In this document: positions 1 to 64,000 of the stretch, piece after piece
Position numbering within the stretch: position 1 is the first letter of the stretch
Layout of the letters: each line of letters begins with the position of its first letter
Source: Candidatus Uhrbacteria bacterium
GTDB taxonomy: Bacteria > Patescibacteriota > Patescibacteriia > UBA9934 > GWF2-40-263
NCBI GenBank assembly: GCA_016188475.1
Contig: JACPHT010000006.1
Span: 2,330-66,329 of the forward strand
DNA length: 64,000 nucleotides
Reading direction: 5' to 3'
Program-made: the position numbers and the translations under genes
Notes under the pieces: generated by a model
Databases searched by the model: none
Seen by the model: only the letters and a program-made list of their open reading frames with translations
Told to the model about the DNA's origin: nothing

Positions 1-489
1 TTGGATACAAAAGTTGTTCAACCAAAAACTGCATCAACAGCATCAAAGGAAGATCGAGCCGCTATGTTGATTCTCGGACTTTATGTGATGGACCCAGGAG
101 CTTTTCCTGAACTCTCTGCTGATATACATTTTCCAGAAAACAGCTCTTCATTAACTGTTGAGCTTTACACTCTTGCCAAAAGGCTTTACAATTCTTCCAA
201 CACTGCACAAAAACAATCTTTTTTTTCGAGGCTTGAAAATCACCTAAAAAGCGAGTCAAGAGAAGACCTTGTAAAGCTTCTCATAGAAATTTATTTTCTC
301 GCTGAAACAGCATTTTCACAATTGCCATCCGAAAATGTGCAGAAACAACTTAATATGCTCCTTTTGCTTCTGCGTCATTCAGAAGCGCAGAACAAACGCA
401 AAAATATAGCGATGGAGTTACGCCAAGCCGAACATGCCGGCGACAAGGAAACTGTTAAACGGCTTCTTTCAGAGTTAAATCATTTTTGA
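1..489 (+). CDS. dnaG: DNA primase, C-terminal part (partial)
   Basis: Open from the window edge; helical C-terminal region directly upstream of rpoD (conserved dnaG-rpoD order). Catalytic motifs are not in the window. Confidence 0.6.
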
Positions 490-511
490 GGTGAGCATGA
501 TTTTTTTTGGT

Positions 512-1762
512 ATGAATAAGACAAAGAAAAAGAACAAGAAATTTGATAAGAACAAAAAAAAGCACGTGAAAAAAGTTGTAAAAAAACACGTGGCGAGAAA
601 ACGACAAGAACCGAGTAAGAAATTTGTATCAAAAAAGGTTCAACCAGAGCGTGTTCGCTATAAGCGAGCTGAACCTCCGTCTGTTGAGGTCATAAACAAA
701 ATTCTCGAGAAAGGAAAACAGCGCGGATACATTACTGAAAATGAAGTTCTGTTTACATTCACAGAAGTCGAGGATTATGTTGATTTTTTTGAAGAATTTT
801 TGGATCGTATGGAACGACTCGGGATTCATTTTATTGAACTCAAAGAAGGAATTCTTGGTCGTGAAGTAGAACGTGGGGAAGTGTATGACAAAATTCGTCT
901 CACGCATGAGCGGCAGAAAGGCGCGGCAATTCCAGAGCTGACTCAAGATTCAATTCAAATGTATTTACGCGAGATCGGAAAGATTCCATTGCTCAATGGT
1001 GAACAGGAAGTTTCACTTGCAAAACGAAAAGAGCGAAATGAAAAAGAGGCTGAACGTCGTTTGATCGAAGCAAACTTGCGCCTTGTTGTTTCGATTGCAA
1101 AAAAGTTCGTTGGAAAACAAATGTCGCTATTGGATTTGATTCAGGAGGGGAACATCGGACTTTTTCGAGCTGTAAAAAAATTCGATTATCGAAAAGGTTA
1201 CAAGTTTTCAACTTACGCGACTTGGTGGATCAGGCAAGCAATCACGCGCGCGCTTGCTGATCAGTCGCGTACAATTCGTATCCCGGTTCACATGGTTGAA
1301 ACAATAAATCGTTTTCAACAAATTGAACGCCAACTTATTCAAGACTTGGGTCGTGAACCTCTTCCGGAAGAAATTGCCGCGGAAATGGGAGAGTCAATTT
1401 CCAAAGTCCGTCATATTCGAAAAATTTCTCAAGAGACAGTGTCGCTTGAAACGTCTGTTGGTGATGATGATGAAGACTCAAAACTTGAAGACTTTTTGGA
1501 AGACGTCAAAACGATTTCGCCGGATCGTCAGGCCGCTCGAGAACTTTTAAAAGATTATGTTACAAAAGCAATGGAAGGATTAACGCCGCGCGAACAAAAG
1601 ATTTTGGAAATGCGTTTTGGTTTAACAGATGGAGTCAGTCATACACTTGAAGAAGTCGGCCGTGAGTTTGATGTGACACGCGAACGCATTAGGCAAATTG
1701 AAGCAAAAGCGCTTGAAAAGATACAAGCAGATCCACTAATTGAAAAATTGAGAGACTATTAG
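512..1762 (+). CDS. rpoD: RNA polymerase primary sigma factor
   Basis: [68 protein letters not shown]; Lys-rich N-terminal extension; ATG at 512 chosen over GTG 491. Confidence 0.97.
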
Positions 1763-1813
1763 TTTGCAACGTTGTGAAATACTCGGCGATATACTAATTG
1801 CAAAGTCATAAAT

Positions 1814-2467
1814 ATGGCAATTAACGAAAAGGAGGTGATCGCTAATGCTCAACAAGACCCAGAGGCGTTCGGGCAGTTGTACGATGAGTACTACAAGCCC
1901 ATCTTTGGGTTTATGTACAGCAGAACCGGAAACAACGAAGTCGCAAAGGATTTAACAAGCGAAACTTTTTTTCAAGCTCTTAAAAATCTTCATCGATTTA
2001 AGTATCGAGAAGGCATATCGATTAAGTCTTGGCTTTTTGCGATTGCGGTTTCACAAATTGGAAATTATTTTCGCCAAAGAGCGAAAGTTTTTGAAGTAAC
2101 AATTGATGAAGCGCCGGAGATAATCGAACGTGATGAATTTCGGCCTGACGTTGCATTTCAAATTGGTGAAGACGTGGAAGAAGTAAGGAACAAGATAGTT
2201 CAATTGCGGCGCGTGATGAAACAGTTAAATCAAAAACAACAAGATATAATCACACTGAGATTTTTTTCGAAAATGACAATTCCAGATATCGCCGCAACAA
2301 TGAAAATGAAAGAGGGAACGATCAAATCGCATATTCATCGAGCGATTAAAAAAATGTCTGTTCTAATGATTCAAGAATCAAATGCGATTCAAGAATCAAA
2401 TGAGTCGACCAAGTCAGCTCAAAACGTATATGTCTTCCATTCTGAACCAAATCGAAGAAATGCTTGA
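1814..2467 (+). CDS. ECF (sigma-70 group 4) sigma factor
   Basis: Region 2 (AFGQLYDEY..DLTSETF..SWLFAIA) and region 4 (IAATMKMKEGTIKSHIHRA). Confidence 0.9.
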   Translation: MAINEKEVIANAQQDPEAFGQLYDEYYKPIFGFMYSRTGNNEVAKDLTSETFFQALKNLHRFKYREGISIKSWLFAIAVSQIGNYFRQRAKVFEVTIDEAPEIIERDEFRPDVAFQIGEDVEEVRNKIVQLRRVMKQLNQKQQDIITLRFFSKMTIPDIAATMKMKEGTIKSHIHRAIKKMSVLMIQESNAIQESNESTKSAQNVYVFHSEPNRRNA

Positions 2468-2837
2468 ACGTTTGGGATCTATCCAAACTCCTGAAGAAAC
2501 AGCGCATCGTTATGAATTGCGACGCGAGCTTTTGTGTTCTAGATATTTCAATAAAAGCATCGAGCAACAAAAGTGGAATCGCTTAATGACGTTTACGGTT
2601 CCGCTTTTTGCTGGAGGAGCGCTTGTTGTTGTTTTTACAATAGCAAGCGTAACGATAAATGAATCATCACAAACTGAGTCGCCGATTGTTTCACGTTCAT
2701 CGCAAATGATTACAGCGTCAACTGAAACTTTTGATTCAAAGATAGAGTTAATAAATAGCGATCAGTTTTTATCGCCTGTTGATGAGATGGTTAAATTTGT
2801 CCCTGTGCACACAGCTTCATTTGAATTTGCACAATAG
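2460..2837 (+). CDS. Putative membrane anti-sigma factor
   Basis: ATG overlaps the ECF stop (ATGCTTGA); one TM segment; position typical of anti-sigma genes. Confidence 0.55.
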   Translation: MLERLGSIQTPEETAHRYELRRELLCSRYFNKSIEQQKWNRLMTFTVPLFAGGALVVVFTIASVTINESSQTESPIVSRSSQMITASTETFDSKIELINSDQFLSPVDEMVKFVPVHTASFEFAQ

Positions 2838-2941
2838 ATTTTTTATTTTCGATCCGCCTATTGACAACTTCTTGCGCGTCCGTTCTCATTTGGTATTATG
2901 TTTTTACTAATTCATAACGATCTTTGAATAAAATAAGACGT

Positions 2942-3082
2942 ATGTTTTGTCCATTCAGTTTTGACATTGGAGACGATGATTGGGGAAATGGCGATGATGA
3001 TGGTTTGGCAGAAGAAGCCACGACAGATGTCGACGACGACGAAGATGGCGCAAGCGACGACGAAGAGAACGAAGATTGGTAA
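2942..3082 (+). CDS. 46-aa highly acidic small protein (not in ORF track)
   Basis: MFCPFSFDIGDDDWGNGDDDGLAEEATTDVDDDEDGASDDEENEDW; extended -10 TGGTATTAT at 2891-2899 upstream; terminator immediately downstream. Confidence 0.6.
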   Translation: MFCPFSFDIGDDDWGNGDDDGLAEEATTDVDDDEDGASDDEENEDW

Positions 3083-3087
3083 ATATA

Positions 3088-3111
3088 AAGCGGGCCTAAG
3101 AAGCCCGTTTT
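3088..3111 (+). terminator. Intrinsic terminator
   Basis: GCGGGC-CTAAGAA-GCCCGT followed by a T run. Confidence 0.65.
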
Positions 3112-3174
3112 ATGTTTGACAATTTTGTAAAAAAGTGTAAGATCATTCGGTCAGCTATGCAAAGGGGGATGATA

Positions 3175-3930
3175 ATGAGAAGGTTCGGCCGTTGGCTCAA
3201 GGATCCGAAGTTCGGACCTGTGCAAGGGCTTTCAAAATCAGTGGGACGTTGGCTTTCCGATCATTTCACAGCCAATCAAGTGACGCTCATCGGGCTTGTT
3301 ATCTGCATACCGATGTCTCTCTTTTTCATGCTCGATCAATACATTGTCGGAGCGACCTTGCTTACCATAAGTCTTATCACGGATTTTATGGACGGCGCAT
3401 TGAGTCGCTATCAGCAAGGTTCACGACCAGCGATGACACTTGATGAGGAAGTGTCTCTGACACTCTGGAAGCGCGTCAATTATCGAGGTGTCACACACCT
3501 TGGTCGCACACTTGATCCGCTCGCAGACAAACTACGGTTCTTTCTTGTTCTTTATTCGCTTGGAATCGGTTATGTCGCAAACTGTGTGATCGTGTTGCTG
3601 ACGGTTGTTGCTGTTTGTCTGACGCTCATGCGTCCGATCAAACAGTATCTCAAGCTCGATAACGTGAGCAGTAACCGATTCGGGAAAATCAAAATCTGGG
3701 CGGAGATCATTGGAATGGCATTTCTGGTTTTCGTACCAGAGGGCTATCATCATCCAACGATCGTAACGATAGTGAACACTGTTTTCATTTTCGCGCTCGC
3801 GTTTGGAGTGTTTTCTCTGCTCGGACACATCTTCACAGGGTATCTCTCATATCGCAGGCGTAGTTGGCAAAGAATAAAGACGGCCATTCCTGTTACAGTC
3901 GAATCTACTGATACCGACGACGACTTCTGA
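3175..3930 (+). CDS. CDP-alcohol phosphatidyltransferase family protein
   Basis: TANQVT, DFMDGALSR...GRTLDPLADK signature; multiple TMs; GGGGG RBS before ATG 3175. Confidence 0.88.
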   Translation: MRRFGRWLKDPKFGPVQGLSKSVGRWLSDHFTANQVTLIGLVICIPMSLFFMLDQYIVGATLLTISLITDFMDGALSRYQQGSRPAMTLDEEVSLTLWKRVNYRGVTHLGRTLDPLADKLRFFLVLYSLGIGYVANCVIVLLTVVAVCLTLMRPIKQYLKLDNVSSNRFGKIKIWAEIIGMAFLVFVPEGYHHPTIVTIVNTVFIFALAFGVFSLLGHIFTGYLSYRRRSWQRIKTAIPVTVESTDTDDDF

Positions 3931-5140
3931 AGCCTGACCGGGCTTCTTTTTTTGGCCATCTTGGACCTTTCGGACCTCTGTAACCTCTGTATTGTGGTTG
4001 TTCTGGCGCGACTGGCTCGCCAGACGGAGTTTTCATTGCAAGTGTTTTTCTAATAAGCCTTTCAATTCCGCGAACATCTGCTTTTTGTTCAGGCGCCGCG
4101 AACGAAATCGCTTTGCCAGTTTTTCCAGCGCGTCCTGTTCGCCCGATTCTATGAACATAATCTTCCAGATGATCCGGCAAATCAAAATTCAAAACAAGCT
4201 CAATGTTTTTTACATCAATTCCTCGCGCTGCAATATCTGTTGCAACCAAAACGCGATACTTGCCAGACGAAAAACCTCTTAAAGCATCTTGGCGCTGGTT
4301 TTGTGAACGATTGGAATGAATCTCGGTAACAGTGTGATTCATTTGCTTAATCATGCGCGCGACTTTTGTTGCTCCGTGTTTTGTTCGTGTGAACAAAAGT
4401 ACGGTTCCTTTGTATTCCTTAAGTAGTCGTTCGAGCAGTTGGGCTTTTTCTGTTTTTGAGACTATGTAAACTTCTTGATCAACTTTTTCAATCGTTGTTC
4501 CAGATGGAGCGACCTCGATTCGCAAAGGTTGTTTCATGTATGTTCGCGCGATCTTTGCAATTTCCTCCGGCATTGTCGCAGAAAACAACATTGTTTGACG
4601 ATCAGTCGGAACAGTAACAAGAATTTTTTTAAGTTGTGGAGCAAATCCCATATCAAGCATGCGATCCGCTTCATCAAGCACTAACACTCCAACGCGATCA
4701 AGTTTCAAGTTTCTTTGTTCGAGATGATCAATAAGACGACCGGGTGTCGCAACAATGACGTGCGGTTTTGCGCGAAGTTGTCTTATTTGCGGATTCATTG
4801 GCACTCCGCCTATGAGCACGGCTGTGCGAAGACCCATTGTTATTCCAATTTTTCGTATGACTTCATCAACCTGAACAGCAAGCTCGCGAGTAGGGAGGAG
4901 AACAAGCCCCATTTTTGAACGCGCTGACATTTGTTGAAGCATCGGAATTGTAAAAGCAAGCGTCTTTCCAGTACCGGTTTGCGCAATTCCAATAAGATCT
5001 TCGCCTGTTGCGGCAACTGGAATTGCTTTGAATTGAATCGGTGTTGGATGCTTAAACCCAAGTTTTTCAAGTCTTTCTAAAAGCGTTGGAGCGATTCCTA
5101 ATCCGAAAAAGGTTTGTTCTTGAAGTTCTTCTCTAGGCAT
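3905..5140 (-). CDS. DEAD-box RNA helicase (RhlE-like)
   Basis: Q motif, AQTGTGKT, PTRELA, LDEADRM, SAT, ARGID, HRIGRTGR. Confidence 0.95.
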   Translation of the reverse strand: MPREELQEQTFFGLGIAPTLLERLEKLGFKHPTPIQFKAIPVAATGEDLIGIAQTGTGKTLAFTIPMLQQMSARSKMGLVLLPTRELAVQVDEVIRKIGITMGLRTAVLIGGVPMNPQIRQLRAKPHVIVATPGRLIDHLEQRNLKLDRVGVLVLDEADRMLDMGFAPQLKKILVTVPTDRQTMLFSATMPEEIAKIARTYMKQPLRIEVAPSGTTIEKVDQEVYIVSKTEKAQLLERLLKEYKGTVLLFTRTKHGATKVARMIKQMNHTVTEIHSNRSQNQRQDALRGFSSGKYRVLVATDIAARGIDVKNIELVLNFDLPDHLEDYVHRIGRTGRAGKTGKAISFAAPEQKADVRGIERLIRKTLAMKTPSGEPVAPEQPQYRGYRGPKGPRWPKKEARSGFRSRRRYQ

Positions 5141-5294
5141 ATATGCATGGAGTCTATCAAATTTCTCAAATTTTAGCAATAAAAAAAGCTGAAGTGATGA
5201 AGTTTGATTCAGATTGACGAAATTGTTTTTATTGATTACGCTCAAAAGCGTCCGTTTTCAGGACGATCAAAACGAGGTAAAAAAAGTGGAAGCT

Positions 5295-5717
5295 ATGAGA
5301 GGAGTCAGACTTAATCTTGAAAAACGTCTGAAAGCAACTTTCGGAAACTCGATCACATGCGAACAGACTGAAATAGGAATGGCTGGAAGCGGCGGATTCG
5401 CGGTTGATCATGATCAGCAAGCCACTATCACAGCAATGCAATTCAGAAACGATGGTCTTTTCGTGAAGATATGTGAGAACACTTGGTATATTGTTCTCCG
5501 AATCAAGACGAGCAACATGATCAAGGTGGATGAATTTGTTCGAACACAGATTCCTTGCAAAGCACCAAAGACAGAGTGGCCGCCTACTGATGTCGAAGAC
5601 AGGTATCGGAAGTTTCGACGACAACTTCGTTCTGCTAGGTTTTACTGTGGAACTCTTTTGTCCGCTGTACTGCGAGCTCCAGTTCGAATGTTTTCTCGTC
5701 ATCGTCGTTCAACGTAA
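5295..5717 (+). CDS. Hypothetical protein
   Basis: 140-aa ORF in a gap between recognisable genes, followed by a terminator; start uncertain. Confidence 0.5.
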   Translation: MRGVRLNLEKRLKATFGNSITCEQTEIGMAGSGGFAVDHDQQATITAMQFRNDGLFVKICENTWYIVLRIKTSNMIKVDEFVRTQIPCKAPKTEWPPTDVEDRYRKFRRQLRSARFYCGTLLSAVLRAPVRMFSRHRRST

Positions 5718-5768
5718 AACTTGCGTGATAAACGCGCGACTATTCTTACGACCCATTCGGGTCGTTTT

Positions 5769-6647
5769 TTATTTCAACTTTTCCTGAATCCAAGCGATAA
5801 TATGTTTTCTAAATTTTAAATTCGGTAGGTCTTTCAAAAGTTCAGCAGTCTTATCATCCAAACAAAGAATTTTTGATGAACCTTTTTCGAGATCTTTAAA
5901 GTTTACGAATGTATAATCTGATTTTTCTGTTTTTTGAATTTCTTTCATCATACTCATGATTTCTTCTCGACGTTCAGCAAGTAGTTTATCAACGCCGATA
6001 ATTTCAATCTGACCAATCGCGAAGGTTTTTTCTTCAATGACAATCGTTTTCAAATCGCCAAACAAAATTTCGCGCAGTCGATTACCTGATAAGTCGGACT
6101 TCGCAATGAACATTTTTTGTGCGAGATCATCTGGAGCGTTTGAAATTTGTTTTAACCAATCAGCCATTTCTCGATCGCGATCAGTTGAAATTCCCGTGAA
6201 ATTTTCTGTGTTAGAAATGATTGCTCCATAAAGAAACATCGCTGATTCTTTTGACGGTTTAATGTTTTCTTTTTTGAATCGTTCGGCAACTAGAGTTGCG
6301 GAAGCGCCTACAAGTTCAATTTGTGAAATTGCATTTGGAAAAGCTTTAATGTTGTTGATTCGTCTGTGGTCAATTATTTCGATAACTTGTTTGACTTGAA
6401 GCGGTTTTGGAAGATCATCAGGTGAACTTGCATCCAAAAGAACGACTTCAGTTGTTGTGTCGTCTGTTGGACCTTTTGCCTGCGGAAGTTTGAACCTATC
6501 CATAAACCATTGAACTTCAAGATGCGGCGTTCCCCAAATCCGGGTATGAGCGTCTTTTCCTTTTGTTTGAAGAAGTTCCGCGTATGCCATCGCTGATCCG
6601 TATCCATCAAGATCAGGATTTTCGTATGATGTAGTGATAGTTTTCAT
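5769..6647 (-). CDS. ppaC: DHH-family Mn-dependent inorganic pyrophosphatase-like protein
   Basis: NPDLD, VVLLD, IIDHR (DHH variant), VGASAT, AIISNT, DLK..GQIE DHHA2 domain. Confidence 0.75.
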   Translation of the reverse strand: MKTITTSYENPDLDGYGSAMAYAELLQTKGKDAHTRIWGTPHLEVQWFMDRFKLPQAKGPTDDTTTEVVLLDASSPDDLPKPLQVKQVIEIIDHRRINNIKAFPNAISQIELVGASATLVAERFKKENIKPSKESAMFLYGAIISNTENFTGISTDRDREMADWLKQISNAPDDLAQKMFIAKSDLSGNRLREILFGDLKTIVIEEKTFAIGQIEIIGVDKLLAERREEIMSMMKEIQKTEKSDYTFVNFKDLEKGSSKILCLDDKTAELLKDLPNLKFRKHIIAWIQEKLK

Positions 6648-6723
6648 ATAAAAATATTTTATCATACAGTGAGACACATCAAATAAAAACCACCCTCAAA
6701 TCGAGGGTGGCTTACAACGAAAT

Positions 6724-6924
6724 TTATACGCGAGTTACATTGACAGCGGCTGGTCCTTTTGGGCCAGAGTTGTCGATCTCGAAGTTGACTGTGTCGCCAA
6801 CGTTCAACTCGTCATATGTCACACCTTGGAGCTCTTTTGAGTGGAAGAAAAGATCCTTTGCCTCGCCTTCGCGAGAAATGAATCCAAATCCCTTTTCCGT
6901 AAGAGTCTTGATTGTTCCTGTCAT
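6724..6924 (-). CDS. csp: Cold-shock protein
   Basis: KGFGFI, DLFFH, GPKGPAAVNV. Confidence 0.95.
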   Translation of the reverse strand: MTGTIKTLTEKGFGFISREGEAKDLFFHSKELQGVTYDELNVGDTVNFEIDNSGPKGPAAVNVTRV

Positions 6925-7049
6925 ACGAATGTGTTTTGGTTGCTTATTTTGAAACTCGACTTTGTTTCTATGTCTAAATGACAGCGATAGTATAGATTAA
7001 GTCTCTGATTTTAGCAAGGGCTTGTTAAACCCATAAGCAGCCAATGTCC

Positions 7050-7078
7050 TTGTCTAGAGTTTGATGCTTTGTTATAAT
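7050..7078 (+). promoter_or_regulatory. Sigma-70 promoter of the tRNA-Asn/GIY-YIG locus
   Basis: TTGTCT-17 bp-TATAAT with extended TG. Confidence 0.7.
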
Positions 7079-7102
7079 CACGTCGTTCTTAATAATGAAC
7101 AT

Positions 7103-7220
7103 TCGGGGGTTCCGCCAGAGGCGGACTGACCTTTTTTGTCAGAGCTTCAGTGCTGCGCCCGCCTTTGGCGGGGCAGAGCAGTTTCAGCCTTAGGCTGACC
7201 CGCCTTTGGCGGGGGCTGTT
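7103..7220 (+). pseudogene. Disrupted duplicate of the tRNA-Asn 5' half with three palindromic insertions
   Basis: Removing the hairpin inserts leaves TCGGGGGT-AGCT(T)CAGTG-GCAGAGCAGTT-GGCTGTT, matching exon 1 at 7464-7497 plus the next anticodon base. Confidence 0.8.
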
Positions 7221-7224
7221 GATT

Positions 7225-7473
7225 ATGTCTTATACAATTTATATTCTGCGCAGTCTCAAAAATGAGAAACGATACATTGGTTATACTGGGAAAAGTGTTG
7301 ATGAAAGATTCCATGAACATTTATCCGGTACGAATCAATGGACTCGACAGAACGGTCCGTTCATTTTGATTCATACTGAGTCATTCAATGACAAAGAATC
7401 AGCCATTAAACGTGAACGTTTTCTAAAAAGCGGTCAAGGTCGTAAATGGCTTGATGAAAATATTCGGGGGTAG
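7225..7473 (+). CDS. Small stand-alone GIY-YIG nuclease (82 aa)
   Basis: YTIYILRS..RYIGYT..R..EH..G..WT..GP..E..A..RE..LKSG.GR; stop TAG is nt 8-10 of the tRNA. Confidence 0.9.
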   Translation: MSYTIYILRSLKNEKRYIGYTGKSVDERFHEHLSGTNQWTRQNGPFILIHTESFNDKESAIKRERFLKSGQGRKWLDENIRG

Positions 7474-7782
7474 CTCAGTGGCAGAGCAGTTGGCTGTGAC
7501 CAGGATCAGACGGTCCAAATAGCAGCTTCCGGTGGAAACATCGGATGAAAAATGAGGTGAATTGCTGGAAGTCTTCGATGAAAATATCTTGATAATCAGC
7601 AGCCAAGCCCCGCTACAGCGGGGAAGGTTCAGAGACTATCCGAAAGGAGTACTGTTTCGACTTTGGTTGAAACGGGAAGCGCCTCACGCCCTTTTGGGCG
7701 ATGATATAGTCCACCCCTTTGGGAAACCAGAGGATTATGTGTAACCAATTGGTCGTGGGTTCGAATCCCACCCCCCGAGCCA
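7464..7782 (+). tRNA. tRNA-Asn(GTT), intron-containing (exons 7464-7497 and 7742-7782)
   Basis: Joined exons give a cloverleaf: acceptor TCGGGGG/CCCCCGA, D arm, anticodon arm TTGG-CTGTTAA-CCAA, GTGGG-TTCGAAT-CCCAC, discriminator G, encoded CCA. Confidence 0.93.
7498..7741 (+). ncRNA. Group I self-splicing intron (244 nt, no ORF) between anticodon positions 35 and 36
   Basis: Exon ends in U and intron ends in G; IGS GCAGCT (7522-7527) pairs with exon GGCTGT with a U-G pair at the splice site; P AATTGCTGGAA (7560), Q AATCAGCAG (7594), R GTTCAGAGACTA (7627), S ATGATATAGTCC (7701); P3 TGAGGTG/CGCCTCA. Confidence 0.92.
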
Positions 7783-7971
7783 AAAAACAACCATCGTAAG
7801 TAAGATGGTTGTTTTTTGGCTCCGAACCCTGAACGAAATCCGAACTTTTTTTAGCGAAAATCCGAACGCTGAATTTTGAAAAATTTTTAAGCTCGGGCGG
7901 GCAAAAAGGAAGGAGGTTGGGGGGAAGGAATTTTTGCCCGCCCTCGCTTTTCCGCCGCCGCCGAATTTCGT
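7782..7971 (+). repeat. Left 190-bp inverted repeat of island
   Basis: Reverse complement of 12953-13142 with one mismatch seen; begins at the tRNA CCA and includes the terminator hairpin AAAAAACAACCATC/GATGGTTGTTTTTT. Confidence 0.95.
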
Positions 7972-8147
7972 ATTTCGCTTTGCGAAATGCGCCGCCAAAG
8001 AAGATGTTGCCCTTGCCCCAGCCCTCCCGTGCGCGGGCAACGACAAGGAACTCCCTTTTGTCTTTACGAATCTCAATAAATTTGATAATATAGTAATAAA
8101 TTAAGCAATATAAATCGCTATTACTTTAATTATAGTAATATATTACA

Positions 8148-8363
8148 ATGTCGTCAATAAACAAATCCACTATCGCAGAGAATATGAAGAAATACCGAAA
8201 CAAGCTCGGTATTTCTCAAGATAGGCTCTCAAAACTTGCTGATGTTACCTATAACACGATTATCAAGATTGAATCGGGAGCAAACATCAACCCAACCATA
8301 GAAACGCTGTCTAAAATCGCCAAAGCGCTTAATGTTGGCGTTGATGATTTAATACAGAAATAA
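8148..8363 (+). CDS. XRE-family HTH regulator (R-M controller-like)
   Basis: MKKYRNKLGISQDRLSKLADV..TIIKIESG..NPTIETLSKIAKAL. Confidence 0.9.
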   Translation: MSSINKSTIAENMKKYRNKLGISQDRLSKLADVTYNTIIKIESGANINPTIETLSKIAKALNVGVDDLIQK

Positions 8364-8365
8364 TT

Positions 8366-9502
8366 ATGGCTAGAACATCCTCAATCAAAAATCTAAAGAA
8401 AGCAAGGAAAGCAAAGAACGATGAGTTTTATACCCAATACGGCGACATTCAAAAAGAGATTGAAAAATATCTGGATTATAATCCTGATACTTTTCGCAAC
8501 AAGGTAGTGTATTGCAACTGCGATGATCCGTTTGAAAGCAATTTTTTCCGTTATTTTGTGCTGAATTTTAACAAACTTGGATTGAAACAGCTTATCACCA
8601 CCAGCTATAAACCTTCACCTGTAGCCAACACCCAGCTACAACTGTTTGGTAATGACAAGACTCTTCCGAAATCAAAAGGGCGTCCCAAGATAACCGCCAA
8701 CAAATTTATTATTAACGAAGTGCACGACATAGACGAAGACGGCGAATTCAACTTAAAAGATGTTTCCAAGCAATTAAAAGCAAACAAAAACAATGAATGG
8801 ACGCCACTAGAGGGCGACGGCGATTTTCGTAGCGATGAATGTATTAGTTTGCTTAAACAATCCGACATTGTCGTAACGAACCCCCCCTTTAGTTTGTTTC
8901 GTGAATATGTTAAGCAACTTTTTGATTATAATAAAAAGTTTTTGATTATCGGCAATATTAATTGTCTAACTTATCGAGAGATATTCCAAAAAATTAAAGA
9001 AAATAGAGCATGGCTTGGCAATGGAATGGGAAGGTGGATTTCTGGATTTATTGTGCCTGAATCTTACGAATTGTACGGATCAGAAGCACGAATAGACGAA
9101 AATGGAAACAGAATTGTCGCCACTAATAATTGTTTGTGGCTCACTAATCTTGACCACGGGCGCCGTCATCAACCATTGCCACTTATGACAATGGCGGAGA
9201 ATTTAAAGTATAGTAAACATAAAGAAATTAAAGGAAAAAAGTCGTATGATAAATACGATAATTACAAAGCAATAGAAGTACCTTTTACAGATGCAATACC
9301 AAGTGATTATAAGGGCGTAATGGGTGTGCCAATTACTTTTCTTGATAAATATAATCCTGACCAATTTGAAATTTTAGGAAATTCTAATGTTCGAGGAGAA
9401 CGAGAACATTTAATGAATAATGTAAAAAGTGCAACGGATTGCACTTATATAAACGGTAAGGCGCAATTTGCGCGTATTTTAATTAAACATAAGAAAAAAT
9501 AA
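8366..9502 (+). CDS. Adenine-specific DNA methyltransferase, EcoRI-methylase family
   Basis: KNDEFYT, VYCNCDDP, GDGDFRS.E, DIVVTNPPFSLFREY, MGVPITFLDKYNP.QF. Confidence 0.88.
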   Translation: MARTSSIKNLKKARKAKNDEFYTQYGDIQKEIEKYLDYNPDTFRNKVVYCNCDDPFESNFFRYFVLNFNKLGLKQLITTSYKPSPVANTQLQLFGNDKTLPKSKGRPKITANKFIINEVHDIDEDGEFNLKDVSKQLKANKNNEWTPLEGDGDFRSDECISLLKQSDIVVTNPPFSLFREYVKQLFDYNKKFLIIGNINCLTYREIFQKIKENRAWLGNGMGRWISGFIVPESYELYGSEARIDENGNRIVATNNCLWLTNLDHGRRHQPLPLMTMAENLKYSKHKEIKGKKSYDKYDNYKAIEVPFTDAIPSDYKGVMGVPITFLDKYNPDQFEILGNSNVRGEREHLMNNVKSATDCTYINGKAQFARILIKHKKK

Positions 9503-9503
9503 T

Positions 9504-10106
9504 ATGAAAGGTGTTATTTATATAATAACAACGGCTGTTTCCGGTTTGATAAAGATCGGACAAACAGGCACAAATAATTATCAAGAAAGAATGCGAAATC
9601 TTGAGGCAAATGGTTATTATAATGTTTCTGGTCTAAAAAGATTTTTTGCAATTGAACTTGATGATTACAATGAGAAAGAAAATCTTTTAAAAGAAATTTT
9701 TAATAAACATCGTGTTGGGGATAGTGAATTATTTGCCCTTGATTATGATTTAGTGCGACAACTTTTGTTATCATTCGAAGGTAAAGTGATTTATCCCAAA
9801 GATGTAAATAAAGAAAAGGAATTTGACGAAGTTTCAAAAGCTAGAGAGCAAGGAACAAGGTTTAGTTTTTATAAAAAAGGAATTAAGAACGGAGAAGAAA
9901 TTGTTTTTATAGCTGACAAAGAAATCACCGCGAAAGTGGTTGGCGAGCGTGAAGTGGAATATGGCGAACAAATTTGGAAACTTGCGCCATTAACATACAA
10001 GATATACGAGCAAAAAGGAGGATTAAATGAGAGTGGCGCATACCAAGGAGCTGCTTATTGGCAATATAAAGGCAAAAGATTAAGAGATTTACCTGATATC
10101 AACTAA
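9504..10106 (+). CDS. GIY-YIG (T5orf172-like) nuclease with C-terminal RAMA-like domain
   Basis: GVIYII..GLIKIGQT..R..E..E.F N-terminus; C-terminal GIKNGEEIVF..AKVVG..VEY..G..YWQYKGKRL pattern resembles RAMA. Confidence 0.7.
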   Translation: MKGVIYIITTAVSGLIKIGQTGTNNYQERMRNLEANGYYNVSGLKRFFAIELDDYNEKENLLKEIFNKHRVGDSELFALDYDLVRQLLLSFEGKVIYPKDVNKEKEFDEVSKAREQGTRFSFYKKGIKNGEEIVFIADKEITAKVVGEREVEYGEQIWKLAPLTYKIYEQKGGLNESGAYQGAAYWQYKGKRLRDLPDIN

Positions 10107-10115
10107 CAACATTAT

Positions 10116-11282
10116 ATGATTACAACTTTAAAAACTAACATTACTGTTAAAGACATTTGCGAAGGGTTTGTTTATAACGAACTTGAAGGCAAGGGCTTGT
10201 TTGGCTTGTCTGGTAAACTAACTATTCAGCCAGAATACCAACGCAATTATATTTATGCTTCTGACGGCGGCAAAAGAGAAATGGCTGTTATTGAATCAGT
10301 CCTCAAGGGATACCCGATAGGATTGATTTATTTTAATAAAATAATCAGCAATAATTTTGAAGTTCTTGACGGACAACAACGCATCACCAGTCTTGGACGA
10401 TTTATTACTGATAAATTTGCTATCAAAGATGAAAACGGAATGCAATATTTTGGTGGCTTAGCAAAAGACAAGAAAAATAAGATATTGGAAACTAAACTGC
10501 TTATTTATGAATGTGAGGGCACGGAAAGTCAGATCAAGGAGTGGTTCAAAACAATCAATATTGCCGGGGTTCCGCTCGTCCCTCAAGAATTGTTAAATGC
10601 GATTTATTCTGGTCCATTTGTTACATTGGGCAAAGAGGAATTCAGTAATAGCCAAAATGCCAATGTTCAAAAATGGAGCGTATACATAAGAGGAAGTGTA
10701 GATCGACAGGCATTTTTTGAAAGAGCATTAGACTGGGTAAGTAAAGGAAATATTGATGATTACATGAGCATTCATCGCAATGACAAAAATATCAATGAGT
10801 TAAAAAAATATTTCAACAGTGTGATCGATTGGATATCAAGTGTGTTTACGGATGTAGAAAGCGAGATGTGCGGACTTGAATGGGGGCGATTGTATGAGCA
10901 GTACCACAAGAAATCTTATGATCCCAAAAAAGTATTAGTCGAAGTACAAAAACTCTACGCCGATCCGTATGTAAAAAATCGCAAAGGCATTTTTGAGTTT
11001 ATTTTAGGTGGCTCTATTGATACAAAATTGCTTGAAGTCCGAGTTTTTGATGAAGCAATTAAAAAAGCAGTATACAAAGAACAAACAACTAAAGCCGAGA
11101 AGAAAAAAGTATCGAACTGCCCACTTTGTGCTATTGGACACGATGCAAACAAAGAAAAAATTTGGAGCTTGAGCGATATGGACGCTGACCATGTTTCGGC
11201 TTGGAGCAAGGGCGGTAAAAGTGATATAAAAAATTGCCAAATGTTGTGTAAAACCCACAATCGCGCAAAAGGTAATCGATAA
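10116..11282 (+). CDS. DUF262 (GmrSD/ParB-like) plus HNH endonuclease
   Basis: QPEYQRNY, EVLDGQQR, F..IN..G; C-terminal CPLC..DADHVSAWSKGG....NCQMLCKTHN. Confidence 0.88.
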   Translation: MITTLKTNITVKDICEGFVYNELEGKGLFGLSGKLTIQPEYQRNYIYASDGGKREMAVIESVLKGYPIGLIYFNKIISNNFEVLDGQQRITSLGRFITDKFAIKDENGMQYFGGLAKDKKNKILETKLLIYECEGTESQIKEWFKTINIAGVPLVPQELLNAIYSGPFVTLGKEEFSNSQNANVQKWSVYIRGSVDRQAFFERALDWVSKGNIDDYMSIHRNDKNINELKKYFNSVIDWISSVFTDVESEMCGLEWGRLYEQYHKKSYDPKKVLVEVQKLYADPYVKNRKGIFEFILGGSIDTKLLEVRVFDEAIKKAVYKEQTTKAEKKKVSNCPLCAIGHDANKEKIWSLSDMDADHVSAWSKGGKSDIKNCQMLCKTHNRAKGNR

Positions 11283-11285
11283 ACT

Positions 11286-11945
11286 ATGAGTGATAAATTT
11301 TCAATTGAAGACTTAATAATGAAAGTAATGCCCGGAGGTTTTTTGTTGGCAATATTCTATTTTTTGTTCAGGGAAAAAATCCAATTTAACTTTATTGAAA
11401 ATTTAGATTTCTTTTACACTTTTTTATTTTTTTGTTCGGCTTATATAATCGGAGAATTATTACAAACCATTGCTCATGAAATTGAATGTATTATTAATAT
11501 TTTCTTCAAATTAAGACGGCCATCGGAAATATTTTTATACAAAAACAATCCAATAACAAAGAGCGAATACAAAAGGAATGAGTTGATGAAAGAGCTTAGA
11601 TTGGAAGAAACAGAATCAAAACTTTTTGATCAAGAATACTCCGATTTATCTTTTTGGTGGTGGAAAAGGAATAAAAAGAGTGACGAGGTATCACAAAGTA
11701 TATTTTGGAAGCTCTATTCTAATATAAACCAAACAGATGAAATAAAAATTGCAAATAGGAATTATTTATTTGTTCGCGTAATGATGTTAGAATTTTTATT
11801 GATAGGAATTATTTTTATTATTGATAAAAATTTTTATTTGAGCTTTTTAAGTTTTTTGTTTTGCATTATTTTTTTATGGAGGGGCAGAGGTACTGCAAGG
11901 GGCTTAGTATTTAAAACTATATTATTAAATTTAAAAAATAGTTGA
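11286..11945 (+). CDS. Multi-TM membrane protein of unknown function
   Basis: Two N-terminal and two C-terminal hydrophobic helices around a soluble loop; 1-bp gap to next gene. Confidence 0.75.
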   Translation: MSDKFSIEDLIMKVMPGGFLLAIFYFLFREKIQFNFIENLDFFYTFLFFCSAYIIGELLQTIAHEIECIINIFFKLRRPSEIFLYKNNPITKSEYKRNELMKELRLEETESKLFDQEYSDLSFWWWKRNKKSDEVSQSIFWKLYSNINQTDEIKIANRNYLFVRVMMLEFLLIGIIFIIDKNFYLSFLSFLFCIIFLWRGRGTARGLVFKTILLNLKNS

Positions 11946-11946
11946 T

Positions 11947-12930
11947 ATGAAAAAACTTGTTATATTAAATGTGGGTGGCGCTTTAGCATCATACGCCGAA
12001 ATTGATGATAAAAAGGTAATAATTGATTTAGGAAAAAGTACTGATTTTTCACCAGTAGACAATTTTTTAATCCCATTGGCTCAGAAGCGATCTTTTAGAA
12101 AAACAGACATCGCTGGAAACACAGAAAAATATCACATAGACCAATTATTCCTAAGTCATTTGGACAATGACCACATTTCGGATTATGAAAAATTTAGGGA
12201 AAAATTTCATCCCAACTATATGACTTGTCCAAATGACAATGAAACACAGGATAGTATTTTTAAAATCATCATCAGTTTTTTCACTGGCGAAAATAATGCA
12301 AGAAAACTGGTTCTTTCTGATATGAAAACGAGGACGGCGAATGTTCCTGGTAATCCTTATGGGATGTCGCCTTCAAATCCGCTTGTCTCTATTATCCCAG
12401 AAATAATGAAGCTATTTTACATCAAACCGACCGAGTGCGGAAACGATGAAAATTTAAAACCCGGGTATGCAAATAATATAAGCCTTCTTCTATTTTTTCA
12501 TTCAAATAATAAAACACTTTTAATGCCTGGCGACATATTAAAAGAGGGTATGGAGTGTCTAATTAAACGCAATAACGATTTCAAAAAGCAACTTAACGAT
12601 TTTGGTGTTGACTTCTTAATTGCTCCTCATCACGGGCTTGCGACTTCATTTTCTGAACGATTATTTCAAGAAATTAAAGGAAATAAAACAAGACTAAATA
12701 TTATTTCCGAAAAAGTTAGAGAGGAAGATTCTGACGAAAACCGATCAGATGTTGATAAAAGATATTACGATTCTAATTATTCATCCGGAGAAAATTCTTT
12801 AAAACAAAACGCTGTGAAAACATCAATGGGACATATTGTAATAGATTTAGAATCTGACGAAACTGAGATTAAACAATGCTCTGATATTAATGATGTTTTA
12901 AAAGAATTTATTCCAGTTTCTAACTCGTAA
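11947..12930 (+). CDS. Metallo-beta-lactamase-fold hydrolase (ComEC/Rec2-like)
   Basis: LNVG, IIDLG, SHLDNDH (HxDxDH), MPGD, APHHG. Confidence 0.85.
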   Translation: MKKLVILNVGGALASYAEIDDKKVIIDLGKSTDFSPVDNFLIPLAQKRSFRKTDIAGNTEKYHIDQLFLSHLDNDHISDYEKFREKFHPNYMTCPNDNETQDSIFKIIISFFTGENNARKLVLSDMKTRTANVPGNPYGMSPSNPLVSIIPEIMKLFYIKPTECGNDENLKPGYANNISLLLFFHSNNKTLLMPGDILKEGMECLIKRNNDFKKQLNDFGVDFLIAPHHGLATSFSERLFQEIKGNKTRLNIISEKVREEDSDENRSDVDKRYYDSNYSSGENSLKQNAVKTSMGHIVIDLESDETEIKQCSDINDVLKEFIPVSNS

Positions 12931-12952
12931 GCGGCGCGCCAACTTTGTTGGC

Positions 12953-13142
12953 ACGAAATTCGGCGGCGGCGGAAAAGCGAGGGCGGGCAAAAATTCCTTC
13001 CCCCCAACCTTCTTCCTTTTTGCCCGCCCGAGCTTAAAAATTTTTCAAAATTCAGCGTTCGGATTTTCGCTAAAAAAAGTTCGGATTTCGTTCAGGGTTC
13101 GGAGCCAAAAAACAACCATCTTACTTACGATGGTTGTTTTTT
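12953..13142 (-). repeat. Right 190-bp inverted repeat of island
   Basis: Reverse complement of 7782-7971. Confidence 0.95.
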
Positions 13143-13200
13143 TATACTTTCTTAAACAAAAAAACCCGCGGGATGCGCGGGAGTGAGATTGACTAAAGTG

Positions 13201-14367
13201 TTAACCATGCTGATGCAGAACCGCGTATGAAAGACCTGGCATGAGAGATCCGTCATCAATGTCGACAGCGAGCATACCGCCAGCGAAGAGCATTGGATAT
13301 GACGAATCCATATAGTGCCAAGTGAATGGCACAGTCGAGATGTGCGAAGGTACTGACCCGAGCGCGATGCCGTGGATGCCCCAGCGTCCTTCCTCAGCAC
13401 GTGTCCAGTCGAACGCGTCATCCGACTTTTCTATTAGAACACCTTTTGGTGACTTGTTGCGTCTGACAGATCTTTCATCCTCTGATTGGAGAATGAAGTT
13501 GACGAACGTGCTTATCCAACCATTGAAAGTATCAGAGCCAGACTCGGAGCTGAACTTGTAGAGTGACTTCCAAAAGTATTCATCGAGTATTTCGCCACCG
13601 GCTTGATCAACGATCTTTTGTAGAACCGGCAAAAGATGCTTGAAGTAGCGACCAAGCGGACGGGCAAAAACCTCGGAGAGTTGCATCGCTGCGTTCAGGA
13701 CCTTGCGGTAGTCCTCCGGTGTGCCTGCAAGGCGAATATCCGGTATTCCACATGACGTATAGGTACTATAGTCGTAGAACTTCTGCGTCGCGTTCATGAA
13801 CACGACGAGACTTGCCGCATCTGTCTCTGGCGTAGCAGTCGTGAATCCTGGCAACATGTGTTGCATGATACCTGGCGGAACGACATCCTCGAGCTTGGGT
13901 CGGAACAATACGATCGCTTCACCCCATGGACTCTTTGGGTCGCCGTAGCACAGGTTGTCGTGTTGCACGTCTATTTTCACTTTATCGCGCGAACGTGTGA
14001 ACAGGTGAGAGAACTCCTCGGGATTCAGGTTCACGGCTGTCGCGACCTCGTGCGAGATTAGGAACATAAGAGCCTCTGGACGAAGTGTTAGAGGATGATG
14101 GCTAGTGAATCACTCGTGGATTGTCTGGAAAAACAGACTCGACGATGGAATGAACTCCGGGTTGTAGTCAACTGGCACAAACCCAAGTGTTTCGCGGACA
14201 ACATGCTCAATTTTGTGTCCGGGAAGAACACTCGCGAGAAAGTTGGCCGTTGGCGTTGAGGCACCTTTTGGTTGAACAGACTCGATGAAACCCGGCTGTG
14301 GACGACCATAGACATCCTTGTTTGGAATATTCAGACTGATTTGTCTGCACAATGGTGTTTTACTCAA
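13201..14367 (-). pseudogene. DUF4419-like protein with one in-frame TGA (14110-14112)
   Basis: ORFs 14110-14367 and 13201-14067 share a frame: FFQTIHE*FTSHHPLTLRPEALMFLI; later CGIP.I.L.GT.EDY and NGWI motifs; AAAGGAGAG RBS before TTG. Confidence 0.7.
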
Positions 14368-14519
14368 GTTACTCTCCTTTGATTTTAAGCAAACTGCAAT
14401 GCGACGCTTTTACAGGCTATAAAAAAATATCAAAGTTGTCAACGGCCACATATAATGACTTTTTCTGTTTTCAGATTTGATAGTTTTCTTTTTCATCAGT
14501 CAAGTCTAAAATAGAACTT

Positions 14520-15944
14520 ATGCGCAACATCAAAATTTTGTTTCCAATTTTTTACATACTGATTTTTCCGTCCGTGGTTTTTGCTCTTAAACAGTTTCCT
14601 TCCATAAACGCATCAGTTGAATACTATTCGCAATCAAATGAAAACGCGGCGTCTGTTGTGGCTGTCGTAATTCCTCAAAGCCTTGAAGGGTCTGTTATCA
14701 ACGGTATTGAAATTCCACTCACAGGCAACAGACAAACAATTCCTAATCCAACAGGCGTTGCTGTTCTTGTGAACGATTGACAATGGAACGCATCTGATTG
14801 GACATGCACAATCGGAAGTGATTCTGTTCGCTGTCAAGGTAAAACAAGTTTGGAAGTTGGCAAGAAAACGTGTATTGCTCTATACATGTCAAAAGAAATT
14901 CAACCGTCAAGCGCTCTATCAATTTCTATGCTTGGAAAAGATGGTGAGAAACTTTTCAGCGTCGGTGCATTACTTACGACTGATCAAACGGAAACAACAC
15001 CTATTACTTCTTCAAAAACAACTTCAACTACCACACCTGCAAAAACTGATACAACGAAAACAACGCCCGCGACACCTCTTTCAACAATTCCTGTTTCAAC
15101 AAAATCATCAAATACGAATATGATATTTTTCGCCGGTCTAGCACTTGCGGTTGTTGGCGGAGGTCTTGTGTTTGCATCAAGATCAAATCTTTTTTCAATA
15201 AAACCTGCCGTTGGCGCGGTGACGTTCATTTTTGGTGGATTGTTTGTTGTATATGGCATAATGTTTCCGCGACTTCATCTTTTCACATGGTCCTGTCCTC
15301 TGGATTGTGTACCAAATGAATTAAGATGTCGCGTATCTTATGCTGTGACGACAAGCACTGATTCGATAAGCACAGAAGAAAAAAACGAACTTGAAGCTCA
15401 AAAAACAATTGATTCTCTTAAACTTCTTGAACTTCCATTTAAGGCATTGGATGATCTTGATATAGTAACAGCGGATTCTGTTGTTGACGCATACAAAGAA
15501 ATGGCTACTGCGTTGTTGGGTATTCCAGATACAACCGGAGAAGTTATAGGCAGTTCAATTCCAGGCGTTGGAAAAGTTGTTGATTTGGATGAAATTGAAA
15601 AATTTGCGCAAGCTCTGCACTCTACAAGAGTGTTCACAGATCGCGCGACAGGTGGAATGCAGTTGTTCGCTCATTTTGAACAAGATCAATGCGAGATGTC
15701 TAGTTGTTGGGTTGTGTCAAACCAAACATCATGGAAAAGAACTCGTTCATGGTTTGTGCCACTCACTCCAGAGCGAGTTCCGAGCAATCCATATCAGCAC
15801 CCGCTTTTCAGTCAACAGAAAGCAAATGGCGTATATCTTTGGACGCCTTCAGTGCTTCAAGCGCTCAATCGCGGAGATGCCGATGCTGTAATCAATGATA
15901 TCGCAAAGCAGACTTACGAAAACATGCCGGAGCAGTGCAAATAA
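14520..15944 (+). pseudogene. Secreted/membrane protein with one in-frame TGA (14778-14780)
   Basis: 14520-14780 and 14850-15944 share a frame with only one stop (VLVND*QWNASDW); signal peptide, Thr-rich linker, 2 TMs. Confidence 0.65.
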
Positions 15945-15966
15945 AAAAATTCTGAAAACCGGTTTT

Positions 15967-16842
15967 ATGAAAATAAAAAAAGCACCGTATATCTTTGTTA
16001 TAACCGCATTTCTTATTGTTGTTTTAATTGTATATAAATTTTTTTCAACAACTCAAAAATTTGATACATCCATAAGTGGTTGGTTTATTGGAAATCAAAT
16101 TTGGAGCGGGAACATTTACGTCACAGGAGATGTTGAAGTTTTAGGAAATCTCACAGTTCTTCCTGGAGCGACAGTTAAATTCGCGGTCGGAGATGATCGT
16201 CATAGCGGAGATGAAGTTTCGGCAGACGGTTTTAATGATCTTGATCCAACACGACTTAGATCATACACAACAACTCATTCAAGTCTTTTTATTCTCGGAA
16301 AATTAATTGCCAAAGGATCGCAAACTAAACCGATTATTTTTACATCAGCGGCGGAAAAACCGAATTTGGCAAACTGGGAAGCGATTATTTTTAATGGCGA
16401 TGGTAGTTTAGTTGATTCAGTTACGGTTGAATATACTCGCAATGGTCTTAATCCTATCGGCAAACAGCCAAACAGTGTTATTCAAAATACAATATCTCGT
16501 CATGCACTGTGGGGAACAATATCATCTGCAAATTCAAACATTAAAATAATCAACAATCATCTATCTGATGCAGGACACGAAGGAATTGATCTCAAATTTA
16601 ACGGCACACAAGAAGTTTCCGGAAATATTATTGATGATTGTCACACAGGAATTGCATCCATCGCCGGATCGCAGATTATTAAAAATAACACCATCACCAA
16701 TTGCGGTGACGGTGTTTATATAAGTCCGGAATCGAAAGCTGAATTAATCAACAACATTTTTATATCTGCTCCAGATGATAGCGCGCGCGAATGGAGATAT
16801 GGTGATTATAGAATTCCAATCTTTGGTTTTCCGGAAAAATAG
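15967..16842 (+). CDS. Right-handed parallel beta-helix protein
   Basis: N-terminal anchor; LTVLPGATVKF, G.LIAKG....PIIFTS, repeated I.NN.I/GI turns. Confidence 0.75.
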   Translation: MKIKKAPYIFVITAFLIVVLIVYKFFSTTQKFDTSISGWFIGNQIWSGNIYVTGDVEVLGNLTVLPGATVKFAVGDDRHSGDEVSADGFNDLDPTRLRSYTTTHSSLFILGKLIAKGSQTKPIIFTSAAEKPNLANWEAIIFNGDGSLVDSVTVEYTRNGLNPIGKQPNSVIQNTISRHALWGTISSANSNIKIINNHLSDAGHEGIDLKFNGTQEVSGNIIDDCHTGIASIAGSQIIKNNTITNCGDGVYISPESKAELINNIFISAPDDSAREWRYGDYRIPIFGFPEK

Positions 16843-16862
16843 CGGAAAAGCGTTCAATATTG

Positions 16863-17114
16863 TTATTTGACTGATTTGTAAAGCGCGGCAAAAAGCCAGA
16901 CAGACACGATATCAATGATGTTCCAGATAATAAGTCCTGAAATGAAATTTCCGACATTCATATCAATTGTTCCTACAGCGATTTTTGTGTGAAGAGCGTA
17001 TTGAAAGAAAAGTTCACGAATTGGCGGATAAAATGCAACGACCACGAAACAGACAACGTAAACGATCGTTGTCCAAACCGCTGTCACTTTGAGAAGATGA
17101 TTAAGGTTATTCAT
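16863..17114 (-). CDS. Small membrane protein (DUF5676-like)
   Basis: Two TMs, YVVC..H..F.SGLI.W....WLFA.LY pattern. Confidence 0.6.
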   Translation of the reverse strand: MNNLNHLLKVTAVWTTIVYVVCFVVVAFYPPIRELFFQYALHTKIAVGTIDMNVGNFISGLIIWNIIDIVSVWLFAALYKSVK

Positions 17115-17149
17115 ATAATTATAATTAATGAATTATTAGTTGAGTTAAT

Positions 17150-17635
17150 TTATTTTAGATTCCATTTGAGCGAGCGTTCAGGAATTCCGCCCACATTTTT
17201 TATTTTCAATTCTATAAAGAGCGGCAATGGTTTTATCTGGTCAAACGTGAGAATTCCTTTGAAATGATGTCCGCCAGGTTCAGGACCTTCCCAATTTTTC
17301 GGCTGATAAATATCGCCTTTATCATCAGATAAAGTTACGACTTGCAAAGGATCGTCATCTAAACTTCCTGAATGTGTATCAAAAGCAATTTCAAATTTCC
17401 ATTCATTCGAATCAGGCCCGAGTTCAGTAGGTGTTACTGTGATCGAAACAGGTTGTTGATCATCGGTTTTTGTTTCCCATTGATTTTGTGTTGAAGTTTG
17501 AGGCGAACTTTGAATAGATGATGTTGTTTGGTTTGTTTGTTGACTTTTGGATTGAACGTTTCCAGTGCTGTAAATTATAAAATACACTAAAATCGACACA
17601 GCAATAATTCCGAGAACACATAGTATGTATTTCAT
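17150..17635 (-). CDS. Exported protein with His motifs (possible metal binding)
   Basis: N-terminal anchor, FDTHSGSL and GGHH. Confidence 0.6.
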   Translation of the reverse strand: MKYILCVLGIIAVSILVYFIIYSTGNVQSKSQQTNQTTSSIQSSPQTSTQNQWETKTDDQQPVSITVTPTELGPDSNEWKFEIAFDTHSGSLDDDPLQVVTLSDDKGDIYQPKNWEGPEPGGHHFKGILTFDQIKPLPLFIELKIKNVGGIPERSLKWNLK

Positions 17636-18060
17636 AATTTTTTAAACAGATATATACGTTTCAGCATTAAAATAATTCCAAGAAGATTAAAGAGCAATCC
17701 AACCCAGAAGAGTTCAATTTGATACTGTGTAATAAACGTAACAATTCCAGCAATGCCAAGTATCGGCAACAAATTAACCAAATAATGAGCGCAACAAGAT
17801 ATCATTGAGGCGGTTGATGTGGCGCCGGTTACACCTAAAATTTTCCCAGATCCGCGACCTGATTTCACGAGATTTTTTAGATATACATAAAGTCCGACTT
17901 GAATTCCAAATCCACCGGTGAGGCTCACGATAAAATACCAAAAATCTGAAAACTGGACTTGGGCAAAATTCCATCCGGAAACAAGTGTCAGGATGCCAAA
18001 ATATATGCCAAGTAAAATCAATCCCGCGAGCGCTCCGTAAAAAATTGGCTTTATAGACAT
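17632..18060 (-). CDS. Membrane protein with CCAH motif
   Basis: About 4 TMs, SMISCCAH; current ATG lies in the MITE terminal repeat. Confidence 0.7.
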   Translation of the reverse strand: MSIKPIFYGALAGLILLGIYFGILTLVSGWNFAQVQFSDFWYFIVSLTGGFGIQVGLYVYLKNLVKSGRGSGKILGVTGATSTASMISCCAHYLVNLLPILGIAGIVTFITQYQIELFWVGLLFNLLGIILMLKRIYLFKKL

Positions 18061-18232
18061 CACATTTCAAAATCTGACTTAGAACCCAAGAAAAATTTAT
18101 GAATGGCGCAGTTTTGGAATTTAGAAAAACCGAAAATGTATCTATAGACACATTGAGGATTTTTCTGAGTGAAAAACAAGCCAGTCATAATTTTAATGGG
18201 TTATTGAGTAAGATTTTGAAATGTGATGTCTA
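18054..18232. mobile_element. 179-bp MITE with 22-bp TIRs and TA target duplication (IS630/Tc1-type signature)
   Basis: TAGACATCACATTTCAAAATCT (18054-18075) and its exact reverse complement (18211-18232), flanked by TA on both sides. Confidence 0.85.
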
Positions 18233-18240
18233 TATCATGT

Positions 18241-18441
18241 TTATTGATTTTTATTGTCTATGTGAAACAGTTCGTGAAGTCCGCACCAACCGACAAAACT
18301 TTCAACAAGAGCAATCCATCCAACAATTAGGACGAGTAAATTACCCCATTCAGCGCCGAAGTGAGGCGCAAGAGGACTAAGCCACCAAAATGCGAGCGCG
18401 AATCTCAAAACCCTGTCAACTTTTCCTAAATTTTGTTTCAT
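18241..18441 (-). CDS. DUF2892 (YgaP-like) membrane protein
   Basis: MKQNLGKVDRVLR..GWCGL..LF.I. Confidence 0.8.
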   Translation of the reverse strand: MKQNLGKVDRVLRFALAFWWLSPLAPHFGAEWGNLLVLIVGWIALVESFVGWCGLHELFHIDNKNQ

Positions 18442-18456
18442 AAAATTTTGTGAAGT

Positions 18457-18729
18457 TTATTTATTAGATAATGTATATATCGCGATCAATTCTTTAATCG
18501 CCTTTTCATTGCCGATTTTGTTTTTCATTTGATGTTTGACATGAGTGCGTAAATGGTTTTCAAGCACAAACGCATCAAGGCTTTTGAGCGACCTTTGGAT
18601 TGAGAGTGACTGCGTTAATAATTCAGGACAGTACGTCTCTTTCTCAATAGCCTTAATAAGACCATCAAATTGGCCGCGAATAATTTTAGCTCTATGGATC
18701 GCTCGATTTTTTAGTTGTTGATCTAGCAT
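18457..18729 (-). CDS. CsoR/RcnR-family metal-sensing repressor
   Basis: R.KIIRGQ..GL...IE...YC.ELL.Q...LENHL..H. Confidence 0.85.
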   Translation of the reverse strand: MLDQQLKNRAIHRAKIIRGQFDGLIKAIEKETYCPELLTQSLSIQRSLKSLDAFVLENHLRTHVKHQMKNKIGNEKAIKELIAIYTLSNK

Positions 18730-18783
18730 GTCATTATTATATACCCCTATATCCTATTTAAGAAAGTATTGTGTGGATAACTA

Positions 18784-19482
18784 TCAGATATGTTTGATCT
18801 TCCGCCAAGTTAGATGTTCATAAATACCGGACCACAAAAATCCAAAACTTAATGCGAACAGAAGTTCTTCAAGCGGAATGCCTAAAATAATTATTCCGGA
18901 AATTGCTTTTAAATTCCAAACTTGCTCAACATATCCGGGATACAAAGCAACTAAAGTTAAAAAGTAAACGAAATATAAAAATAAAAAAATAAATGCGCTC
19001 GTGAGCATTTTCTTTTTAAGATCAGGACGGCAATACCACGCAAACAAACCGCCTACGATCATTGCAATAATCGCGGAGTAAATTGGGTTTAATTTTGTTG
19101 TTGCTAGTAAAATAAAAAATGCAATTGGCGCGGAAATGATTGTAAGGAAATGATAACGGTGGTGTTGGTTATGCTGTTCTTCAGAGCTCATTGAACTGTG
19201 CTTTACGTTATAAAATTGTTCATAAATAACAACCGCGAGTCCTCCGATACCAAATGAAAAAATAAAACTTTCAATATCGAATCCTGTATTGATCGCCAAA
19301 TTGAATAAAGATGGTGGCAACCAATATTCGGGAACAAAAAAAGGCTCGGTTATTCCCAAAAGAGAAGTCCAAAAACTGACAATAAGCATTTCGCGTCTTT
19401 TATCTTTACTATTAAGTCTTATGTAAACAATAAGCCAAATTGATATCAATATCAAACTCCAAATTAACCAGGCATAATGCAT
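18784..19482 (-). CDS. Lycopene-cyclase-domain-like membrane protein
   Basis: Duplicated TM module ending DIESFIF and GIPLEELLF. Confidence 0.6.
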   Translation of the reverse strand: MHYAWLIWSLILISIWLIVYIRLNSKDKRREMLIVSFWTSLLGITEPFFVPEYWLPPSLFNLAINTGFDIESFIFSFGIGGLAVVIYEQFYNVKHSSMSSEEQHNQHHRYHFLTIISAPIAFFILLATTKLNPIYSAIIAMIVGGLFAWYCRPDLKKKMLTSAFIFLFLYFVYFLTLVALYPGYVEQVWNLKAISGIIILGIPLEELLFALSFGFLWSGIYEHLTWRKIKHI

Positions 19483-19587
19483 ATTAAAATAATACTACCA
19501 CAAAAAGCGAATCAAAGCAGTTAACTTGCCTTGGATAGCAACGAATTTTTGAAAAGAGCGATATATTAGCGTATTATTTTTAGCTAT

Positions 19588-20793
19588 ATGAATCATTCAA
19601 ATACTATTAAAGCATGGTTTTCTAATTTTGCGGCCGGATTGATCGGAGCCACAGTTATTTTATTATTCATTATTTCCGGTGGACTTAATGTTCTTAAAGA
19701 TCAAGGTTGGATTAAACCAACAAAACAAATCGAGCAAGCTGTAAACGTCGTTGCGATGGATGTAAGCGACGTTGTTGAGCGAATAAATCCTGCTGTTGTT
19801 TCGATAGTTGCAACAAAAGACGTTCCTGTTCTTGAACAGTACTTTGAAGACCCATTTTCAGATATGTTTGGTGGAAATTCTCCGTTCACTTTTCGCATTC
19901 CGAAATATCGCCAGAACGGAACACAAGAAAAAGAAGTCGGTGGCGGGTCTGGATTTTTTATTTCATCAGACGGATATATCGCAACAAACGCGCATGTCGT
20001 GAGCGATGAACAAGCGCAGTACACTGTTTTTACAAACGACGAAACAAAATATGAAGCAAAGGTTGTTGCCATTGATGATGTTTTAGATATTGCGCTTCTC
20101 AAAATTGATGCTAAAGACGTTGCGTTTCTCGAGTTTGGTGATTCGGACAAATTGCGTTTAGGACAAGCCGTTATCGCAATTGGCAACGCGCTTGGAGAGT
20201 TCAGAAACACAGTCTCAACCGGAGTTGTTTCTGGTTTGGCTCGTTCGATCGTGGCTGGAGGCAATACTGGAACGGCTGAAACGCTTGAAAACGTAATTCA
20301 AACTGACGCGGCTATCAATCCGGGAAATTCCGGAGGGCCTCTTCTTGATCTTTCAGGGAAAGTCGTTGGTGTGAACGTGGCTGTTGCGAGCAATTCTGAA
20401 AACATTGGTTTTGCTTTGCCTGCAAACGCTGTGAAAGAATCTGTCACATCAATGAAAGAGAATGGAAAAGTCATTCGACCATATTTAGGTGTTAGGTATA
20501 TGTTGATAAATGATGTGATTCAAAAACGTAACAATTTAAGCGTTGATTATGGCGCGCTTGTCGTTCGCGGAGAGCAAAAAACAGATGTCGCAGTTATTCC
20601 TGGATCTCCGGCTGACAAAGCAGGACTTGAGGAATACGACATAATTTTGGAAGTTGACGGAGTAAAAGTGGATGCCAAACACTCACTCCCATCGCTCATT
20701 CGAAAGAAAAAAGTTGGAGACACAATCAAACTGAAGATTTTACATGATGGGGAAGAGAAGAGTATTGACGTAAAACTTGAGCAAACGCCATAG
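19588..20793 (+). CDS. htrA: HtrA/DegP-family serine protease with PDZ domain
   Basis: TNAHVV, DIALLK, QTDAAINPGNSGGPL; C-terminal PDZ. Confidence 0.95.
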   Translation: MNHSNTIKAWFSNFAAGLIGATVILLFIISGGLNVLKDQGWIKPTKQIEQAVNVVAMDVSDVVERINPAVVSIVATKDVPVLEQYFEDPFSDMFGGNSPFTFRIPKYRQNGTQEKEVGGGSGFFISSDGYIATNAHVVSDEQAQYTVFTNDETKYEAKVVAIDDVLDIALLKIDAKDVAFLEFGDSDKLRLGQAVIAIGNALGEFRNTVSTGVVSGLARSIVAGGNTGTAETLENVIQTDAAINPGNSGGPLLDLSGKVVGVNVAVASNSENIGFALPANAVKESVTSMKENGKVIRPYLGVRYMLINDVIQKRNNLSVDYGALVVRGEQKTDVAVIPGSPADKAGLEEYDIILEVDGVKVDAKHSLPSLIRKKKVGDTIKLKILHDGEEKSIDVKLEQTP

Positions 20794-20859
20794 GTTGAAA
20801 ACAGTCATCAAATGATGACTGTTTTTTCTAGGTATGTTATTATATGTCTAGAAAGATAT

Positions 20860-21249
20860 ATGGCAAAGAAAAAGAATAATGCGAGCAGGATCTTAATTGT
20901 TGAAGATGACGCGCTGTTGTTAAGTGTGCTCTCCAACACATTTAAGAAAGCTGGTTTTGAAATTGCGACAGTTGAAAATGGCCTTGAAGTCGAAGAAGCT
21001 GTAAAAAAAATCTCGCCGAATTTGATTTTACTTGATTTGATTATTCCTGGAATAGACGGATTTGAAGTTTTGAAACGACTAAAAGCCAGCGACACATCAA
21101 AAGAAATTCCTGTTATTATACTTTCTAATCTTGAAGATGTCGGAGACGTGAAATCAGGGCGGGCTCTCGGCGCTGATGAATATTTTATCAAGGCAAATAT
21201 CGAAGTTGAGAAAATTGTCGATTATGTAAAAAAGAAAATTGAAGTATAA
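20860..21249 (+). CDS. Single-domain response regulator (receiver)
   Basis: ILIVEDD, LILLDLIIP..DG, IPVIILSN, GADEYFIK. Confidence 0.93.
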   Translation: MAKKKNNASRILIVEDDALLLSVLSNTFKKAGFEIATVENGLEVEEAVKKISPNLILLDLIIPGIDGFEVLKRLKASDTSKEIPVIILSNLEDVGDVKSGRALGADEYFIKANIEVEKIVDYVKKKIEV

Positions 21250-21250
21250 T

Positions 21251-21634
21251 ATGCCAGCAAACAAGAACAAGATGATTCTTATAGTTGAAGACGATGAAAT
21301 AATGCTTCGCGCGATGTACCTTTCATTTCATAGAGAAAATATTTCAATCTCAACAGCGACAGACGGCGAACAAGCTTTGAAAATGACAGAAAGGCTTAAA
21401 CCTGATTTGGTTCTTTTGGATTTGATAATGCCAAAAATGGACGGATTTGAATACCTGAAAAACATGAAAGCTAATTCTGCAATATCAAAAATCCCAGTTG
21501 TTGTTCTCTCAAATCTTGGAGACAACGACAGTATTGAAAAAGCAAAAGAGTTAGGAGCCGAAGATTACTTTGTAAAATCAGATACGAATTTGTCTGATCT
21601 TGTGGCAAAAACTCGAAAATTACTTAACAATTAA
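21251..21634 (+). CDS. Single-domain response regulator (receiver)
   Basis: ILIVEDD, LVLLDLIMPKMDG, IPVVVLSN, GAEDYFVK. Confidence 0.93.
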   Translation: MPANKNKMILIVEDDEIMLRAMYLSFHRENISISTATDGEQALKMTERLKPDLVLLDLIMPKMDGFEYLKNMKANSAISKIPVVVLSNLGDNDSIEKAKELGAEDYFVKSDTNLSDLVAKTRKLLNN

Positions 21635-21645
21635 TTTTTTCAAAT

Positions 21646-22473
21646 GTGAAATATGCTTGGCTCAACCTTATACTGCAACTGACGAATCGGATTTATCAAA
21701 GGAAGCAAAAGGTGGTTGAACAAGAAGGCTTTTTGGCGGTAACAAATGTCTTCTCGCTGATACTTTTAGAAACAATTTTGGCAATAGTATCACTGCCATT
21801 GTATTTGAATTTAAGACCGGAAAAAGTTGCTGCTTTTCTTGAGGAAAAAGGCGGATATGAGAAAATTACTTTTGATTATAATCTTCGTCGCATTTTGACT
21901 TTAACAGGTGTCGGCATCATTTTGTTTATCTGGATTATAAAATTACTGCTCATAATTCTTGTTCCGGTTGTTTTCGGTCCGTTGAAGCTGTATAGCATTT
22001 CAGATCTTCGACCACCTGACTTGATGGCAGTCAACACTGATTTAATCAAAGCCGAAACAGATATTCAAACCGCAAGGACAACTTCAAGTTTGACTGTTCC
22101 TGAATTAAAGGAAGTTAAAAAGAGCCAAGGCAAAAATTTCATTTTTTACGGAGTCGGTCAGCCAAATTCAACAGTCGTTCTTTTGTTGTCGGATCTGCAA
22201 ACAGCAGTGTACACAGGCGAAGTTGGGAGTGACGGCTTTTGGAAAATAGATCACAGCCAAAAGGATTTCAAATTGAATGAGGGTAATCATTCTGTCTTAG
22301 CGTTTACTTTTGATGAAAGCTCAAAAACCAGAAGTCAGTTTTCTAACGAACAATATTTTAAGGTCAGAACATCTTTTCTTGATATTGTAATAAGAGAAGT
22401 TGATGTTTTGGCCAACTGGTCTGTTGTTGTAATTCTGTTTGTTGGAATGTTTTTGGTCTTTTTGACAGTTTAA
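21646..22473 (+). CDS. Membrane protein with one Ig-like domain; miniature paralog of the downstream giant protein
   Basis: N-terminal TMs, G.GQPNSTV..G.W..HSQ..L.EG.H domain, C-terminal TM. Confidence 0.75.
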   Translation: MKYAWLNLILQLTNRIYQRKQKVVEQEGFLAVTNVFSLILLETILAIVSLPLYLNLRPEKVAAFLEEKGGYEKITFDYNLRRILTLTGVGIILFIWIIKLLLIILVPVVFGPLKLYSISDLRPPDLMAVNTDLIKAETDIQTARTTSSLTVPELKEVKKSQGKNFIFYGVGQPNSTVVLLLSDLQTAVYTGEVGSDGFWKIDHSQKDFKLNEGNHSVLAFTFDESSKTRSQFSNEQYFKVRTSFLDIVIREVDVLANWSVVVILFVGMFLVFLTV

Positions 22474-22477
22474 AAAT

Positions 22478-25400
22478 ATGATTGAACGTTTTTCAATTAT
22501 TTTTCTCAGATTTTCAGGAATTATTTTTAATCTCAAAGGCCGATTGATTCAAGCTGAAGGCTGGCATAGAGCTCTTCCGATTGCCGTTGAGTTGATCGTC
22601 GTCGAAATGATTTTTACCGTTGTATCTTTGCCATTATTTTTTATTGTTTCACCAAAGAAAATACAGGAATCCGGTTTCATTTTTCCGTCAAAAGAAAAAG
22701 AGCATTTTCATAATTTTTCTGTAAGAAGAAAAATTACGCTAACAACAACTTTTGGCGCGGCCTTGATCTACGCGATTAAGATTATTTTTGTTGGCATCGT
22801 GTCTTTATATTTATTCGGCGCGACCCCGCTTCTTGCCGCAATTCAAAACTGGGATTTTAGCACAGCAGGCGATTACACTTATGATTCATCAAAAATTGAA
22901 GTGACAGGTGGAGTGGCACAACTTAAAAATTTAGGCTCAACAACCAGCGGGGCAACAACAAATCCTTCGTTTGATTCTAATTCAACAGGTTGGACATATG
23001 CTGATTGGGATCAAGGTGGTGGCGAAGTAGATGTTAAGGGAGATCGTCAGACCACAGGAGGAAATCCTAACGGATGGTTAAGAATCAATGTTCCTTCAGG
23101 ATCTGATGATGAATTGGGGGGATATTGGCGTCAATCTTTTATAACGACTGTTGCTGATCCGACAACGACAGTGAGTTTTGATTGGAAAGTTACGGCGTTT
23201 GATTCGTCTCCAGGGCCAATTACGTTCAAACTTTTTGCGTTTGTTGATACTGGTTCAGGTGTTCCTGTTATAGGAAATGAGGTTTGGACGTCTGGTGAAA
23301 TAACCGGAACAAGCGGGTGGGCTTCTGTGAGCAATCTCGATGTGTCGTCAAAGGTTACAGCCGCTGGAACGTACTATCTGAAGATTGCCACTTGGGTTGA
23401 AACTCCAGGGTCTGCTACTGGTCCGTTTACTTTGGGTTATGACAATGTTCAATTGAATTGGACAAAAACAACAGTAAGTTACGATACAAGCAATCCAACA
23501 ATCACTCCGAACAGTTCTCTTACGATGTCAAAAACAATAAGTTGGAACGGGTTTACTGAAACTGCGACAAAAAATGGAGGGGAAATTTATTATCAACTTT
23601 CTGATGACGATGGTTCTACTTGGAAATATTGGAATGGCTCTATTTGGACAACAGCAGGCGCTACCAACTACAACATTGCAACAGAAGTTAATACAAACAT
23701 CGGCACATTCCCTACAACCAACAACAAAATAAAGTGGAAAGCATTTTTATCAAGCAGTGGAACTCAACAAGTGATTTTAGATAATATCGCGATCGATTAC
23801 ACTGAAAACAGTTTGCCAGTAATTAACAACTTGTCTGCAAGTCAAGGAACAAGCACGGGCCGCGTTTATATCACTTATGATTTGCAGGACAACGATAGCG
23901 ATCCGGAAAGTTTAACAGCATATGAATACTCTTTGACAGGCGCTTTTTCTGGAGAGCAAGTTACAATGACAGCCGCAACAGGAGATGGGTTGCATAGCGG
24001 TGTGACTGGTCTGACATCGTCTCCAGTTGGAATTTCACACACTTTTGTTTGGGACGCATTTTCACAACTCGGAGCAGTTTATAATACAACTGTTTATGTT
24101 CGTTTGCGTGCAAATGACGGGGTTGGAAACGGAGCTTACGCAACTTCAACTGCGTTTACGGTCGATTATGTAAATCCTGTTGTGTCAAACGTTGTTGCGT
24201 TGCAGACTGCTGGTTCAACAAATGTTCAGATCACTTATGATTTAACTGACAATACATCAGACAATCTGCTTGTTGAAATTTATATTTCAGATGATGGCGG
24301 CGCAACTTGGGCTGTAACAGACACGTCTGTTTCAGGAAGTGTTGGGTCAAGTCAAACAACTGGAGTTGGGAAAACAATCACATGGAATGCCGGAGTTGAT
24401 TTTGATGAACAAAATCAAGCTGACATTCAAGTTAGAGTTCGCGCGAAAGACAAGTGGCAAAATCAGGGGAACAATGTAGCCTCAGCAAATTTTTCGCTTG
24501 ATACTTTGAATCCAGTTGTTCTCACAACTTCCAATCTCCAATCTCAACCAAACGCAGGAGACACAACTGTTTTGATTGGAGGGTCGTTTACTGAAACAAA
24601 TCCAAACACCAATGATTTTTATGTTGCAATAAACGGCGGAGCTTATGGTTTGGCAACTTCAGGAACTACAAACACATCTTCACCTTCAAACCAAGCAACT
24701 TCTGTCGGCTCAACACTTGACGGAAACGATTACATTTCAAAAGTTAAAATCACTCACACTGATGATTATGGTCAAACAGTTGATAATGAAAACTTTGTCA
24801 TCGCCTGTAACAACTGTTTTGGATTTGACAATAAATCCAAATGTGAGTGAAGCATCGGACGTTGAATATGCTATTGCATAAACATCGACCAATCAGTTTG
24901 TTCAAGCAAACGGAACGCTTGGAGCAAGCGCTGTTTGGGAAGTTATTGGAACATCAAGCGGACAATGGGGAAACAACACTGGAATATCTGGAAAAGTTCA
25001 TGTGAGCGGACTTACTTCTCCTGTTGCAAATTATATTTTCAAAGTTAAATCGAGAAATCCGAGCGACGCGGCGCACGCTGTTTCATCTGAATCTGCATAT
25101 TCCGCAACAGCACAAATTACAAATACTGCTCCGTCAATTTCACTTGGCTCAATTGCGCAAACTACCGATGGCACTGATTATGTAACAATAAATTATACTG
25201 GAACTGATGGGCAAGGTGACGTAAATAGTTTGACCGTTTTTGAATATTCTATAGACAACTCAACGTGGAGCACAATGACAGAAAAAACAGGAGTCGGATC
25301 GGACGGAACTTCGAATTTGGTGTTCTTGCCAAGCGGAAGCGCGCATGACTTCATGTGGGATGTCGGGACAGATCTGCCTAGTGTTGAAGATTCTACAGTG

Positions 25401-28400
25401 TATATTCGACTTCGTTCTTCAGACACATTAACGACGAGCACTTTGGTAACTTCATCGGCTTTTGAGATAGACACTGTTTTGCCTGTTGTTTCAAGTGTTT
25501 CAGCTTCACAAAATTTAGGCGCCCGCACTGTTGTATTCACATACACGCTCACTGACGCGAACAGCTCTTTGGTTGAATTGGATATATCAGAAGACGGAGG
25601 TTCAACTTGGAACGTAACAGACACATCAGTATCAGGTCATGTTGGTTCAGGAGTGACGCCTGGAAGCAAAACAATAACGTGGAATGCTGGAGCTGATTTT
25701 GATAATCAATACCAAACAGACTTGCAGGTTCGAATACGCGCGAAAGATACTTTTGGAAATCAAGGCACGAACACGTCATCATCAAATTTTACAGTTGATA
25801 CAAACGACCCTTCTGTTACAAATGTTAGTGCTGTTCAAGACAGCATGCTCGATACGTTTACATTTCATTACGACGTGAGTGAAGATGTTGGAAACGTCGC
25901 AATCGGACTTGAAATTTCAAGCAACGGAGGAACAACTTGGACAATACCAACAACAACAGTTACGGGTGATACTGGATCTGGAATTGCTCCTGGAGCAAAC
26001 AAAACAATAACTTGGAATGCGGCTGTGGATTACAACAGTCAGGAAAAAACAAACATGAAAATTCGCGTGACAGCAACGGATGGATTTAGCAATACTTCAA
26101 ACGCGAGCTCTGCAAATTTTTCACTTGACACACTTGCACCTCGTGTAACAAATGTCGGAGCATCGCAAACTCTCGGAACAACAAACATTTCAATCACATA
26201 CACTCTTGCTGATCAAAATGTGTCGCTCGTTGAAATTGATATTTCAGATGATGGCGGAGCGACTTGGGCAGTGACAGATACAAGCGTTACTGGAGATGTT
26301 GGAACTGGAGTTTCTTCAGGGAGCAAAACAATCACATGGAATGCCGGAGTTGATTTTGATGAACAAAATCAAGCTGACATTCAAGTTAGAGTTCGCGCGA
26401 AAGATGTCTATGAGCATCAAAGCGCAAATGTTGCTTCTTCAAATTTTTCGCTTGATACTTTGAATCCAGTTGTTCTTACAACTTCCAATCTCCAATCTCA
26501 ACCAAACGCCGGAGACACAACTGTTTTGATTGGAGGTTCGTTCACTGAAACAAATCCAAACACTAATGATTTTTATGTTGCGATAAACGGAGGAGCTTAT
26601 GGTTCGGCAACTTCAGGAACTACAAACACATCTTCACCTTCAAACCAAGCAACTTCTGTCGGCTCAACACTTGACGGAAACGATTACATTTCAAAAGTTA
26701 AAATCACTCACACTGATGATTATGGTCAAACAGTTGATAATGAAAAATGTGACAGTTAATAAAAACGCGGTTGAAACAGATGGTTTGGAATATGCGATTT
26801 TTGAAACAAGTCAGAATCAATATGTTCAGACAAACGGAACGCTTGGCGCGAGTGCGATTTGGCGAACAACAGCGCAGTGGGGAACAGTGACGGTAAACGG
26901 CCTTGCGAATGATTCATATACTTATCAATTTAAAGTCAAATCTCGAAACACAAGCGATGGCTCTAACGCGGCATCAAGCGAAAGCGCGCTTTCAGGAGGC
27001 GCATCGTCTGCGAATCAATCTCCAGTGATCGTGCTTGGATCAATTGCTCAAACAACAGACGGTTCGAGATACGTCACTATAAACTATACTGGATCAGACT
27101 TGGAAAGCGAAAATACGACGATTATAACAGCCGAATACTCTACGAACGGTACGACATGGAACAACATGACGGAAAAGTCTGGAGTTGGAAGCGATGGAAA
27201 AACAGGCCTTGTTTTCGTATATACAGGAACAGCGCACGATTTCATGTGGGATGTAGGAACTGATCTTGCTAACGTTGAAGACTCGACTGTTTTTATTCGC
27301 TTGCAAGCAAATGATGGAACGTCTGACGGAGGAGTTGCAACATCAAGTGCGTTTACAATTGACGCAAAAAATCCAGTGATCTCATCAGTATCAGCTGAAC
27401 AACAAAATGGTTCAAACAATGTTGTGTTCAGTTATACACTTACTGATCTTTCAAATAGTCTTGTTGAAATTGATATTTCAGACGATGGGGGAGCTACATG
27501 GAATGTCACTGATACTTCAGTCACTGGCGATATCGGCGCAGGGGTTTCACCAGGAACAGGAAAAACAATAACATGGAATCCCGGAGTTGATTTTAGCGGA
27601 CAAGAACAGTCAGATTTGCGTGTGCGAGTTCGCGCAACAGATATTTTTGGAAATGCTGGCGCAAACGCGTCGTCAGCGAATTTTTCAGTTGATACAGAAT
27701 CGCCGCGTATCACAAATGTTACAGCTTCTCAAGATTCCGGATTGAATACTGTAACAATTGGATATGATATCGAGGACGCAAATGTTTCAAATGTTGTTAT
27801 AGAAATTTCCGAAGACAACGGATTAACATGGGGAGTCGCAACAACAACTCTTTCTGGAGATGTCGGAGCCGGTATTACATCTGGAATTGGCAAAATAGTT
27901 TCGTGGAATGCGGCCGTTGATTTCCCGAATCGTGAACAATCAGGAATGATGATTCGCGTGCGCGCGACTGATTCTCACAATAATTTAAGCGGCAATGTTT
28001 TTTCACCTTCATTTTCTGTTGACACTCTTGCGCCAGTTATTTCTAGTGTTTCCGCTTCGCAAACCTTGGGTTCTGACAATGTCGTCTTTACTTACAATTT
28101 ATCTGATAGCGGTTTTGTAAATATAGAGCTTGATATTTCACAAGACAGCGGCGCTACTTGGACAGTGACGGATACGTCTGTAATAGGTGCTATAGGATCA
28201 GGACAAACAACGGGAAATGGAAAAACAATCACATGGAATGCCGGAGTTGATTACCCAGATGAAGATCGTTCAACAATGCGAGTTCGAATTCGCGGAACCG
28301 ATGGATTCAGCAATATGAGCGTGAATGTTGAATCATCTGATTTTATAATTGACACATTTGATCCAACACCAAACGTCACTTCCAATCTCCAATCTCAACC

Positions 28401-31400
28401 AAACGCCGGAGACACAACTGTTTTGATTGGAGGGTCGTTCACTGAAACAAATCCAAACACTAATGATTTTTATGTTGCGATAAACGGAGGAGCTTATGGT
28501 TCGGCAACTTCAGGAACTACAAACACATCTTCACCTTCAAACCAAGCAACTTCTGTCGGCTCAACTCTTGACGGAAACGATTATATTTCAAAAGTTAAAA
28601 TCACTCACACTGATGATTACGGACACAGTGTTACAAATCAAAACACATCACCAAATACATCTTTGAAGTATGTGAAGCCTTACACTCCGCAAGCGCCAAC
28701 AGTTAATAATCCTCAAAATACATCAGTTGATGTTACGATCATTCCACATGCGTCTGAAACATCTGGTTTGGAATACGCAATTTTTGAAACAACAACTGGA
28801 AAATATGTGAAAGCCAACGGCACGCTTGACACAAGCCCTGTTTGGAGAACCACAACCGCATGGGGGACAATCACAGTGACAGGCCTATCTTCACCTGTTG
28901 CTCAATATAGTTTCAAAGTGAAATCAAGAAACACATCAGACACGCTTAACGCGGTTTCTAGCGAAAGTAATTTTTCTTCTTCAAACGCAATCGCAAATAC
29001 TTCTCCATCTATCTCGATTACAAGTGTTGCTCAACAAACGTCAACAAGTTACGCGCTGATTGAATACATTGGGACAGATACTCAAAACGACACAAATAAT
29101 TTAACGACTTTTGAATATTCAACCGACGGTTCATCATGGAATGTAATGACTGAAAAATCCGGAGTTGGAAGTGATGGAACTTCAGGGTTAATTTTCACTT
29201 CAAGCGGCGCGGCATTCACATTTGGATGGGATATTGCGGCAGACTTACCAAACACAGGCGACCAAACGGTTTACGTTCGTTTGCAATCAACCGATACGCT
29301 TGCAAACAGCAACATGGCTACTTCTTCGGCGTTTGCGGTAGACACGCTTGGTCCTGTTATTTCAAATATTCAAATAAGTCAGGCACCAGGTACAAACATA
29401 ATGACATTTACTTACGATCTTTCAGACAGCACAGCCGCGAATAATACGGTGACATTGCAAATTTCGTCTGACGCTGGTTTGACATGGACAGTTCCAACAA
29501 CTTCCGCAACAGGAGATGTAGGCTCTGGTGTTTCGTCCGGACTTGCTCGTTCAATAACATGGAACGCCGGAGTTGATTTTGACAATCAAGAAAATTCAAC
29601 AATGCAAATTAGATTGCAAGGAACGGATGTGTATGACAACAGTGGCGCAATTTCAACGTCTTCGAACTTTACTGTCGATACAAAATCTCCTGTTGTTTCA
29701 GGAGTATCAGCAGTTCAAGTCGATGATTCAAAAAATGTTCAAGTCAATTACACTTTGAGCGATCTATCTTCTGGTGGTTTGTTGGTTGAGTTCAGTATTT
29801 CATCAGATAACGGAACAACATGGACAGTTCCTGCTGTCACATACAGCGGAGATGTTGGATCAGGACAAACAACAGGCGCAAAACAATTTGTTTGGAATGC
29901 GGGAGCTGACTTTGATGATGAATATCAGGACGACATGAAAGTCCGCGTTCGCGCTCGAGATTATTTTGCAAATCAAGGCGTGTACACATCGTCATCGGTA
30001 TTTGAAGTTGATACAAGAGCCTCTGTTGTTTCTGATGTTTCTGCTGTTCAGAATACAGGAGCGCGCACAGTGAACATCGCTTACGATCTAACTGACGACA
30101 CTTCAAGCAATTTGAATGTTGAGTTTGAAGTTTCAGAAGATAATGGAATCAGCTGGACAATAGCGCACAGTTCATCAACAGGAAACGTTGGTTCAGGACA
30201 AACAACCGGAGCTGGAAAGATAATTGTTTGGGATGCCGGAACTGATTTTGACGGACAATTTCAAACTGACATGAAAGTTCGCGTTCGCGCAACTGATCGT
30301 TTTACAAATCAAGGGAGTTTTGTAGATTCGTCTGCGTTTACGCTCGATACTGCCAACCCAGTTGTATCAAATGTTTCAGGTTCTCAAATTTTAGGTTCAG
30401 AAACAGTATCGATTTCTTATAATCTTACAGATGGCACCTCAACCAATCTTTCAACAGTTCTTGAAATTTCTTCAGACAATGGAACGACTTGGACAGTTCC
30501 AACAACTTCTGCCTCTGGAAATATTGGATCAGGCCAGACAACGGGCGCTGGAAAAACAATAACATGGAATGCAGGAGTTGATTTTGATTCAAACGCAAAC
30601 TCAAACATGGAAGCTAGAATTCGCGCTAACGATTCATTTTCAAATCAGGGAAATTTTACAAGTTCATCAAACTTTTCTGTTGACACAAAAGATCCGGCAA
30701 CACTTGCATCATCAGATTTGCAAGCGCAACCTCATGCTGGGGATACTTCAGTTTTGATAGGCGGATCATTTATCGAGACAAGTCCTAACACGAATAATTT
30801 TTTCGTAGCGGTGAATGGAAACGGATATGGTTCGGCTTCAGCTGGAGATTCTGACACGACCTCGCCTTCAAATCATTTGACGCCTGTTGGAATCACGCTG
30901 AAAGGCAACAATCGCATTGGAAAAGTTAAGATCGTTCACGCTGATGATTATGGACATTCATTTACAAATGAGAATTTGTCTCCAGCGACTGCTTTCAAAT
31001 TTGTAAAGCCTTATACGCCGATGGCTCCGACTGTTTCAAATCCAACAACGAATTCTGTTGATGTTGTTGTAAACAAAAATGCGAATGAAGTTTCTGGTTT
31101 GGAATATGCGATTTATGAAACTACTCAAAATAAATATGTTCAAGCCAATGGAACGCTTGGCGCGAGCGCGGTTTGGCAAACCGGAGCTGTTTGGGGAACT
31201 GTTACAGTTACTGGTTTAAACTCTCCTGTTTCAAGTTACATGTTTAAGACAAAGTCGAGAAACAGTGCGGACGTCGCGCACGCCGCTACCAGCGAAAGTG
31301 ATTTGTCATCATCGGCATCTGTTTCTCAAACAGCACCATCAATCACGATTGATTCTGTTTCTCAATCTTCAGGTAACGGTTACGTCATAATAAATTATAC

Positions 31401-34400
31401 CGGGGTCGATGAGCAAAATGATGTTAGCAATATTTCAGTAAAAGAATACTCACTCAACGGAATTGATTGGTTTGACATGACAGAAAAATCAGGAGTCGGA
31501 AGTGACGGAATCGCGGGTCTTGAGTTTACAACAACAGGCGCGTCATTTATTTTTGCTTGGGATGCGCAAACCGATGTTTCAGATTTTGAGGATTTTATTT
31601 ATGTCAGATTAAGAGCCAATGATGGAGTTCAAGACGGTAATATAGAAACAAGTTCCGCGTTTGCTTTGGATTTGAAATCGCCAGTTGTTTCAAATGTTTC
31701 TGCTACACAGTTAGCAGGGACAACTTCAATAGAAATCTCATACGATGTTTCCGATTTTACTTCAAATATATCTGTTGCTTTTGAAATTTCTTCAGACAAT
31801 GGCTCAACATGGACAGTGCCTACAACTTCAGCCACAGGAGATTTTGGTTCAGGGCAGACAACGGGAAATGGAAAAATGATCACGTGGAACGCTGATCTTG
31901 ATTTTGACGGACAATATCAAACTGACATGAAAGTTCGCGTTCGAGCAACTGATAGTTTCAGCAATCAAGGAGATTTCAGTGAATCACCAGCTTTCGCTGT
32001 TGAGACAGCAAACCCTGTTGTGTCGAATCTATCAGCCGTACAAATGGCAGGAACAAGCGATGTTGCGGTATTTTACGACCTGTCAGACGACACATCAACA
32101 GATTTGACAGTTGTCTTTGATATTTCTGATGACAACGGCTCAACATGGACTGTTGTTGACACTTCCGTGACTGGAGACATCGGTTCTGGTCAAACAACAG
32201 GAATAAACAAGTCGTTCATTTGGGATGCTGGAACTGATTTTGCAGAACAATATCAAACTGACATGAAAGTTCGCGCTCGAGCAACTGATAGTTTCAGCAA
32301 TCAAGGAGATTTTACCGAATCATCATCATTCAGTGTTGACACAGATGTTCCTGTTGTTTCAAACGTAACTTCTTCTCAAGCAAGCGATTCAGCAAGCGTT
32401 ACGATAACTTACGATCTTTCAGACAACACATCAACAGATTTGACAGTTGTCTTTGATATCTCTGATGACAACGGCTCAACATGGACTGTTGTTGACACTT
32501 CCGTGACTGGAGACATCGGTTCTGGTCAAACAACAGGAATTAACAAGCTGTTCATTTGGGATGCTGGAACTGATTTTGGAAATGAATATCAAACTGACAT
32601 GAAAGTTCGAGTTAGAGCGACTGATAGTTTCAGCAATCAAGGAGATAACAGCGAATCCAATGTGTTTGTTCTTGATACATCCGCACCAGTGATCTCGAAC
32701 GTTTCAGCATCTCAAAACTTAGGATTTGGAACGGTTACAATTTCGTACGACATTTCAGACGACGTGTTGACTGATTTAATAGTTGATTTGAATGTCTCAA
32801 ATGATGGTGGACTTACTTGGACAGTTTCCCATCCGTCAGTTTCTGGAGATATTGGTTTAGGACAAACCGCAGGAGTTGGTAAAACAATTATTTGGAATGC
32901 CGGAGCTGATTTCGACGATCAAGATTTGTCCACAATGAGGATTCGACTTATTGGCACTGATAGTTTTGGGAACATAAGTTCTCCTTTTGTTTCGACGGAT
33001 TTTGCCGTAGACACGATGGATCCGATTGGACTTGCAACATTTGGAAAGTTTTTGAGCACGAGTACGTCAGTCACAATGAATTGGGGATCGGTTGTTGACA
33101 CAAACTTCGACCATTACGAATTATGGTACGGAAATAATCAAACAGACGTTCAAAATAGGTCTGGTTCTGCTTTAATTTGGTCTGTTGATGATGATTCAGA
33201 TTTGGATAATTCTTTAACGGCTTCTACAACAATCACTGGCATCACACTTGAAGCGGATTTATTTGTGAAGATTTGGGCTGTTGACTCATTCGGACACGAA
33301 ATTACAGCGCAAGATGTAAATGTGTTTACTCCTGTTGCGGCCGCTGGAGCTGTTGGTGGAGGGCAACTTTTAGACTTGATTCCTCCGAATAAACCTGTTT
33401 TGAATCCAGTTGCGACTCCAACAAACAATACAACCGCGATAATAGCCGGATTATCAGAACCAAACTCTTATATTGATCTGTACGACAATGGAGTTTTTGT
33501 TAAGCGTTTATCTTCTCAAGCAAATGCTAGCGGATTTTTCTCCGATGATTTAATTTTTGGAGAGGGAAGCCATCTGCTAACCGCAACAGCAACAGATTTA
33601 TCAGGAAATGTTAGTGAACAATCTGACTCCATCAATCTTGTTGTTGACTTGACCGCTCCAAACAAACCGACCGCATTTAATAAGAACGATTCTGAAATCT
33701 TTGAGATCTCGCCTCTTATTTTTGGAACTTCTGAACCTTTTGCGCTTATAAAAATTGTAATTGACGACACAAACGCAGTTACAACGTCAGCAGATCAAAA
33801 CGGTTATTGGCGATATTTACTTCCAACAGACTTAGCTTTGAATTTAGGAATTCATACGTTTGAATTAACTGCTTCTGATTTGGCTGGAAATGTCAGTGAG
33901 CCTGCCTTATTAACACTACACGTCGTTATACAACCAATTTTACCGCCATCTATATTCACTCCAAGTATTCCTACAATACCAACCATTTCAACGCCTGGAA
34001 TCGGATTATTGCCTGGGGCCGGACTATTAACCGTTCTGCCAACAATAGCTCCACCTGTACCAGTTTCTGAAATAATCAAAGAACAAGTCGAAGCGATTGA
34101 ATTACCGGGTTTGCCAACGCCTGATATTAAATTAGCAAGCACAGTTTATGACGGAAGAAATTTTGTGTTCAGCGGAACTGCGATACCAAACAGTGACGTG
34201 GTTGTCTATATTCACAGCGACCAGGCTCTGATATACACAAGCCACGCAAACGGTAAAGGCGATTGGAATGTGATTCATTCACAGGACGCGACTGAACTTT
34301 CAAAAGGCGATCATACTATCTATGCGATCTCGATTGATCCTATCGCAAAAATAAAAAGCGCCGTGGCGCCGATTAAAATTTTCACAGTTAATAAAAGCTT

Positions 34401-34509
34401 ATTGGTTTCAATGTTTAATTATCTGAATTTGCGAACAACAATCGCAAGTGTACTTGTACTTCTCGTGTGTATTTGGTGGTTATACAGATTAAGAAAACGA
34501 AATGCCTAA
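22478..34509 (+). CDS. Giant (~4,000 aa) Ser/Thr-rich repeat surface protein, broken here into three ORFs
   Basis: The same ~110-aa modules (ITYDL.D..S.D.G.TW..G.VG..KTITWNAG.DF..VRVRA.D..F.VDT..P) run through 22478-24850, 25002-26759 and 26599-34509; breaks at ~24792, 24879 (TAA) and ~26746. Confidence 0.8.
24487..24792 (+). repeat. Intragenic near-identical repeat, copy 1 (copies at 26441-26746 and 28378-28619)
   Basis: Direct nucleotide identity apart from a few synonymous changes. Confidence 0.9.
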
Positions 34510-34513
34510 CTAT

Positions 34514-36706
34514 CTAAACCAGTGTTTTTGTACCCGATTTCTTTTTCATTCCTTTTAACGGTATTGTAACAAAGAATGTTGTTCCTTTTCCTTCTTCTGA
34601 TTCAAAACGGATTGTACCGCCAGTTTGATCAAGAATTCCTTTCACAAGGTACAGGCCGAGTCCGGAGCCATCCGTGTCAATCTTTCTGGCATTGTCAGCT
34701 CTGAACATTTTTGTAAAGATTTTGGAATGTTGTGTTTTTGGTATTCCGATTCCATTGTCAGAAATTATTATCAGAGCGTTTTTACCATTCTTTTTTACAT
34801 CAAAACTTATTGCTCCATTTTTTGGAGTATATTTTGTGGCATTTGAAAGAATGTTTTGAAAAATCATTATTGTAAGTTTTGGATCAACTTTAATCATCGG
34901 AAGATTTGGATCGAAAGATGTTTTTAAGGTTTGTTTTTTATTTATAATACTTTGCTTCAACTCATCAATCGCTGTGTCAGCGATTTTGCGTAGGTCACTT
35001 ATTATTGGCTCGCTTATAAACACACCAAGTTCAATTCTCGAGACGTTAAGCAGAGAATTTATCAACTCACTCATGCGTTTTGAACTTGAGTATACGTCCT
35101 TAAGATATAACAGTTGTTTTGTTGTCATTTTTCCTGCGTTTCCAGACATTAACATTTCAATAAACCAATTTATTGAAGTAAGAGGTGTTCTAAGTTGATG
35201 GCTCGCGAGCGACACGAATTCAGTTTTTGCTTTGTCAATTTGTTTTTCTAAAGTTACATCGCGCTCAACACCGACAAAAAAAATTATTTTTCCTTTGTCA
35301 TCAAAAATTGGCGTGATAATGATTTGCGCTGTATAAATTTCTCCATTTTTTCGTTTATTTTGGATTTCACCGTTAAAGACTTTCTTTTTGGTTTTAATTG
35401 TATTCCAGAGTTTTTTGTAAAAATCTTTTGGCATCAATCCCCCCCAAAGGGAACCTGATTTTTTTTCAATCGCTTCTGAAGGCTTATATCCGGTTATTTT
35501 TTCAAGTGAACGATTCGCATACAAAACAACTCCTTCAGGATCAGTGATAATGATTTGATCTGAAACGTTGTCAACAGCTAATTTGAATTTTTCAAGCTCA
35601 CGTGTTTTCACTTCGACCATCGATTCCAACTTATTTGAATATTCGAGAAGTTCTTTATTATTTTTTTCAAGAGATCTTGCCATTTGATTAAATGAATTTG
35701 CAAGTTCTTCAATCTCATCACTGGTTTTAACTTTAACTCTGTACTTATAATTACCACGTTGAATTTGTTTTGCTCCTAAAGTTAGAGAATAGATCGGATT
35801 TGTTATGAGTCTTCCCAGAAGCCAAGAAACAAAAACTATAAATAATAAAAAAATCAAACAAAAAATAAATATAACGATCCCGACCGTGTTCGCTGGCATT
35901 AACAATTCTTTTGTATCAATTTTTGTCACGATCCCCCATTTTCTTTCAGGAATATAACTCCAAACAGCAAACACTTTTACGCCTCGATAATCAATTCTTT
36001 GTCCTTGTCCGATTTTTTGTTGAACAGCATCTTGTATTGGCAAACCAACAGGATCGTTAATTTTGACTGTTTTGTTAAATGCCGCGTTTTTATCAAAAAG
36101 TAAAGGATTTATAAACGTGAGATATGTTTTATCAGGACTCAATACCGCAAGGAGCGTTTCTTCACTTCCGCCTATTCTTCCAGAACTTTGCACAACTTTA
36201 AATAAGTTTTCCGCGCTTATTTCCAACATGACTGTTCCTATAAAAGGTTCCCCGAGGTTGTTTATTGGTGCGCCTATAAGGAAATCTATTGAACCGTCTG
36301 TTTGATTTTTATAAAGATCACTTATAAAAATTTTATCTTGCGCGTTTTGTAAAGTTTGCTTTCCAAGATCAGGGAATTTTGCATTCGAAGAAAAAATAAA
36401 ATTTCCATCGCTATCTAGAATAAAAAGTTTTTTTACATCAGCATTCTTTTTAAGAAAACTCTCTGCTTTAGTATTTATTTGATCATTGAGTCTAATTTCA
36501 TCTATCAACGAAGTTGTTTTAAGTTTCCATTCATCAAAAAAGTTTTTGATTATCAGTATTTTTAGGTTTGCGGATTGTTCAAATGACCGTTCTTGTATAT
36601 TTATAAGTGTTTTGCGAAAACTCCAATTTGAAAACAAAAAAACAAATACTATCTGAATGATGGAAATCAATAAAATACTAAAAAGAATCTTTTTAAACAT
36701 ACTCAT
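34514..36706 (-). CDS. Sensor histidine kinase (Cache-like, HAMP, PAS, HisKA, HATPase)
   Basis: DEIEELANSFNQM, PAS (N.RK.GE.Y), ASHQLRTPL, NATKY, DNGIG, G.GLGL. Confidence 0.93.
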   Translation of the reverse strand: MSMFKKILFSILLISIIQIVFVFLFSNWSFRKTLINIQERSFEQSANLKILIIKNFFDEWKLKTTSLIDEIRLNDQINTKAESFLKKNADVKKLFILDSDGNFIFSSNAKFPDLGKQTLQNAQDKIFISDLYKNQTDGSIDFLIGAPINNLGEPFIGTVMLEISAENLFKVVQSSGRIGGSEETLLAVLSPDKTYLTFINPLLFDKNAAFNKTVKINDPVGLPIQDAVQQKIGQGQRIDYRGVKVFAVWSYIPERKWGIVTKIDTKELLMPANTVGIVIFIFCLIFLLFIVFVSWLLGRLITNPIYSLTLGAKQIQRGNYKYRVKVKTSDEIEELANSFNQMARSLEKNNKELLEYSNKLESMVEVKTRELEKFKLAVDNVSDQIIITDPEGVVLYANRSLEKITGYKPSEAIEKKSGSLWGGLMPKDFYKKLWNTIKTKKKVFNGEIQNKRKNGEIYTAQIIITPIFDDKGKIIFFVGVERDVTLEKQIDKAKTEFVSLASHQLRTPLTSINWFIEMLMSGNAGKMTTKQLLYLKDVYSSSKRMSELINSLLNVSRIELGVFISEPIISDLRKIADTAIDELKQSIINKKQTLKTSFDPNLPMIKVDPKLTIMIFQNILSNATKYTPKNGAISFDVKKNGKNALIIISDNGIGIPKTQHSKIFTKMFRADNARKIDTDGSGLGLYLVKGILDQTGGTIRFESEEGKGTTFFVTIPLKGMKKKSGTKTLV

Positions 36707-36757
36707 AAGATAATTATAACAAAAAAAACTTTAGAAAACAAAAAAGACCCTTGCGGG

Positions 36758-37756
36758 TCAGTTGGAGTTTTGTTTTTCAACGACCATCAGTGCGATTGTT
36801 TCTCCAATCGTGAAAGTTAGTGTTCGTTTTTCGCTGTTTTGTTTTTCGGGTCCTTGTTTTGTGGATTCTGGCCAAACATAGACATCACCATCAAGCACTA
36901 GCCTTGTATCAGACATTCTGATTATTGCCGTGCGGATTGGTTGGTTGTAACTCTTGCGCTTGATCCAGAATGGGACAAGTCCGAACCATACAAAAGGTGA
37001 GGCAAGCGCAAGGCTTCGCCAACCTCCCCAGTATGCCGCGCTGTAGTATTCGCCCATGTTTGGAATCCCCCCAAATGGCTGACACGATGCTAGCAGTTTA
37101 GGAATCGTGCTGAACGCGAACCCGACGAATGACTTTTTTGTGCAGATGGCTGTGCCAAGAATCATTTCTCCATCGACTATTTTGAGTCGTCCGTGAAGTT
37201 TGCGAATCGTGTCTGATGCAACAGAAAGTGCCGCCATTATGATGATCTGCAGAACTCTGAAAAATCCACCTTTGCCGACATTCTCATACCACTGCAGAAT
37301 ATCGCTGATAACTCCGCCAGCTACAACTGCGGCATATCGTTTTGTATTCGTGACAGAATCATGCACGCAAACTGGTTGCCAGTTTTTCCAATCGAGTTTG
37401 ATCTTGTTTGAGAAAATCCCTGCAAGATTTTTGATCGGATCTTTGCTTGGCAAACCATGGAATTTAGTCATGTAGCAGAATTGTCCGCCTCCAACAGAGA
37501 TAAGCGCTGGTCTAAGTTCTGGCTGGAGCGCCGCAATCCAGTTGAGCACGTTGTTGAATGTTCCATCGCCACCGACAACGTAAACGAAGTCGACAGTGTG
37601 TTTTTGGGAAAGAGCGTCGAGCGCGCCGATGACTTTATCAGCGCCTGAAATGTCTATGATGTGCGCGTATTTTGAAAATCTGTCGCGCACGAGCTGGCGA
37701 ATGCGACGATTCTGGCGAAGCCGTTTGGCTTCAGGGTTTACTACGATTACACGCAC
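36758..37756 (-). CDS. Diacylglycerol/lipid kinase family protein
   Basis: VVNP, GGDGT, LDGD; GAAGGAGG RBS. Confidence 0.8.
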   Translation of the reverse strand: MRVIVVNPEAKRLRQNRRIRQLVRDRFSKYAHIIDISGADKVIGALDALSQKHTVDFVYVVGGDGTFNNVLNWIAALQPELRPALISVGGGQFCYMTKFHGLPSKDPIKNLAGIFSNKIKLDWKNWQPVCVHDSVTNTKRYAAVVAGGVISDILQWYENVGKGGFFRVLQIIIMAALSVASDTIRKLHGRLKIVDGEMILGTAICTKKSFVGFAFSTIPKLLASCQPFGGIPNMGEYYSAAYWGGWRSLALASPFVWFGLVPFWIKRKSYNQPIRTAIIRMSDTRLVLDGDVYVWPESTKQGPEKQNSEKRTLTFTIGETIALMVVEKQNSN

Positions 37757-37821
37757 GTCTTTGCCTCCTTCATGCTATAATTCCAACAAGGCTTTTGAAC
37801 ATTATCGTATTCTAAGCAAAT

Positions 37822-38229
37822 ATGCCAGTATATATTCTCATTATCTTTATTGGTTTCGCTGGATTCTTACTTTCTCATTATATTGCTCACAAAAAACGAA
37901 GAAAAGACGAACACTTTATTTGTCCGCTTCGCGCAAGTTGCACTGAAGTGGTTCATAGTGATTATTCTAGATTTTTAGGAATTCATGTTGAATATCTTGG
38001 GATGATTTATTATGGATTTATAGCGGTTGGTTACGGATTGCTCGCGTCTTCGTTTAATTTTGCTCTATTTGCAACAGCTCTTTTTTCTGTTTCAACTTTG
38101 GCTTTTCTATTTTCGGTCTATTTAACCTTTGTTCAGATATTTATTCTGAAAAAGTTCTGTACTTGGTGTTTGATTTCAGCATTTTTTTGTTTGATTATCT
38201 TTTTGATTTCAGTCTTTTCACTTGTGTAA
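37822..38229 (+). CDS. Vitamin K epoxide reductase (VKOR) family protein
   Basis: C....SC..V..S.YS..LG and C-terminal CTWC. Confidence 0.9.
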   Translation: MPVYILIIFIGFAGFLLSHYIAHKKRRKDEHFICPLRASCTEVVHSDYSRFLGIHVEYLGMIYYGFIAVGYGLLASSFNFALFATALFSVSTLAFLFSVYLTFVQIFILKKFCTWCLISAFFCLIIFLISVFSLV

Positions 38230-38277
38230 AACCAGCCGTTCACAACCGGTTTGAGGTTGTGTTATACTGGCGCAACT

Positions 38278-38868
38278 ATGAAAAAGGCATTTTGTATTTT
38301 ATTTTTTACTTTGGCACTTTTTGGCTTTGGATGCGCGAACAAAATAGACACAGTTAAAGATGAGAATGCGCCAAAAGAGATCAATCGTGAACAAATACTC
38401 ACTCAAGCAAAACGAGACGGTTTAATTATGGATGATAATGAGATTGAAAAAATGTCTGATGTTTCTGTTTTACAAACAACAAATGGAAAAAATCAGACGT
38501 CTTTCGCGCAGTACATTAAAAAAGATTTTGCGGGTTGGAATTCAGCGGCGCTTGCTGATGTCACTAGTGGTGGAAGTTTTGGACTCGCATTTTCAACATT
38601 TGAAACAGGTTCTTATACGCTTGTCGTAAAAATGGGAAATTTACCAGAACTTTCCGAAGGCTCACACTATGAAGGTTGGGTAGTGAAACGTGGAAATGAA
38701 ATGCGTGTTATAAGTGTTGGGCAAGCAATAAAAAATGAAGATCAGTTTGTAATAGTTTTTAAGTCGCCGGAAGATTTAACAGCGTACGATTTTTTTGTTC
38801 TTACGCTTGAATCAAACGAAACAGATCCATCTCCTTCAAGCCACATATTAGAAGGGACATTTAGATAG
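38278..38868 (+). CDS. Lipoprotein with RskA-C-like domain
   Basis: Lipobox GFGC; LP......YEGW..LTLE....P.P...IL.G. Confidence 0.6.
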   Translation: MKKAFCILFFTLALFGFGCANKIDTVKDENAPKEINREQILTQAKRDGLIMDDNEIEKMSDVSVLQTTNGKNQTSFAQYIKKDFAGWNSAALADVTSGGSFGLAFSTFETGSYTLVVKMGNLPELSEGSHYEGWVVKRGNEMRVISVGQAIKNEDQFVIVFKSPEDLTAYDFFVLTLESNETDPSPSSHILEGTFR

Positions 38869-38886
38869 AAATGGACAATCAATGTT

Positions 38887-38960
38887 GTCATCTTGAGCGA
38901 AGGTAAAGTTACAGCCTTCGACTGGCTCAGGCAATAACTTTACCGAAGTCGAAAGATCTC
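38887..38960. repeat. Nested REP-like palindromic element (CCTTCGAC.GGCTCAGG family)
   Basis: Core at 38915-38931 inside arms GGTAAAGTTA/TAACTTTACC, inside an outer GTCATCTTGAGCGAA..GTCGAAAGATCTC element. Confidence 0.8.
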
Positions 38961-38975
38961 GTATATAATGACAAT

Positions 38976-40541
38976 GTGCTCAAACGACTTATAATTTTTT
39001 TATTTTTTGTTGCAGTTCCGTTTGTCACTTCTGCAGCCGAAGAAGCAGAGTTTTTGTCTCCAAAAATTTCAGGAGTTAACTCATCTGTTGTTTGCCCGAC
39101 TGAAGATAATTGTCAGGCGGTTTTTTTAATCAAGGGGAAAAATTTTCTAAACAGCAACGGAAGACCGCTTGTGAACATTGCAGACGAATGGGTTGAAGTT
39201 GTGCGAGCTTCAGATACACAAATTGTTGCGCTTGCTGAACCTGAATTTGTTGGCAAGGTTCCGATGGTTATTGTTGATAAAACATTGCATCGTCCGACAA
39301 TGTCATCAACGGACGGCGTACTAGTAAAAATGTTCGACGAGTCAGTTGATGTAGCGCTTGAAGTGATTGGTCAAACATCAGACGGTTCACGATATATCAC
39401 AGCCGGGCCTCGTTACACAGAACCGCTTCGAGTTTATTATCGCGATAGTTACTGGACTTCTGGAATGATTCTTCTTATCGAGCCGGCGGTTGTTCGCGAT
39501 CAAATTTTGTTGCTTGCGCGAGGAATTGAAAAAGATGGTTCAACACCAAGCGCGATTCCGGTTGATCCAAAAGGAATGACAATGCCGCTTTGGAAAGATC
39601 ATTACGATTCTGGTCCATATTTCATCATGATGGTTTATGATTATGTGAGATGGACCGGTGACACATCAATTCTGGATGAACATGTTGGTGAAAGAACAAT
39701 TCTTGCGACAATGGAAGATGTGCTGTCACATCTTGAAACTCGTGATACAAATAAAAACCTTTTGCCTGAAAAGCCGGCAAATTCATTTCAAGATTGGCTT
39801 GATAATGTTCCGCGTGGTGGGGAAGTGTTGTATGACGAAGTTTTGTATTATCGAGCGCTTCGAAACATGACAGAGCTGGCCGAGTTGGTTGGCAAAACCG
39901 CTCATGCAACAGTTTTTCATCGTCACTCGCTTCTTGTTAGATATCAAATCAACAACACTCTTTGGAATGACGCGAGGGGATATTATTATGAACGTTGCGA
40001 AAATGGAAAATGCGAAGACCGTTTGACAAACGAAATGTCGCTTGCTGTTTTGTATGACGTTGTTTGGCCTGAAAATCGAGAACGTTTGCTAAAAAATTTG
40101 GAGCAGTTGGAAACGAGATATAATTCAAGTTTACTTTATGGTGATTGGGGGGTTGTAAATGTTTTTCCCGCTTACACTTCAACAAAAGCATATTTTTATC
40201 AAAACATGACTGACTGGCCGTTTTTGGACGGTATAAACGCTGGAGCAAGATTGAAATATGGAATCGGCGATTGGTATTATCCGATGACAAATTGGTGGAA
40301 GTTTTTTAATGTTCACAGCGACAAAATTGAAAAGTTGCCGGAGTATGTTTCGCCGATTGATTTTTCAGGTGGAGTTTCTCAAGCATGGTCAGTAAATCCG
40401 ATTGTTTCGTTTGTTCGCTATGGACTTGGAATTGATCCAGCAATAGACGGAACATACACGATTCGACCATCTCCGATCGGTCAGGTTGATTTGAAAAATT
40501 TATCTGTTCGCGGACAAAGAATTTCAGTGAGCGCGAAATAG
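38976..40541 (+). CDS. Secreted (alpha/alpha)6-barrel glycoside hydrolase (debranching/MGH1-like) with IPT-like N-domain
   Basis: Signal peptide; YYRDSYW, Y..WTGD, DWLD, YQN...WP, QAWS. Confidence 0.75.
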   Translation: MLKRLIIFLFFVAVPFVTSAAEEAEFLSPKISGVNSSVVCPTEDNCQAVFLIKGKNFLNSNGRPLVNIADEWVEVVRASDTQIVALAEPEFVGKVPMVIVDKTLHRPTMSSTDGVLVKMFDESVDVALEVIGQTSDGSRYITAGPRYTEPLRVYYRDSYWTSGMILLIEPAVVRDQILLLARGIEKDGSTPSAIPVDPKGMTMPLWKDHYDSGPYFIMMVYDYVRWTGDTSILDEHVGERTILATMEDVLSHLETRDTNKNLLPEKPANSFQDWLDNVPRGGEVLYDEVLYYRALRNMTELAELVGKTAHATVFHRHSLLVRYQINNTLWNDARGYYYERCENGKCEDRLTNEMSLAVLYDVVWPENRERLLKNLEQLETRYNSSLLYGDWGVVNVFPAYTSTKAYFYQNMTDWPFLDGINAGARLKYGIGDWYYPMTNWWKFFNVHSDKIEKLPEYVSPIDFSGGVSQAWSVNPIVSFVRYGLGIDPAIDGTYTIRPSPIGQVDLKNLSVRGQRISVSAK

Positions 40542-40641
40542 TTATTGCCTGAGCCTGCTTGCCGACCATAGCCTCTGGCGAAGGTTGGTCGAAGGCTGTA
40601 ACGCATTGTGAATAGTTATTGCCTGAGCTTGTCGAAGGCCG
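40541..40641. repeat. Two REP-like copies (GTTATTGCCTGAGC.TGTCGAAGGC), first one interrupted
   Basis: 40548-40595 with internal insert; 40622-40638 intact. Confidence 0.8.
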
Positions 40642-40665
40642 TACGAACTAATAAAAAACGACTGC

Positions 40666-40779
40666 CTATTTGGCAGCCGCTTTTTTTATACGAATCGCTT
40701 TTTGCTTTCGATTGCTAGCGAGTTGAATCTTTCGATCCTTTTTCCATTGTGTGCGAACTTGTTTTCTTTTGCCTGGCAT
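40666..40779 (-). CDS. 37-aa highly basic small protein (not in ORF track)
   Basis: MPGKRKQVRTQWKKDRKIQLASNRKQKAIRIKKAAAK; terminator CGGCTGCC/GGCAGTCG plus T run overlaps the stop. Confidence 0.55.
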   Translation of the reverse strand: MPGKRKQVRTQWKKDRKIQLASNRKQKAIRIKKAAAK

Positions 40780-40973
40780 AGAGTAAAAAAGTGATGAAGT
40801 GATGGAGTAAAGGAGTTAGTTTGTAGCCCACGGCTTTTCCGGCCTAAAGGCTGGATCCGGCTCCGCCGGAAGCCGTGGCTGTGTGAAAAGATAATACTTG
40901 ATCGTTCGCTTACCGTCAAATTTAGCAAAAAGATAAGTCAATTTTATATTATTTCTCTGCTCAAATCAACAAT

Positions 40974-41134
40974 TGATCGTCCGTTTCCTCCGTTCGTCGA
41001 CATTCGCAGACGGCCAGTATAGACGTTTGGTAATCATCATCGTTTCTCGCCGTCGAGAAATAAGCCGCCGACGCTTACGTTGGTTTTCATCAACGTCCAC
41101 GGCGGCGGTCAAGAACGGAGGAACCGGACGATCA
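40974..41134. ncRNA. Structured ~160-nt element, copy A (unassigned ncRNA or repeat)
   Basis: Closing stem TGATCGTCCGTTTCCTCCGTTC/GAACGGAGGAACCGGACGATCA; homologous to 54883-55044. Confidence 0.6.
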
Positions 41135-41191
41135 TAAATAAAATGAACCTCCGCTGACAGTGTGTCAGACAGAGGTTCGAGAGCGACAGGG

Positions 41192-41479
41192 CTACTCAGC
41201 GAGTTTTGCGTCGTAGCCAGGACAACTGGCGTTCCGGTGGTAGATCGAGTCACACCACTCATTGTGTTCGGCGAGCTGTTTCGCTAGCACCTCGGGCGGG
41301 ACGATCACTTGTCCGTGCTTCGGACATCCCACGTTCTGGTGGTAGATCTGGTCACACCACGCCAGATGGGACACCTCGTCCAACTCTTCGTCAGTCGGGG
41401 TTGTCGAAATCTTTCCACACGCGAGAACCACGACCAGCACCATCAGAAGTGCCAGGACAAGATTCATCATTCCCTTCAT
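41192..41479 (-). CDS. Small lipoprotein with duplicated WCDxIYHxNxxCP motif
   Basis: Lipobox VLAC; AAAAGGAGG RBS; TTGACA-17-TACTAT promoter near 41516-41544. Confidence 0.75.
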   Translation of the reverse strand: MKGMMNLVLALLMVLVVVLACGKISTTPTDEELDEVSHLAWCDQIYHQNVGCPKHGQVIVPPEVLAKQLAEHNEWCDSIYHRNASCPGYDAKLAE

Positions 41480-41595
41480 CTTTTGGCCCTCCTTTTGAGC
41501 CTAACTTACCGTCAAATAGTACCACATTTTAGCACTTTTGTCAAGGATTTGAAAGAAAAAACTCTCCGCACAAAAGTATTGTTTGGAGAGCGAGA

Positions 41596-42978
41596 TTATT
41601 CATCGGATACTGGAAAGATCGTTGAAAGCATGATTATTGTCTGCCGGAGATTTTCCGGAGGTACGTTTGCGAATTCAGCGATGGCATTTATGAAAAGAGC
41701 ACGATATTCCGACGGTATTTGCACGATAGATGCCGCGACTTTGAGCGTTGAAGCCACCCATGGGTATTCGTCAGTTACCAGCCGTATGTCGCTCTGACCA
41801 ATCTCTTGACCCGACACACTTGTGGCATCTGCACCATCATCATCCACTTCAACGTCAGTCTCGGCTTCGGACCCAGTTTCGAATTCTGTCTCCTCGTTCT
41901 CTTCGTCGCCATCTGGTGCTGGCTTGGCTTGATCGCCAGCTTCGCCGTCTTGGGTGTTGTGGGTTTCGTCCTCTTTCGGTCTTATCCTCTTTTCATTAGG
42001 ACCATATTCACTCATGTCTCTGGTCCACTTGTTCCCTGCGATCAGGCCTTCGTCAACCATACTTTTGAATAACTGCCGTGCGTAGAATGGAGTGCTTACA
42101 CCTATAATTTTTGCAAGTTCTCCTGCATCATTGAGGTCAAACTCGTATTTGAGTTTCTCTTCCGTTGTATCCCCGGGAGTGTTCTTCCATGCTGTACCAA
42201 GCCGTGTCCAATATCCAGAACGATGGACTGTTGCATTTTGTGAATCCCTTTTTTTATCTTTTCTTTCTGTTGGTGCTGGTGGTGCACTAGCCTCTGATCT
42301 TAAAAGGTCTATCGCCTTTTGCAGTAGCTTGTAGCGGGTCTCGCCGCCATCGCTCGTGCGCTCAAACCAACCTCTTCTGGAAGCATTATTCAAACGATAG
42401 ATTGCATCGATCCGTGTGGTCACTTTTTCAGAATTTGAGTTGATAATCCTAGCGATGACTCGTTCTTCTTCGGCCCAACCTGCTTCATCAGCGCATTTCT
42501 TTATTGCCGAGGCCAGCTCAATTTGCACAGCATTGGATTTTTCTCTCATGTTCGGTTCCCCTTTCCCCAGTTTAGACGGTTGTTCATCCGGTTGAGTATT
42601 TTCATTTGGTGGATCATCAACTGGCGGTGTTTCTTCATCTGGCTCTGATCCGGATTCTTGTTCAGACGCTGGCTCTTGAGCTGGTTCTGATTCTTGCGTT
42701 TGTTCATGCGCTCGCTCTGGAGGTGGCGGCGGCGTAGGTTTGCGCTTTACCGAAGGCGAGGCTTCTTCCGACATCTCGTCAAGTCCATCTGCTGAAATTG
42801 CAAACTCGATTCTATTACGTCTGCCTTGCGGACAACGCCAGCACGCCGTTCTGCGTTTTTCAAATGCATTGGCATCACAGTAATCATCAATGCATTTTTG
42901 CATAGATTGCTGTTTTCTTCTCGCTCTACAATAGAAATTGTTCTCAAGAACGCTTGGCCCGTCTGGCACGGTCTGCAT
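41596..42978 (-). CDS. Hypothetical protein, Cys-rich N-terminus and acidic/Pro-rich linkers
   Basis: 460-aa ORF with RBS-like GGAAAGGA; no recognised family. Confidence 0.7.
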   Translation of the reverse strand: MQTVPDGPSVLENNFYCRARRKQQSMQKCIDDYCDANAFEKRRTACWRCPQGRRNRIEFAISADGLDEMSEEASPSVKRKPTPPPPPERAHEQTQESEPAQEPASEQESGSEPDEETPPVDDPPNENTQPDEQPSKLGKGEPNMREKSNAVQIELASAIKKCADEAGWAEEERVIARIINSNSEKVTTRIDAIYRLNNASRRGWFERTSDGGETRYKLLQKAIDLLRSEASAPPAPTERKDKKRDSQNATVHRSGYWTRLGTAWKNTPGDTTEEKLKYEFDLNDAGELAKIIGVSTPFYARQLFKSMVDEGLIAGNKWTRDMSEYGPNEKRIRPKEDETHNTQDGEAGDQAKPAPDGDEENEETEFETGSEAETDVEVDDDGADATSVSGQEIGQSDIRLVTDEYPWVASTLKVAASIVQIPSEYRALFINAIAEFANVPPENLRQTIIMLSTIFPVSDE

Positions 42979-43114
42979 GCATACATCCTTTCCAATGGTA
43001 TTGCTGACCTATGAGTTGATGTAAGGAACGAACATTATTTGAAACTAGCATCCTATACGGTTTATTGTCAATGTCACTCCATCGCTTCTTCACTCTGTGC
43101 TATACTTTCCTTGT

Positions 43115-43546
43115 ATGTTTGATATTGCCAGTCTTCTTTTTTCAGATTCAAGCGTAGTTTTGTTTGGCGCCACACTTTTTGTATTCGGCGCCATACTTTG
43201 TTTAACGCTTTTGCTTAAACAAAATCCAAAACCAGTTCGAACGCTTATTGTTCTTCTTATAATTTTGTTTTTTCTTTTGCTTGGAATGGTAAGTTTGGAT
43301 TTGTTCGGAAGACGCACAGTGTATGCGTTTGAAAATTACGCGTCGTTTTCAGAACTTTTATCAACTCATCGCTTGCTTATTATTCAGCTTCCGTTTGTTT
43401 TGATCGTAAGCTCTATCGTTACATTGATCGTGTACGGCGAAAAAATTGCAAACGATCACGCGAAGGAATATCGCTATGCAATTATTGCTTCTGTTTGGAT
43501 CACGTTTTTAACGTTTTTGTTAATCGGTCTTGAATCAATGTTATAA
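43115..43546 (+). CDS. Hypothetical membrane protein
   Basis: About 4 TM segments. Confidence 0.7.
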   Translation: MFDIASLLFSDSSVVLFGATLFVFGAILCLTLLLKQNPKPVRTLIVLLIILFFLLLGMVSLDLFGRRTVYAFENYASFSELLSTHRLLIIQLPFVLIVSSIVTLIVYGEKIANDHAKEYRYAIIASVWITFLTFLLIGLESML

Positions 43547-43551
43547 AAATC

Positions 43552-43620
43552 GTTATTGCCTGAGCCTGTCGAAGGCTGTATTCAATTTTATCCATTCGAT
43601 GAGCTCACGGAATAAAATTT
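43552..43620. repeat. REP-like pair
   Basis: CCTGAGCCTGTCGAAGG (43559-43575) plus degenerate inverted copy (43592-43610). Confidence 0.8.
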
Positions 43621-43626
43621 ATTTAT

Positions 43627-43983
43627 ATGAAACTTTTTGAACGATTTCGAAATCGAATTCACGAGTCAATCGCGCTTGGTGCGTTCATGTCCGCGGCTCT
43701 GACTTTACAAATCGCTTGGATCAGCAATCTTCTTGTTCATCGAAGTGAAACCGTACGCGATCTTTTTAACATTTTGCCTTCCATTGGTCCTATCTCTGGA
43801 TTATATTTCAAAACAATTATCGCATACGTATTTTTATTCGGTTTGTCAGTTTTATTTTTCAAAGGCCGCGATTGTTCTGTTTGGCGCGGTCGAGTTTTTG
43901 GATTTTTTTATATCTCCATCGTCATGTTTTTTGTACTAACGATGCCGGTTGTTTACGAATTTTCAGTGAGTGTTAGCGAATAG
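43627..43983 (+). CDS. Hypothetical membrane protein
   Basis: 3 TMs, GP.SG motif. Confidence 0.7.
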   Translation: MKLFERFRNRIHESIALGAFMSAALTLQIAWISNLLVHRSETVRDLFNILPSIGPISGLYFKTIIAYVFLFGLSVLFFKGRDCSVWRGRVFGFFYISIVMFFVLTMPVVYEFSVSVSE

Positions 43984-44003
43984 TGGATGTGGTGAATTTG
44001 TTT

Positions 44004-44039
44004 ATCACACTTAACTACCGATCGGTAGTTAAGTGTGAT
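44004..44039. repeat. Perfect 36-bp palindrome
   Basis: ATCACACTTAACTACCGA-TCGGTAGTTAAGTGTGAT with no spacer. Confidence 0.9.
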
Positions 44040-44079
44040 TCCTTGTATTTTTTTTCAGGATCGGTTAAGTTTTCAGTCT

Positions 44080-45543
44080 ATGGATATTTCAGTTAAAAAA
44101 GGGAAAATTTTTGAACAAATTTGCGATGTTTTGATTCTTTTCATTTTTCAGGGTTCAGAGCATTCAGACGATTTCATTTCAACAGTTCTTAAAGAGGAAA
44201 AGTTCAAAGGCAAACTTTGCCAGTCTGTTTTAATTCGAACCGATGGTAAACTTCCAGCAAAACGAGTTTTGGTTGTTGGACTTGGAAAAAAAGAAGAGTT
44301 TGATCTTCAAGCTTTGCGACGCGCTTCTGCTGCTGCATATTTGACTGCAAAAGCGATTGAACCAAAAACAATAGCATTAGAGTTTTTTAGCGCGCCAAAT
44401 TTTAACGCAAAACAAGTTGCACAAGCGGTTGTTGAAAGCATCCGTCTTTCTGATTACAGTTTTACAAAATACAAAAAAGAAAATGGAAACGGAAAAAATA
44501 AAACGCAAAGTTTTGTTTTTGTTACAGACGATGGACGAATACTTCGACAAGCACAGCAAGGAATTGAACACGGAGAACTTGCGGCGCGCGCAACAATTTT
44601 TACACGCGATCTTGTTAACACTCCAGCGCAAGATATGCGTCCGATTGATCTTGTTGAATCTGCAAAATCAATCGCAAAAGGGAATGGCGCGATTCGTGTT
44701 CGTGTGTTTGATAAAGCTCAACTTGAAAAAATGGGAGCTGGAGGAATTTTGGGAATTGCAAAAGGCTCTGATGATCCGCCGTATTTAGTTCATTTAACAT
44801 ATCGTCCAAAGAAAAAAACAAAAAAGAAAATTGCGATTGTTGGAAAGGGAATAACGTTTGACTCTGGTGGTTTGTCTCTCAAACCAGCAGCCAGCATGTT
44901 TACAATGAAAATTGACATGGCAGGCGCGGCTGATGTTTTAGGTTTGTTTTCCGTGATAGATGAGATCGCGCCAGCAGTAGAAGTTCATGGAATTTTTGCC
45001 GCAGTTGAACACATGCCGTCAGGGTGCGCTGTTCGTCCTGGTGATATTTTGCGCGCTATGAACGGAAAAACAATGGAGATATTAAATACAGACGCGGAAG
45101 GTCGCGTGATTTTGGCTGATTCGCTTTTGTATGCTGTTAAACAAAAACCAGACATGATTATTGATCTAGCTACTTTGACTGGCGCTTGCATGGTTGCGCT
45201 TGGAGATGAAATTACAGGTGTTTTATCAAACGACGCAAAACTCGCGAATCGTGTTTTGACTGCCGCGGCTGGAGCCGAAGAAAAAATGTGGGAACTTCCT
45301 CTTGAAAAAAATTACAAACAATTTTTAAAATCAGATGTTGCTGATTTGAAAAATATCGGTGGAAAGTATGGAGATGTTATTTCAGCCGGTTTGTTTTTAG
45401 AAGAGTTTGTGAATAAAACTCCTTGGGCACATTTGGATATTGCTGGTCCATGTTTTGCAGAACGTGATTTTGATGAATATACAAAAAAAGGCGCGACCGG
45501 TCACGGTGTACGCACCTTGATTGAATTTTTGAAAGCGTTCTAG
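44080..45543 (+). CDS. pepA: Leucyl aminopeptidase (M17)
   Basis: VGKGITFDSGG, MKIDMAG, NTDAEGR, DLATLTGA, WAHLDIAG. Confidence 0.95.
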   Translation: MDISVKKGKIFEQICDVLILFIFQGSEHSDDFISTVLKEEKFKGKLCQSVLIRTDGKLPAKRVLVVGLGKKEEFDLQALRRASAAAYLTAKAIEPKTIALEFFSAPNFNAKQVAQAVVESIRLSDYSFTKYKKENGNGKNKTQSFVFVTDDGRILRQAQQGIEHGELAARATIFTRDLVNTPAQDMRPIDLVESAKSIAKGNGAIRVRVFDKAQLEKMGAGGILGIAKGSDDPPYLVHLTYRPKKKTKKKIAIVGKGITFDSGGLSLKPAASMFTMKIDMAGAADVLGLFSVIDEIAPAVEVHGIFAAVEHMPSGCAVRPGDILRAMNGKTMEILNTDAEGRVILADSLLYAVKQKPDMIIDLATLTGACMVALGDEITGVLSNDAKLANRVLTAAAGAEEKMWELPLEKNYKQFLKSDVADLKNIGGKYGDVISAGLFLEEFVNKTPWAHLDIAGPCFAERDFDEYTKKGATGHGVRTLIEFLKAF

Positions 45544-46073
45544 TCATTTTGACTTTTTCCGAGTGTTTTTTCTCCGGCTTTCCATTCCAAAGGACATCGT
45601 TCGCCTGTTTGAAGTGCCTGAAGTACACGAAGTGTTTCAGTTACTGATCGTCCAATTCCAGGGTCTTGATACAACGCATATCGCAAAATACAGTCAGGAT
45701 CAATAATGAAAGTTCCGCGAAGGGCAATGCCATTGTCTTCCAGTAAAACTCCATAGTCGCGCGAAATCGTTCGAGTGATATCCGAAAAAAGTGGATATTT
45801 CAACTCACCCAAATCTTTGAGCCATGCTTTGTGTGAATAAACAGAGTCTGTTGATCCGCCAAGCACATCAGCGTTCAATTGTTTGAATTCGTCGTATCGC
45901 GCAGAAAAGCCAGTGATTTCTGTTGGACACACGAACGTGAAATCAAGCGGATAGAAAAATAAAACCAGCCATTTGTTTTTGTAATCATTCGAGCCAACTT
46001 TGATAAATTCTCCGTTGCCGCTGACAGCTTCAGCTTGAAAATGTGGCGCGACTTTTCCGATAAAATTATTCAT
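45540..46073 (-). CDS. ahpC: 2-Cys peroxiredoxin
   Basis: FYPLDFTFVCPTE, GIGRS..E.LR, CP..W. Confidence 0.93.
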   Translation of the reverse strand: MNNFIGKVAPHFQAEAVSGNGEFIKVGSNDYKNKWLVLFFYPLDFTFVCPTEITGFSARYDEFKQLNADVLGGSTDSVYSHKAWLKDLGELKYPLFSDITRTISRDYGVLLEDNGIALRGTFIIDPDCILRYALYQDPGIGRSVTETLRVLQALQTGERCPLEWKAGEKTLGKSQND

Positions 46074-46693
46074 AATGATATATTTTTGACTTTTTCAAAA
46101 ATTTGATTCGCCATATCCCAATTAAAGTTTTTCCAAAAGTCTGCGATGTAAGCCGCGCGATCTGAACCGTAATCAATAAAATAAGCGTGTTCGTAAACGT
46201 CCAACACGATAATCGGGATGCATCCCCATATTCCTCCTTGGTTGTGCGCGTCAGCTCCGTAGATTTTCAGTCGTCCAATGTGAGTATCCCACGCAAGAAC
46301 AACCCAGCCTCGCATTGCCATGCCAGTTGCTGAAAATATCGTCGTGAATTTTCCAAGCGATCCGTATTTTTCAACGATCGCATCAACAAGAACACCTTTC
46401 GCTTCGCCTGTTCCACCAAGTCCATCAAAATAATGTTCATGCAGATAAACCCCGTTTGTCGCAAAAGTTTCTCCGTCTTTCAAACCTCGTAATTGAGAGT
46501 ATGTTTGATTCGCTGTTTCCAATCCTGTCCCAGACGCGATCATTTCTTTCAATTGCTCCGCGATCTCTTTCATTTTTTTCACATATCCGACATAAAGCTT
46601 GTCATGATGAATTTCAATTGTCTTTTTTGAAATCCCGGTTAAATCTTTTGTAAAAGGAAGCGGCTTTGGTTCGTATTGTGTTTGGGAAGGCAT
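46070..46693 (-). CDS. sod: Fe/Mn superoxide dismutase
   Basis: HHDKLY, LHE.YF, GW..L, LDVYEHAYFIDY. Confidence 0.9.
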   Translation of the reverse strand: MPSQTQYEPKPLPFTKDLTGISKKTIEIHHDKLYVGYVKKMKEIAEQLKEMIASGTGLETANQTYSQLRGLKDGETFATNGVYLHEHYFDGLGGTGEAKGVLVDAIVEKYGSLGKFTTIFSATGMAMRGWVVLAWDTHIGRLKIYGADAHNQGGIWGCIPIIVLDVYEHAYFIDYGSDRAAYIADFWKNFNWDMANQIFEKVKNISL

Positions 46694-46704
46694 AAATCGA
46701 AAAC

Positions 46705-46962
46705 AAGAAGTTAGAGAAGTTAAAGAAGCTGAAGAAGTTGTAGTGGAAGTCTTTTCCAGCCTAAAGGCCGGATCCGGCTCTGCCGGAAACCTTTCAGAAT
46801 AAGGAAATGGAAAAAATTGTTGACAACTTTTCACAGGGGTGAAAAAACGTCAACACTTCAGACCGAGCTTCAACTTTATATGTCGCTATGTTGTAGAAGA
46901 AGGTTTTTCCTTGTAAAAGTTAGAGAAGTTAGAGAAGCTGGAGAAGTTAGAGAAGCTGGAGA
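46705..46962 (+). repeat. Two short arrays of 9-bp purine-rich tandem units (AGAAGTTAG/AGAAGCTGG) with palindromes between them
   Basis: Arrays at ~46706-46741 and ~46916-46962. Confidence 0.65.
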
Positions 46963-47008
46963 GGCTTGTGGTAGCTGTCTGAATCCTACGGTACAATAAT
47001 AACACTTT

Positions 47009-47929
47009 ATGAATCGTCTTCAAATGATTAGTGGAATTTTAAGCATTGTTATTATTGGAAGTATTATTGTTTATTTTCAATATCGTTTTTATCGTACGCC
47101 AATCGCGTCAACTCAAGACCAAGCTGTTTTAGTTTCTGGAGGTTCGTTAAAAGACGGTATTCCTTCAATTGACGAACCGAAGTTTGAATCTGTTTCAGTT
47201 GCTGATCAATATCTTGATGATAAAGGTTATGGACTTTTTGTTTCATTAAACGGCAAACAACGATTTTATCCATATCAAATTCTTGTTTGGCATGAAGTTG
47301 TGAATGATGTGTTTGGAAAAACTCCAATTTTGATTTCATATTGTGCATTGTGTTTTTCTGGAAGCGCTTATGACCGGACAGTAAACGGAGTTGTTGTTCA
47401 ATTTGGTGTGTCTGGAAAACTCATGGACAATCATCCTGTTTTGTATAACAAACAAACAGATGAACTTTTAACTCCGCCTTTTGAAACACAACTAAAACCT
47501 GTTTTATCACTTGTAATGACCTGGGCGAATTTCAAAAATAATTTTCCAAACGGACAGGTTTTGTCGCGCGAAACAGAATTTGTGCGAGACTACACTGCAG
47601 ATCCGTACAAAAATTATGACACAAACAATGCTGTCTTATTTCCTGTTAGTCATCAAGACGATCGCTTGTCCGTGAAAACAGTTGTGTTTGGATATATAAA
47701 CGATCAAACGCAAAAAGCATATCCACTTGACTTGATTAAATCAGCCGGAACAGTTAATGATGTAGTTGGAAATGAAGAAGTCGTAATTTTTTGGGATGAG
47801 AAGCTTGAAACAGTTCGTGGATTTTCTAAACAAGATGGAAAAGAAGAGCCTATAATTTTGCGAAGTTTTTATTGGTTTAGTTGGGCAACGTTTCATCCAA
47901 AAACAGAACTTCTAGAAATTAATGAATAA
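47009..47929 (+). CDS. DUF3179-family protein
   Basis: KDGIPSIDEPKF, YP..IL.WHEVVND, YC.LC, FGVSGKL, YWFSW..FHP.T. Confidence 0.85.
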   Translation: MNRLQMISGILSIVIIGSIIVYFQYRFYRTPIASTQDQAVLVSGGSLKDGIPSIDEPKFESVSVADQYLDDKGYGLFVSLNGKQRFYPYQILVWHEVVNDVFGKTPILISYCALCFSGSAYDRTVNGVVVQFGVSGKLMDNHPVLYNKQTDELLTPPFETQLKPVLSLVMTWANFKNNFPNGQVLSRETEFVRDYTADPYKNYDTNNAVLFPVSHQDDRLSVKTVVFGYINDQTQKAYPLDLIKSAGTVNDVVGNEEVVIFWDEKLETVRGFSKQDGKEEPIILRSFYWFSWATFHPKTELLEINE

Positions 47930-47943
47930 AAATTTTTCCTATT

Positions 47944-48618
47944 ATGCCCACCCTCTACATTGTCGCAACACCAATTGGAAATTTGAAAGACTTAAGCGAG
48001 CGTGCGAAAACCATACTTGCTTCTGTTCACACTGTCTTGTGTGAAGACACGCGAGTTACAAGTAAACTTTTTAAAACCATTGGATCGAAACCAAAACTTT
48101 TGTCGTTCCATCAACATTCAGACAATACAAAAACGAATATAGTGATAAAACTCCTTGAGCAAGGCAACGATCTCGCACTCGTCACAGATGCTGGAACACC
48201 AGGAATTTCAGATCCGGGTGGAAAATTGATCGAGACGCTTGTTAAACATTTTGGTTCAGAGCTCACGATCGTGCCGATTCCAGGGCCAAGCGCTGTTATC
48301 GCGGCTTTGTCAGTAAGCGGTTTTCCAACTGATGAATTTATTTTCCTCGGATTTCCTCCAAACAAAAAAGGAAGACAAAATTTTTTTGATCGACTTTCTG
48401 AATACGAAATAACGATTGTGTTTTATGAAAGTACACATCGCATTTTGAAAACACTCGACGAAATTAAAAAACGTTTTCCAAATTGTCAGCTTGTTGTTTG
48501 TCGTGAATTAACAAAAGTGTACGAGACTATATATCGCGGAACAGCCATTGAAGTGACAGAAAAGTTAAAAGCAAGTAGTATTAAAGGCGAATTTGTAATA
48601 GTCATCTCGAATCATTGA
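47944..48618 (+). CDS. rsmI: 16S rRNA (cytidine1402-2'-O)-methyltransferase
   Basis: LYIVATPIGNL.D, EDTR, DAGTPGISDPG, RELTK.YE, KGEFV. Confidence 0.95.
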   Translation: MPTLYIVATPIGNLKDLSERAKTILASVHTVLCEDTRVTSKLFKTIGSKPKLLSFHQHSDNTKTNIVIKLLEQGNDLALVTDAGTPGISDPGGKLIETLVKHFGSELTIVPIPGPSAVIAALSVSGFPTDEFIFLGFPPNKKGRQNFFDRLSEYEITIVFYESTHRILKTLDEIKKRFPNCQLVVCRELTKVYETIYRGTAIEVTEKLKASSIKGEFVIVISNH

Positions 48619-48620
48619 AG

Positions 48621-48689
48621 AATATTCCCTGAGCCTGTCGAAGGAATAAAATTTATTACTGCCTTCGACTAGCTCAGGCAATAAATTTT
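48621..48689. repeat. REP-like inverted pair
   Basis: 48628-48644 and 48662-48678. Confidence 0.85.
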
Positions 48690-48690
48690 T

Positions 48691-50136
48691 ATGAACCGAT
48701 TTTATATCTCAACAGCCATTCCATACGTAAACGCTGATCCGCACATAGGTTTTGCGCTTGAAATTATTTTAACTGATGCAGTAGCGCGTTATTATCGTCA
48801 CAAACTTGGCGCCGAAAATGTTTTTGCGCTGACTGGAACAGATGAAAACAGTTTGAAAAATGTTCGTGCCGCTGAAGACGCCAACGAAGATGTCGCATCT
48901 TATGTTGAACGTTATGCCAACGAGTTTCGATCTTTGAAAGACATACTTGATCTTTCTTTTAATGATTTCATTCGAACTCACGAAGAACGTCACATTCACG
49001 GCGCTCAAAAACTTTGGAGCGCGTGCAAACCAGAAGATATCTACAAAAAAATGTATCGCGGTTTGTATTGTGTCGGATGTGAAACTTTTTACACGGATAA
49101 AGAAGTTCCAGATGAAATTTGTCCTGAACACAAAAAACCTCTCGAGGTAGTTGAAGAAGAAAATTATTTTTTCAAACTTTCAAATTATCAAGATCAACTC
49201 ATTGAACTGATTGAAAAGGGAGATTTACGTATTGTTCCAGAATCAAGAAAAAATGAAGTTTTGAGTTTTATCAAACAAGGTCTTGAAGATTTTTCGATTT
49301 CTCGTTCGCAAGAACGCGCGAAGCATTGGGGCGTCACAGTTCCAAACGATGAATCTCAAGTGATGTATGTTTGGTTTGACGCGCTTTCAAATTACATAAC
49401 AGCGCTTGGTTATGCAGACGACACTGAAACCTACAAAAAGTTTTGGATAGAAAACGATCATCGTGCGCACGTGATTGGAAAAGGAATTTTGCGTTTTCAC
49501 GCTGTGTATTGGCCAGCGATTTTATTGTCCGCTGGAGTTCCTCTGCCAAACGAACTTTTTGTTCATGGCTACATAACAGTTGAAGGTGAAAAAATGTCAA
49601 AGTCGCTTGGGAACACAATCCATCCAAAAGCTCTTGTAGATGAATTTGGAACAGACGCTGTGCGATATTATTTTCTTCGTGAAATTCCTTCACATGGTGA
49701 CGGAGATTATTCAAAAGCTCGTATGGAAGAACGTTATGGCGAACTTGCAAATCAGCTTGGAAATTTGGTTGGACGTGTCGCGACAATGGCTGTTAAGTAT
49801 TTCAACGGACAACTTGATGACACAAACAAAGATTGGTCAGCGAAAGAAACTGCGCTTGATACACACATGAAGAATTATGATTTGCGATCATATATAGATG
49901 AAGTGTTTGAGGTTGTATCAGACGCGAATGAACTAACGGACAAAAAATCACCATTCAAATTAGTGAAGGAAGATTCAGCATCCGCGAAAGCGGTTTTGTC
50001 AGAGCTCGCTGATATGATTCGATTTATTGCTCGATCACTTTTGCCAATAATTCCACACAGTGCAGAGGAAATTCTCCGCAGATATGGTAAAGTAATAGAG
50101 GTTGGTGAGCCTTTATTTCCGCGAAGAGATAAATAG
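48691..50136 (+). CDS. metG: Methionyl-tRNA synthetase
   Basis: PYVN..PHIG, YCVGCE..CPEH, YVWFDAL, KMSKS. Confidence 0.96.
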   Translation: MNRFYISTAIPYVNADPHIGFALEIILTDAVARYYRHKLGAENVFALTGTDENSLKNVRAAEDANEDVASYVERYANEFRSLKDILDLSFNDFIRTHEERHIHGAQKLWSACKPEDIYKKMYRGLYCVGCETFYTDKEVPDEICPEHKKPLEVVEEENYFFKLSNYQDQLIELIEKGDLRIVPESRKNEVLSFIKQGLEDFSISRSQERAKHWGVTVPNDESQVMYVWFDALSNYITALGYADDTETYKKFWIENDHRAHVIGKGILRFHAVYWPAILLSAGVPLPNELFVHGYITVEGEKMSKSLGNTIHPKALVDEFGTDAVRYYFLREIPSHGDGDYSKARMEERYGELANQLGNLVGRVATMAVKYFNGQLDDTNKDWSAKETALDTHMKNYDLRSYIDEVFEVVSDANELTDKKSPFKLVKEDSASAKAVLSELADMIRFIARSLLPIIPHSAEEILRRYGKVIEVGEPLFPRRDK

Positions 50137-50187
50137 TGTTTGTTTCTCGGTCCTTTCAGACCTCTCAGTCCTTTCAGGCTTTTCACT

Positions 50188-50685
50188 ATGACATTCATTG
50201 ACATTTTAATCATAGTCATCATTGCCGCGTTTGTTTTCTTTGGTTTCTTTTTTGGATTTGTTCATACATTTGGAAGTTTGATTGGAACTATTGTTGGAAT
50301 TTTTATTGCGTCGCATCTTGTTGATCCGACGTTTAGCATGTTCGGTTTTTTGCTTGGCAACGGAGATTTTGCAAAAGTGATAGTGTTCATTATTTTATTT
50401 TTGCTCACATCTCGCATTATCGGTTTACTGTTGTGGTTTGTTAATGGTTTGTTTTACGCTTTTGCGTTCATACCGTTTGCTGGAATGTTTAATCGTTTAA
50501 TCGGCGCGCTGTTCGGTTTTGTTGAAGGAGTTGTTGTGGTAGGCGTCATAATTTTTTACGCAATGCAAATTCTTCCGGACGACACACTTCTTTTCGCGCT
50601 CGAAGGATCAGTAATGGCTAAATATCTTGTTGCTGCGATGATGGCTTTGCAAGTGTTTTTTCCAGAAGGAATGAAAGTGAAATAA
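50188..50685 (+). CDS. cvpA: CvpA family membrane protein
   Basis: D...I....GF..GF; NRLIGALFG..EG. Confidence 0.8.
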   Translation: MTFIDILIIVIIAAFVFFGFFFGFVHTFGSLIGTIVGIFIASHLVDPTFSMFGFLLGNGDFAKVIVFIILFLLTSRIIGLLLWFVNGLFYAFAFIPFAGMFNRLIGALFGFVEGVVVVGVIIFYAMQILPDDTLLFALEGSVMAKYLVAAMMALQVFFPEGMKVK

Positions 50686-50686
50686 T

Positions 50687-51547
50687 ATGCTCTTCGATAC
50701 CCATTGCCACGTTCAATTTCATTCGTACAAAAATGACATGGACGAAGTTATCAAACGCACCTTGGAAAAAGGTGTTTTTATGATTACGGTTGGAACGCAA
50801 AGCGACACAAGTCGAACAGGACTTGAGGTTGCTGAAAAATACGAAGGTGTGTGGGCTTCGATCGGACTTCATCCTTATCATCTTCATAAACAAGAATTTG
50901 CAGATGAAAATGAAACCGTTCATACTCGAACCGAAAAGTTTGATTTAGATTTGTTTCGAAAACTCGCGCAACATCCAAAGTGTATTGCGGTAGGAGAGTG
51001 TGGTTTGGATTATTTTCACATGCCTCCAAACGTTGATCGTGAAGAAGTGATTCGAGAACAAAAAGAAACAGTTCGCGCGCAATTTGATCTTACGACTGAA
51101 ATGAATTTGCCAGTTATTATTCATTGTCGCGATGCTTATGAAGATCAACTTGAAATGGTTGAAGAATATGTGAAAGAAGGGAAGTTGGCTCGACGTGGTG
51201 TTGTGCATTGTTTTGTTGGAACACAGGACATCGCAGATCGGTTTTTAGATTTAGGATTTTATATTTCATTCACTGGAATTTTAACTTTTCCACCACGTAA
51301 GAGTGAAAAAGGGGAAGATGGTTTGTCGCCAATACAACGCATAGCAAAAAATGTTCCACTTGAACGTCTACTTGTTGAAACAGATGCGCCGTATTTAACA
51401 CCTGTTCCGTATCGCGGAGAAAGAAACGAACCATGGATGGTTCAATTTGTCGCTGAAAAAATCGCAGAGCTAAAAGGGATAGATGTTGATGAAGTCGAGC
51501 GAGTCACAACAGAAAATGCGAAAAAATTATTTTTGTTGTCATTCTGA
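50687..51547 (+). CDS. tatD: TatD family DNase
   Basis: DTHCH, GLHP, GECGLD, IIHCR, VHCF, ETDAPY. Confidence 0.95.
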   Translation: MLFDTHCHVQFHSYKNDMDEVIKRTLEKGVFMITVGTQSDTSRTGLEVAEKYEGVWASIGLHPYHLHKQEFADENETVHTRTEKFDLDLFRKLAQHPKCIAVGECGLDYFHMPPNVDREEVIREQKETVRAQFDLTTEMNLPVIIHCRDAYEDQLEMVEEYVKEGKLARRGVVHCFVGTQDIADRFLDLGFYISFTGILTFPPRKSEKGEDGLSPIQRIAKNVPLERLLVETDAPYLTPVPYRGERNEPWMVQFVAEKIAELKGIDVDEVERVTTENAKKLFLLSF

Positions 51548-51569
51548 GCGACAGCAAAGGATCTTGAAT

Positions 51570-51672
51570 AAACAAAGATCGTGATGCTACATCTCCGGGC
51601 CAACGCCGTGCCTGCCTTTGGCAGGGACTCCTCGCCGTTGTTCCCTGCGACGTAGCATCACGCTCTTTGTTT
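51570..51672. repeat. Hairpin element family C, copy 1
   Basis: Core TCTCCGGGCCAACG..GACTCCTCGCCGTTG inside arms GTGATGCTAC/GTAGCATCAC; related to 63226-63300 and 54795-54822. Confidence 0.75.
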
Positions 51673-51757
51673 TTTTGATATTCATTTTTCCGAGTGGAAT
51701 TGAAAGAGTTGTTGGAAACAAAAAGCAGTAATGAAAGATTCACTACTGCAAAGAGAG

Positions 51758-52738
51758 CTAGCCGACATAGCGACGCTTAAATTCATTTGGGTGTGATGAG
51801 TTTAACCCGGCCTCAATGTCTTTGATGCACTGTCGCAGGAGTGCTCCAATGATTCTACCCTTGGCTTCGTAAACTCCACCTAGGTAGCTGTCCCGGAGTT
51901 GCGCAGCCATCGAGATTCTGCTCGCGTCTTCACGAAGGTAAGCATCTAGTAATGCTGTATAGATCCCTTTCCACTGCCTGGTCTTGACGCATTCGCGCAT
52001 CTCGCGTGTGATTGGATTTCCCAAGGCAGCGATCTTTCTTACCTTGATTGCTGCGATTAGTTCAGTTAGTCCATTTCTTTCTATTGAGTCCTCGGTCATT
52101 TTCGCTATGTACGCATCTGGATCATCAAAGAATTCGACCAACTGGGTTGGATTAAGCCTTTGACGTCCTTGTTGTCCATCGTCTCGATCTCCACTGCTCT
52201 TTTGTACGTCTCTTCGTTCGCGCCCCGTATCGTTTCTACGGCTCATCTCGTCTCCCTGAGGTTGTGATGCAGGTTGTTTCGATTGTACACCAGCAGGCGT
52301 GGCTGGAAGAATCGGTGTTGTGCGAGGCGGTTGTGCAACTTGCACCGGGCCGCTCAACATCCGACTTGCCCCTGATTGGACACTGACTGTTGCTGTGTCA
52401 GCAACCGGTTCTACGGCCGGTTGAACAACATCGATCGGTTCAGCCGGCACAGCTGCTTTCTGTTTGTGATTTTCCGCGATTTCTGCCAGGCCGAGTTTTC
52501 GCGGATCCTCGTCTTTTAGTTCGGCGACGTATGCATCAGAATCAATACAATACTGCAGAAGTGCATTTTGCACTCGGATACAGTACGCCTTACCTTCGTC
52601 TGATACGTAATTGGAAGAAAGAATTTCCTCCAACTCCTCATCTGTTGGTTCGATCCTTGAGATAAGAATGTTGCGAAGCTCGTCTGTTGGCTCGTCATCG
52701 CCGAAGAAGGCGAAGACGGCGTCAAGATAAGTAGGCAT
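51758..52738 (-). CDS. Hypothetical protein
   Basis: GAGGGAGG RBS; 326 aa with a Pro/Gln-rich middle. Confidence 0.75.
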   Translation of the reverse strand: MPTYLDAVFAFFGDDEPTDELRNILISRIEPTDEELEEILSSNYVSDEGKAYCIRVQNALLQYCIDSDAYVAELKDEDPRKLGLAEIAENHKQKAAVPAEPIDVVQPAVEPVADTATVSVQSGASRMLSGPVQVAQPPRTTPILPATPAGVQSKQPASQPQGDEMSRRNDTGRERRDVQKSSGDRDDGQQGRQRLNPTQLVEFFDDPDAYIAKMTEDSIERNGLTELIAAIKVRKIAALGNPITREMRECVKTRQWKGIYTALLDAYLREDASRISMAAQLRDSYLGGVYEAKGRIIGALLRQCIKDIEAGLNSSHPNEFKRRYVG

Positions 52739-52779
52739 TTTTTCCTCCCTCGGCTCAAAACCGAGATTGAAACCTACCA

Positions 52780-52836
52780 TAAATTAGTCAGAATGTCAAG
52801 CAATCCTTGACATTTTTTTGATTTTCTGCTAAATTC
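52780..52836. promoter_or_regulatory. Back-to-back sigma-70 -35 boxes for divergent hypothetical genes
   Basis: TGTCAA (minus-strand TTGACA) and TTGACA about 8 bp apart; TGCTAAATT -10 on the plus strand. Confidence 0.55.
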
Positions 52837-52869
52837 ATTCTCTGGCAAAAGCCAGTTTGAAAGGGAAAA

Positions 52870-54411
52870 ATGGAACGAAAGCAATTGTTGCTTCAGGAAT
52901 CTGGTTTGATCGTCAAGGGCGGTGGTGCTACGAAACCGCCGACCGCGGCATCAAAGGGCGAAATCGCACAGCCGTCTCGTTTCACCCAGATGCTCGCGAT
53001 CTGGGGCGAGCTCATTGATATCGCGGTTCTGACAGACAACAGGCGTCGTGTTCCGATCGAAGTGCGCAAGCGCGAAATGACGCGTCGATTCGTCCGCGAT
53101 CCGCGCGATCCGCAAGTTCCTCTTCTCGTTAAAGCGATGATCTTCGCTGAAAACGTGACTCGATTCAATCGGGAAACCAAGGAGCATGAACTTCAACCCG
53201 GCATTGGACTCGGGTACAAGGCAGAGATTCAGGTTTCTGTCAACAAAGGAAGTGACGAGACAGTCAAGGCTGTTCCGCACATTCTCGTTGACGGAGCCGG
53301 CGGAATGATTCCGTACGGCACATTCGAGGAGTCTGGTGGAAAGACGGTCGTGAACGCGCGCGAACATTTTTGCATGGTTCTGTGGCCAATGAAGAAAGGT
53401 CAGCCGTTCAGACTCCTGCCGCTCGGTCTCGCGTCTGCTTCACGGCTCGATATGTGGAACCGCGTGGCACAGGGTCTTCCAGGCCGCGGTCTTCCGACAA
53501 TCGAGCCAATCCGCCATAACCTTCTTGCCAAGGACGGTGCTCGCTACCTCGTGTACACGCCGCCAGGAATGTGGCAGTTCGATGGCGAAGAAGGCAAGGC
53601 GAGCTACCACTACGGCCACATCTGTGGCCAGACAGCTCGCGTTATCGAAAAGGGCGGATTTCCGCCGTATGACGACGAAGAAAACTGCACGTTCTCCGAA
53701 CAGAGAGTGTTTCTCGTTGAGCTTGGCGAGCGTTCGATCGGCCTGCAATACGTGGGTCGGAAGGGCAAGGTCAAGCTTCTCGAAGGTACTATCGATCTCG
53801 GTCAATCTCTCGCGGTTGAACCGTTCGAAGCGCTCGGAGTGTCGGTTCTCACAGCCAATCCGAGCAAGCAGTCCCGAACAGCTTTCGAGCTGGCAGGGCG
53901 TGGTGCGTTCACCCTGGACAATCCGCTCTTCGCCTACGCCGTCAGGATAGGACTGGTTGATCCAGTTGTGCTCGAAGATACACAGTCTGTACGTTCTTCA
54001 CTCAATCGGCTTGCGAGTCTCGTTGTTTCAACTCTTCGCGATCAGCTCGATGACATCAAACGGCGAGTTGTGGAACAGCTCTGTCGTGATCTGCTCCCGG
54101 ATTCTGAAATCGTTCTGGATGGCAAGTCGGCCGAAGAAGTTTGGCACCGCAATGGCGGCGAAGATTTCCTCGCAAAATGGATCAACGAGCGGATCGAAGG
54201 CGACTTCGACTGGAGCTCGTGGGTTCACCGCGGAGTTCGGATGGAGCTCCTGAAGAGAATCTCCGAACGCGCTCAGAATGTCGGAACTCCTCCCGCTCTT
54301 CCTGTGACCTTTGTCAATGCGGCTCCTATCGTAGCAGAAGTTCTTGGCCTGGTACCCACGCCAGCCAAGCGCATTCGCAAGCCTCGCGCTTCGAAGCCGG
54401 CACAGGCCTAG
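52870..54411 (+). CDS. Hypothetical protein (513 aa)
   Basis: Long GC-richer ORF with AAAGGGA RBS and a terminator at ~54420-54455; no recognised family. Confidence 0.8.
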   Translation: MERKQLLLQESGLIVKGGGATKPPTAASKGEIAQPSRFTQMLAIWGELIDIAVLTDNRRRVPIEVRKREMTRRFVRDPRDPQVPLLVKAMIFAENVTRFNRETKEHELQPGIGLGYKAEIQVSVNKGSDETVKAVPHILVDGAGGMIPYGTFEESGGKTVVNAREHFCMVLWPMKKGQPFRLLPLGLASASRLDMWNRVAQGLPGRGLPTIEPIRHNLLAKDGARYLVYTPPGMWQFDGEEGKASYHYGHICGQTARVIEKGGFPPYDDEENCTFSEQRVFLVELGERSIGLQYVGRKGKVKLLEGTIDLGQSLAVEPFEALGVSVLTANPSKQSRTAFELAGRGAFTLDNPLFAYAVRIGLVDPVVLEDTQSVRSSLNRLASLVVSTLRDQLDDIKRRVVEQLCRDLLPDSEIVLDGKSAEEVWHRNGGEDFLAKWINERIEGDFDWSSWVHRGVRMELLKRISERAQNVGTPPALPVTFVNAAPIVAEVLGLVPTPAKRIRKPRASKPAQA

Positions 54412-54496
54412 TTCTCTCGCAGTAGTGATTTCTTTCACTACTGTTTTTTTGTTTTTAATTGACAATTCTTGGTTGAGGGCTATTGAAATATTTTTA

Positions 54497-54579
54497 TTAT
54501 TGCCTGAGCCTGTCGAAGACTGTAGGCAAACAAGCCAAATTTTACCCATTCGACAGGCTCAGGGAATAAAATTTGGCTT
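54497..54579. repeat. REP-like inverted pair
   Basis: 54503-54518 and 54546-54563; the second is inside arms AAGCCAAATTTTA/TAAAATTTGGCTT. Confidence 0.85.
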
Positions 54580-54882
54580 TTGTAAGCCTCTCGCTACCAG
54601 GTAGCGAGAAGATATATTCTAATTCACCAATCACACAATTTTTTTTAGAAACAACAGATATTCGTAATCTATTATATGAGCAGTTGCATCATGTTGGAAG
54701 GAGTCGAGGAGGAGTAAAGAAGCCAACTGCTTGGCTTCGTACCTCCGAGACGGGTTGGACGATGTCTGGCTGAAAGCCAGACCGTACAACACCTACGGCG
54801 AAGAGTCCGTTGGCCCGGAGACACGGTTCGATTGTCATATACTCGTCAACCAGTCTGTTGGTTCCATATTCAAATCACATAT

Positions 54883-55044
54883 AAAATTGTTTAGACTCTC
54901 TGTTCGCCGACATCCGGAGCCGACCTGTACAAACACTTGTTAACTACGTCGATTCACGTCGGCGAGGACTAAGCCGCCGCCACTAACTCTGGTTGTCATA
55001 AACGTCCACGGCGGCGGTCAAGAACAGATAGTCTAAACGATTTT
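54883..55044. ncRNA. Structured ~160-nt element, copy B
   Basis: Closing stem AAAATTGTTTAGACTCTCTGTTC/GAACAGATAGTCTAAACGATTTT; homologous to 40974-41134. Confidence 0.6.
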
Positions 55045-55149
55045 TCCACCTTCTTGACCCTCTTTTCAAAAAACTGTACACTATCGGCGCCTTTTAAAGT
55101 ATTACGCAACGCAGAGATTGCTTCGCTTCGCTCGCAATGACATTGGTTT

Positions 55150-55398
55150 ATGAAAGATATCGACGCGGCCTATCATCGTTTGGCCTACAAAATTTTTGCT
55201 GAATTTACTGGAACAATCGCTGTACCAGCTGTTCTTGCGGCACTTTTGGGCAAATGGCTTGATGAAAGATATGGAACAGAGCCGCGATACATAATTCTGC
55301 TTCTCGCATTCGCGTTTTTTTCTTCCGCAGTTATCATATTCAAAAAAGCGAAAAAATATCGAGATGAATACGTGTCAATAATTAAAAAAGATGTATGA
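55150..55398 (+). CDS. AtpZ/AtpI-like ATP synthase accessory protein
   Basis: G.WLD..YGT.P motif, 2 TMs, first gene of the atp operon. Confidence 0.8.
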   Translation: MKDIDAAYHRLAYKIFAEFTGTIAVPAVLAALLGKWLDERYGTEPRYIILLLAFAFFSSAVIIFKKAKKYRDEYVSIIKKDV

Positions 55399-56225
55399 GC
55401 CTTGTACTTCCTCCAGTTGCGGCTGAACAAGTTTTTCAAATCGGATCGTTTCCAATCACAAATTCCATTATCAACGGATGGATTGCTGTACTCTTTTTCG
55501 TTATATTAGCTTTTCTTGTTCGCAATCGCAGTGCGCTTGTTCCAAAAGGTTTACAAAATATAGTTGAGGGGACAGTTGAATTTTTACTTAAAGAAGTTGA
55601 AAAAGTCACAGGAGATAAAATAAGAGCCAGAAAATTTTTGCCAATCGTTGGAACTATTTTTTTGTTTATTCTTTTTTCAAATTGGATCGGGCTTTTGCCA
55701 GGGACTGGATCAATCGGAGTATGGGGTGAGATACACGGTGAAACAGAATTGATTCCACTTTTGCGACCGGCTTCAAGCGACTTGAACCTAACACTCGCAA
55801 TGGCGCTTTTTGCAATCATCACATCGCATGTGATGGCGCTTATTACTGTTGGACCTGTCAATCACATCAGTAAATTTGTGAACGTACGAGGAATTATCCG
55901 ATCAATTAAACATGGACCAATGGCGATAGTTGTTGCAGTGATAGAATTTGGTGTTGGATTGATTGAGATTGTAAGTGAGATTGCAAAAGTGGTTTCACTA
56001 TCTCTTCGTTTGTTTGGAAACATTTTTGCTGGCGAAGTTTTGATTACTGTTATGCTTGGACTGCTTGCTTATATATTGCCAATTCCGTTTATGTTCTTGG
56101 AGTTGCTTGTTGGAGCTGTTCAGGCTACAGTCTTTGCCATGTTGACTCTTGCGTATCTGGTTGTTGCAACAGATGAACACGGACATGAAGAATCTGGCGA
56201 ACATGTTGAACCAGCGCACGCTTAA
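55395..56225 (+). CDS. atpB: ATP synthase Fo subunit a
   Basis: NW.GLLPG, SLSLRLFGNIFAGE, QA.VF..LT..Y. Confidence 0.96.
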   Translation: MSLVLPPVAAEQVFQIGSFPITNSIINGWIAVLFFVILAFLVRNRSALVPKGLQNIVEGTVEFLLKEVEKVTGDKIRARKFLPIVGTIFLFILFSNWIGLLPGTGSIGVWGEIHGETELIPLLRPASSDLNLTLAMALFAIITSHVMALITVGPVNHISKFVNVRGIIRSIKHGPMAIVVAVIEFGVGLIEIVSEIAKVVSLSLRLFGNIFAGEVLITVMLGLLAYILPIPFMFLELLVGAVQATVFAMLTLAYLVVATDEHGHEESGEHVEPAHA

Positions 56226-56236
56226 TAAATAATTAA

Positions 56237-56476
<240 letters not shown>

Positions 56477-56517
56477 ATAATGCAGAACAGAAAACGGTAG
56501 CTTGTTATTAAAAATAA

Positions 56518-56592
56518 TTACCCGAACTAATCGAAGGCTGTAATAGAAATTGATAATCAATTTATCCCTTCGATAGGCTCAGGGGATAAAAT
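56518..56592. repeat. REP-like pair inside the atp operon
   Basis: CCTTCGATAGGCTCAGG at 56567-56583 plus a degenerate partner near 56521-56537. Confidence 0.7.
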
Positions 56593-56630
56593 ATGTGAAA
56601 TTAACAAGCTACTACTTTTTTTCTTCATAT

Positions 56631-57191
56631 ATGTCTGAAACAAATCTAACAACCGAGCTTGCAAATGGAACCATCAAAACTGTTGAAGCAACTGGCGGTA
56701 TTGGAATGCTTGGAATCAATTTGAAAATTTTTATTGCGCAACTTATCAACTTTGTTGTTGTTCTTCTTGTGCTTTGGAAATGGGTTTACAAACCTTTCGT
56801 AAAACTTCTTGACGATCGTTCATCTAGAATTGAAAAAAGTGTGAAGCAAACGCAGGAGATTGAAGAACGTCTTGCAAAAAGTGAAAAGGAACAAAAACAA
56901 ATTCTTGTTCAAGCGCGCGCAGAAGCCGCCTCTGTTTTGGAACAAGCGCGAACTGATGCGGAGAATAGAAAAAAAGAGCTGATCGATTCGGCAAAACAAG
57001 AAGTTCAACGAGTTGTCGCTCAAGGGAAAGAACAATTGAAAGTTGAAAAAGTCACAATGATAAAAGAAGCAAAATCAGAAATCGTTGAAATCGCGATCAC
57101 TGCGGCAGAGAAAATTTTGAAAGAATCGGTTGATCAAAAATCGTCGCAAAAGTTTGCTCAAGAAGTAGTTGATAAGATAGACAAAGTATGA
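56631..57191 (+). CDS. atpF: ATP synthase Fo subunit b
   Basis: AQLINF..L....YKP....LD.R then coiled coil. Confidence 0.93.
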   Translation: MSETNLTTELANGTIKTVEATGGIGMLGINLKIFIAQLINFVVVLLVLWKWVYKPFVKLLDDRSSRIEKSVKQTQEIEERLAKSEKEQKQILVQARAEAASVLEQARTDAENRKKELIDSAKQEVQRVVAQGKEQLKVEKVTMIKEAKSEIVEIAITAAEKILKESVDQKSSQKFAQEVVDKIDKV

Positions 57192-57571
57192 AATTCACAG
57201 ATAAACAATTAGCAAAAGTTTTATTCGACATCGTTGAAAAAGGAAATAAAAAAGATCTGAGCGTAATTACAGATGAATTTGTGAAATTTTTAGCAGAGCG
57301 AGCCGAACTTCACAGAATGTCCGGAGTGATCCAATCTTTTGAAAAAATTTGGAAGGAACAATATGGCGCGGCAACAATTACAGTTGAAAGCGCACATCCA
57401 TTATCGACGTCATTAAAAAAACGAGTTGAAGAAATCGCTCAAGGCGCGGAGATTCGTGAAATAGTAAATGAGAAATTAATCGGCGGAGCAAAAATTAGAC
57501 TGGATGATCGAGCTGTTGATGGTTCAATATCCGGACAGTTACAAAGATTGAAAAATTTTATATCCGCATAG
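57188..57571 (+). CDS. atpH: ATP synthase F1 subunit delta
   Basis: V.SA.PL, LIGG..I..D.S...QL..L; operon position. Confidence 0.88.
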   Translation: MKFTDKQLAKVLFDIVEKGNKKDLSVITDEFVKFLAERAELHRMSGVIQSFEKIWKEQYGAATITVESAHPLSTSLKKRVEEIAQGAEIREIVNEKLIGGAKIRLDDRAVDGSISGQLQRLKNFISA

Positions 57572-57577
57572 GTAAAT

Positions 57578-57618
57578 CCTTCGACTCTCCGGCTTTAGGC
57601 CGGATCGCTCAGGATGAC
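57578..57618. repeat. REP-like element with nested palindrome
   Basis: CCTTCGACTC-[TCCGGCTTTAGGCCGGA]-TCGCTCAGGATGAC. Confidence 0.75.
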
Positions 57619-57634
57619 AACAAAGAATAAATAT

Positions 57635-59140
57635 ATGTCAACAAAATCAGAGATCATTGACGCGCTAAAAAAATCACTCGAACAGTTTCACGCTTCAGCA
57701 AAAGAGGAACAAGTCGGAACTGTGATAGCTGTTGGAGATGGCACTGCTCGCATGACAGGTCTTGAAAAAGCTCAAGCATCTGAAATGTTGGAATTTCCAA
57801 ACGGAGTTTTTGGAGTCGTACTTAACTTGGAAGAAGACAGTGTTGGAGCGGTTATTCTAGGTGACGCGTCAAAAATCAAAGAAGGCGACACGGTGAAAAC
57901 AACCGGACGCATTTTGTCTATTCCGGTTTCTGAAAACGTTCTTGGTCGCGTAATTGATCCACTTGGAAATCCAAAAGATGGAAAAGGCAAAATCGAAGCT
58001 CGTGAATTTTTCCCAATTGAAAAAGTTGCGCCAGGTGTAATGACTCGAAAATCCGTCGGTGTTCCACTTCAAACAGGAATCAAAGCGATTGACTCAATGA
58101 TTCCAATTGGCCGCGGACAACGCGAACTTATTATTGGAGATCGTCAAACTGGAAAAACCGCGATTGCTGTTGATACAATCATCAATCAAAAAGGGCAAAA
58201 CGTGAAATGTATTTACGTTGCTATTGGACAAAAAGAATCCAAGGTTGCAAAAATTGTCGCAAAACTTGAAGAAGCTGGCGCAATGGAATACACGACTGTT
58301 GTTGTGGCAGGTGCTTCTGATCCAGCATCGCTTTCTTACATCGCTCCGTTTTCTGGTTGTACAATCGGAGAATTTTTCATGGCAAAAGGTGAGGATGCTC
58401 TTGTGATTTACGATGACCTTTCAAAACAAGCTTGGGCGTATCGTGAAATTTCTTTGCTTCTTCGCCGACCGCCGGGTCGCGAAGCGTATCCGGGAGACGT
58501 TTTTTATCTTCACTCGCGTTTGCTTGAACGCGCCGCTCGTTTGAGTCCAGAAAACGGAGGAGGTTCACTCACTGCTCTTCCAATTATTGAAACTCAAGCC
58601 GGTGATGTTTCAGCTTATATTCCAACAAACGTTATTTCAATCACAGACGGTCAGATTTATCTTGAAAGCGATTTGTTTTATCGCGGAATTCGTCCGGCTT
58701 TGAACGTTGGCTTGTCAGTCTCGCGCGTTGGCTCATCTGCGCAAACAAAAGCAATGAAAAAAGTTGCAGGAAAATTGCGTTTGGATCTGGCGCAGTTTCG
58801 CGAGCTTGAAGCGTTCGCGCAATTTGCGACTGACCTCGATCCGCAAACTCGAGCACAAATCGAGCGCGGACGTCGCACAACTGAAATTTTGAAACAAAGA
58901 CAATATCAGCCAATTCCATTTGAAGAACAGGTTGCGATTATCTTTGCCGTTATCAATGGATTTTTGGATGAAGTGCCAGTTGATCAAGTTGTGAAATGGG
59001 AAATGGAGTTTCGTTCATATATGTTGTCGTCAGGCGCAGTAACTCTCAAAAAACTTCAGGACGAAAAAGCGATCAGTGACGAAATCGAGGCTCTGCTCAA
59101 AAAAGATATTACAAATTTTAATCAGACGTTTAAAGGTTAG
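57635..59140 (+). CDS. atpA: ATP synthase F1 subunit alpha
   Basis: [29 protein letters not shown]. Confidence 0.98.
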
Positions 59141-59145
59141 ATATT

Positions 59146-59208
59146 CCCTGAGCGGAGACCAAATATTTCTTCGACAGGCTCAGTAAATATTTGGTCGTAG
59201 TCGAAGGG
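59146..59208. repeat. Nested REP-like element
   Basis: Outer CCCTGAGCG..AGTCGAAGGG; inner CTTCGACAGGCTCAG within arms GACCAAATATTT/AAATATTTGGTC. Confidence 0.8.
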
Positions 59209-59214
59209 TACACT

Positions 59215-60132
59215 ATGGCTGTTCAAACTCGCGCAATCAAACGTCGCATAAAATCCGTTACCAATACTCGAAAGATTACGAAAGCGATGGAATTGGTCGC
59301 GGCAAGCAAAATGCGAAAAGCAGTCGGAGCAGTTTCTGCATCTCGACCATATTCGAAATTAGCATGGGACACAGTTCTTTCTGTTGGTGGAAAAATTGAT
59401 GCAACACTTCATCCTTTAATGCGACAAAGCGGAAAAGTTGAAAACGTTTTAATCTTGCTTCTCGCGTCAGATCGAGGACTTGCCGGAGGATACAACACAA
59501 ACGTAATCAAGTCTGCGATAAATGAGATACGAAGACTTGGCGACAGTGTAAAAAGTCAAACTATCTGTATTGGAAAACGTGGAGCTGACGCGATGCGACG
59601 AATCAAACAACCTGTTCTAGCAAGTTTCACTGAAATTACCAATAATCCAAAGTTTGAAGAAATTCTGCCGATCGGGAAAATGATAATAAATGAATTTAGC
59701 GATGGGAAATACGATAAAGTTTTACTTGTGTATACAGACTTTGTCAGTGCAATAAGTCAAAAACCACTTATACTTGAACTACTGCCATTTGGAGTACAAA
59801 AAAAATCTGAAGAGTTGGGAGAAACTAGTGAAGACAAAGGAGGGCAGAAAAAGACAAAGGAGGAAAAAGGAGATTACACTTTTGAACCAACACCGCGCGA
59901 AGTTCTAGACAAGATGTTGCCGAGATTGGTTGAAACAATGGTGTATCAAGCAGTTCTAGAAGCCGCGGCTTCAGAACATTCATCACGAATGTTCGCGATG
60001 AGAAGCGCGTCGGAAAATGCAGGAGAAATGATAGACGATCTTTCATTCACATTTAACCAAGCTCGTCAGGCTGGAATCACACAAGAGATCGCGGAAATAT
60101 CAAGCGGCAAGGCGGCACTAGAAGCAAAATAA
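59215..60132 (+). CDS. atpG: ATP synthase F1 subunit gamma
   Basis: KITKAMELVAASK, SDRGLAG, ASEHSSRM.AM, RQA.ITQEI.EI. Confidence 0.97.
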   Translation: MAVQTRAIKRRIKSVTNTRKITKAMELVAASKMRKAVGAVSASRPYSKLAWDTVLSVGGKIDATLHPLMRQSGKVENVLILLLASDRGLAGGYNTNVIKSAINEIRRLGDSVKSQTICIGKRGADAMRRIKQPVLASFTEITNNPKFEEILPIGKMIINEFSDGKYDKVLLVYTDFVSAISQKPLILELLPFGVQKKSEELGETSEDKGGQKKTKEEKGDYTFEPTPREVLDKMLPRLVETMVYQAVLEAAASEHSSRMFAMRSASENAGEMIDDLSFTFNQARQAGITQEIAEISSGKAALEAK

Positions 60133-61515
<1,383 letters not shown>

Positions 61516-61590
61516 TCGATCGTTTGTTTCAAAAGAGACAGTCTGATGTTAACTTTTGTTTATCGCTAAAGAGAAAGATTAAGATAATTT

Positions 61591-62028
61591 ATGCCTCTCA
61601 TACTTAAAATCGTCACACCAGAAAGAATCGTGTACGAAGACACGGTTGATTCGGTTTCTGTTATGACACAGATGGGAGAAATAACAATTTTGCCTGGACA
61701 CATTCCACTTGTTGCCAATCTTCAAGCTGGAGAATTACGCACAAAGAAAAATGGTGAAGAAATTTTTCTGGTTTCTTCCACTGGTTTTTTGGAAGTTCGG
61801 CCTGGAAATCAAGTTACGATTTTAGCTGACACTGCAGAACGGGTTGAAGAATTAGAGTTAGAAAAAATAGAGGTCGCAAAAGAGCGCGCAAGAAAAATGC
61901 TTGAAGAAAAACGAAACATCGATGATGTAGCATTTGCTGATGCGGCCGCAATGCTTGAACGAGAACTTGCCCGTGAACGAGTTGCAATCAAGAGAAAAAA
62001 ATATCGTGATGTTGGAAAACAGGATTAG
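61591..62028 (+). CDS. atpC: ATP synthase F1 subunit epsilon
   Basis: IVTPE, GEITILPGH.P, GFLEV, ILAD.A. Confidence 0.95.
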   Translation: MPLILKIVTPERIVYEDTVDSVSVMTQMGEITILPGHIPLVANLQAGELRTKKNGEEIFLVSSTGFLEVRPGNQVTILADTAERVEELELEKIEVAKERARKMLEEKRNIDDVAFADAAAMLERELARERVAIKRKKYRDVGKQD

Positions 62029-62105
62029 AATTCCGTATTGACATGAAAACTGTTTCATGTTAGCAATGGGTTTCGAATCCAAATCTAATAAACCACGGAA
62101 GGAGT

Positions 62106-63188
62106 ATGTCTATGCCAAATGGTCTTGATCTGCACACAATGCCAATCGCTCAATTGCGATCTTGGCTTCTTGAGCACAATAGGCAACAGAGCGAGATTTT
62201 CTGTGAGCCTGACACCAAAGGGCTTCGCATGCAACATCGAGGCATGCATCCAACGGAATTCATGGCTTTGAAGTGCATGGACGGCCGTCTCAATCTGCCT
62301 CTTATCGCGCAGATTCCGCTTGGAATCGTTCAGCCATTGCGCGGACTTGGTGGAAAATTCGATCTTGGTTGGCCATACCTCGGTGAGGTTGTGACCGACT
62401 GGGTTCGTTACTCCATGGGAAAAGGTCGAGACTGTATTATCCTTGTCACATACCACTGGTCTCGCGGCGACAAGCATCGCGGTTGCCGTGGCTTTGGTTA
62501 TGATGAGGAAGCGGCACGAACTTACACTGTCGAATTTACCGCGCAAGTTGAGAGGATGTTCGGAAAACGACATACGACCGTATACCCAGTTCGGCTCGGC
62601 GTCGAAACCGACGAAGACGCTTTGGTTTTTCACGGTGCCAATGGAAAGGTCTTGGATCTTTCAAAGGCAGATGGATATACCGAAGCTGACCTACGTGTTG
62701 CGCTCATGGATCTATTCCCAGACATGAAACAACGCATGCTGGAGGATTTGCTTCCTCTTGCAGTTGGCAATGTTCGACACATCGCGGAAGTGCGAAAATC
62801 GAATCGGCCAATTGAGGAAGCAGAACACCGTGAGCGAATCATTGGCGCTGGAAGAGGGTTTGATTGGTTGCATATCTTGAACCTCGCGTTCTTGGTTGGC
62901 CCATTTGATCCTGATCTTGCAAAGCCGATTCGAACAGCGGCGAAACTCATTGCTGATAATCTCAAAGCTGGTCGTGTGCCAGATGATGGGATTGTTCTGC
63001 TCACTTGTGCTCCTTATCGTGAGGAAGCCGGATACGATGTTCCGCGCGCTACAGAGAAAGTCATTATGCTTTCAAGGTTTGCTTTGAGTGTGATCGAGGA
63101 CGAGGTTCCAGATCTGAAGGGTCGAGTTCACATGATCACTGGAATTGTGAACCAACACACGCGTAAACTAGATGAGGTCAGTCTCTAG
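62106..63188 (+). CDS. Beta-class carbonic anhydrase, CsoSCA-like
   Basis: CMDGR and HWSRGDKHRGC zinc-ligand pattern; GGAAGGAG RBS. Confidence 0.7.
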   Translation: MSMPNGLDLHTMPIAQLRSWLLEHNRQQSEIFCEPDTKGLRMQHRGMHPTEFMALKCMDGRLNLPLIAQIPLGIVQPLRGLGGKFDLGWPYLGEVVTDWVRYSMGKGRDCIILVTYHWSRGDKHRGCRGFGYDEEAARTYTVEFTAQVERMFGKRHTTVYPVRLGVETDEDALVFHGANGKVLDLSKADGYTEADLRVALMDLFPDMKQRMLEDLLPLAVGNVRHIAEVRKSNRPIEEAEHRERIIGAGRGFDWLHILNLAFLVGPFDPDLAKPIRTAAKLIADNLKAGRVPDDGIVLLTCAPYREEAGYDVPRATEKVIMLSRFALSVIEDEVPDLKGRVHMITGIVNQHTRKLDEVSL

Positions 63189-63216
63189 CACCCATAACGG
63201 GTGCTTTTTCTTTTTT
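63187..63216 (+). terminator. Intrinsic terminator
   Basis: AGCACCC-ATAAC-GGGTGCT plus T runs. Confidence 0.75.
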
Positions 63217-63225
63217 CTGTCATCT

Positions 63226-63300
63226 AGAGCGATTTGTGTCATGTCTCCGTGCCAACGGACTCTTCGCCGTTGTTCACTCCGACATGGCACAAACCGCTCT
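63226..63300. repeat. Hairpin element family C, copy 2
   Basis: Core GTCTCCGTGCCAACGGACTCTTCGCCGTTG inside arms AGAGCGATTTGTGTCATGTC/GACATGGCACAAACCGCTCT. Confidence 0.75.
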
Positions 63301-63314
63301 TTTTGGTCTTTTTA

Positions 63315-63343
63315 TTGACAAAAGATCAGGAAAGCGGTAATCT
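63315..63343 (+). promoter_or_regulatory. Sigma-70 promoter
   Basis: TTGACA-17 bp-TAATCT. Confidence 0.6.
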
Positions 63344-63392
63344 CGTCACGGTTGTTCTACAAAGTCGAATAAAAGAAGGGGAGAAAGAGACA

Positions 63393-64000
63393 ATGTCAGA
63401 GAGGGTCATGGATTCAGCTGATCTCGGGTTCCTGGTCAAGATGGTCAAAGATGGTGTCCTAAAACCGACTGACATGGGCAAAGAACATGTGTTCAAGGCC
63501 TTCTGTACCGACCTTACTGCCAAACCTTCAATCATCGTCTGCTGTAGCGAGTACGTTTCGCAAGAGAAATTCGCGGAAGGTTCAATCGTGATCGCTGTGC
63601 TCGGAGGCGCGGTGAGGCTTGCCGATGGAAACATGATGAGTGTTCACAGTGATACAGCACCCTCGTTTTTGCGACGACAGATCAAGGAAGCAACAAAGAG
63701 CTGGCCTCATCTTCATGTCGTCCTGATTGTGGATGCTCCTTGCAGCGCACTCGACACCGAAGGTCCGCTGGATGTCGTTCAACAGATTCGCGACATGATC
63801 AGTGGATTGGAAGTTTCCGACCTCGACACAAAAACCGAAGTTTCTTGCTTCCTTCGCATCAACACATCAGCGGGCGGCACTTACTACAGAATTGAACAGG
63901 GTCTCTGGACGCTGTGGTACTCGAACTACGAGGTCGACGTTCTCGGACATGAAGACGATCCTGATCCTGGAGCGGCTGTCGCTGGCGACGATTGCGTCAC
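63393..64000 (+). CDS. Hypothetical protein, degenerate beta-carbonic-anhydrase-like (partial, not in ORF track)
   Basis: Open to the window end; IVCCSE..LGGA..VVLIVDAPC; AAGGGGAG RBS. Confidence 0.65.
   Translation, partial: MSERVMDSADLGFLVKMVKDGVLKPTDMGKEHVFKAFCTDLTAKPSIIVCCSEYVSQEKFAEGSIVIAVLGGAVRLADGNMMSVHSDTAPSFLRRQIKEATKSWPHLHVVLIVDAPCSALDTEGPLDVVQQIRDMISGLEVSDLDTKTEVSCFLRINTSAGGTYYRIEQGLWTLWYSNYEVDVLGHEDDPDPGAAVAGDDCV

Follow-up and report, generated by a model that had tools for sequence, protein, structure and literature searches.

A candidate selfish cassette of a small GIY-YIG nuclease gene and a double hairpin at tRNA genes of Candidatus Uhrbacteria and related bacteria

How did the gene of an 82-aa nuclease come to lie between two copies of the front of one tRNA-Asn gene, and how has the tRNA gene stayed whole? 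The question is raised by positions 7050-7822 (+ strand) of the window, that is, the whole stretch of 64,000 nt analysed here from a Candidatus Uhrbacteria bacterium (GCA_016188475.1, contig JACPHT010000006.1, positions 2,330 to 66,329). Its genome is labelled G000, the genomes of relatives bear other G numbers and loci bear L numbers. The answer that we favour, with a confidence somewhat above even, is a selfish cassette: the nuclease would nick single-stranded DNA (ssDNA) about six bases from its own hairpin, repair would copy the tRNA front and the intact gene would survive.

Layout of the locus and its group I intron

The locus opens with a promoter-like site at 7050-7078 (+ strand; −35, 17 nt, extended −10), which is a consensus match only (10/12, TG present) and appears to be the native promoter of tRNA-Asn, as a similar −10 and leader stand before the intact tRNA in empty alleles. 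It is followed by a dead 5' copy of tRNA-Asn (nt 1-35) at 7103-7220 (+). Such a copy had been noticed in the initial annotation and is indeed present, but it measures 118 nt rather than 35, because it holds one extra base and three palindromic inserts (32, 20 and 30 nt), which had been overlooked. The first insert is a 32-nt double hairpin after tRNA nt 8 (7111-7142), found as a 30-nt version at the same place in G006. The second lies in the D loop (7153-7172), has 20 nt with one 15-nt hairpin, and resembles inserts in L199, L201, L202, L205 and L228. The third is a 30-nt double hairpin after tRNA nt 28 (7184-7213), a repeat associated with the clade of this nuclease. The copy closes with GGCTGTT (7214-7220), formerly described as ending at an uninterrupted anticodon; the letters are there, but that description hinges on a single T and the end varies in relatives.

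After 4 bp, the ATG at 7225 begins the gene of the single-domain GIY-YIG nuclease (7225-7473, +), and its stop codon, TAG, is formed by nt 8-10 of the intact tRNA-Asn(GTT) gene. The latter consists of a 5' exon (7464-7497, +), an ORF-less group I intron of 244 nt inside the anticodon (GT^T; 7498-7741, +) and a 3' exon with CCA at its end (7742-7782, +). A terminator-like 22-bp inverted repeat follows the CCA (7777-7822) and was not called by the terminator scan. The coordinates first given were correct, promoter, gap, ORF and TAG were all found as described, and the complete tRNA split at GT^T was confirmed by the intron's match to Rfam RF00028 and by ARAGORN, which called the joined exons as tRNA-Asn(GTT). 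Neither ARAGORN nor direct inspection found a second tRNA-Asn in G000. The reported absence of an integrase or transposase also holds, none being found inside the 370-bp unit or among the seven neighbouring proteins scanned. Public contigs of three runs from one study (possibly the source of the assembly) match the stretch without differences, which excludes an artefact of assembly. A separate cassette is bracketed by long inverted repeats (blocks of 131 and 58 nt) at 7782-7971 and about 12953-13142 of the window; it begins at the CCA end of tRNA-Asn and contains HTH, EcoRI-type methylase, T5orf172 and GmrSD-HNH genes.

The intron scores 83 bits against RF00028 (cut-off 50), with the core of that family, a U before the 5' splice site, a terminal G and exons that give the tRNA when ligated. 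Introns in tRNA-Asn have been reported from Patescibacteria. Bacterial tRNA group I introns are described in the accessible part of PMC3984707, and the intron of the window is an ordinary member of them, nothing different having been shown. Besides this intron, G000 has three others that score above the Rfam cut-off for group I introns, and one weak match; the matches listed for this genome are at C6:36914-37164, C3:7261-7509 and C3:8688-9283.

The initial annotation had tied intron and nuclease together: a homing-endonuclease unit bringing a replacement 5' half would have inserted at the anticodon loop, and the intron may protect the live gene, as in collaborative homing. Such homing is described in phages (PMC2988022, available portion), and in the window the dead copy does end at the anticodon, where the intron also sits. 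Furthermore, the intron most similar by local score is found in G028, also a carrier (195 vs 156 and 153), a resemblance that is the sole point suggesting a linkage of cassette and intron. The protective role fails on the counts. Among tRNA-Asn carriers of this clade 36 of 51 have no intron and 15 have one, and among the relatives it is no commoner in carriers (4/16) than in non-carriers (11/34; Fisher p 0.75, kin not being independent); the same-site intron is present in 15 of the 50 genomes with a recovered tRNA-Asn locus, the window's included. Moreover, L265 and L267 are near-identical cassettes, one with and one without the intron, half of the placed insertion sites lie at tRNA nt 8-17, the protein has no DNA-binding domain and related introns have an ORF of their own (106-107 aa).

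The octamer that had been pointed out at the left junction (7221-7228) and at the intron 3' end (7733-7740) occurs at both positions (chance about 0.2% if named beforehand), but its role in joining did not stand. It includes the start codon, and the nearest relative, which is intron-less, has a similar start context. As a functional join it was rejected, the 14 other intron-bearing carriers (14/14) sharing just 3-6 nt as their longest word. Collaborative homing is thus largely refuted already and we give it hardly any credence; the cassette does not need the intron, which is likely an unrelated neighbour or passenger. The ORF of the related introns is cysteine-rich and lies near the 5' end (L024:994-1314, L030:944-1264, L033:1763-2080(-) and L022), with a weak Pfam HNH match in one of the three tested.

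Recurrence beside tRNA genes and affinities of the nuclease

A genome-wide scan gave 431 homologues, the best 80 of which (57-83% identity) were read; a few of these 80 come from the same genomes as the 60 relatives. The association with tRNA genes, for which a count over homologues had been proposed, was confirmed in this set. A tRNA 5' part lies downstream in 78 of the best 80, within 160 nt in 75, while a partial tRNA copy of at least 8 nt lies upstream in 68 (chance 4.6%), 67 of them with the hairpin as well, and the stop codon falls at tRNA nt 8-10 in 32. Ten tRNA types serve as targets, namely Asn (51), Ala, Val, Pro, Ile, Met, Phe, Thr, Lys and Arg. DNA and protein searches of the 60 relatives yielded nine close orthologues (64-83%), all with the same layout at tRNA-Asn. 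In the wider family, a same-strand tRNA or tmRNA adjoins 98 of 145 small GIY-YIG matches of the 61 genomes, a floor, since ARAGORN overlooks intron-bearing and masked tRNAs; an opposite-strand one adjoins 2 of 145. Of 748 ordinary ORFs of G000 that served as control, 10 had such a neighbour downstream and 17 upstream. In 150 genomes drawn evenly from the phylum, 16 further loci turned up; each has a tRNA on the same strand no more than 700 nt away, and nine have a partial 5' tRNA copy, as judged by eye. As kin are not independent, all these counts overstate the number of events.

Other arrangements were also observed. At about 50 loci (L052, L057-L061, L064, L067, L069 and about 40 more) the gene lies downstream of a tRNA or tmRNA, a palindrome array with clade-specific repeats coming right after the CCA, then the GIY-YIG gene, and no tRNA being duplicated. 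A mirror-image duplicate of the tRNA 3' end was considered for genes downstream of tRNAs and discarded, with a match of at least 11 nt in only 2 of 51. In G000 itself another small GIY-YIG gene (L003, C6:35596-35939) lies 30 nt before tRNA-Phe, with a mere trace of a 5' copy, and two more have other palindromic repeats at their flanks and no tRNA (L001, C1:108255-108476; L004, C1:8565-8783). L001 has SRM-like flanking repeats and resembles an Ssn/SRM unit.

The 82-aa protein matches Pfam GIY-YIG (E-value = 8e-15) as a single domain, and the structure model is likewise one confident domain (pLDDT 93). Each of the residues Y6, Y17, G19, R28, H32 and E64 is conserved in 80-81 of 81 rows, the invariance of H32 and E64 being partly built in, because both belong to the search patterns. 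In the four of 11 pairs with unsaturated dS, dN/dS is 0.07-0.13, and purifying selection on the protein is shown at the level of such substitution ratios. The closest solved sequences and folds are UPF0213 (PDB 1zg2, 1ywl) and Slx1, I-TevI ranking lower, and the intron-endonuclease profile TIGR01453 is matched at positions 4-39 of 215 only (19.6 bits vs a cut-off of 56). No DNA-binding domain was found in the protein by profile search, structure model or fold comparison, which speaks against the homing-endonuclease reading. The protein thus lacks what homing endonucleases use to recognise long stretches of duplex, and it is better taken for an ssDNA nuclease guided by structure. A quick tree (139 of 145 rows, six short rows dropped, 85 columns, many open forks) places the SRM-flanked, tRNA-free Ssn-like proteins of these genomes in a separate clade (SH-aLRT 99), and in the same tree other protein clades have palindromes and layouts of their own.

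The double hairpin and the proposed route of insertion

The hairpins are the best clue to the mechanism. The 30-nt unit joins two 15-nt hairpins, and its full length comes close to two-fold symmetry; at 7184-7213 it was inserted with neither loss nor duplication of target bases. As ssDNA, either strand of the dead copy forms a far stronger fold than its shuffled versions (z −4.85 and −5.40). The double hairpin occurs at most 200 nt upstream in 59 of 80 loci of the clade and in 8 of 10 close relatives, as opposed to 2 of 135 other matches, and its stem position 3/13 alternates between A-T and C-G, with one mismatch among 110 hairpins; covariation and distribution of this kind show a hairpin linked to the clade and under selection for pairing.

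For insertion statistics the hairpin was placed in 52 of 57 loci. At tRNA genes in general it goes in with no target bases lost or doubled, and it stands after tRNA nt 8 (4 loci), 12-13 (10), 17 (13) or 28-30 (25), so entry at the anticodon loop, proposed at first, is not the rule; with ten tRNA types and insertions at positions 8, 12, 17 and 28, the cassette is not anticodon-specific. From the earlier picture of a small nuclease unit at a tRNA, what remains is that it is integrase-free, tRNA-linked and accompanied by a 5' duplicate; anticodon-loop entry, protection by the intron and the role of the octamer fell away. Past the hairpin, target bases still match for 5-8 nt in 38 of the 52 loci (mode 6), with the start codon soon after. 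The dead copy ends at many different tRNA places among relatives, with a modal 6 nt past the hairpin wherever the hairpin sits. A target rule AGYT was rejected, the left flank fitting 43 of 64 units at tRNA sites but, where no tRNA was called, just 5 of 49 sites.

The following route is proposed, with SsnA and Slx1 as models. According to PMC11893778, the cut made by SsnA falls a few nt upstream of its hairpin. The nuclease would likewise bind its own hairpin in ssDNA and nick a few bases away, and the position of the cut would set the end of the dead copy, which on the template strand is found 5-8 nt upstream of the hairpin. The product of repair at a tRNA gene would be the promoter, a hairpin-bearing tRNA front, the ORF and a fresh complete tRNA, with the target as the template of the duplicated front during insertion. 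Transcription of the gene would start at the tRNA promoter, with the last codons of the gene serving as leader of the tRNA. In six RNA runs, under a tenth of the words matched. Repeated rounds could give the tandem stacks and gene-less units that were seen beside the live tRNA in G028, G026, G029 and G031, dead copies would gather further hairpins, as in the window, and the same enzyme may also be what disperses hairpins without a gene over the genome. Because the tRNA 5' part stays intact in carriers, the sequence gives no sign that they would be immune to cutting.

The left arm bears on whether the front is copied from the target or brought along: it shows no difference from the host's tRNA variant in 31 of 52 loci, 1-2 differences in five and more in 16, the last mostly through extra inserts and in a few cases by equalling another plausible allele. 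At L055, L066, L053, L127, L142, L223, L233 and L242 the dead copy resembles another allele of the same tRNA, not the host's. In an alternative reading, a tRNA arm marked by the hairpin would belong to the cassette itself, and homologous recombination at the 5' end of the tRNA would bring the cassette in, with a circle or transforming DNA as the source, without any copying of the target; the nuclease would only stimulate the event. The foreign-looking dead copies are valid tRNA variants in themselves and are more easily explained by an arm brought in than by local copying. Three genomes (L015, L066, L137) share one type-B dead copy, and the live gene of one of them differs; the tandem stacks also agree with this alternative, and fungal mORFs bring in a foreign gene end likewise (PMC3630166, as far as its available part describes them). 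Conversely, one protein clade with one hairpin occurs at ten tRNA types with arms that are the host's variant in 31 of 52, so a carried arm would have to be remade at each change of target, and no circle junction was seen in the contigs of four runs. Target switching and host-matched arms thus favour an arm copied from the target and foreign-looking arms favour one carried in, while the identity of dead and live copies could also stem from later gene conversion. On balance we consider the carried arm rather unlikely.

Selfish movement, as opposed to host service, is suggested by the empty alleles. The tRNA-Asn locus was recovered in 50 of 61 genomes (the window's included), ten of the 60 relatives, without a usable locus, being excluded from the 2x2 comparison. 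Sixteen of the 50 loci are carriers (10 of this clade, six of other clades with other palindromes), three are gene-less or decayed relics and 31 have neither. In several of the 31, a promoter and leader of this kind lead directly to the intact tRNA, and one empty locus is in the same genus as filled G000 (G002); empty-site alleles, which the initial annotation had asked for, do exist. Likewise G036 is filled and G017 is without the cassette, revealing patchiness within a genus, and the nearest orthologue of the window's gene is in another genus. Decayed or gene-less relics occur in G032, G011 and G058 and a premature TGA in G019. Circles, back-joints and empty alleles of the same population were not evident in contigs of four runs from one study, contigs being prone to drop rare forms. 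A joint that skips the ORF (7220 to 7463) appeared in two runs with just 30-35 letters on one side and may belong to another organism. Carriage by phages was rejected, a single match (44%) being found in IMG/VR.

These observations bear on a further reading, in which a domesticated host enzyme, a modulator of transformation or repair like Neisseria SsnA, is expressed from the tRNA promoter and duplication and hairpins are old scars. It would accord with purifying selection on the protein, with the restriction of transforming DNA by SsnA in N. meningitidis (PMC11893778, in its available sections) and with there being just one distant viral match. Patchiness within genera, relics, repeated changes of the tRNA target and tandem stacks are traits of a mobile parasite and make domestication improbable.

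The 30-nt unit also occurs alone, in 22 of 61 genomes and in up to 23 copies (reversed-pattern control, 0); G000 has only two copies. No tRNA was called within 450 nt at 49 of the 67 hairpin sites read, and many of these lie inside long open frames. Of 44 distinct non-tRNA sites, 43 have the hairpin preceded by two pyrimidines or followed by two purines, compared with 47% in controls, and stem-loop sites are in weak excess (6/44 vs 3%). The richest genome, G008 (23 copies), gave no close orthologue with this query (best 43%), and G041 has the nuclease gene and no exact hairpin match, so the hairpin is not strictly tied to this nuclease clade. G008 and the 49 of 67 sites would suit a hairpin moved by another enzyme, with the GIY-YIG gene as a passenger collecting at tRNA loci. 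However, protein and palindrome pair clade by clade, and the spacing of hairpin, dead-copy end and start codon is short and fixed, which leaves the passenger reading very improbable and the selfish nuclease/hairpin cassette as the preferred one.

Several further insertions are worth recording. At L287, L292, L273, L278, L294 and L301 the hairpin lies in open frames of 370-850 codons, to which it would add ten residues. In G000, the tRNA-Val(CAC) locus (C10:142093-142261) has a gene-less unit upstream, made of tRNA nt 1-17, the same 30-nt hairpin and five tRNA bases; about 40 nt later comes the intact gene, with an older partial copy upstream and a copy of a 3' fragment downstream. The tRNA-Lys(TTT) locus (C1:49980-50247) has a 5' copy (about nt 1-58), an insert of roughly 95 nt, nine tRNA bases, a short spacer and the intact gene, the same pattern with a different insert.

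Relation to known systems and biological meaning

No published description of the cassette was found in the literature searched, which comprised few subscription papers and no supplements. The nearest parallel is Ssn (SsnA of Neisseria meningitidis, CDD cd10448; Chenal et al. 2025), whose insertion-sequence-like build is noted by its authors (PMC11893778, available text). As that text describes them, Ssn proteins are likewise single-domain GIY-YIG nucleases of 80-95 aa, Y6, Y17 and E64 bearing the same numbers by the published numbering, and the gene lies beside a cognate hairpin that is also a dispersed repeat. The word 'tRNA' has 0 occurrences in the main text of the Ssn paper (PMC11893778). 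In contrast to Ssn, the cassette is flanked by another 30-nt double hairpin, not NTS/SRM, and lies inside a duplicated tRNA front; the window's protein also falls outside the SRM-flanked clade of these genomes, in a quick tree where that clade is a proxy for cd10448. The best reading, by analogy, is that the cassette would be an Ssn-like nuclease/hairpin pair in its working and a sister clade in descent.

REPtrons (RAYT HUH transposase and REP palindromes) similarly have an enzyme gene beside its own palindrome, as well as palindromes that have spread without the gene to other parts of the genome, coding frames included (PMC3733652, accessible part), where 'GIY' has 0 occurrences; the enzyme of the cassette is GIY-YIG (Pfam GIY-YIG only), not HUH. 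Fungal mitochondrial mORFs (mobile endonuclease ORFs) likewise combine an intron-free nuclease ORF with a second copy of part of the host gene, which thereby stays whole, and differ by duplicating the 3' end of protein genes and by encoding large homing endonucleases, in the account that the available part of PMC3630166 gives. The cassette, unlike them, duplicates the 5' part of tRNA genes and is hairpin-marked. Slx1 is near the window's protein in fold and sequence and cuts branched DNA, but it is larger and works with Slx4. Integrase-type tRNA islands have an integrase and a duplicated tRNA 3' end; the cassette has no integrase and duplicates the 5' part. The co-occurrence of nuclease and intron at the intron site, typical of collaborative homing, was not found for the cassette.

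Seg proteins have extra DNA-binding domains. The cassette shares with Seg-type systems the filled and empty alleles at one site, not the joined DNA-binding domains. SegB of T4/T6, a free-standing GIY-YIG homing endonuclease of phage tRNA clusters, is tied to tRNA genes of many types as well and can cause tandem amplification of tRNA segments; it differs in being phage-borne and in its listed target, a tRNA intergenic region, and the available portions of its two sources describe no partial tRNA copy or cognate hairpin (PMC2988022, PMC13096335). Taken together, the cassette would act like an Ssn/SRM pair or a REPtron and spare its host gene like fungal mORFs, yet it appears to be a member of none of them.

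The recurring layout beside many tRNA types in ultra-small bacteria likely marks an undescribed selfish DNA element, and this locus adds the tests of intron and octamer, the statistics of sites and distances and the preference of the dispersed sites. Such a cassette accounts for partial tRNA duplicates and also for tRNA-Asn genes missed or miscalled by ARAGORN. More tentatively, it may be a minimal mobile element, in which an 80-residue ssDNA nuclease and a 30-base double hairpin, a different one for each clade, would suffice for insertion at tRNAs, rebuilding of the tRNA from the target, switching of tRNA type and genome-wide seeding of gene-less hairpins, with no integrase, transposase or reverse transcriptase. 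For CGTC repeats, the accessible text of PMC3733652 states that a known transposase is wanting. If the selfish reading is true, the cassette would be a candidate mover for palindromic repeats without a known transposase and would give a role to the abundant 'hypothetical' small GIY-YIG genes. An essential single-copy gene would be parasitised in streamlined genomes without an integrase, and nuclease/hairpin pairs would extend beyond Ssn, with substrates and cut distances that may be read from genomes.

Follow-up and report, generated by a model that had tools for sequence, protein, structure and literature searches.

The window analysed here is a stretch of 64,000 nucleotides from a Candidatus Uhrbacteria genome (GenBank assembly GCA_016188475.1, contig JACPHT010000006.1). 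Within this window, a 5.4-kb block of anti-phage genes is located behind a tRNA-Asn gene and is enclosed by two inverted repeats. The island has the following features, given in order of position.

7464–7782, plus strand: tRNA-Asn(GTT), target of the integration (ARAGORN call of the spliced form)
7498–7741, plus strand: group I intron of 244 nt within the anticodon, between GT and T (Rfam RF00028; boundaries from the ARAGORN spliced form)
7777–7779, plus strand: GAG directly before CCA, the putative crossover region
7777–7822, no strand: perfect 19-bp hairpin made up of the tRNA end, the terminator stem, a loop reversed relative to the distal copy and a mirrored core
7782–7971, plus strand: left repeat, with 35 bp of inverted host terminator and 155 bp of the cargo-side attP arm (P′), running on into the HTH-side interior
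7817–7879, plus strand: orphan attP-derived C-terminal recombinase tail, WLRTLNEIRTFFSENPNAEF followed by a stop (frame comparison with intact large serine recombinases, LSRs)
8148–8363, plus strand: XRE-type HTH regulator (Pfam HTH_3), the usual first cargo gene, a position that recurs in relatives
8366–9502, plus strand: EcoRI-type adenine methyltransferase with an NPPF motif (PF13651, E 1.5e-131)
9504–10106, plus strand: T5orf172-domain protein, PDC-S57-like (Pfam/PADLOC), 91.5% identical to cargo of LSR island L124
10116–11282, plus strand: GmrSD_N (DUF262) and HNH nuclease (Pfam/PADLOC)
11286–11945, plus strand: membrane-type protein, 92% identical to cargo of the intact LSR island L225; no match in Pfam, PADLOC or NCBIfam
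11947–12930, plus strand: metallo-beta-lactamase-fold hydrolase (weak PDC-M48B and ComEC-like matches), 94% identical to L225 cargo
12953–13142, minus strand: right repeat, comprising the P′ arm and GGAGCCA of a normal distal island end and then the native host terminator (13107–13142)
13107–13045, minus strand: second copy of the tail, the same mini-frame

The inverted repeats and the tRNA target

The two repeats are reverse complements over 190 bp with a single mismatch (7913, G versus A), as stated in the initial annotation, and no third copy was present in the genome assembly. This pair was the longest among 178 inverted pairs in the window, the runner-up being 62 nt at 82%. Both arms hold the terminator, the 20-codon mini-frame and TGGCTCC/GGAGCCA (7817–7823 and 13101–13107), again as first described. 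GC-rich hairpins had also been ascribed to the repeats, but the GC-rich arm segment (7885–7975) folded no better than its shuffles (z +1.06) and the striking hairpin was the stem of 7777–7822. This 19-bp stem (7777–7795 with 7804–7822) extends into the tRNA's own end and had a folding z score of −9.9 against shuffles. Rfam searches of the arms detected no family above cut-off, a promoter scan was near shuffle level (26 versus 20.3 ± 4.7) and a viral_contigs scan gave 0 matches.

The reported location at a tRNA 3′ end was borne out, the gene being an intron-bearing tRNA-Asn(GTT). The intron scored 83 bits with RF00028 against a gathering score of 50, and its exons, which rejoin into a tRNA, were identical at 74 of 75 nt to the intron-less tRNA-Asn of a genome of the same genus (G002). 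No tRNA was called in the window by ARAGORN without intron mode, and the Thr label obtained with introns on is a mislabel. Introns in Patescibacteria tRNA genes have been reported in the literature; nothing on them was returned by our search of titles and abstract beginnings. At 7777–7779 the tRNA joins a host terminator arm, the same as in an empty target. The flank to the right (13100–14400) had a match in none of five relatives and, hence, no empty site with the terminator of the window was found.

Evidence for the left junction in sequencing runs

The left junction is located inside a palindrome, and the initial annotation had raised the possibility that one repeat is an assembly artefact, as would arise from a fold-back of the contig at the palindromic terminator during assembly. 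Logan contigs of two runs, X1 and X2, each contain a 58-nt piece (7754–7811; depths of 16.2 and 14.9) with ten 31-mers joining tRNA-specific bases to the flipped loop; this piece has 28 + 30 letters around 7781/7782, slightly below the 31-letter bridging rule of the tool. Arm depths were 35.5 (X1) and 26.3 (X2), about double those of the flanks (20.7 and 18.3). The left junction was absent from the X4 contigs, and all four runs (X1 to X4) belong to a single study, in which X1 is possibly the sample of origin; both points would suit an artefact. Against it stand the junction-specific 31-mers at single-copy depth with a doubled arm in two runs, and the occurrence of the same type of junction with other hairpins in unrelated assemblies. 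An artefact is, therefore, already largely refuted and is extremely unlikely. Run contigs cannot phase across 190 bp, and no empty-site or inversion joint was detected among the run-contig joints listed, in a type of data that cannot show absence. Cargo depth in runs X3 and X4 was approximately one-quarter to one-third of flank depth.

Relationship to two-attP LSR islands of Patescibacteria

No recombinase was detected in the island with Pfam or tblastn, in line with the initial annotation, and there was no LSR match anywhere in the window. The ends had been regarded as att-like and the mini-frame as the possible tail of an att-spanning recombinase gene; comparisons with intact LSR islands supported both proposals. 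The P′ arm of the window matched those of intact islands at 146 to 152 of 155 nt in six of the eight loci compared, and at fewer in L037 and L143. The mini-frame shares its frame with the LSR C terminus in L060 and L216; in L077, L092 and L119, natural LSR frames (544, 498 and 536 aa, respectively) enter the tail. A P arm and an LSR that is 95% identical to that of L060 (362 aa) lie behind the near-identical tRNA-Asn of G002. The arm was also found to bracket different cargo elsewhere, as had been anticipated. The repeat is a hallmark of the family; what is unusual in the window is the mirrored host terminator at the usual place of the recombinase module.

The intact layout is tRNA, core, P, LSR, an inverted spare attP (P, core, P′), HTH, cargo, P′, core and terminator, and was observed in L060, L216, L037, L039, L041 and the tRNA-Ser island of the window genome itself. 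The layout of the window is tRNA, core, terminator hairpin, core, P′, HTH, cargo, P′, core and terminator. It shares with the family a P′ arm with an in-frame tail, insertion at the GAG before CCA, and an HTH gene with shared defence cargo. An autonomous LSR island has a recombinase inside and a direct attL/attR pair with a short core; neither was found, and both ends of the window island carry the P′ arm in inverted orientation. As judged from these sequence comparisons, the island is a derived member of the Patescibacteria two-attP LSR family whose recombinase module has gone. A candidate excised circle (L103) was rejected on the grounds that the spare-attP frame was present on both sides.

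In all loci where the respective motif was scored, the T-loop motif was located 18 nt from the GAG and the P′ motif 23 nt, a register equal to the 5-bp attB/attP shift described for the LI integrase (PMC3783163). The host side was variable from the first base past the GAG in 5 of the 13 junctions listed, and the tRNA side differed before the GAG. For the recombinase, the tRNA half of attB seems to be sufficient.

Of 51 scorable family junctions, 11 had the cargo flipped. Intact island L225, which has 1.84 kb in common with the window cargo at 90%, bears the same distal genes the other way round. These observations, together with the reduced cargo depth in X3 and X4, could be read as signs of a dedicated cassette that a recombinase encoded elsewhere flips or moves, controlling cargo expression from the tRNA promoter. 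Inversion, as suggested in the initial annotation, is thus supported in the family, but a coupling to the tRNA promoter is not supported: a promoter switch through cargo inversion is unlikely because each end of the cargo has a terminator hairpin outside it and because the HTH gene and the region upstream of it invert together with the cargo. The proposal of a two-ended, trans-mobilised unit is likewise unsupported, as both ends represent one product-type junction, placed in inverted orientation, and the sole LSR of the assembly (on contig C5) is of the tRNA-Ser type, 53% identical and with different arms. No tRNA-Asn-type P arm was present in the assembly and no cognate invertase was found nearby or in the genome, where the tRNA-Ser LSR was the single resolvase-domain match (plus two Phage_integrase-domain matches). 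Product-type sites normally do not recombine without an extra factor (PMC3783163), and 190-bp repeats are enough for ordinary homologous inversion. A dedicated cassette of this kind is, overall, very unlikely.

Mirrored terminator junctions in other genomes

The replacement of the LSR module by a mirrored host terminator was not restricted to the window. Mirrored junctions were detected at 12 of 165 junctions, while shuffling of 110 non-P flanks gave 0.007. Apart from the window, they included 10 different terminator-like hairpins; in one genome both ends carry the same terminator, and in one stack the loops alternate. The mirrored junction recurs in unrelated tiny bacteria. All four scorable mirrored junctions lead into the HTH-side interior, the usual attachment of the recombinase module, and L293, where the mirror takes in host bases right up to the GAG, does likewise. 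Loops were reversed between copies in both informative cases (the window and L236); in L236, recombinase-free cargo units are stacked at one site in a single orientation. One hairpin follows a tRNA in L143 and another arm in L157, a pattern expected from stacking. In 29 of the 110 flanks a stem abuts but is not mirrored, indicating that a stem is insufficient. In one case (L037), the terminator abuts, the LSR is kept and the spare attP is without ∼48 nt of P. The one other genome showing both ends is G432, where they lie on two unjoined contigs and the left arm carries a 2-kb insertion. Each end has the same terminator, and the arms differ next to the core (77 of 95 identical), indicating that the left arm was not copied from the right.

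No second terminator copy was found in the fragmented assemblies of G431 and G098, and further searches (162 and 127 genomes) produced no new mirrored junction among the six junctions shown from 10 new loci. Two candidates were rejected: the L050 hairpin is distal, preceding an inverted tRNA piece, rather than a left-end mirror, and a G544 pattern match was not at a tRNA.

One alternative source of the hairpin is the collapse of the repeats flanking a recombinase, in which case no host terminator would be involved. Loci L146, L189 and L240 resemble such collapses, and the L146 hairpin, 1 of the 12, looks like collapsed P arms and so represents a different route to a similar junction. The hairpin of the window, however, corresponds to none of the P arms observed; a second copy of it lies at the distal end ahead of host DNA, and it is similar to the terminators after other tRNAs of the family. 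Similar terminators also occur after tRNA-Asn in G012 and at another site of the window genome. For the window, collapse is scarcely credible.

Proposed origin of the cassette

The order of events can be reconstructed only from end products. Our favoured reading is that the cassette is probably the cargo half of a tRNA-Asn LSR island in which the recombinase module was replaced by the mirrored host terminator, the spare attP likely having been resolved onto a folded-back copy of the terminator. The recombinase, likely reading the tRNA T-loop as one half of attB and tolerating any downstream arm, would act on both the spare attP and the junction on the tRNA side, with subsequent loss of the recombinase segment. 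The cargo-side end would acquire the distal terminator via the repeat and be joined to the tRNA via the terminator's own 14-bp stem. The tRNA is predicted to regain a terminator and a clean target, while the cargo, having no partner site, would be locked and later islands could stack in front. The mirrored junction is, hence, likely to lock the cargo and leave the tRNA site free for the next island, although homologous recombination between the arms may still flip or swap the cargo. None of the intact tRNA-Asn-type LSRs was flipped or tail-fused: 31 read away from the spare attP, and three LSR loci flagged otherwise had no open recombinase frame of >100 aa. The activity of the spare attP, therefore, remains predicted.

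Replication could instead have come first. A fork may have changed template twice, first at the terminator stem and then within the long arms, duplicating the cargo around a palindromic junction, after which the recombinase excised itself with one cargo copy and the other stayed in place. Only known reactions are invoked, the precise tRNA-terminator join and reversed loop would be produced, and the near identity of the two arms of the window is consistent with such copying; template switching at short interrupted inverted repeats has precedent (PMC4689423). Arms should then be alike next to the core, which is not the case in G432, and a tandem cargo duplication was observed in none of the loci whose self-repeats were listed. 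This order of events is unlikely.

A natural cassette exchange would require two attP × attB reactions: the host had inverted and direct copies of the tRNA end behind the terminator, and each attP of a circle recombined with one of them, bringing the cargo in and leaving the recombinase out. Such sites exist. G649 combines tRNA-Asn with a hairpin, an inverted acceptor end and a direct copy of the end, the window genome has tRNA-end modules behind tRNA-Glu, -Gly and -His, and the LSR island of L050 sits in a direct copy of a tRNA end. However, modules that repeat the terminator have direct loops, while those of the window and L236 are reversed; the inverted piece is, in most modules, the T-arm only, without the core; and a contiguous precursor was detected by the pattern used in only 1 of 401 genomes. 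We consider exchange into such a precursor quite unlikely.

Extending the favoured reading of a resolved spare attP, the spare inverted attP may be a built-in cargo drop-off, by which defence genes are irreversibly deposited, the recombinase is discarded, terminator and target are restored, and integron-like arrays of locked cassettes with mirrored terminators and alternating loops are built up. This extension is tentative.

Comparison with known systems

The island family resembles large serine integrase elements (LI/A118, phiC31, Bxb1) in its short core, attP-derived arm, 5-bp motif shift and cargo at a conserved host gene, but has a second, inverted attP; the member in the window differs further in having no recombinase, ends that are the same product-type junction inverted, and a duplicated host terminator. 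The nearest NCBIfam matches were SCCmec Ccr and XisF, all below cut-off. Furuta-type units likewise consist of R-M cargo enclosed by inverted repeats and lack a mobility gene, but their repeats are of 26 to 65 bp with 8-bp target duplications, like those of DNA transposons, whereas attP arms and a host terminator at a tRNA end are found in the window. Terminal inverted repeats without a mobility gene are thus present here as in a transposon, but short direct target duplications are not, as the outer 35 bp of the repeats are host terminator and the flanks beyond differ. In template-switch inverted duplications (ODIRA and tandem inversion duplication), the junction similarly keeps a natural short inverted repeat and loop (PMC4689423); the window mirrors only ∼35 bp of host DNA, ends at a recombination core and replaces a recombinase module.

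Integron cassette arrays and engineered RMCE have recombinase-free cargo units at one site and in one orientation. The stacked units of L236 share these properties, but the family differs from integrons in using a serine rather than a tyrosine recombinase, in an HTH gene for each cassette and in having no resident integrase or attC fold. No paper on the two-attP island family or the mirrored junction was found in a search of titles and abstract beginnings; what is added here is the replacement of the LSR module by a mirrored host terminator.

This junction is the first end-product clue to a possible role for the unexplained spare attP of this widespread Patescibacteria family. It suggests one route by which bacteria with small genomes may retain defence genes while shedding mobile machinery. 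With a recombinase that seems to need just one half of attB and two inverted attP sites naturally placed around a cargo, the family is also a compact, testable candidate for a natural form of cassette exchange at tRNA genes and, possibly, an engineering tool. Even if the mirror were a mere repair accident, it would still be a diagnostic scar of dead islands.

Repeat, cargo, and tRNA-Asn of the window

The cassette is bounded, as the initial annotation proposed, by near-perfect inverted repeats at a tRNA 3′ end.

7464-7782: tRNA-Asn(GTT), directly before the left arm
7498-7741: 244-nt group I intron splitting its anticodon, between positions 35 and 36
7782-7971: left arm, 190 bp
12953-13142: right arm, the reverse complement of the left with a single mismatch at 7913
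Between the arms: HTH regulator; EcoRI-type methyltransferase; T5orf172 protein; GmrSD_N-HNH nuclease; membrane-type protein; MBL-fold hydrolase

ARAGORN overlooked this tRNA because of its split anticodon. Such introns were also present in loci L143 and L204, while the gene of same-genus genome G002 is intron-less. The stretch 7102-7473 begins with a degenerate duplicate of the 5′ half of tRNA-Asn that is rich in GC hairpins (z −5.1) and continues with a small GIY-YIG gene, the end of which lies in the 5′ end of the real tRNA; a similar tRNA 5′ copy with a hairpin was located upstream of tRNA-Val near 142100 of contig C10 of this genome.

Cargo GC is 28 to 38%, versus ∼40% for the contig. The membrane protein and MBL hydrolase (11286-12930), possibly a two-gene defence effector, are paired in intact island L225 at 92 to 94% identity, while none of the other loci compared had a match to them. 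The final 1.84 kb of the window cargo recurs in L225, 90% identical and reversed in orientation. Elsewhere, 22478-34500 and 38900-59200 hold long repetitive surface-protein genes and a dispersed repeat of ∼30 to 60 nt.

Assembled contigs from four runs of a single study (X1 to X4) were placed on this region. A 58-nt piece that connects the end of the tRNA with the reversed loop had a depth of 16.2 in X1 and 14.9 in X2, and ten of its 31-mers contained tRNA-specific and loop-specific bases together. The arms had depths of 35.5 and 26.3, against flank depths of 20.7 and 18.3, respectively. The 190-bp repeat is, therefore, present twice in the DNA, which largely disposes of the concern that one arm was an assembly artefact; no third copy was found in the 893-kb assembly. 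Most cargo pieces of X3 and X4 (window 6800-14000) reached ∼1/4 to 1/3 of the depth of the flanks. X4 also had an uninterrupted passage from the right arm into the flank at the depth of the host, a hint that this arm borders a different interior there. These depths suggest variation of the locus within populations.

A family of serine recombinase islands

The inner 155 bp of the arm was searched in 401 genomes of the class (E ≤ 1e-12), with matches in 49, including the window's own; the core-plus-arm pattern was detected in at least 124 metagenome stretches and in 67 genome stretches. This segment is the P′ arm of islands encoding a large serine recombinase (LSR), confirming the suspicion that the ends were att-like. 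Five intact loci (L060, L216, L037, L039, and L041) shared the order tRNA, core, P, LSR, a full attP in inverted orientation (P-core-P′), HTH, cargo, P′, core, and host DNA, with the LSR reading toward the tRNA. P repeats of 127 to 134 bp (73 bp in L037) flank the recombinase, and P′ repeats of ∼120 to 316 bp flank the cargo. Cargo differed widely among loci, including type II and III R-M systems, a CBASS cyclase, and OLD/ATPase proteins (42 of 53 cargo ORFs scanned); the arm does bracket different cargo elsewhere.

The 20-codon mini-frame in each arm shares its frame with the LSR C terminus and is, as had been suggested, the tail of an att-spanning recombinase gene. The proteins of L060 and L216 share a tryptophan codon beyond which they end in tRNA antisense; in L077, L092, and L119, LSR frames of 544, 498, and 536 aa, respectively, reach into the tail. 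These three carry other P arms and are possibly older islands, their junction having become a target. The crossover is placed at the GAG preceding the tRNA CCA, with the T-loop motif 18 nt and a similar P′ motif 23 nt away, the same 5-bp attB/attP shift as for LI integrase (PMC3783163).

In genome G002, a P arm and an LSR follow a tRNA-Asn near-identical to that of the window. The window's genome contains no tRNA-Asn-type P arm, and its sole LSR (53% identical to the tRNA-Asn type) is on C5, where a tRNA-Ser(CGA) island of the family (10255-13884) is complete, with an intact 503-aa recombinase, spare attP, and both repeat pairs. Modules after tRNA-Glu, -Gly, and -His (C2 2526-2830, C5 26811, C6 31505, and C8 17332) comprise a terminator, inverted T-arm piece, and hairpins and, where visible, a direct tRNA-end copy and repeated terminator; in L050, an LSR island is located in such a direct copy. 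At a tRNA-Asn of genome G649 (L262 1432-1650), a hairpin, inverted acceptor end, and direct end copy may constitute an island-free site with two targets. Another tRNA-Asn (L032 8620-8745, genome G030) has a minimal scar in which the P start is fused to the P′ end, recombinase and cargo being gone. Cargo of L086 (5801-10029) lies between two recombinases of differing tRNA specificity, suggesting a hybrid arisen by recombination within P′ arms.

The mirrored terminator junction

The P-LSR-P segment of relatives is replaced in the window by the tRNA end, a perfect 19-bp hairpin, and a mirrored core. This hairpin is a host terminator, as it is repeated at 13107-13142 ahead of host DNA and similar ones follow tRNA-Asn in genome G012 and many tRNAs of the window's genome. 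A stem of ≥9 bp began within 6 nt of 12 of the 47 tRNAs of this genome and was mirrored only at tRNA-Asn.

Among 165 distinct core-P′ junctions, 52 were P-type, 98 had other flanks, 12 were mirrored, and 3 were too short to call. Shuffling of the 110 non-P flanks predicted 0.007 mirrors versus the 12 found; an abutting stem without a mirror occurred in 29. The 12 take in the window, the L143/L157 pair (one shared hairpin), and L146, whose hairpin is probably a collapse of P arms. Leaving aside the window and L146, they represent nine distinct terminator-like hairpins; a tenth is that of L293, a mirrored junction at a tRNA-Gln without an encoded CCA. The HTH-side interior adjoins all four scorable mirrored junctions as well as L293. 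Genome G432 exhibited the entire window layout over two contigs, with the same terminator at either end and arms unlike next to the core; no second terminator copy was found in genomes G431 or G098. In L236, two mirrored junctions, their loops alternating, lie between cassettes that share one direction. This recurring mirrored-terminator, recombinase-free state is what the window locus adds to the island family.

Among P-side junctions, 6 of 24 had flipped cargo, as did 5 of 27 on the host side; ordinary homologous recombination between arms could account for this. The idea that inversion couples cargo to the tRNA promoter found no support; such a switch is unlikely, as terminators lie outside both ends and the HTH gene within the flipped part.

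Proposed origin and consequences

The window cassette works like a dead serine-integrase island but does not qualify as an autonomous one, having neither a recombinase nor an attL/attR pair. R-M units flanked by inverted repeats, as described by Furuta et al. (PMC2853133), are similar but have target duplications that are lacking here, and the junction is reminiscent of the products of template switching at short interrupted repeats (PMC4689423). Nothing on the island family or mirrored junction was found in the open-access literature searched.

The left junction combines two sites fused through the 14-bp stem: an unoccupied target (tRNA-GAG-terminator) and, in inverted orientation, a product site (terminator-CTC-P′). 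We infer, with somewhat better than even confidence, that the island's own recombinase engaged the spare attP, that the recombinase segment was lost, and that resolution joined the cargo-side end to a folded-back copy of the distal terminator. Among the family loci, no tRNA-Asn-type recombinase in flipped orientation was encountered. Cassette exchange into a pre-existing tRNA-end module is argued against by reversed loops in both informative cases, whereas the repeated terminators of such modules are direct. Duplication during replication followed by excision is disfavoured by the unequal arms of G432, a single case. The proposed series of events would restore tRNA termination, leave the cargo without a partner site, and render the target reusable, a prediction that L157 and L236 fit.

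Follow-up and report, generated by a model that had tools for sequence, protein, structure and literature searches.

A Y-shaped structured repeat dispersed in two genera of Candidatus Uhrbacteria, probably a non-autonomous mobile element

A 64,000-nt stretch of a Candidatus Uhrbacteria genome (the window) carries two diverged copies of a motif of about 160 nt whose stems differ in sequence and continue to pair. What is this motif, and which of its strands is folded? An initial annotation, made from the letters of the window, proposed selection on a multi-stem RNA or single-stranded DNA structure, offered a new ncRNA, a ribozyme and a non-autonomous element as options, and left the active strand open. 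Our preferred answer, held with a confidence of roughly 0.65, is that the motif is a mobile repeat of the non-autonomous kind, and that its + strand, once folded, would be recognised at the junction by a protein supplied in trans.

Two copies in the window and their predicted fold

The window belongs to a genome of 893 kb that is 97.7% complete (G000). Its two congeners are G001 and G002 (genus g1), and the second genus that enters the analysis is g23. Both window copies are built from a closing rod, a conserved core and two arms, as follows.

40974..41134, + strand: first copy of the Y-shaped repeat (copy 1, 161 nt), flanked by a glycoside-hydrolase-like gene (+) and a 95-aa ORF (-)
40974..40995, + strand: copy 1, 5' arm of the closing rod, pairing with 41113-41134
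40996..41008, + strand: copy 1, 5' side of the conserved core, in the order 3-nt loop strand, GAC helix, junction A, TTC helix, GCA loop strand
Core helices of copy 1, + strand: GAC pairs with 41108-41110 and TTC with 41057-41059
41009..41054, + strand: copy 1, arm 2, a 6-bp covarying stem (41009-41014/41049-41054) with a 34-nt loop, mostly unpaired
41055..41064, + strand: copy 1, junction segment, with an invariant GA, the helix partner and a junction strand with TAAG at its end
41064..41106, + strand: copy 1, arm 3, a GC-rich stem (41064-41069/41101-41106) with a loop of 31 nt
41107..41134, + strand: copy 1, 3' segment, the near-invariant GGTCAAGAAC followed by the 3' arm of the closing rod
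54883..55044, + strand: copy 2 of the Y-shaped repeat, 162 nt, directly 5' of a promoter-like site of the ATP synthase operon
54883..54905, + strand: copy 2, 5' arm of the closing rod, pairing with 55022-55044
54919..54963, + strand: copy 2, arm 2, stem 54919-54924/54958-54963 with a loop of 33 nt
54973..55015, + strand: copy 2, arm 3, stem 54973-54978/55010-55015 with a loop of 31 nt

The fold predicted for the + strand starts with a 22-bp rod, followed by an internal loop (GNN opposite AA or GA), a 3-bp helix and a three-way junction. Arm 2 continues as a 3-bp helix, a GNA/GA loop and a 6-bp stem, and arm 3 as a 6-bp GC stem. In the 5' arm of the copy 1 rod, the outer part is variable in sequence and the inner GTTC is near-invariant.

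Both copies described by the initial annotation are present, and each motif that it quoted is exact. These include an identical 25-mer (41092-41116 and 55001-55025), a covarying stem (GACGGC/GCCGTC at 41009-41014/41049-41054 versus GCCGAC/GTCGGC at 54919-54924/54958-54963) and a third stem, GCCGCCG/CGGCGGC (41064-41070/41100-41106 and 54973-54979/55009-55015). We add two further short helices at the junction. The two copies are identical in 112 of 164 aligned columns, and of their 40 consensus pairs 25 are unchanged, 12 carry two-sided changes that still pair, 1 is changed on one side and 2 are broken. RNA folding of the + strand gave z scores of -8.6 (copy 1) and -5.9 (copy 2), with none of 200 shuffles equally stable. 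The minus strand folds likewise well as RNA (z -8.7 and -4.4, respectively), and with z scores of -6.8 and -5.2 for DNA, folding does not tell DNA from RNA.

The motif had been matched to no known family, a hit in Rfam being named among the results that would speak against it. This assessment holds: scanning with Rfam 15 produced no match at the gathering threshold. No match over the motif was obtained for copy 1 at E<=10, and the sole weak match overlapping copy 2, to Ms_IGR-4, is sub-threshold (24 bits against a cut-off of 55). A tRNA/tmRNA scan of the window found none. An attC-like reading was dropped because GTT and AAC stand in the opposite order to the established attC layout. Possible likenesses to twister-sister, to SRP Alu and to the ends of IS91 and IS200/605 found support in no search and were dropped as well.

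Covariation, folded strand and conserved core

Covariation was assessed in an alignment of 26 intact copies of the genus-g1 type, from which duplicates had been removed and inserted or truncated copies excluded. In this alignment 96.3% of the cells are paired and two-sided changes occur in 23 of 44 pairs; none of 500 shuffles was comparable, and slid registers likewise fell far below. A second alignment, of 10 g1 and 5 g23 copies, gave 96.0% paired cells and two-sided changes in 19 of 32 pairs. Double changes were also counted on a tree, which was built from the same columns as the tested pairs and is not equivalent to R-scape: the rod underwent 44 same-branch double changes against 11.3 expected (null maximum 21) and the inner helices 10 against 0.8 (null maximum 6). 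Both alignments and the tree counts bear out the proposal that selection acts on a multi-stem, single-strand structure.

The strand that the initial annotation had left open can be assigned. One-sided changes in the rod comprise 19 to G-U, 1 to A-C and 12 others, and this ratio of 19:1 indicates that the + strand is the one that folds. One-sided changes in the inner helices (3 G-U, 1 A-C and 5 others) are too few for a strand call.

Rates of change differ strongly along the repeat, with 5.2 changes per column on the tree in the outer rod, 3.6-3.8 in the loops and 0.74 in the core. Change in the outer rod is thus about 7 times as fast as in the core, yet its pairing and length are kept; its sequence is unrelated in several copies, and a common end sequence exists in genus g1. 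Because of this difference in rate, we suggest that the junction core, rather than the end sequence, would serve as the recognition signal. The unpaired bases of the junction are invariant across both genera, and invariant unpaired purines are found at the two internal loops and the junction.

The loops of the two arms are G-poor and fold no better than shuffles. Among 31 intact copies the arm-2 loop is 30-35 nt long, and the arm-3 loop is 31-32 nt long in 30 copies and 37 nt in one. Genus g23 retains the arm-3 loop length although its arm-3 sequences are unrelated, and altered copies can break the rule, as does a 5-nt arm-3 loop in locus L049. In g1 copies both arms share the pattern TGGT...CG...CAC.

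Small ribozymes usually combine invariant unpaired purines with variable stems and loops, and this is the pattern of the Y, with its purines at two internal loops and the junction. The Y could accordingly be a new ribozyme that cleaves or processes itself and propagates selfishly as a repeat, the invariant junction being its catalytic core. We regard this as quite improbable: no Rfam ribozyme model matches, neither pseudoknot covariation nor loop-loop covariation of the kissing-loop type was detected (permutation p = 0.59 for the latter), and a junction bound by a protein would look alike.

Occurrence, sites and gene context

The two copies noted in the window stand, but the count extends well beyond them: G000 as a whole holds 15 copies or remnants, of which 6 are intact (E < 1e-40), 7 are altered by insertions or replaced arms and 2 are right-end fragments. 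The covariance model that the initial annotation had suggested was built and searched, and it located the repeat in 5 of 73 family genomes from two genera, namely 3/3 genomes of its own genus g1 and 2/5 of g23. An order-level sample (5/151 genomes) contained no carrier beyond these five, while a class-level pattern scan (1/401) and a phylum-level sample (1/151) each recovered G000 itself; these wider searches scored few candidates per genome, and distant relatives can escape them. Viral contigs, scanned by pattern, and collections of phages and plasmids, searched with BLAST, gave no match. A metagenome scan yielded 15 loci. No description of the repeat was found in a literature search whose scope left subscription journals mostly aside, and likewise the supplements of motif surveys (PMC11109978 and similar). 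The repeat is narrowly distributed and undescribed in the literature searched.

Twenty-six copies from relatives have flanks that map to G000 (in two cases through a single flank; L018, which matches at a bare end, was left out, as was a second reading of L011). Sixteen of these map to element-free sites and 10 to occupied ones. Copy 1 is missing from the orthologous site in G001 and G002. Copy 2 is missing from the atp site of G002 and has a same-site counterpart in metagenome locus L031; its site was not found in G001. In a g23 genome (G079), the two genes flanking copy L057 abut in 4/4 congeners, where the element is absent. The Y is thus scattered between genes in two Uhrbacteria genera, and its orthologous sites are filled in some genomes and empty in others. 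The empty sites may be losses rather than sites that were never filled; the atp site of G002 retains a few bases that resemble rod ends and may be a deletion scar. A check for target-site duplications found repeats of 5, 7 and 2 nt at three sites and none clear elsewhere, in genomes that are 10-30% diverged. The ends of the element are ragged, with 5-60 nt of extra unaligned flank. Copying of the outer stem from the target site was not seen at the empty sites of L013 and L057.

At prfA, rplL, relA, miaA and atp, the element or its upstream hairpin (described below) occurs in both genera, at times in opposite orientation. These common sites suggest old, long-lived copies and not active spread. 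No site is kept in all carriers. Orthologous copies at prfA have a unique outer rod in common and differ in arm-2 type, which suggests gene conversion. Copies are often broken by other repeats. The repeat also rearranges and breaks assemblies, as at L011, L049 and L062/L065; the last two are copies in G079 that are identical over the available stretch and both lie at contig ends. Resident copies would persist, exchange their inner parts by gene conversion, be invaded by other repeats and be deleted.

Locus L011 is a fold-back palindromic copy, and positions 867-1160 of L049 form a head-to-head pair. At L006 the gene upstream of the element ends in linker sequence in place of its last ~20 codons, as compared with the orthologues in L008 and L019.

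Automated neighbour calls for 42 loci, some of them visibly wrong, gave 15 convergent, 9 tandem sense, 7 tandem antisense and 1 divergent context, and 10 with a side uncalled. The neighbouring genes are unrelated, and neither the neighbour nor its orientation is fixed. The 15 copies of G000 are placed 6 on the G-rich and 9 on the C-rich strand, with no replichore bias. Since neighbour directions are mixed and both replication strands are used, the selected strand is the element's own and neither that of a host transcript nor a replication strand. This excludes a leader RNA and speaks against template switching as the whole explanation.

Copy 2 precedes the promoter-like site of the atp operon by 9 nt, and several other copies stand before similar sites, as might be expected of a cis-regulatory leader or riboswitch of the downstream gene. 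Copy 2 is, however, upstream of the atp transcript and not within it, many sites are convergent or antisense to unrelated neighbours, and the atp promoter is intact in G002, where the element is missing. A cis-regulatory role is contradicted by the context counts, and we give it hardly any credence.

A neutral palindromic repeat, in which template switching and gene conversion produce covariation with no selection on the fold, would be in keeping with the fold-back duplication at L011, the head-to-head copies at L049 and the orthologous copies with different arm-2 types, which suggest conversion. Template switching cannot favour G-U over A-C by 19:1 on the strand of the element itself when copies lie on both replication strands, however, and in addition the short inner helices covary and the unpaired junction bases are invariant across two genera. 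This explanation is very unlikely.

Many copies extend about 170 nt further upstream, where a hairpin of 75 nt stands between a short leader and a linker, and so reach a total of about 330 nt. The upstream hairpin accompanies the Y in both genera (its g23 homologue precedes a partial copy) and is also found alone; in L006, L011 and L062 its start is inverted and lies to the right of the Y. GTAG opens the hairpin in 11 of 22 distinct copies and stands two bases earlier in two g23 copies. The Y proper has no GTAG, and the window copies have neither GTAG nor the upstream hairpin. The full unit would be one of about 330 nt, consisting of the upstream hairpin (often preceded by GTAG), the linker and the Y, with the window copies as short forms.

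The linker of some long copies contains a promoter-like TTGAGG-17-TAAGAT, read by eye. Together with a strand that is selected irrespective of host gene direction, intact loops that hold their length despite a drifting sequence and are no more structured than shuffles, and some sites that persist across genera, this match would suit a host-beneficial multi-copy ncRNA or domesticated element, the copies of which would either be transcribed as such or be released by RNase III from a longer RNA, and would bind a protein or RNAs with their two single-stranded loops. The same match is missing from the window copies and about half of the long copies, its start would fall inside the rod, and no conserved promoter was seen. 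The searches moreover failed to find the repeat in 68 of the 73 family genomes, 3/5 of those in g23 among them, no site is common to all carriers and copies are often interrupted by other repeats. We therefore consider such a host function unlikely. Among the options of the initial annotation, the non-autonomous element fits best, with its dispersed copies, filled and empty sites and lack of a fixed neighbour; the ncRNA and the ribozyme are without positive evidence.

Other repeats surround the two copies. On the 5' side of copy 2 (window 54691-54830) is a hairpin of ~85 nt, with about 30 genomic BLAST hits and an insert of ~110 nt; this hairpin replaces arms in several Y copies and has GNA/GA internal loops as in the Y. 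Short REP-like palindromes adjoin both copies (window 55114-55141 and 40824-40880), and at other places in the genome similar palindromes border genes for GIY-YIG and RAYT proteins. A separate family of ~180 nt with long terminal inverted repeats, unlike the Y in sequence, is found at window 18052-18234 and four other G000 sites, and several of its members begin and end in TATA.

Candidate mobilising enzymes and comparison with known systems

The element is non-coding, and across 73 genomes its left- and right-end patterns never flank an ORF. The IS110 recombinase (0/5 carriers; 8/73 family genomes), IS630 (DDE_3; 0/5) and TnpB (0/5) were not found in the carriers. Y1/RAYT genes were found in 2 of 5 carriers versus 52 of 73 family genomes. 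Five Y1 genes inspected in G000 and G002 are flanked by other, shorter palindromes and never by the Y; one G002 copy lies ~1 kb from a RAYT. No copy adjoins a GIY-YIG gene. Nor does any copy adjoin one of 9 reverse transcriptase (RT) matches, the best model match there (E 0.078) being a plain hairpin; a retron msr-msd or DGR RNA was rejected on this ground.

Published systems are considered here as they are described in excerpts of the cited papers. In size, in its two similar looped arms and as an orphan multi-copy unit, the Y resembles the bridge RNA of IS110 elements and the ssr9/MITEPpu9 mini-elements of ISPpu9 (PMC11208160, PMC11208158, PMC12288879). Bridge RNAs measure 150-250 nt and have two internal loops (PMC11208160), and orphan multi-copy sRNA mini-elements occur in this family (PMC12288879). 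The Y could by analogy be an orphan bridge RNA with target- and donor-binding loops, a reading to which the two large fixed-length loops and the common TGGT...CG...CAC pattern of g1 also lend themselves. The Y is instead a three-way junction inside a long rod, with loops that are terminal and without a conserved inner stem-loop. No carrier has the recombinase, and the repeat model found nothing beside the 8 family IS110 genes (best E 0.14). In 18 permutation tests on 30 copies, the loops matched their own flanks no better than those of other loci (p >= 0.25), giving no guide-target match. The bridge RNA reading is largely refuted, and we rate what is left of it as very improbable.

The closest parallel is bcr1 of Bacillus cereus, a mobile repeat of 155 bp with a cruciform fold and compensatory changes (PMC3184786). 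As described there, bcr1 resembles the Y in its length of ~155 nt, its intergenic position, a distribution that is not conserved between relatives and the lack of a gene of its own, and also in a long closing stem with two stem-loops whose fold is kept by compensatory changes; patchy sites and a compensated branched fold were both found for the Y. It differs in its 5-bp direct repeats, since the Y has no constant duplication, and, in a comparison of descriptions and not of sequence, in lacking the large unpaired loops of fixed length in which the arms of the Y end. bcr1 is transcribed (PMC3184786). Unlike REPINs (PMC3337134, PMC3733652), the Y has a three-way junction as its interior and not two inverted REPs of 20-40 nt, no RAYT gene is flanked by it, and its copies number about 5-15 and not hundreds. 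On our best reading of these excerpts, the repeat would work most like bcr1 and REPINs, but with the junction kept instead of the ends.

The Y is short (<500 nt), non-coding, multi-copy and intergenic, as are MITEs (PMC10969869), and it carries a 22-bp inverted repeat, the outer part of which is its fastest-changing region. With MITEs and the MRSC class of Narunsky et al. (PMC11109978), as excerpted, it shares a size below 500 nt, inverted ends, the lack of a transposase, multiple copies, a stable stem-loop and inconsistent orientation, and from that description it appears to fit the MRSC category. Unlike in MITEs, whose terminal inverted repeat would bind the transposase, the outer inverted repeat of the Y is its least conserved part and wholly different in some copies, the interior is conserved, and no matching IS was found among the DDE_3, IS110 and TnpB genes searched in the 5 carriers. 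Flavo-1 (RF01705) is likewise an orphan multi-copy structured motif without cis-regulatory context, according to the excerpt of PMC2864571; in none of the 5 carriers did its model match the element (its best E, 0.16, was obtained at another place). The repeat would belong among the small structured mobile repeats, as a new form.

If the Y is a non-autonomous mobile repeat, mobilisation would proceed via its folded single strand. A single-stranded DNA step handled by an HUH/Y1 (RAYT-like) transposase is then the likeliest of the candidate routes, which we put forward tentatively. Three observations suggest it, namely the GTAG tag, selection on one strand and the lack of a constant duplication, and it is weakened because Y1 was not found in three carriers. 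An RNA intermediate is possible but somewhat doubtful; the other candidates are mobilisation as a DDE-type MITE, which is unlikely, and some further mechanism. The Y might even represent a new class of selfish structured RNA (or single-stranded DNA), in which the fold itself is the working part and the invariant junction and two fixed-length loops provide either a catalytic core or the guide scaffold of a mobilising protein, spreading in minimal CPR genomes with neither conserved ends nor target duplication; we consider this conceivable, though rather doubtful.

The Y inverts the rule of MITEs: across two genera its ends turn over, whereas its branched core and the lengths of both loops are conserved, on one strand. 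If a protein reads the fold and not the ends, this would be an undescribed route of mobilisation. Being compact and rich in covariation, the repeat also lends itself to testing why RNA-like folds are kept in orphan motifs such as bcr1, Flavo-1 and the MRSC motifs. In practical terms, its model guards against misannotation of these repeats as riboswitches and accounts for some contig breaks.

Several further features were seen in passing. A motif scan of 776 ORFs picked out two that are tyrosine-recombinase-like (G000:C4 52508-53339 and C8 18116-19088), with no link to the repeat. Locus L103 (G000:C1, about 35500-37600, minus strand) encodes a retron-like RT of ~410 aa followed by about three tandem structured units of ~200 nt; this arrangement (L103/L099) is conserved in G000 and G001, and by models is unrelated to the Y. 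Two loci on G000:C10 (L096 and L100) are DGR-like by inspection, each with an RT, a small ORF on the opposite strand and template/variable-repeat-like sequence. Within the window, the segment 7231-7782 contains a Group I intron (RF00028, 7410-7733) that interrupts a tRNA-Thr(TGT) gene, with a small GIY-YIG ORF directly upstream. The window further contains a long exact duplication, starting at 24371 and at 26325; there are 455 repeated 25-mers in the window, and among the matches listed all come from this duplication.
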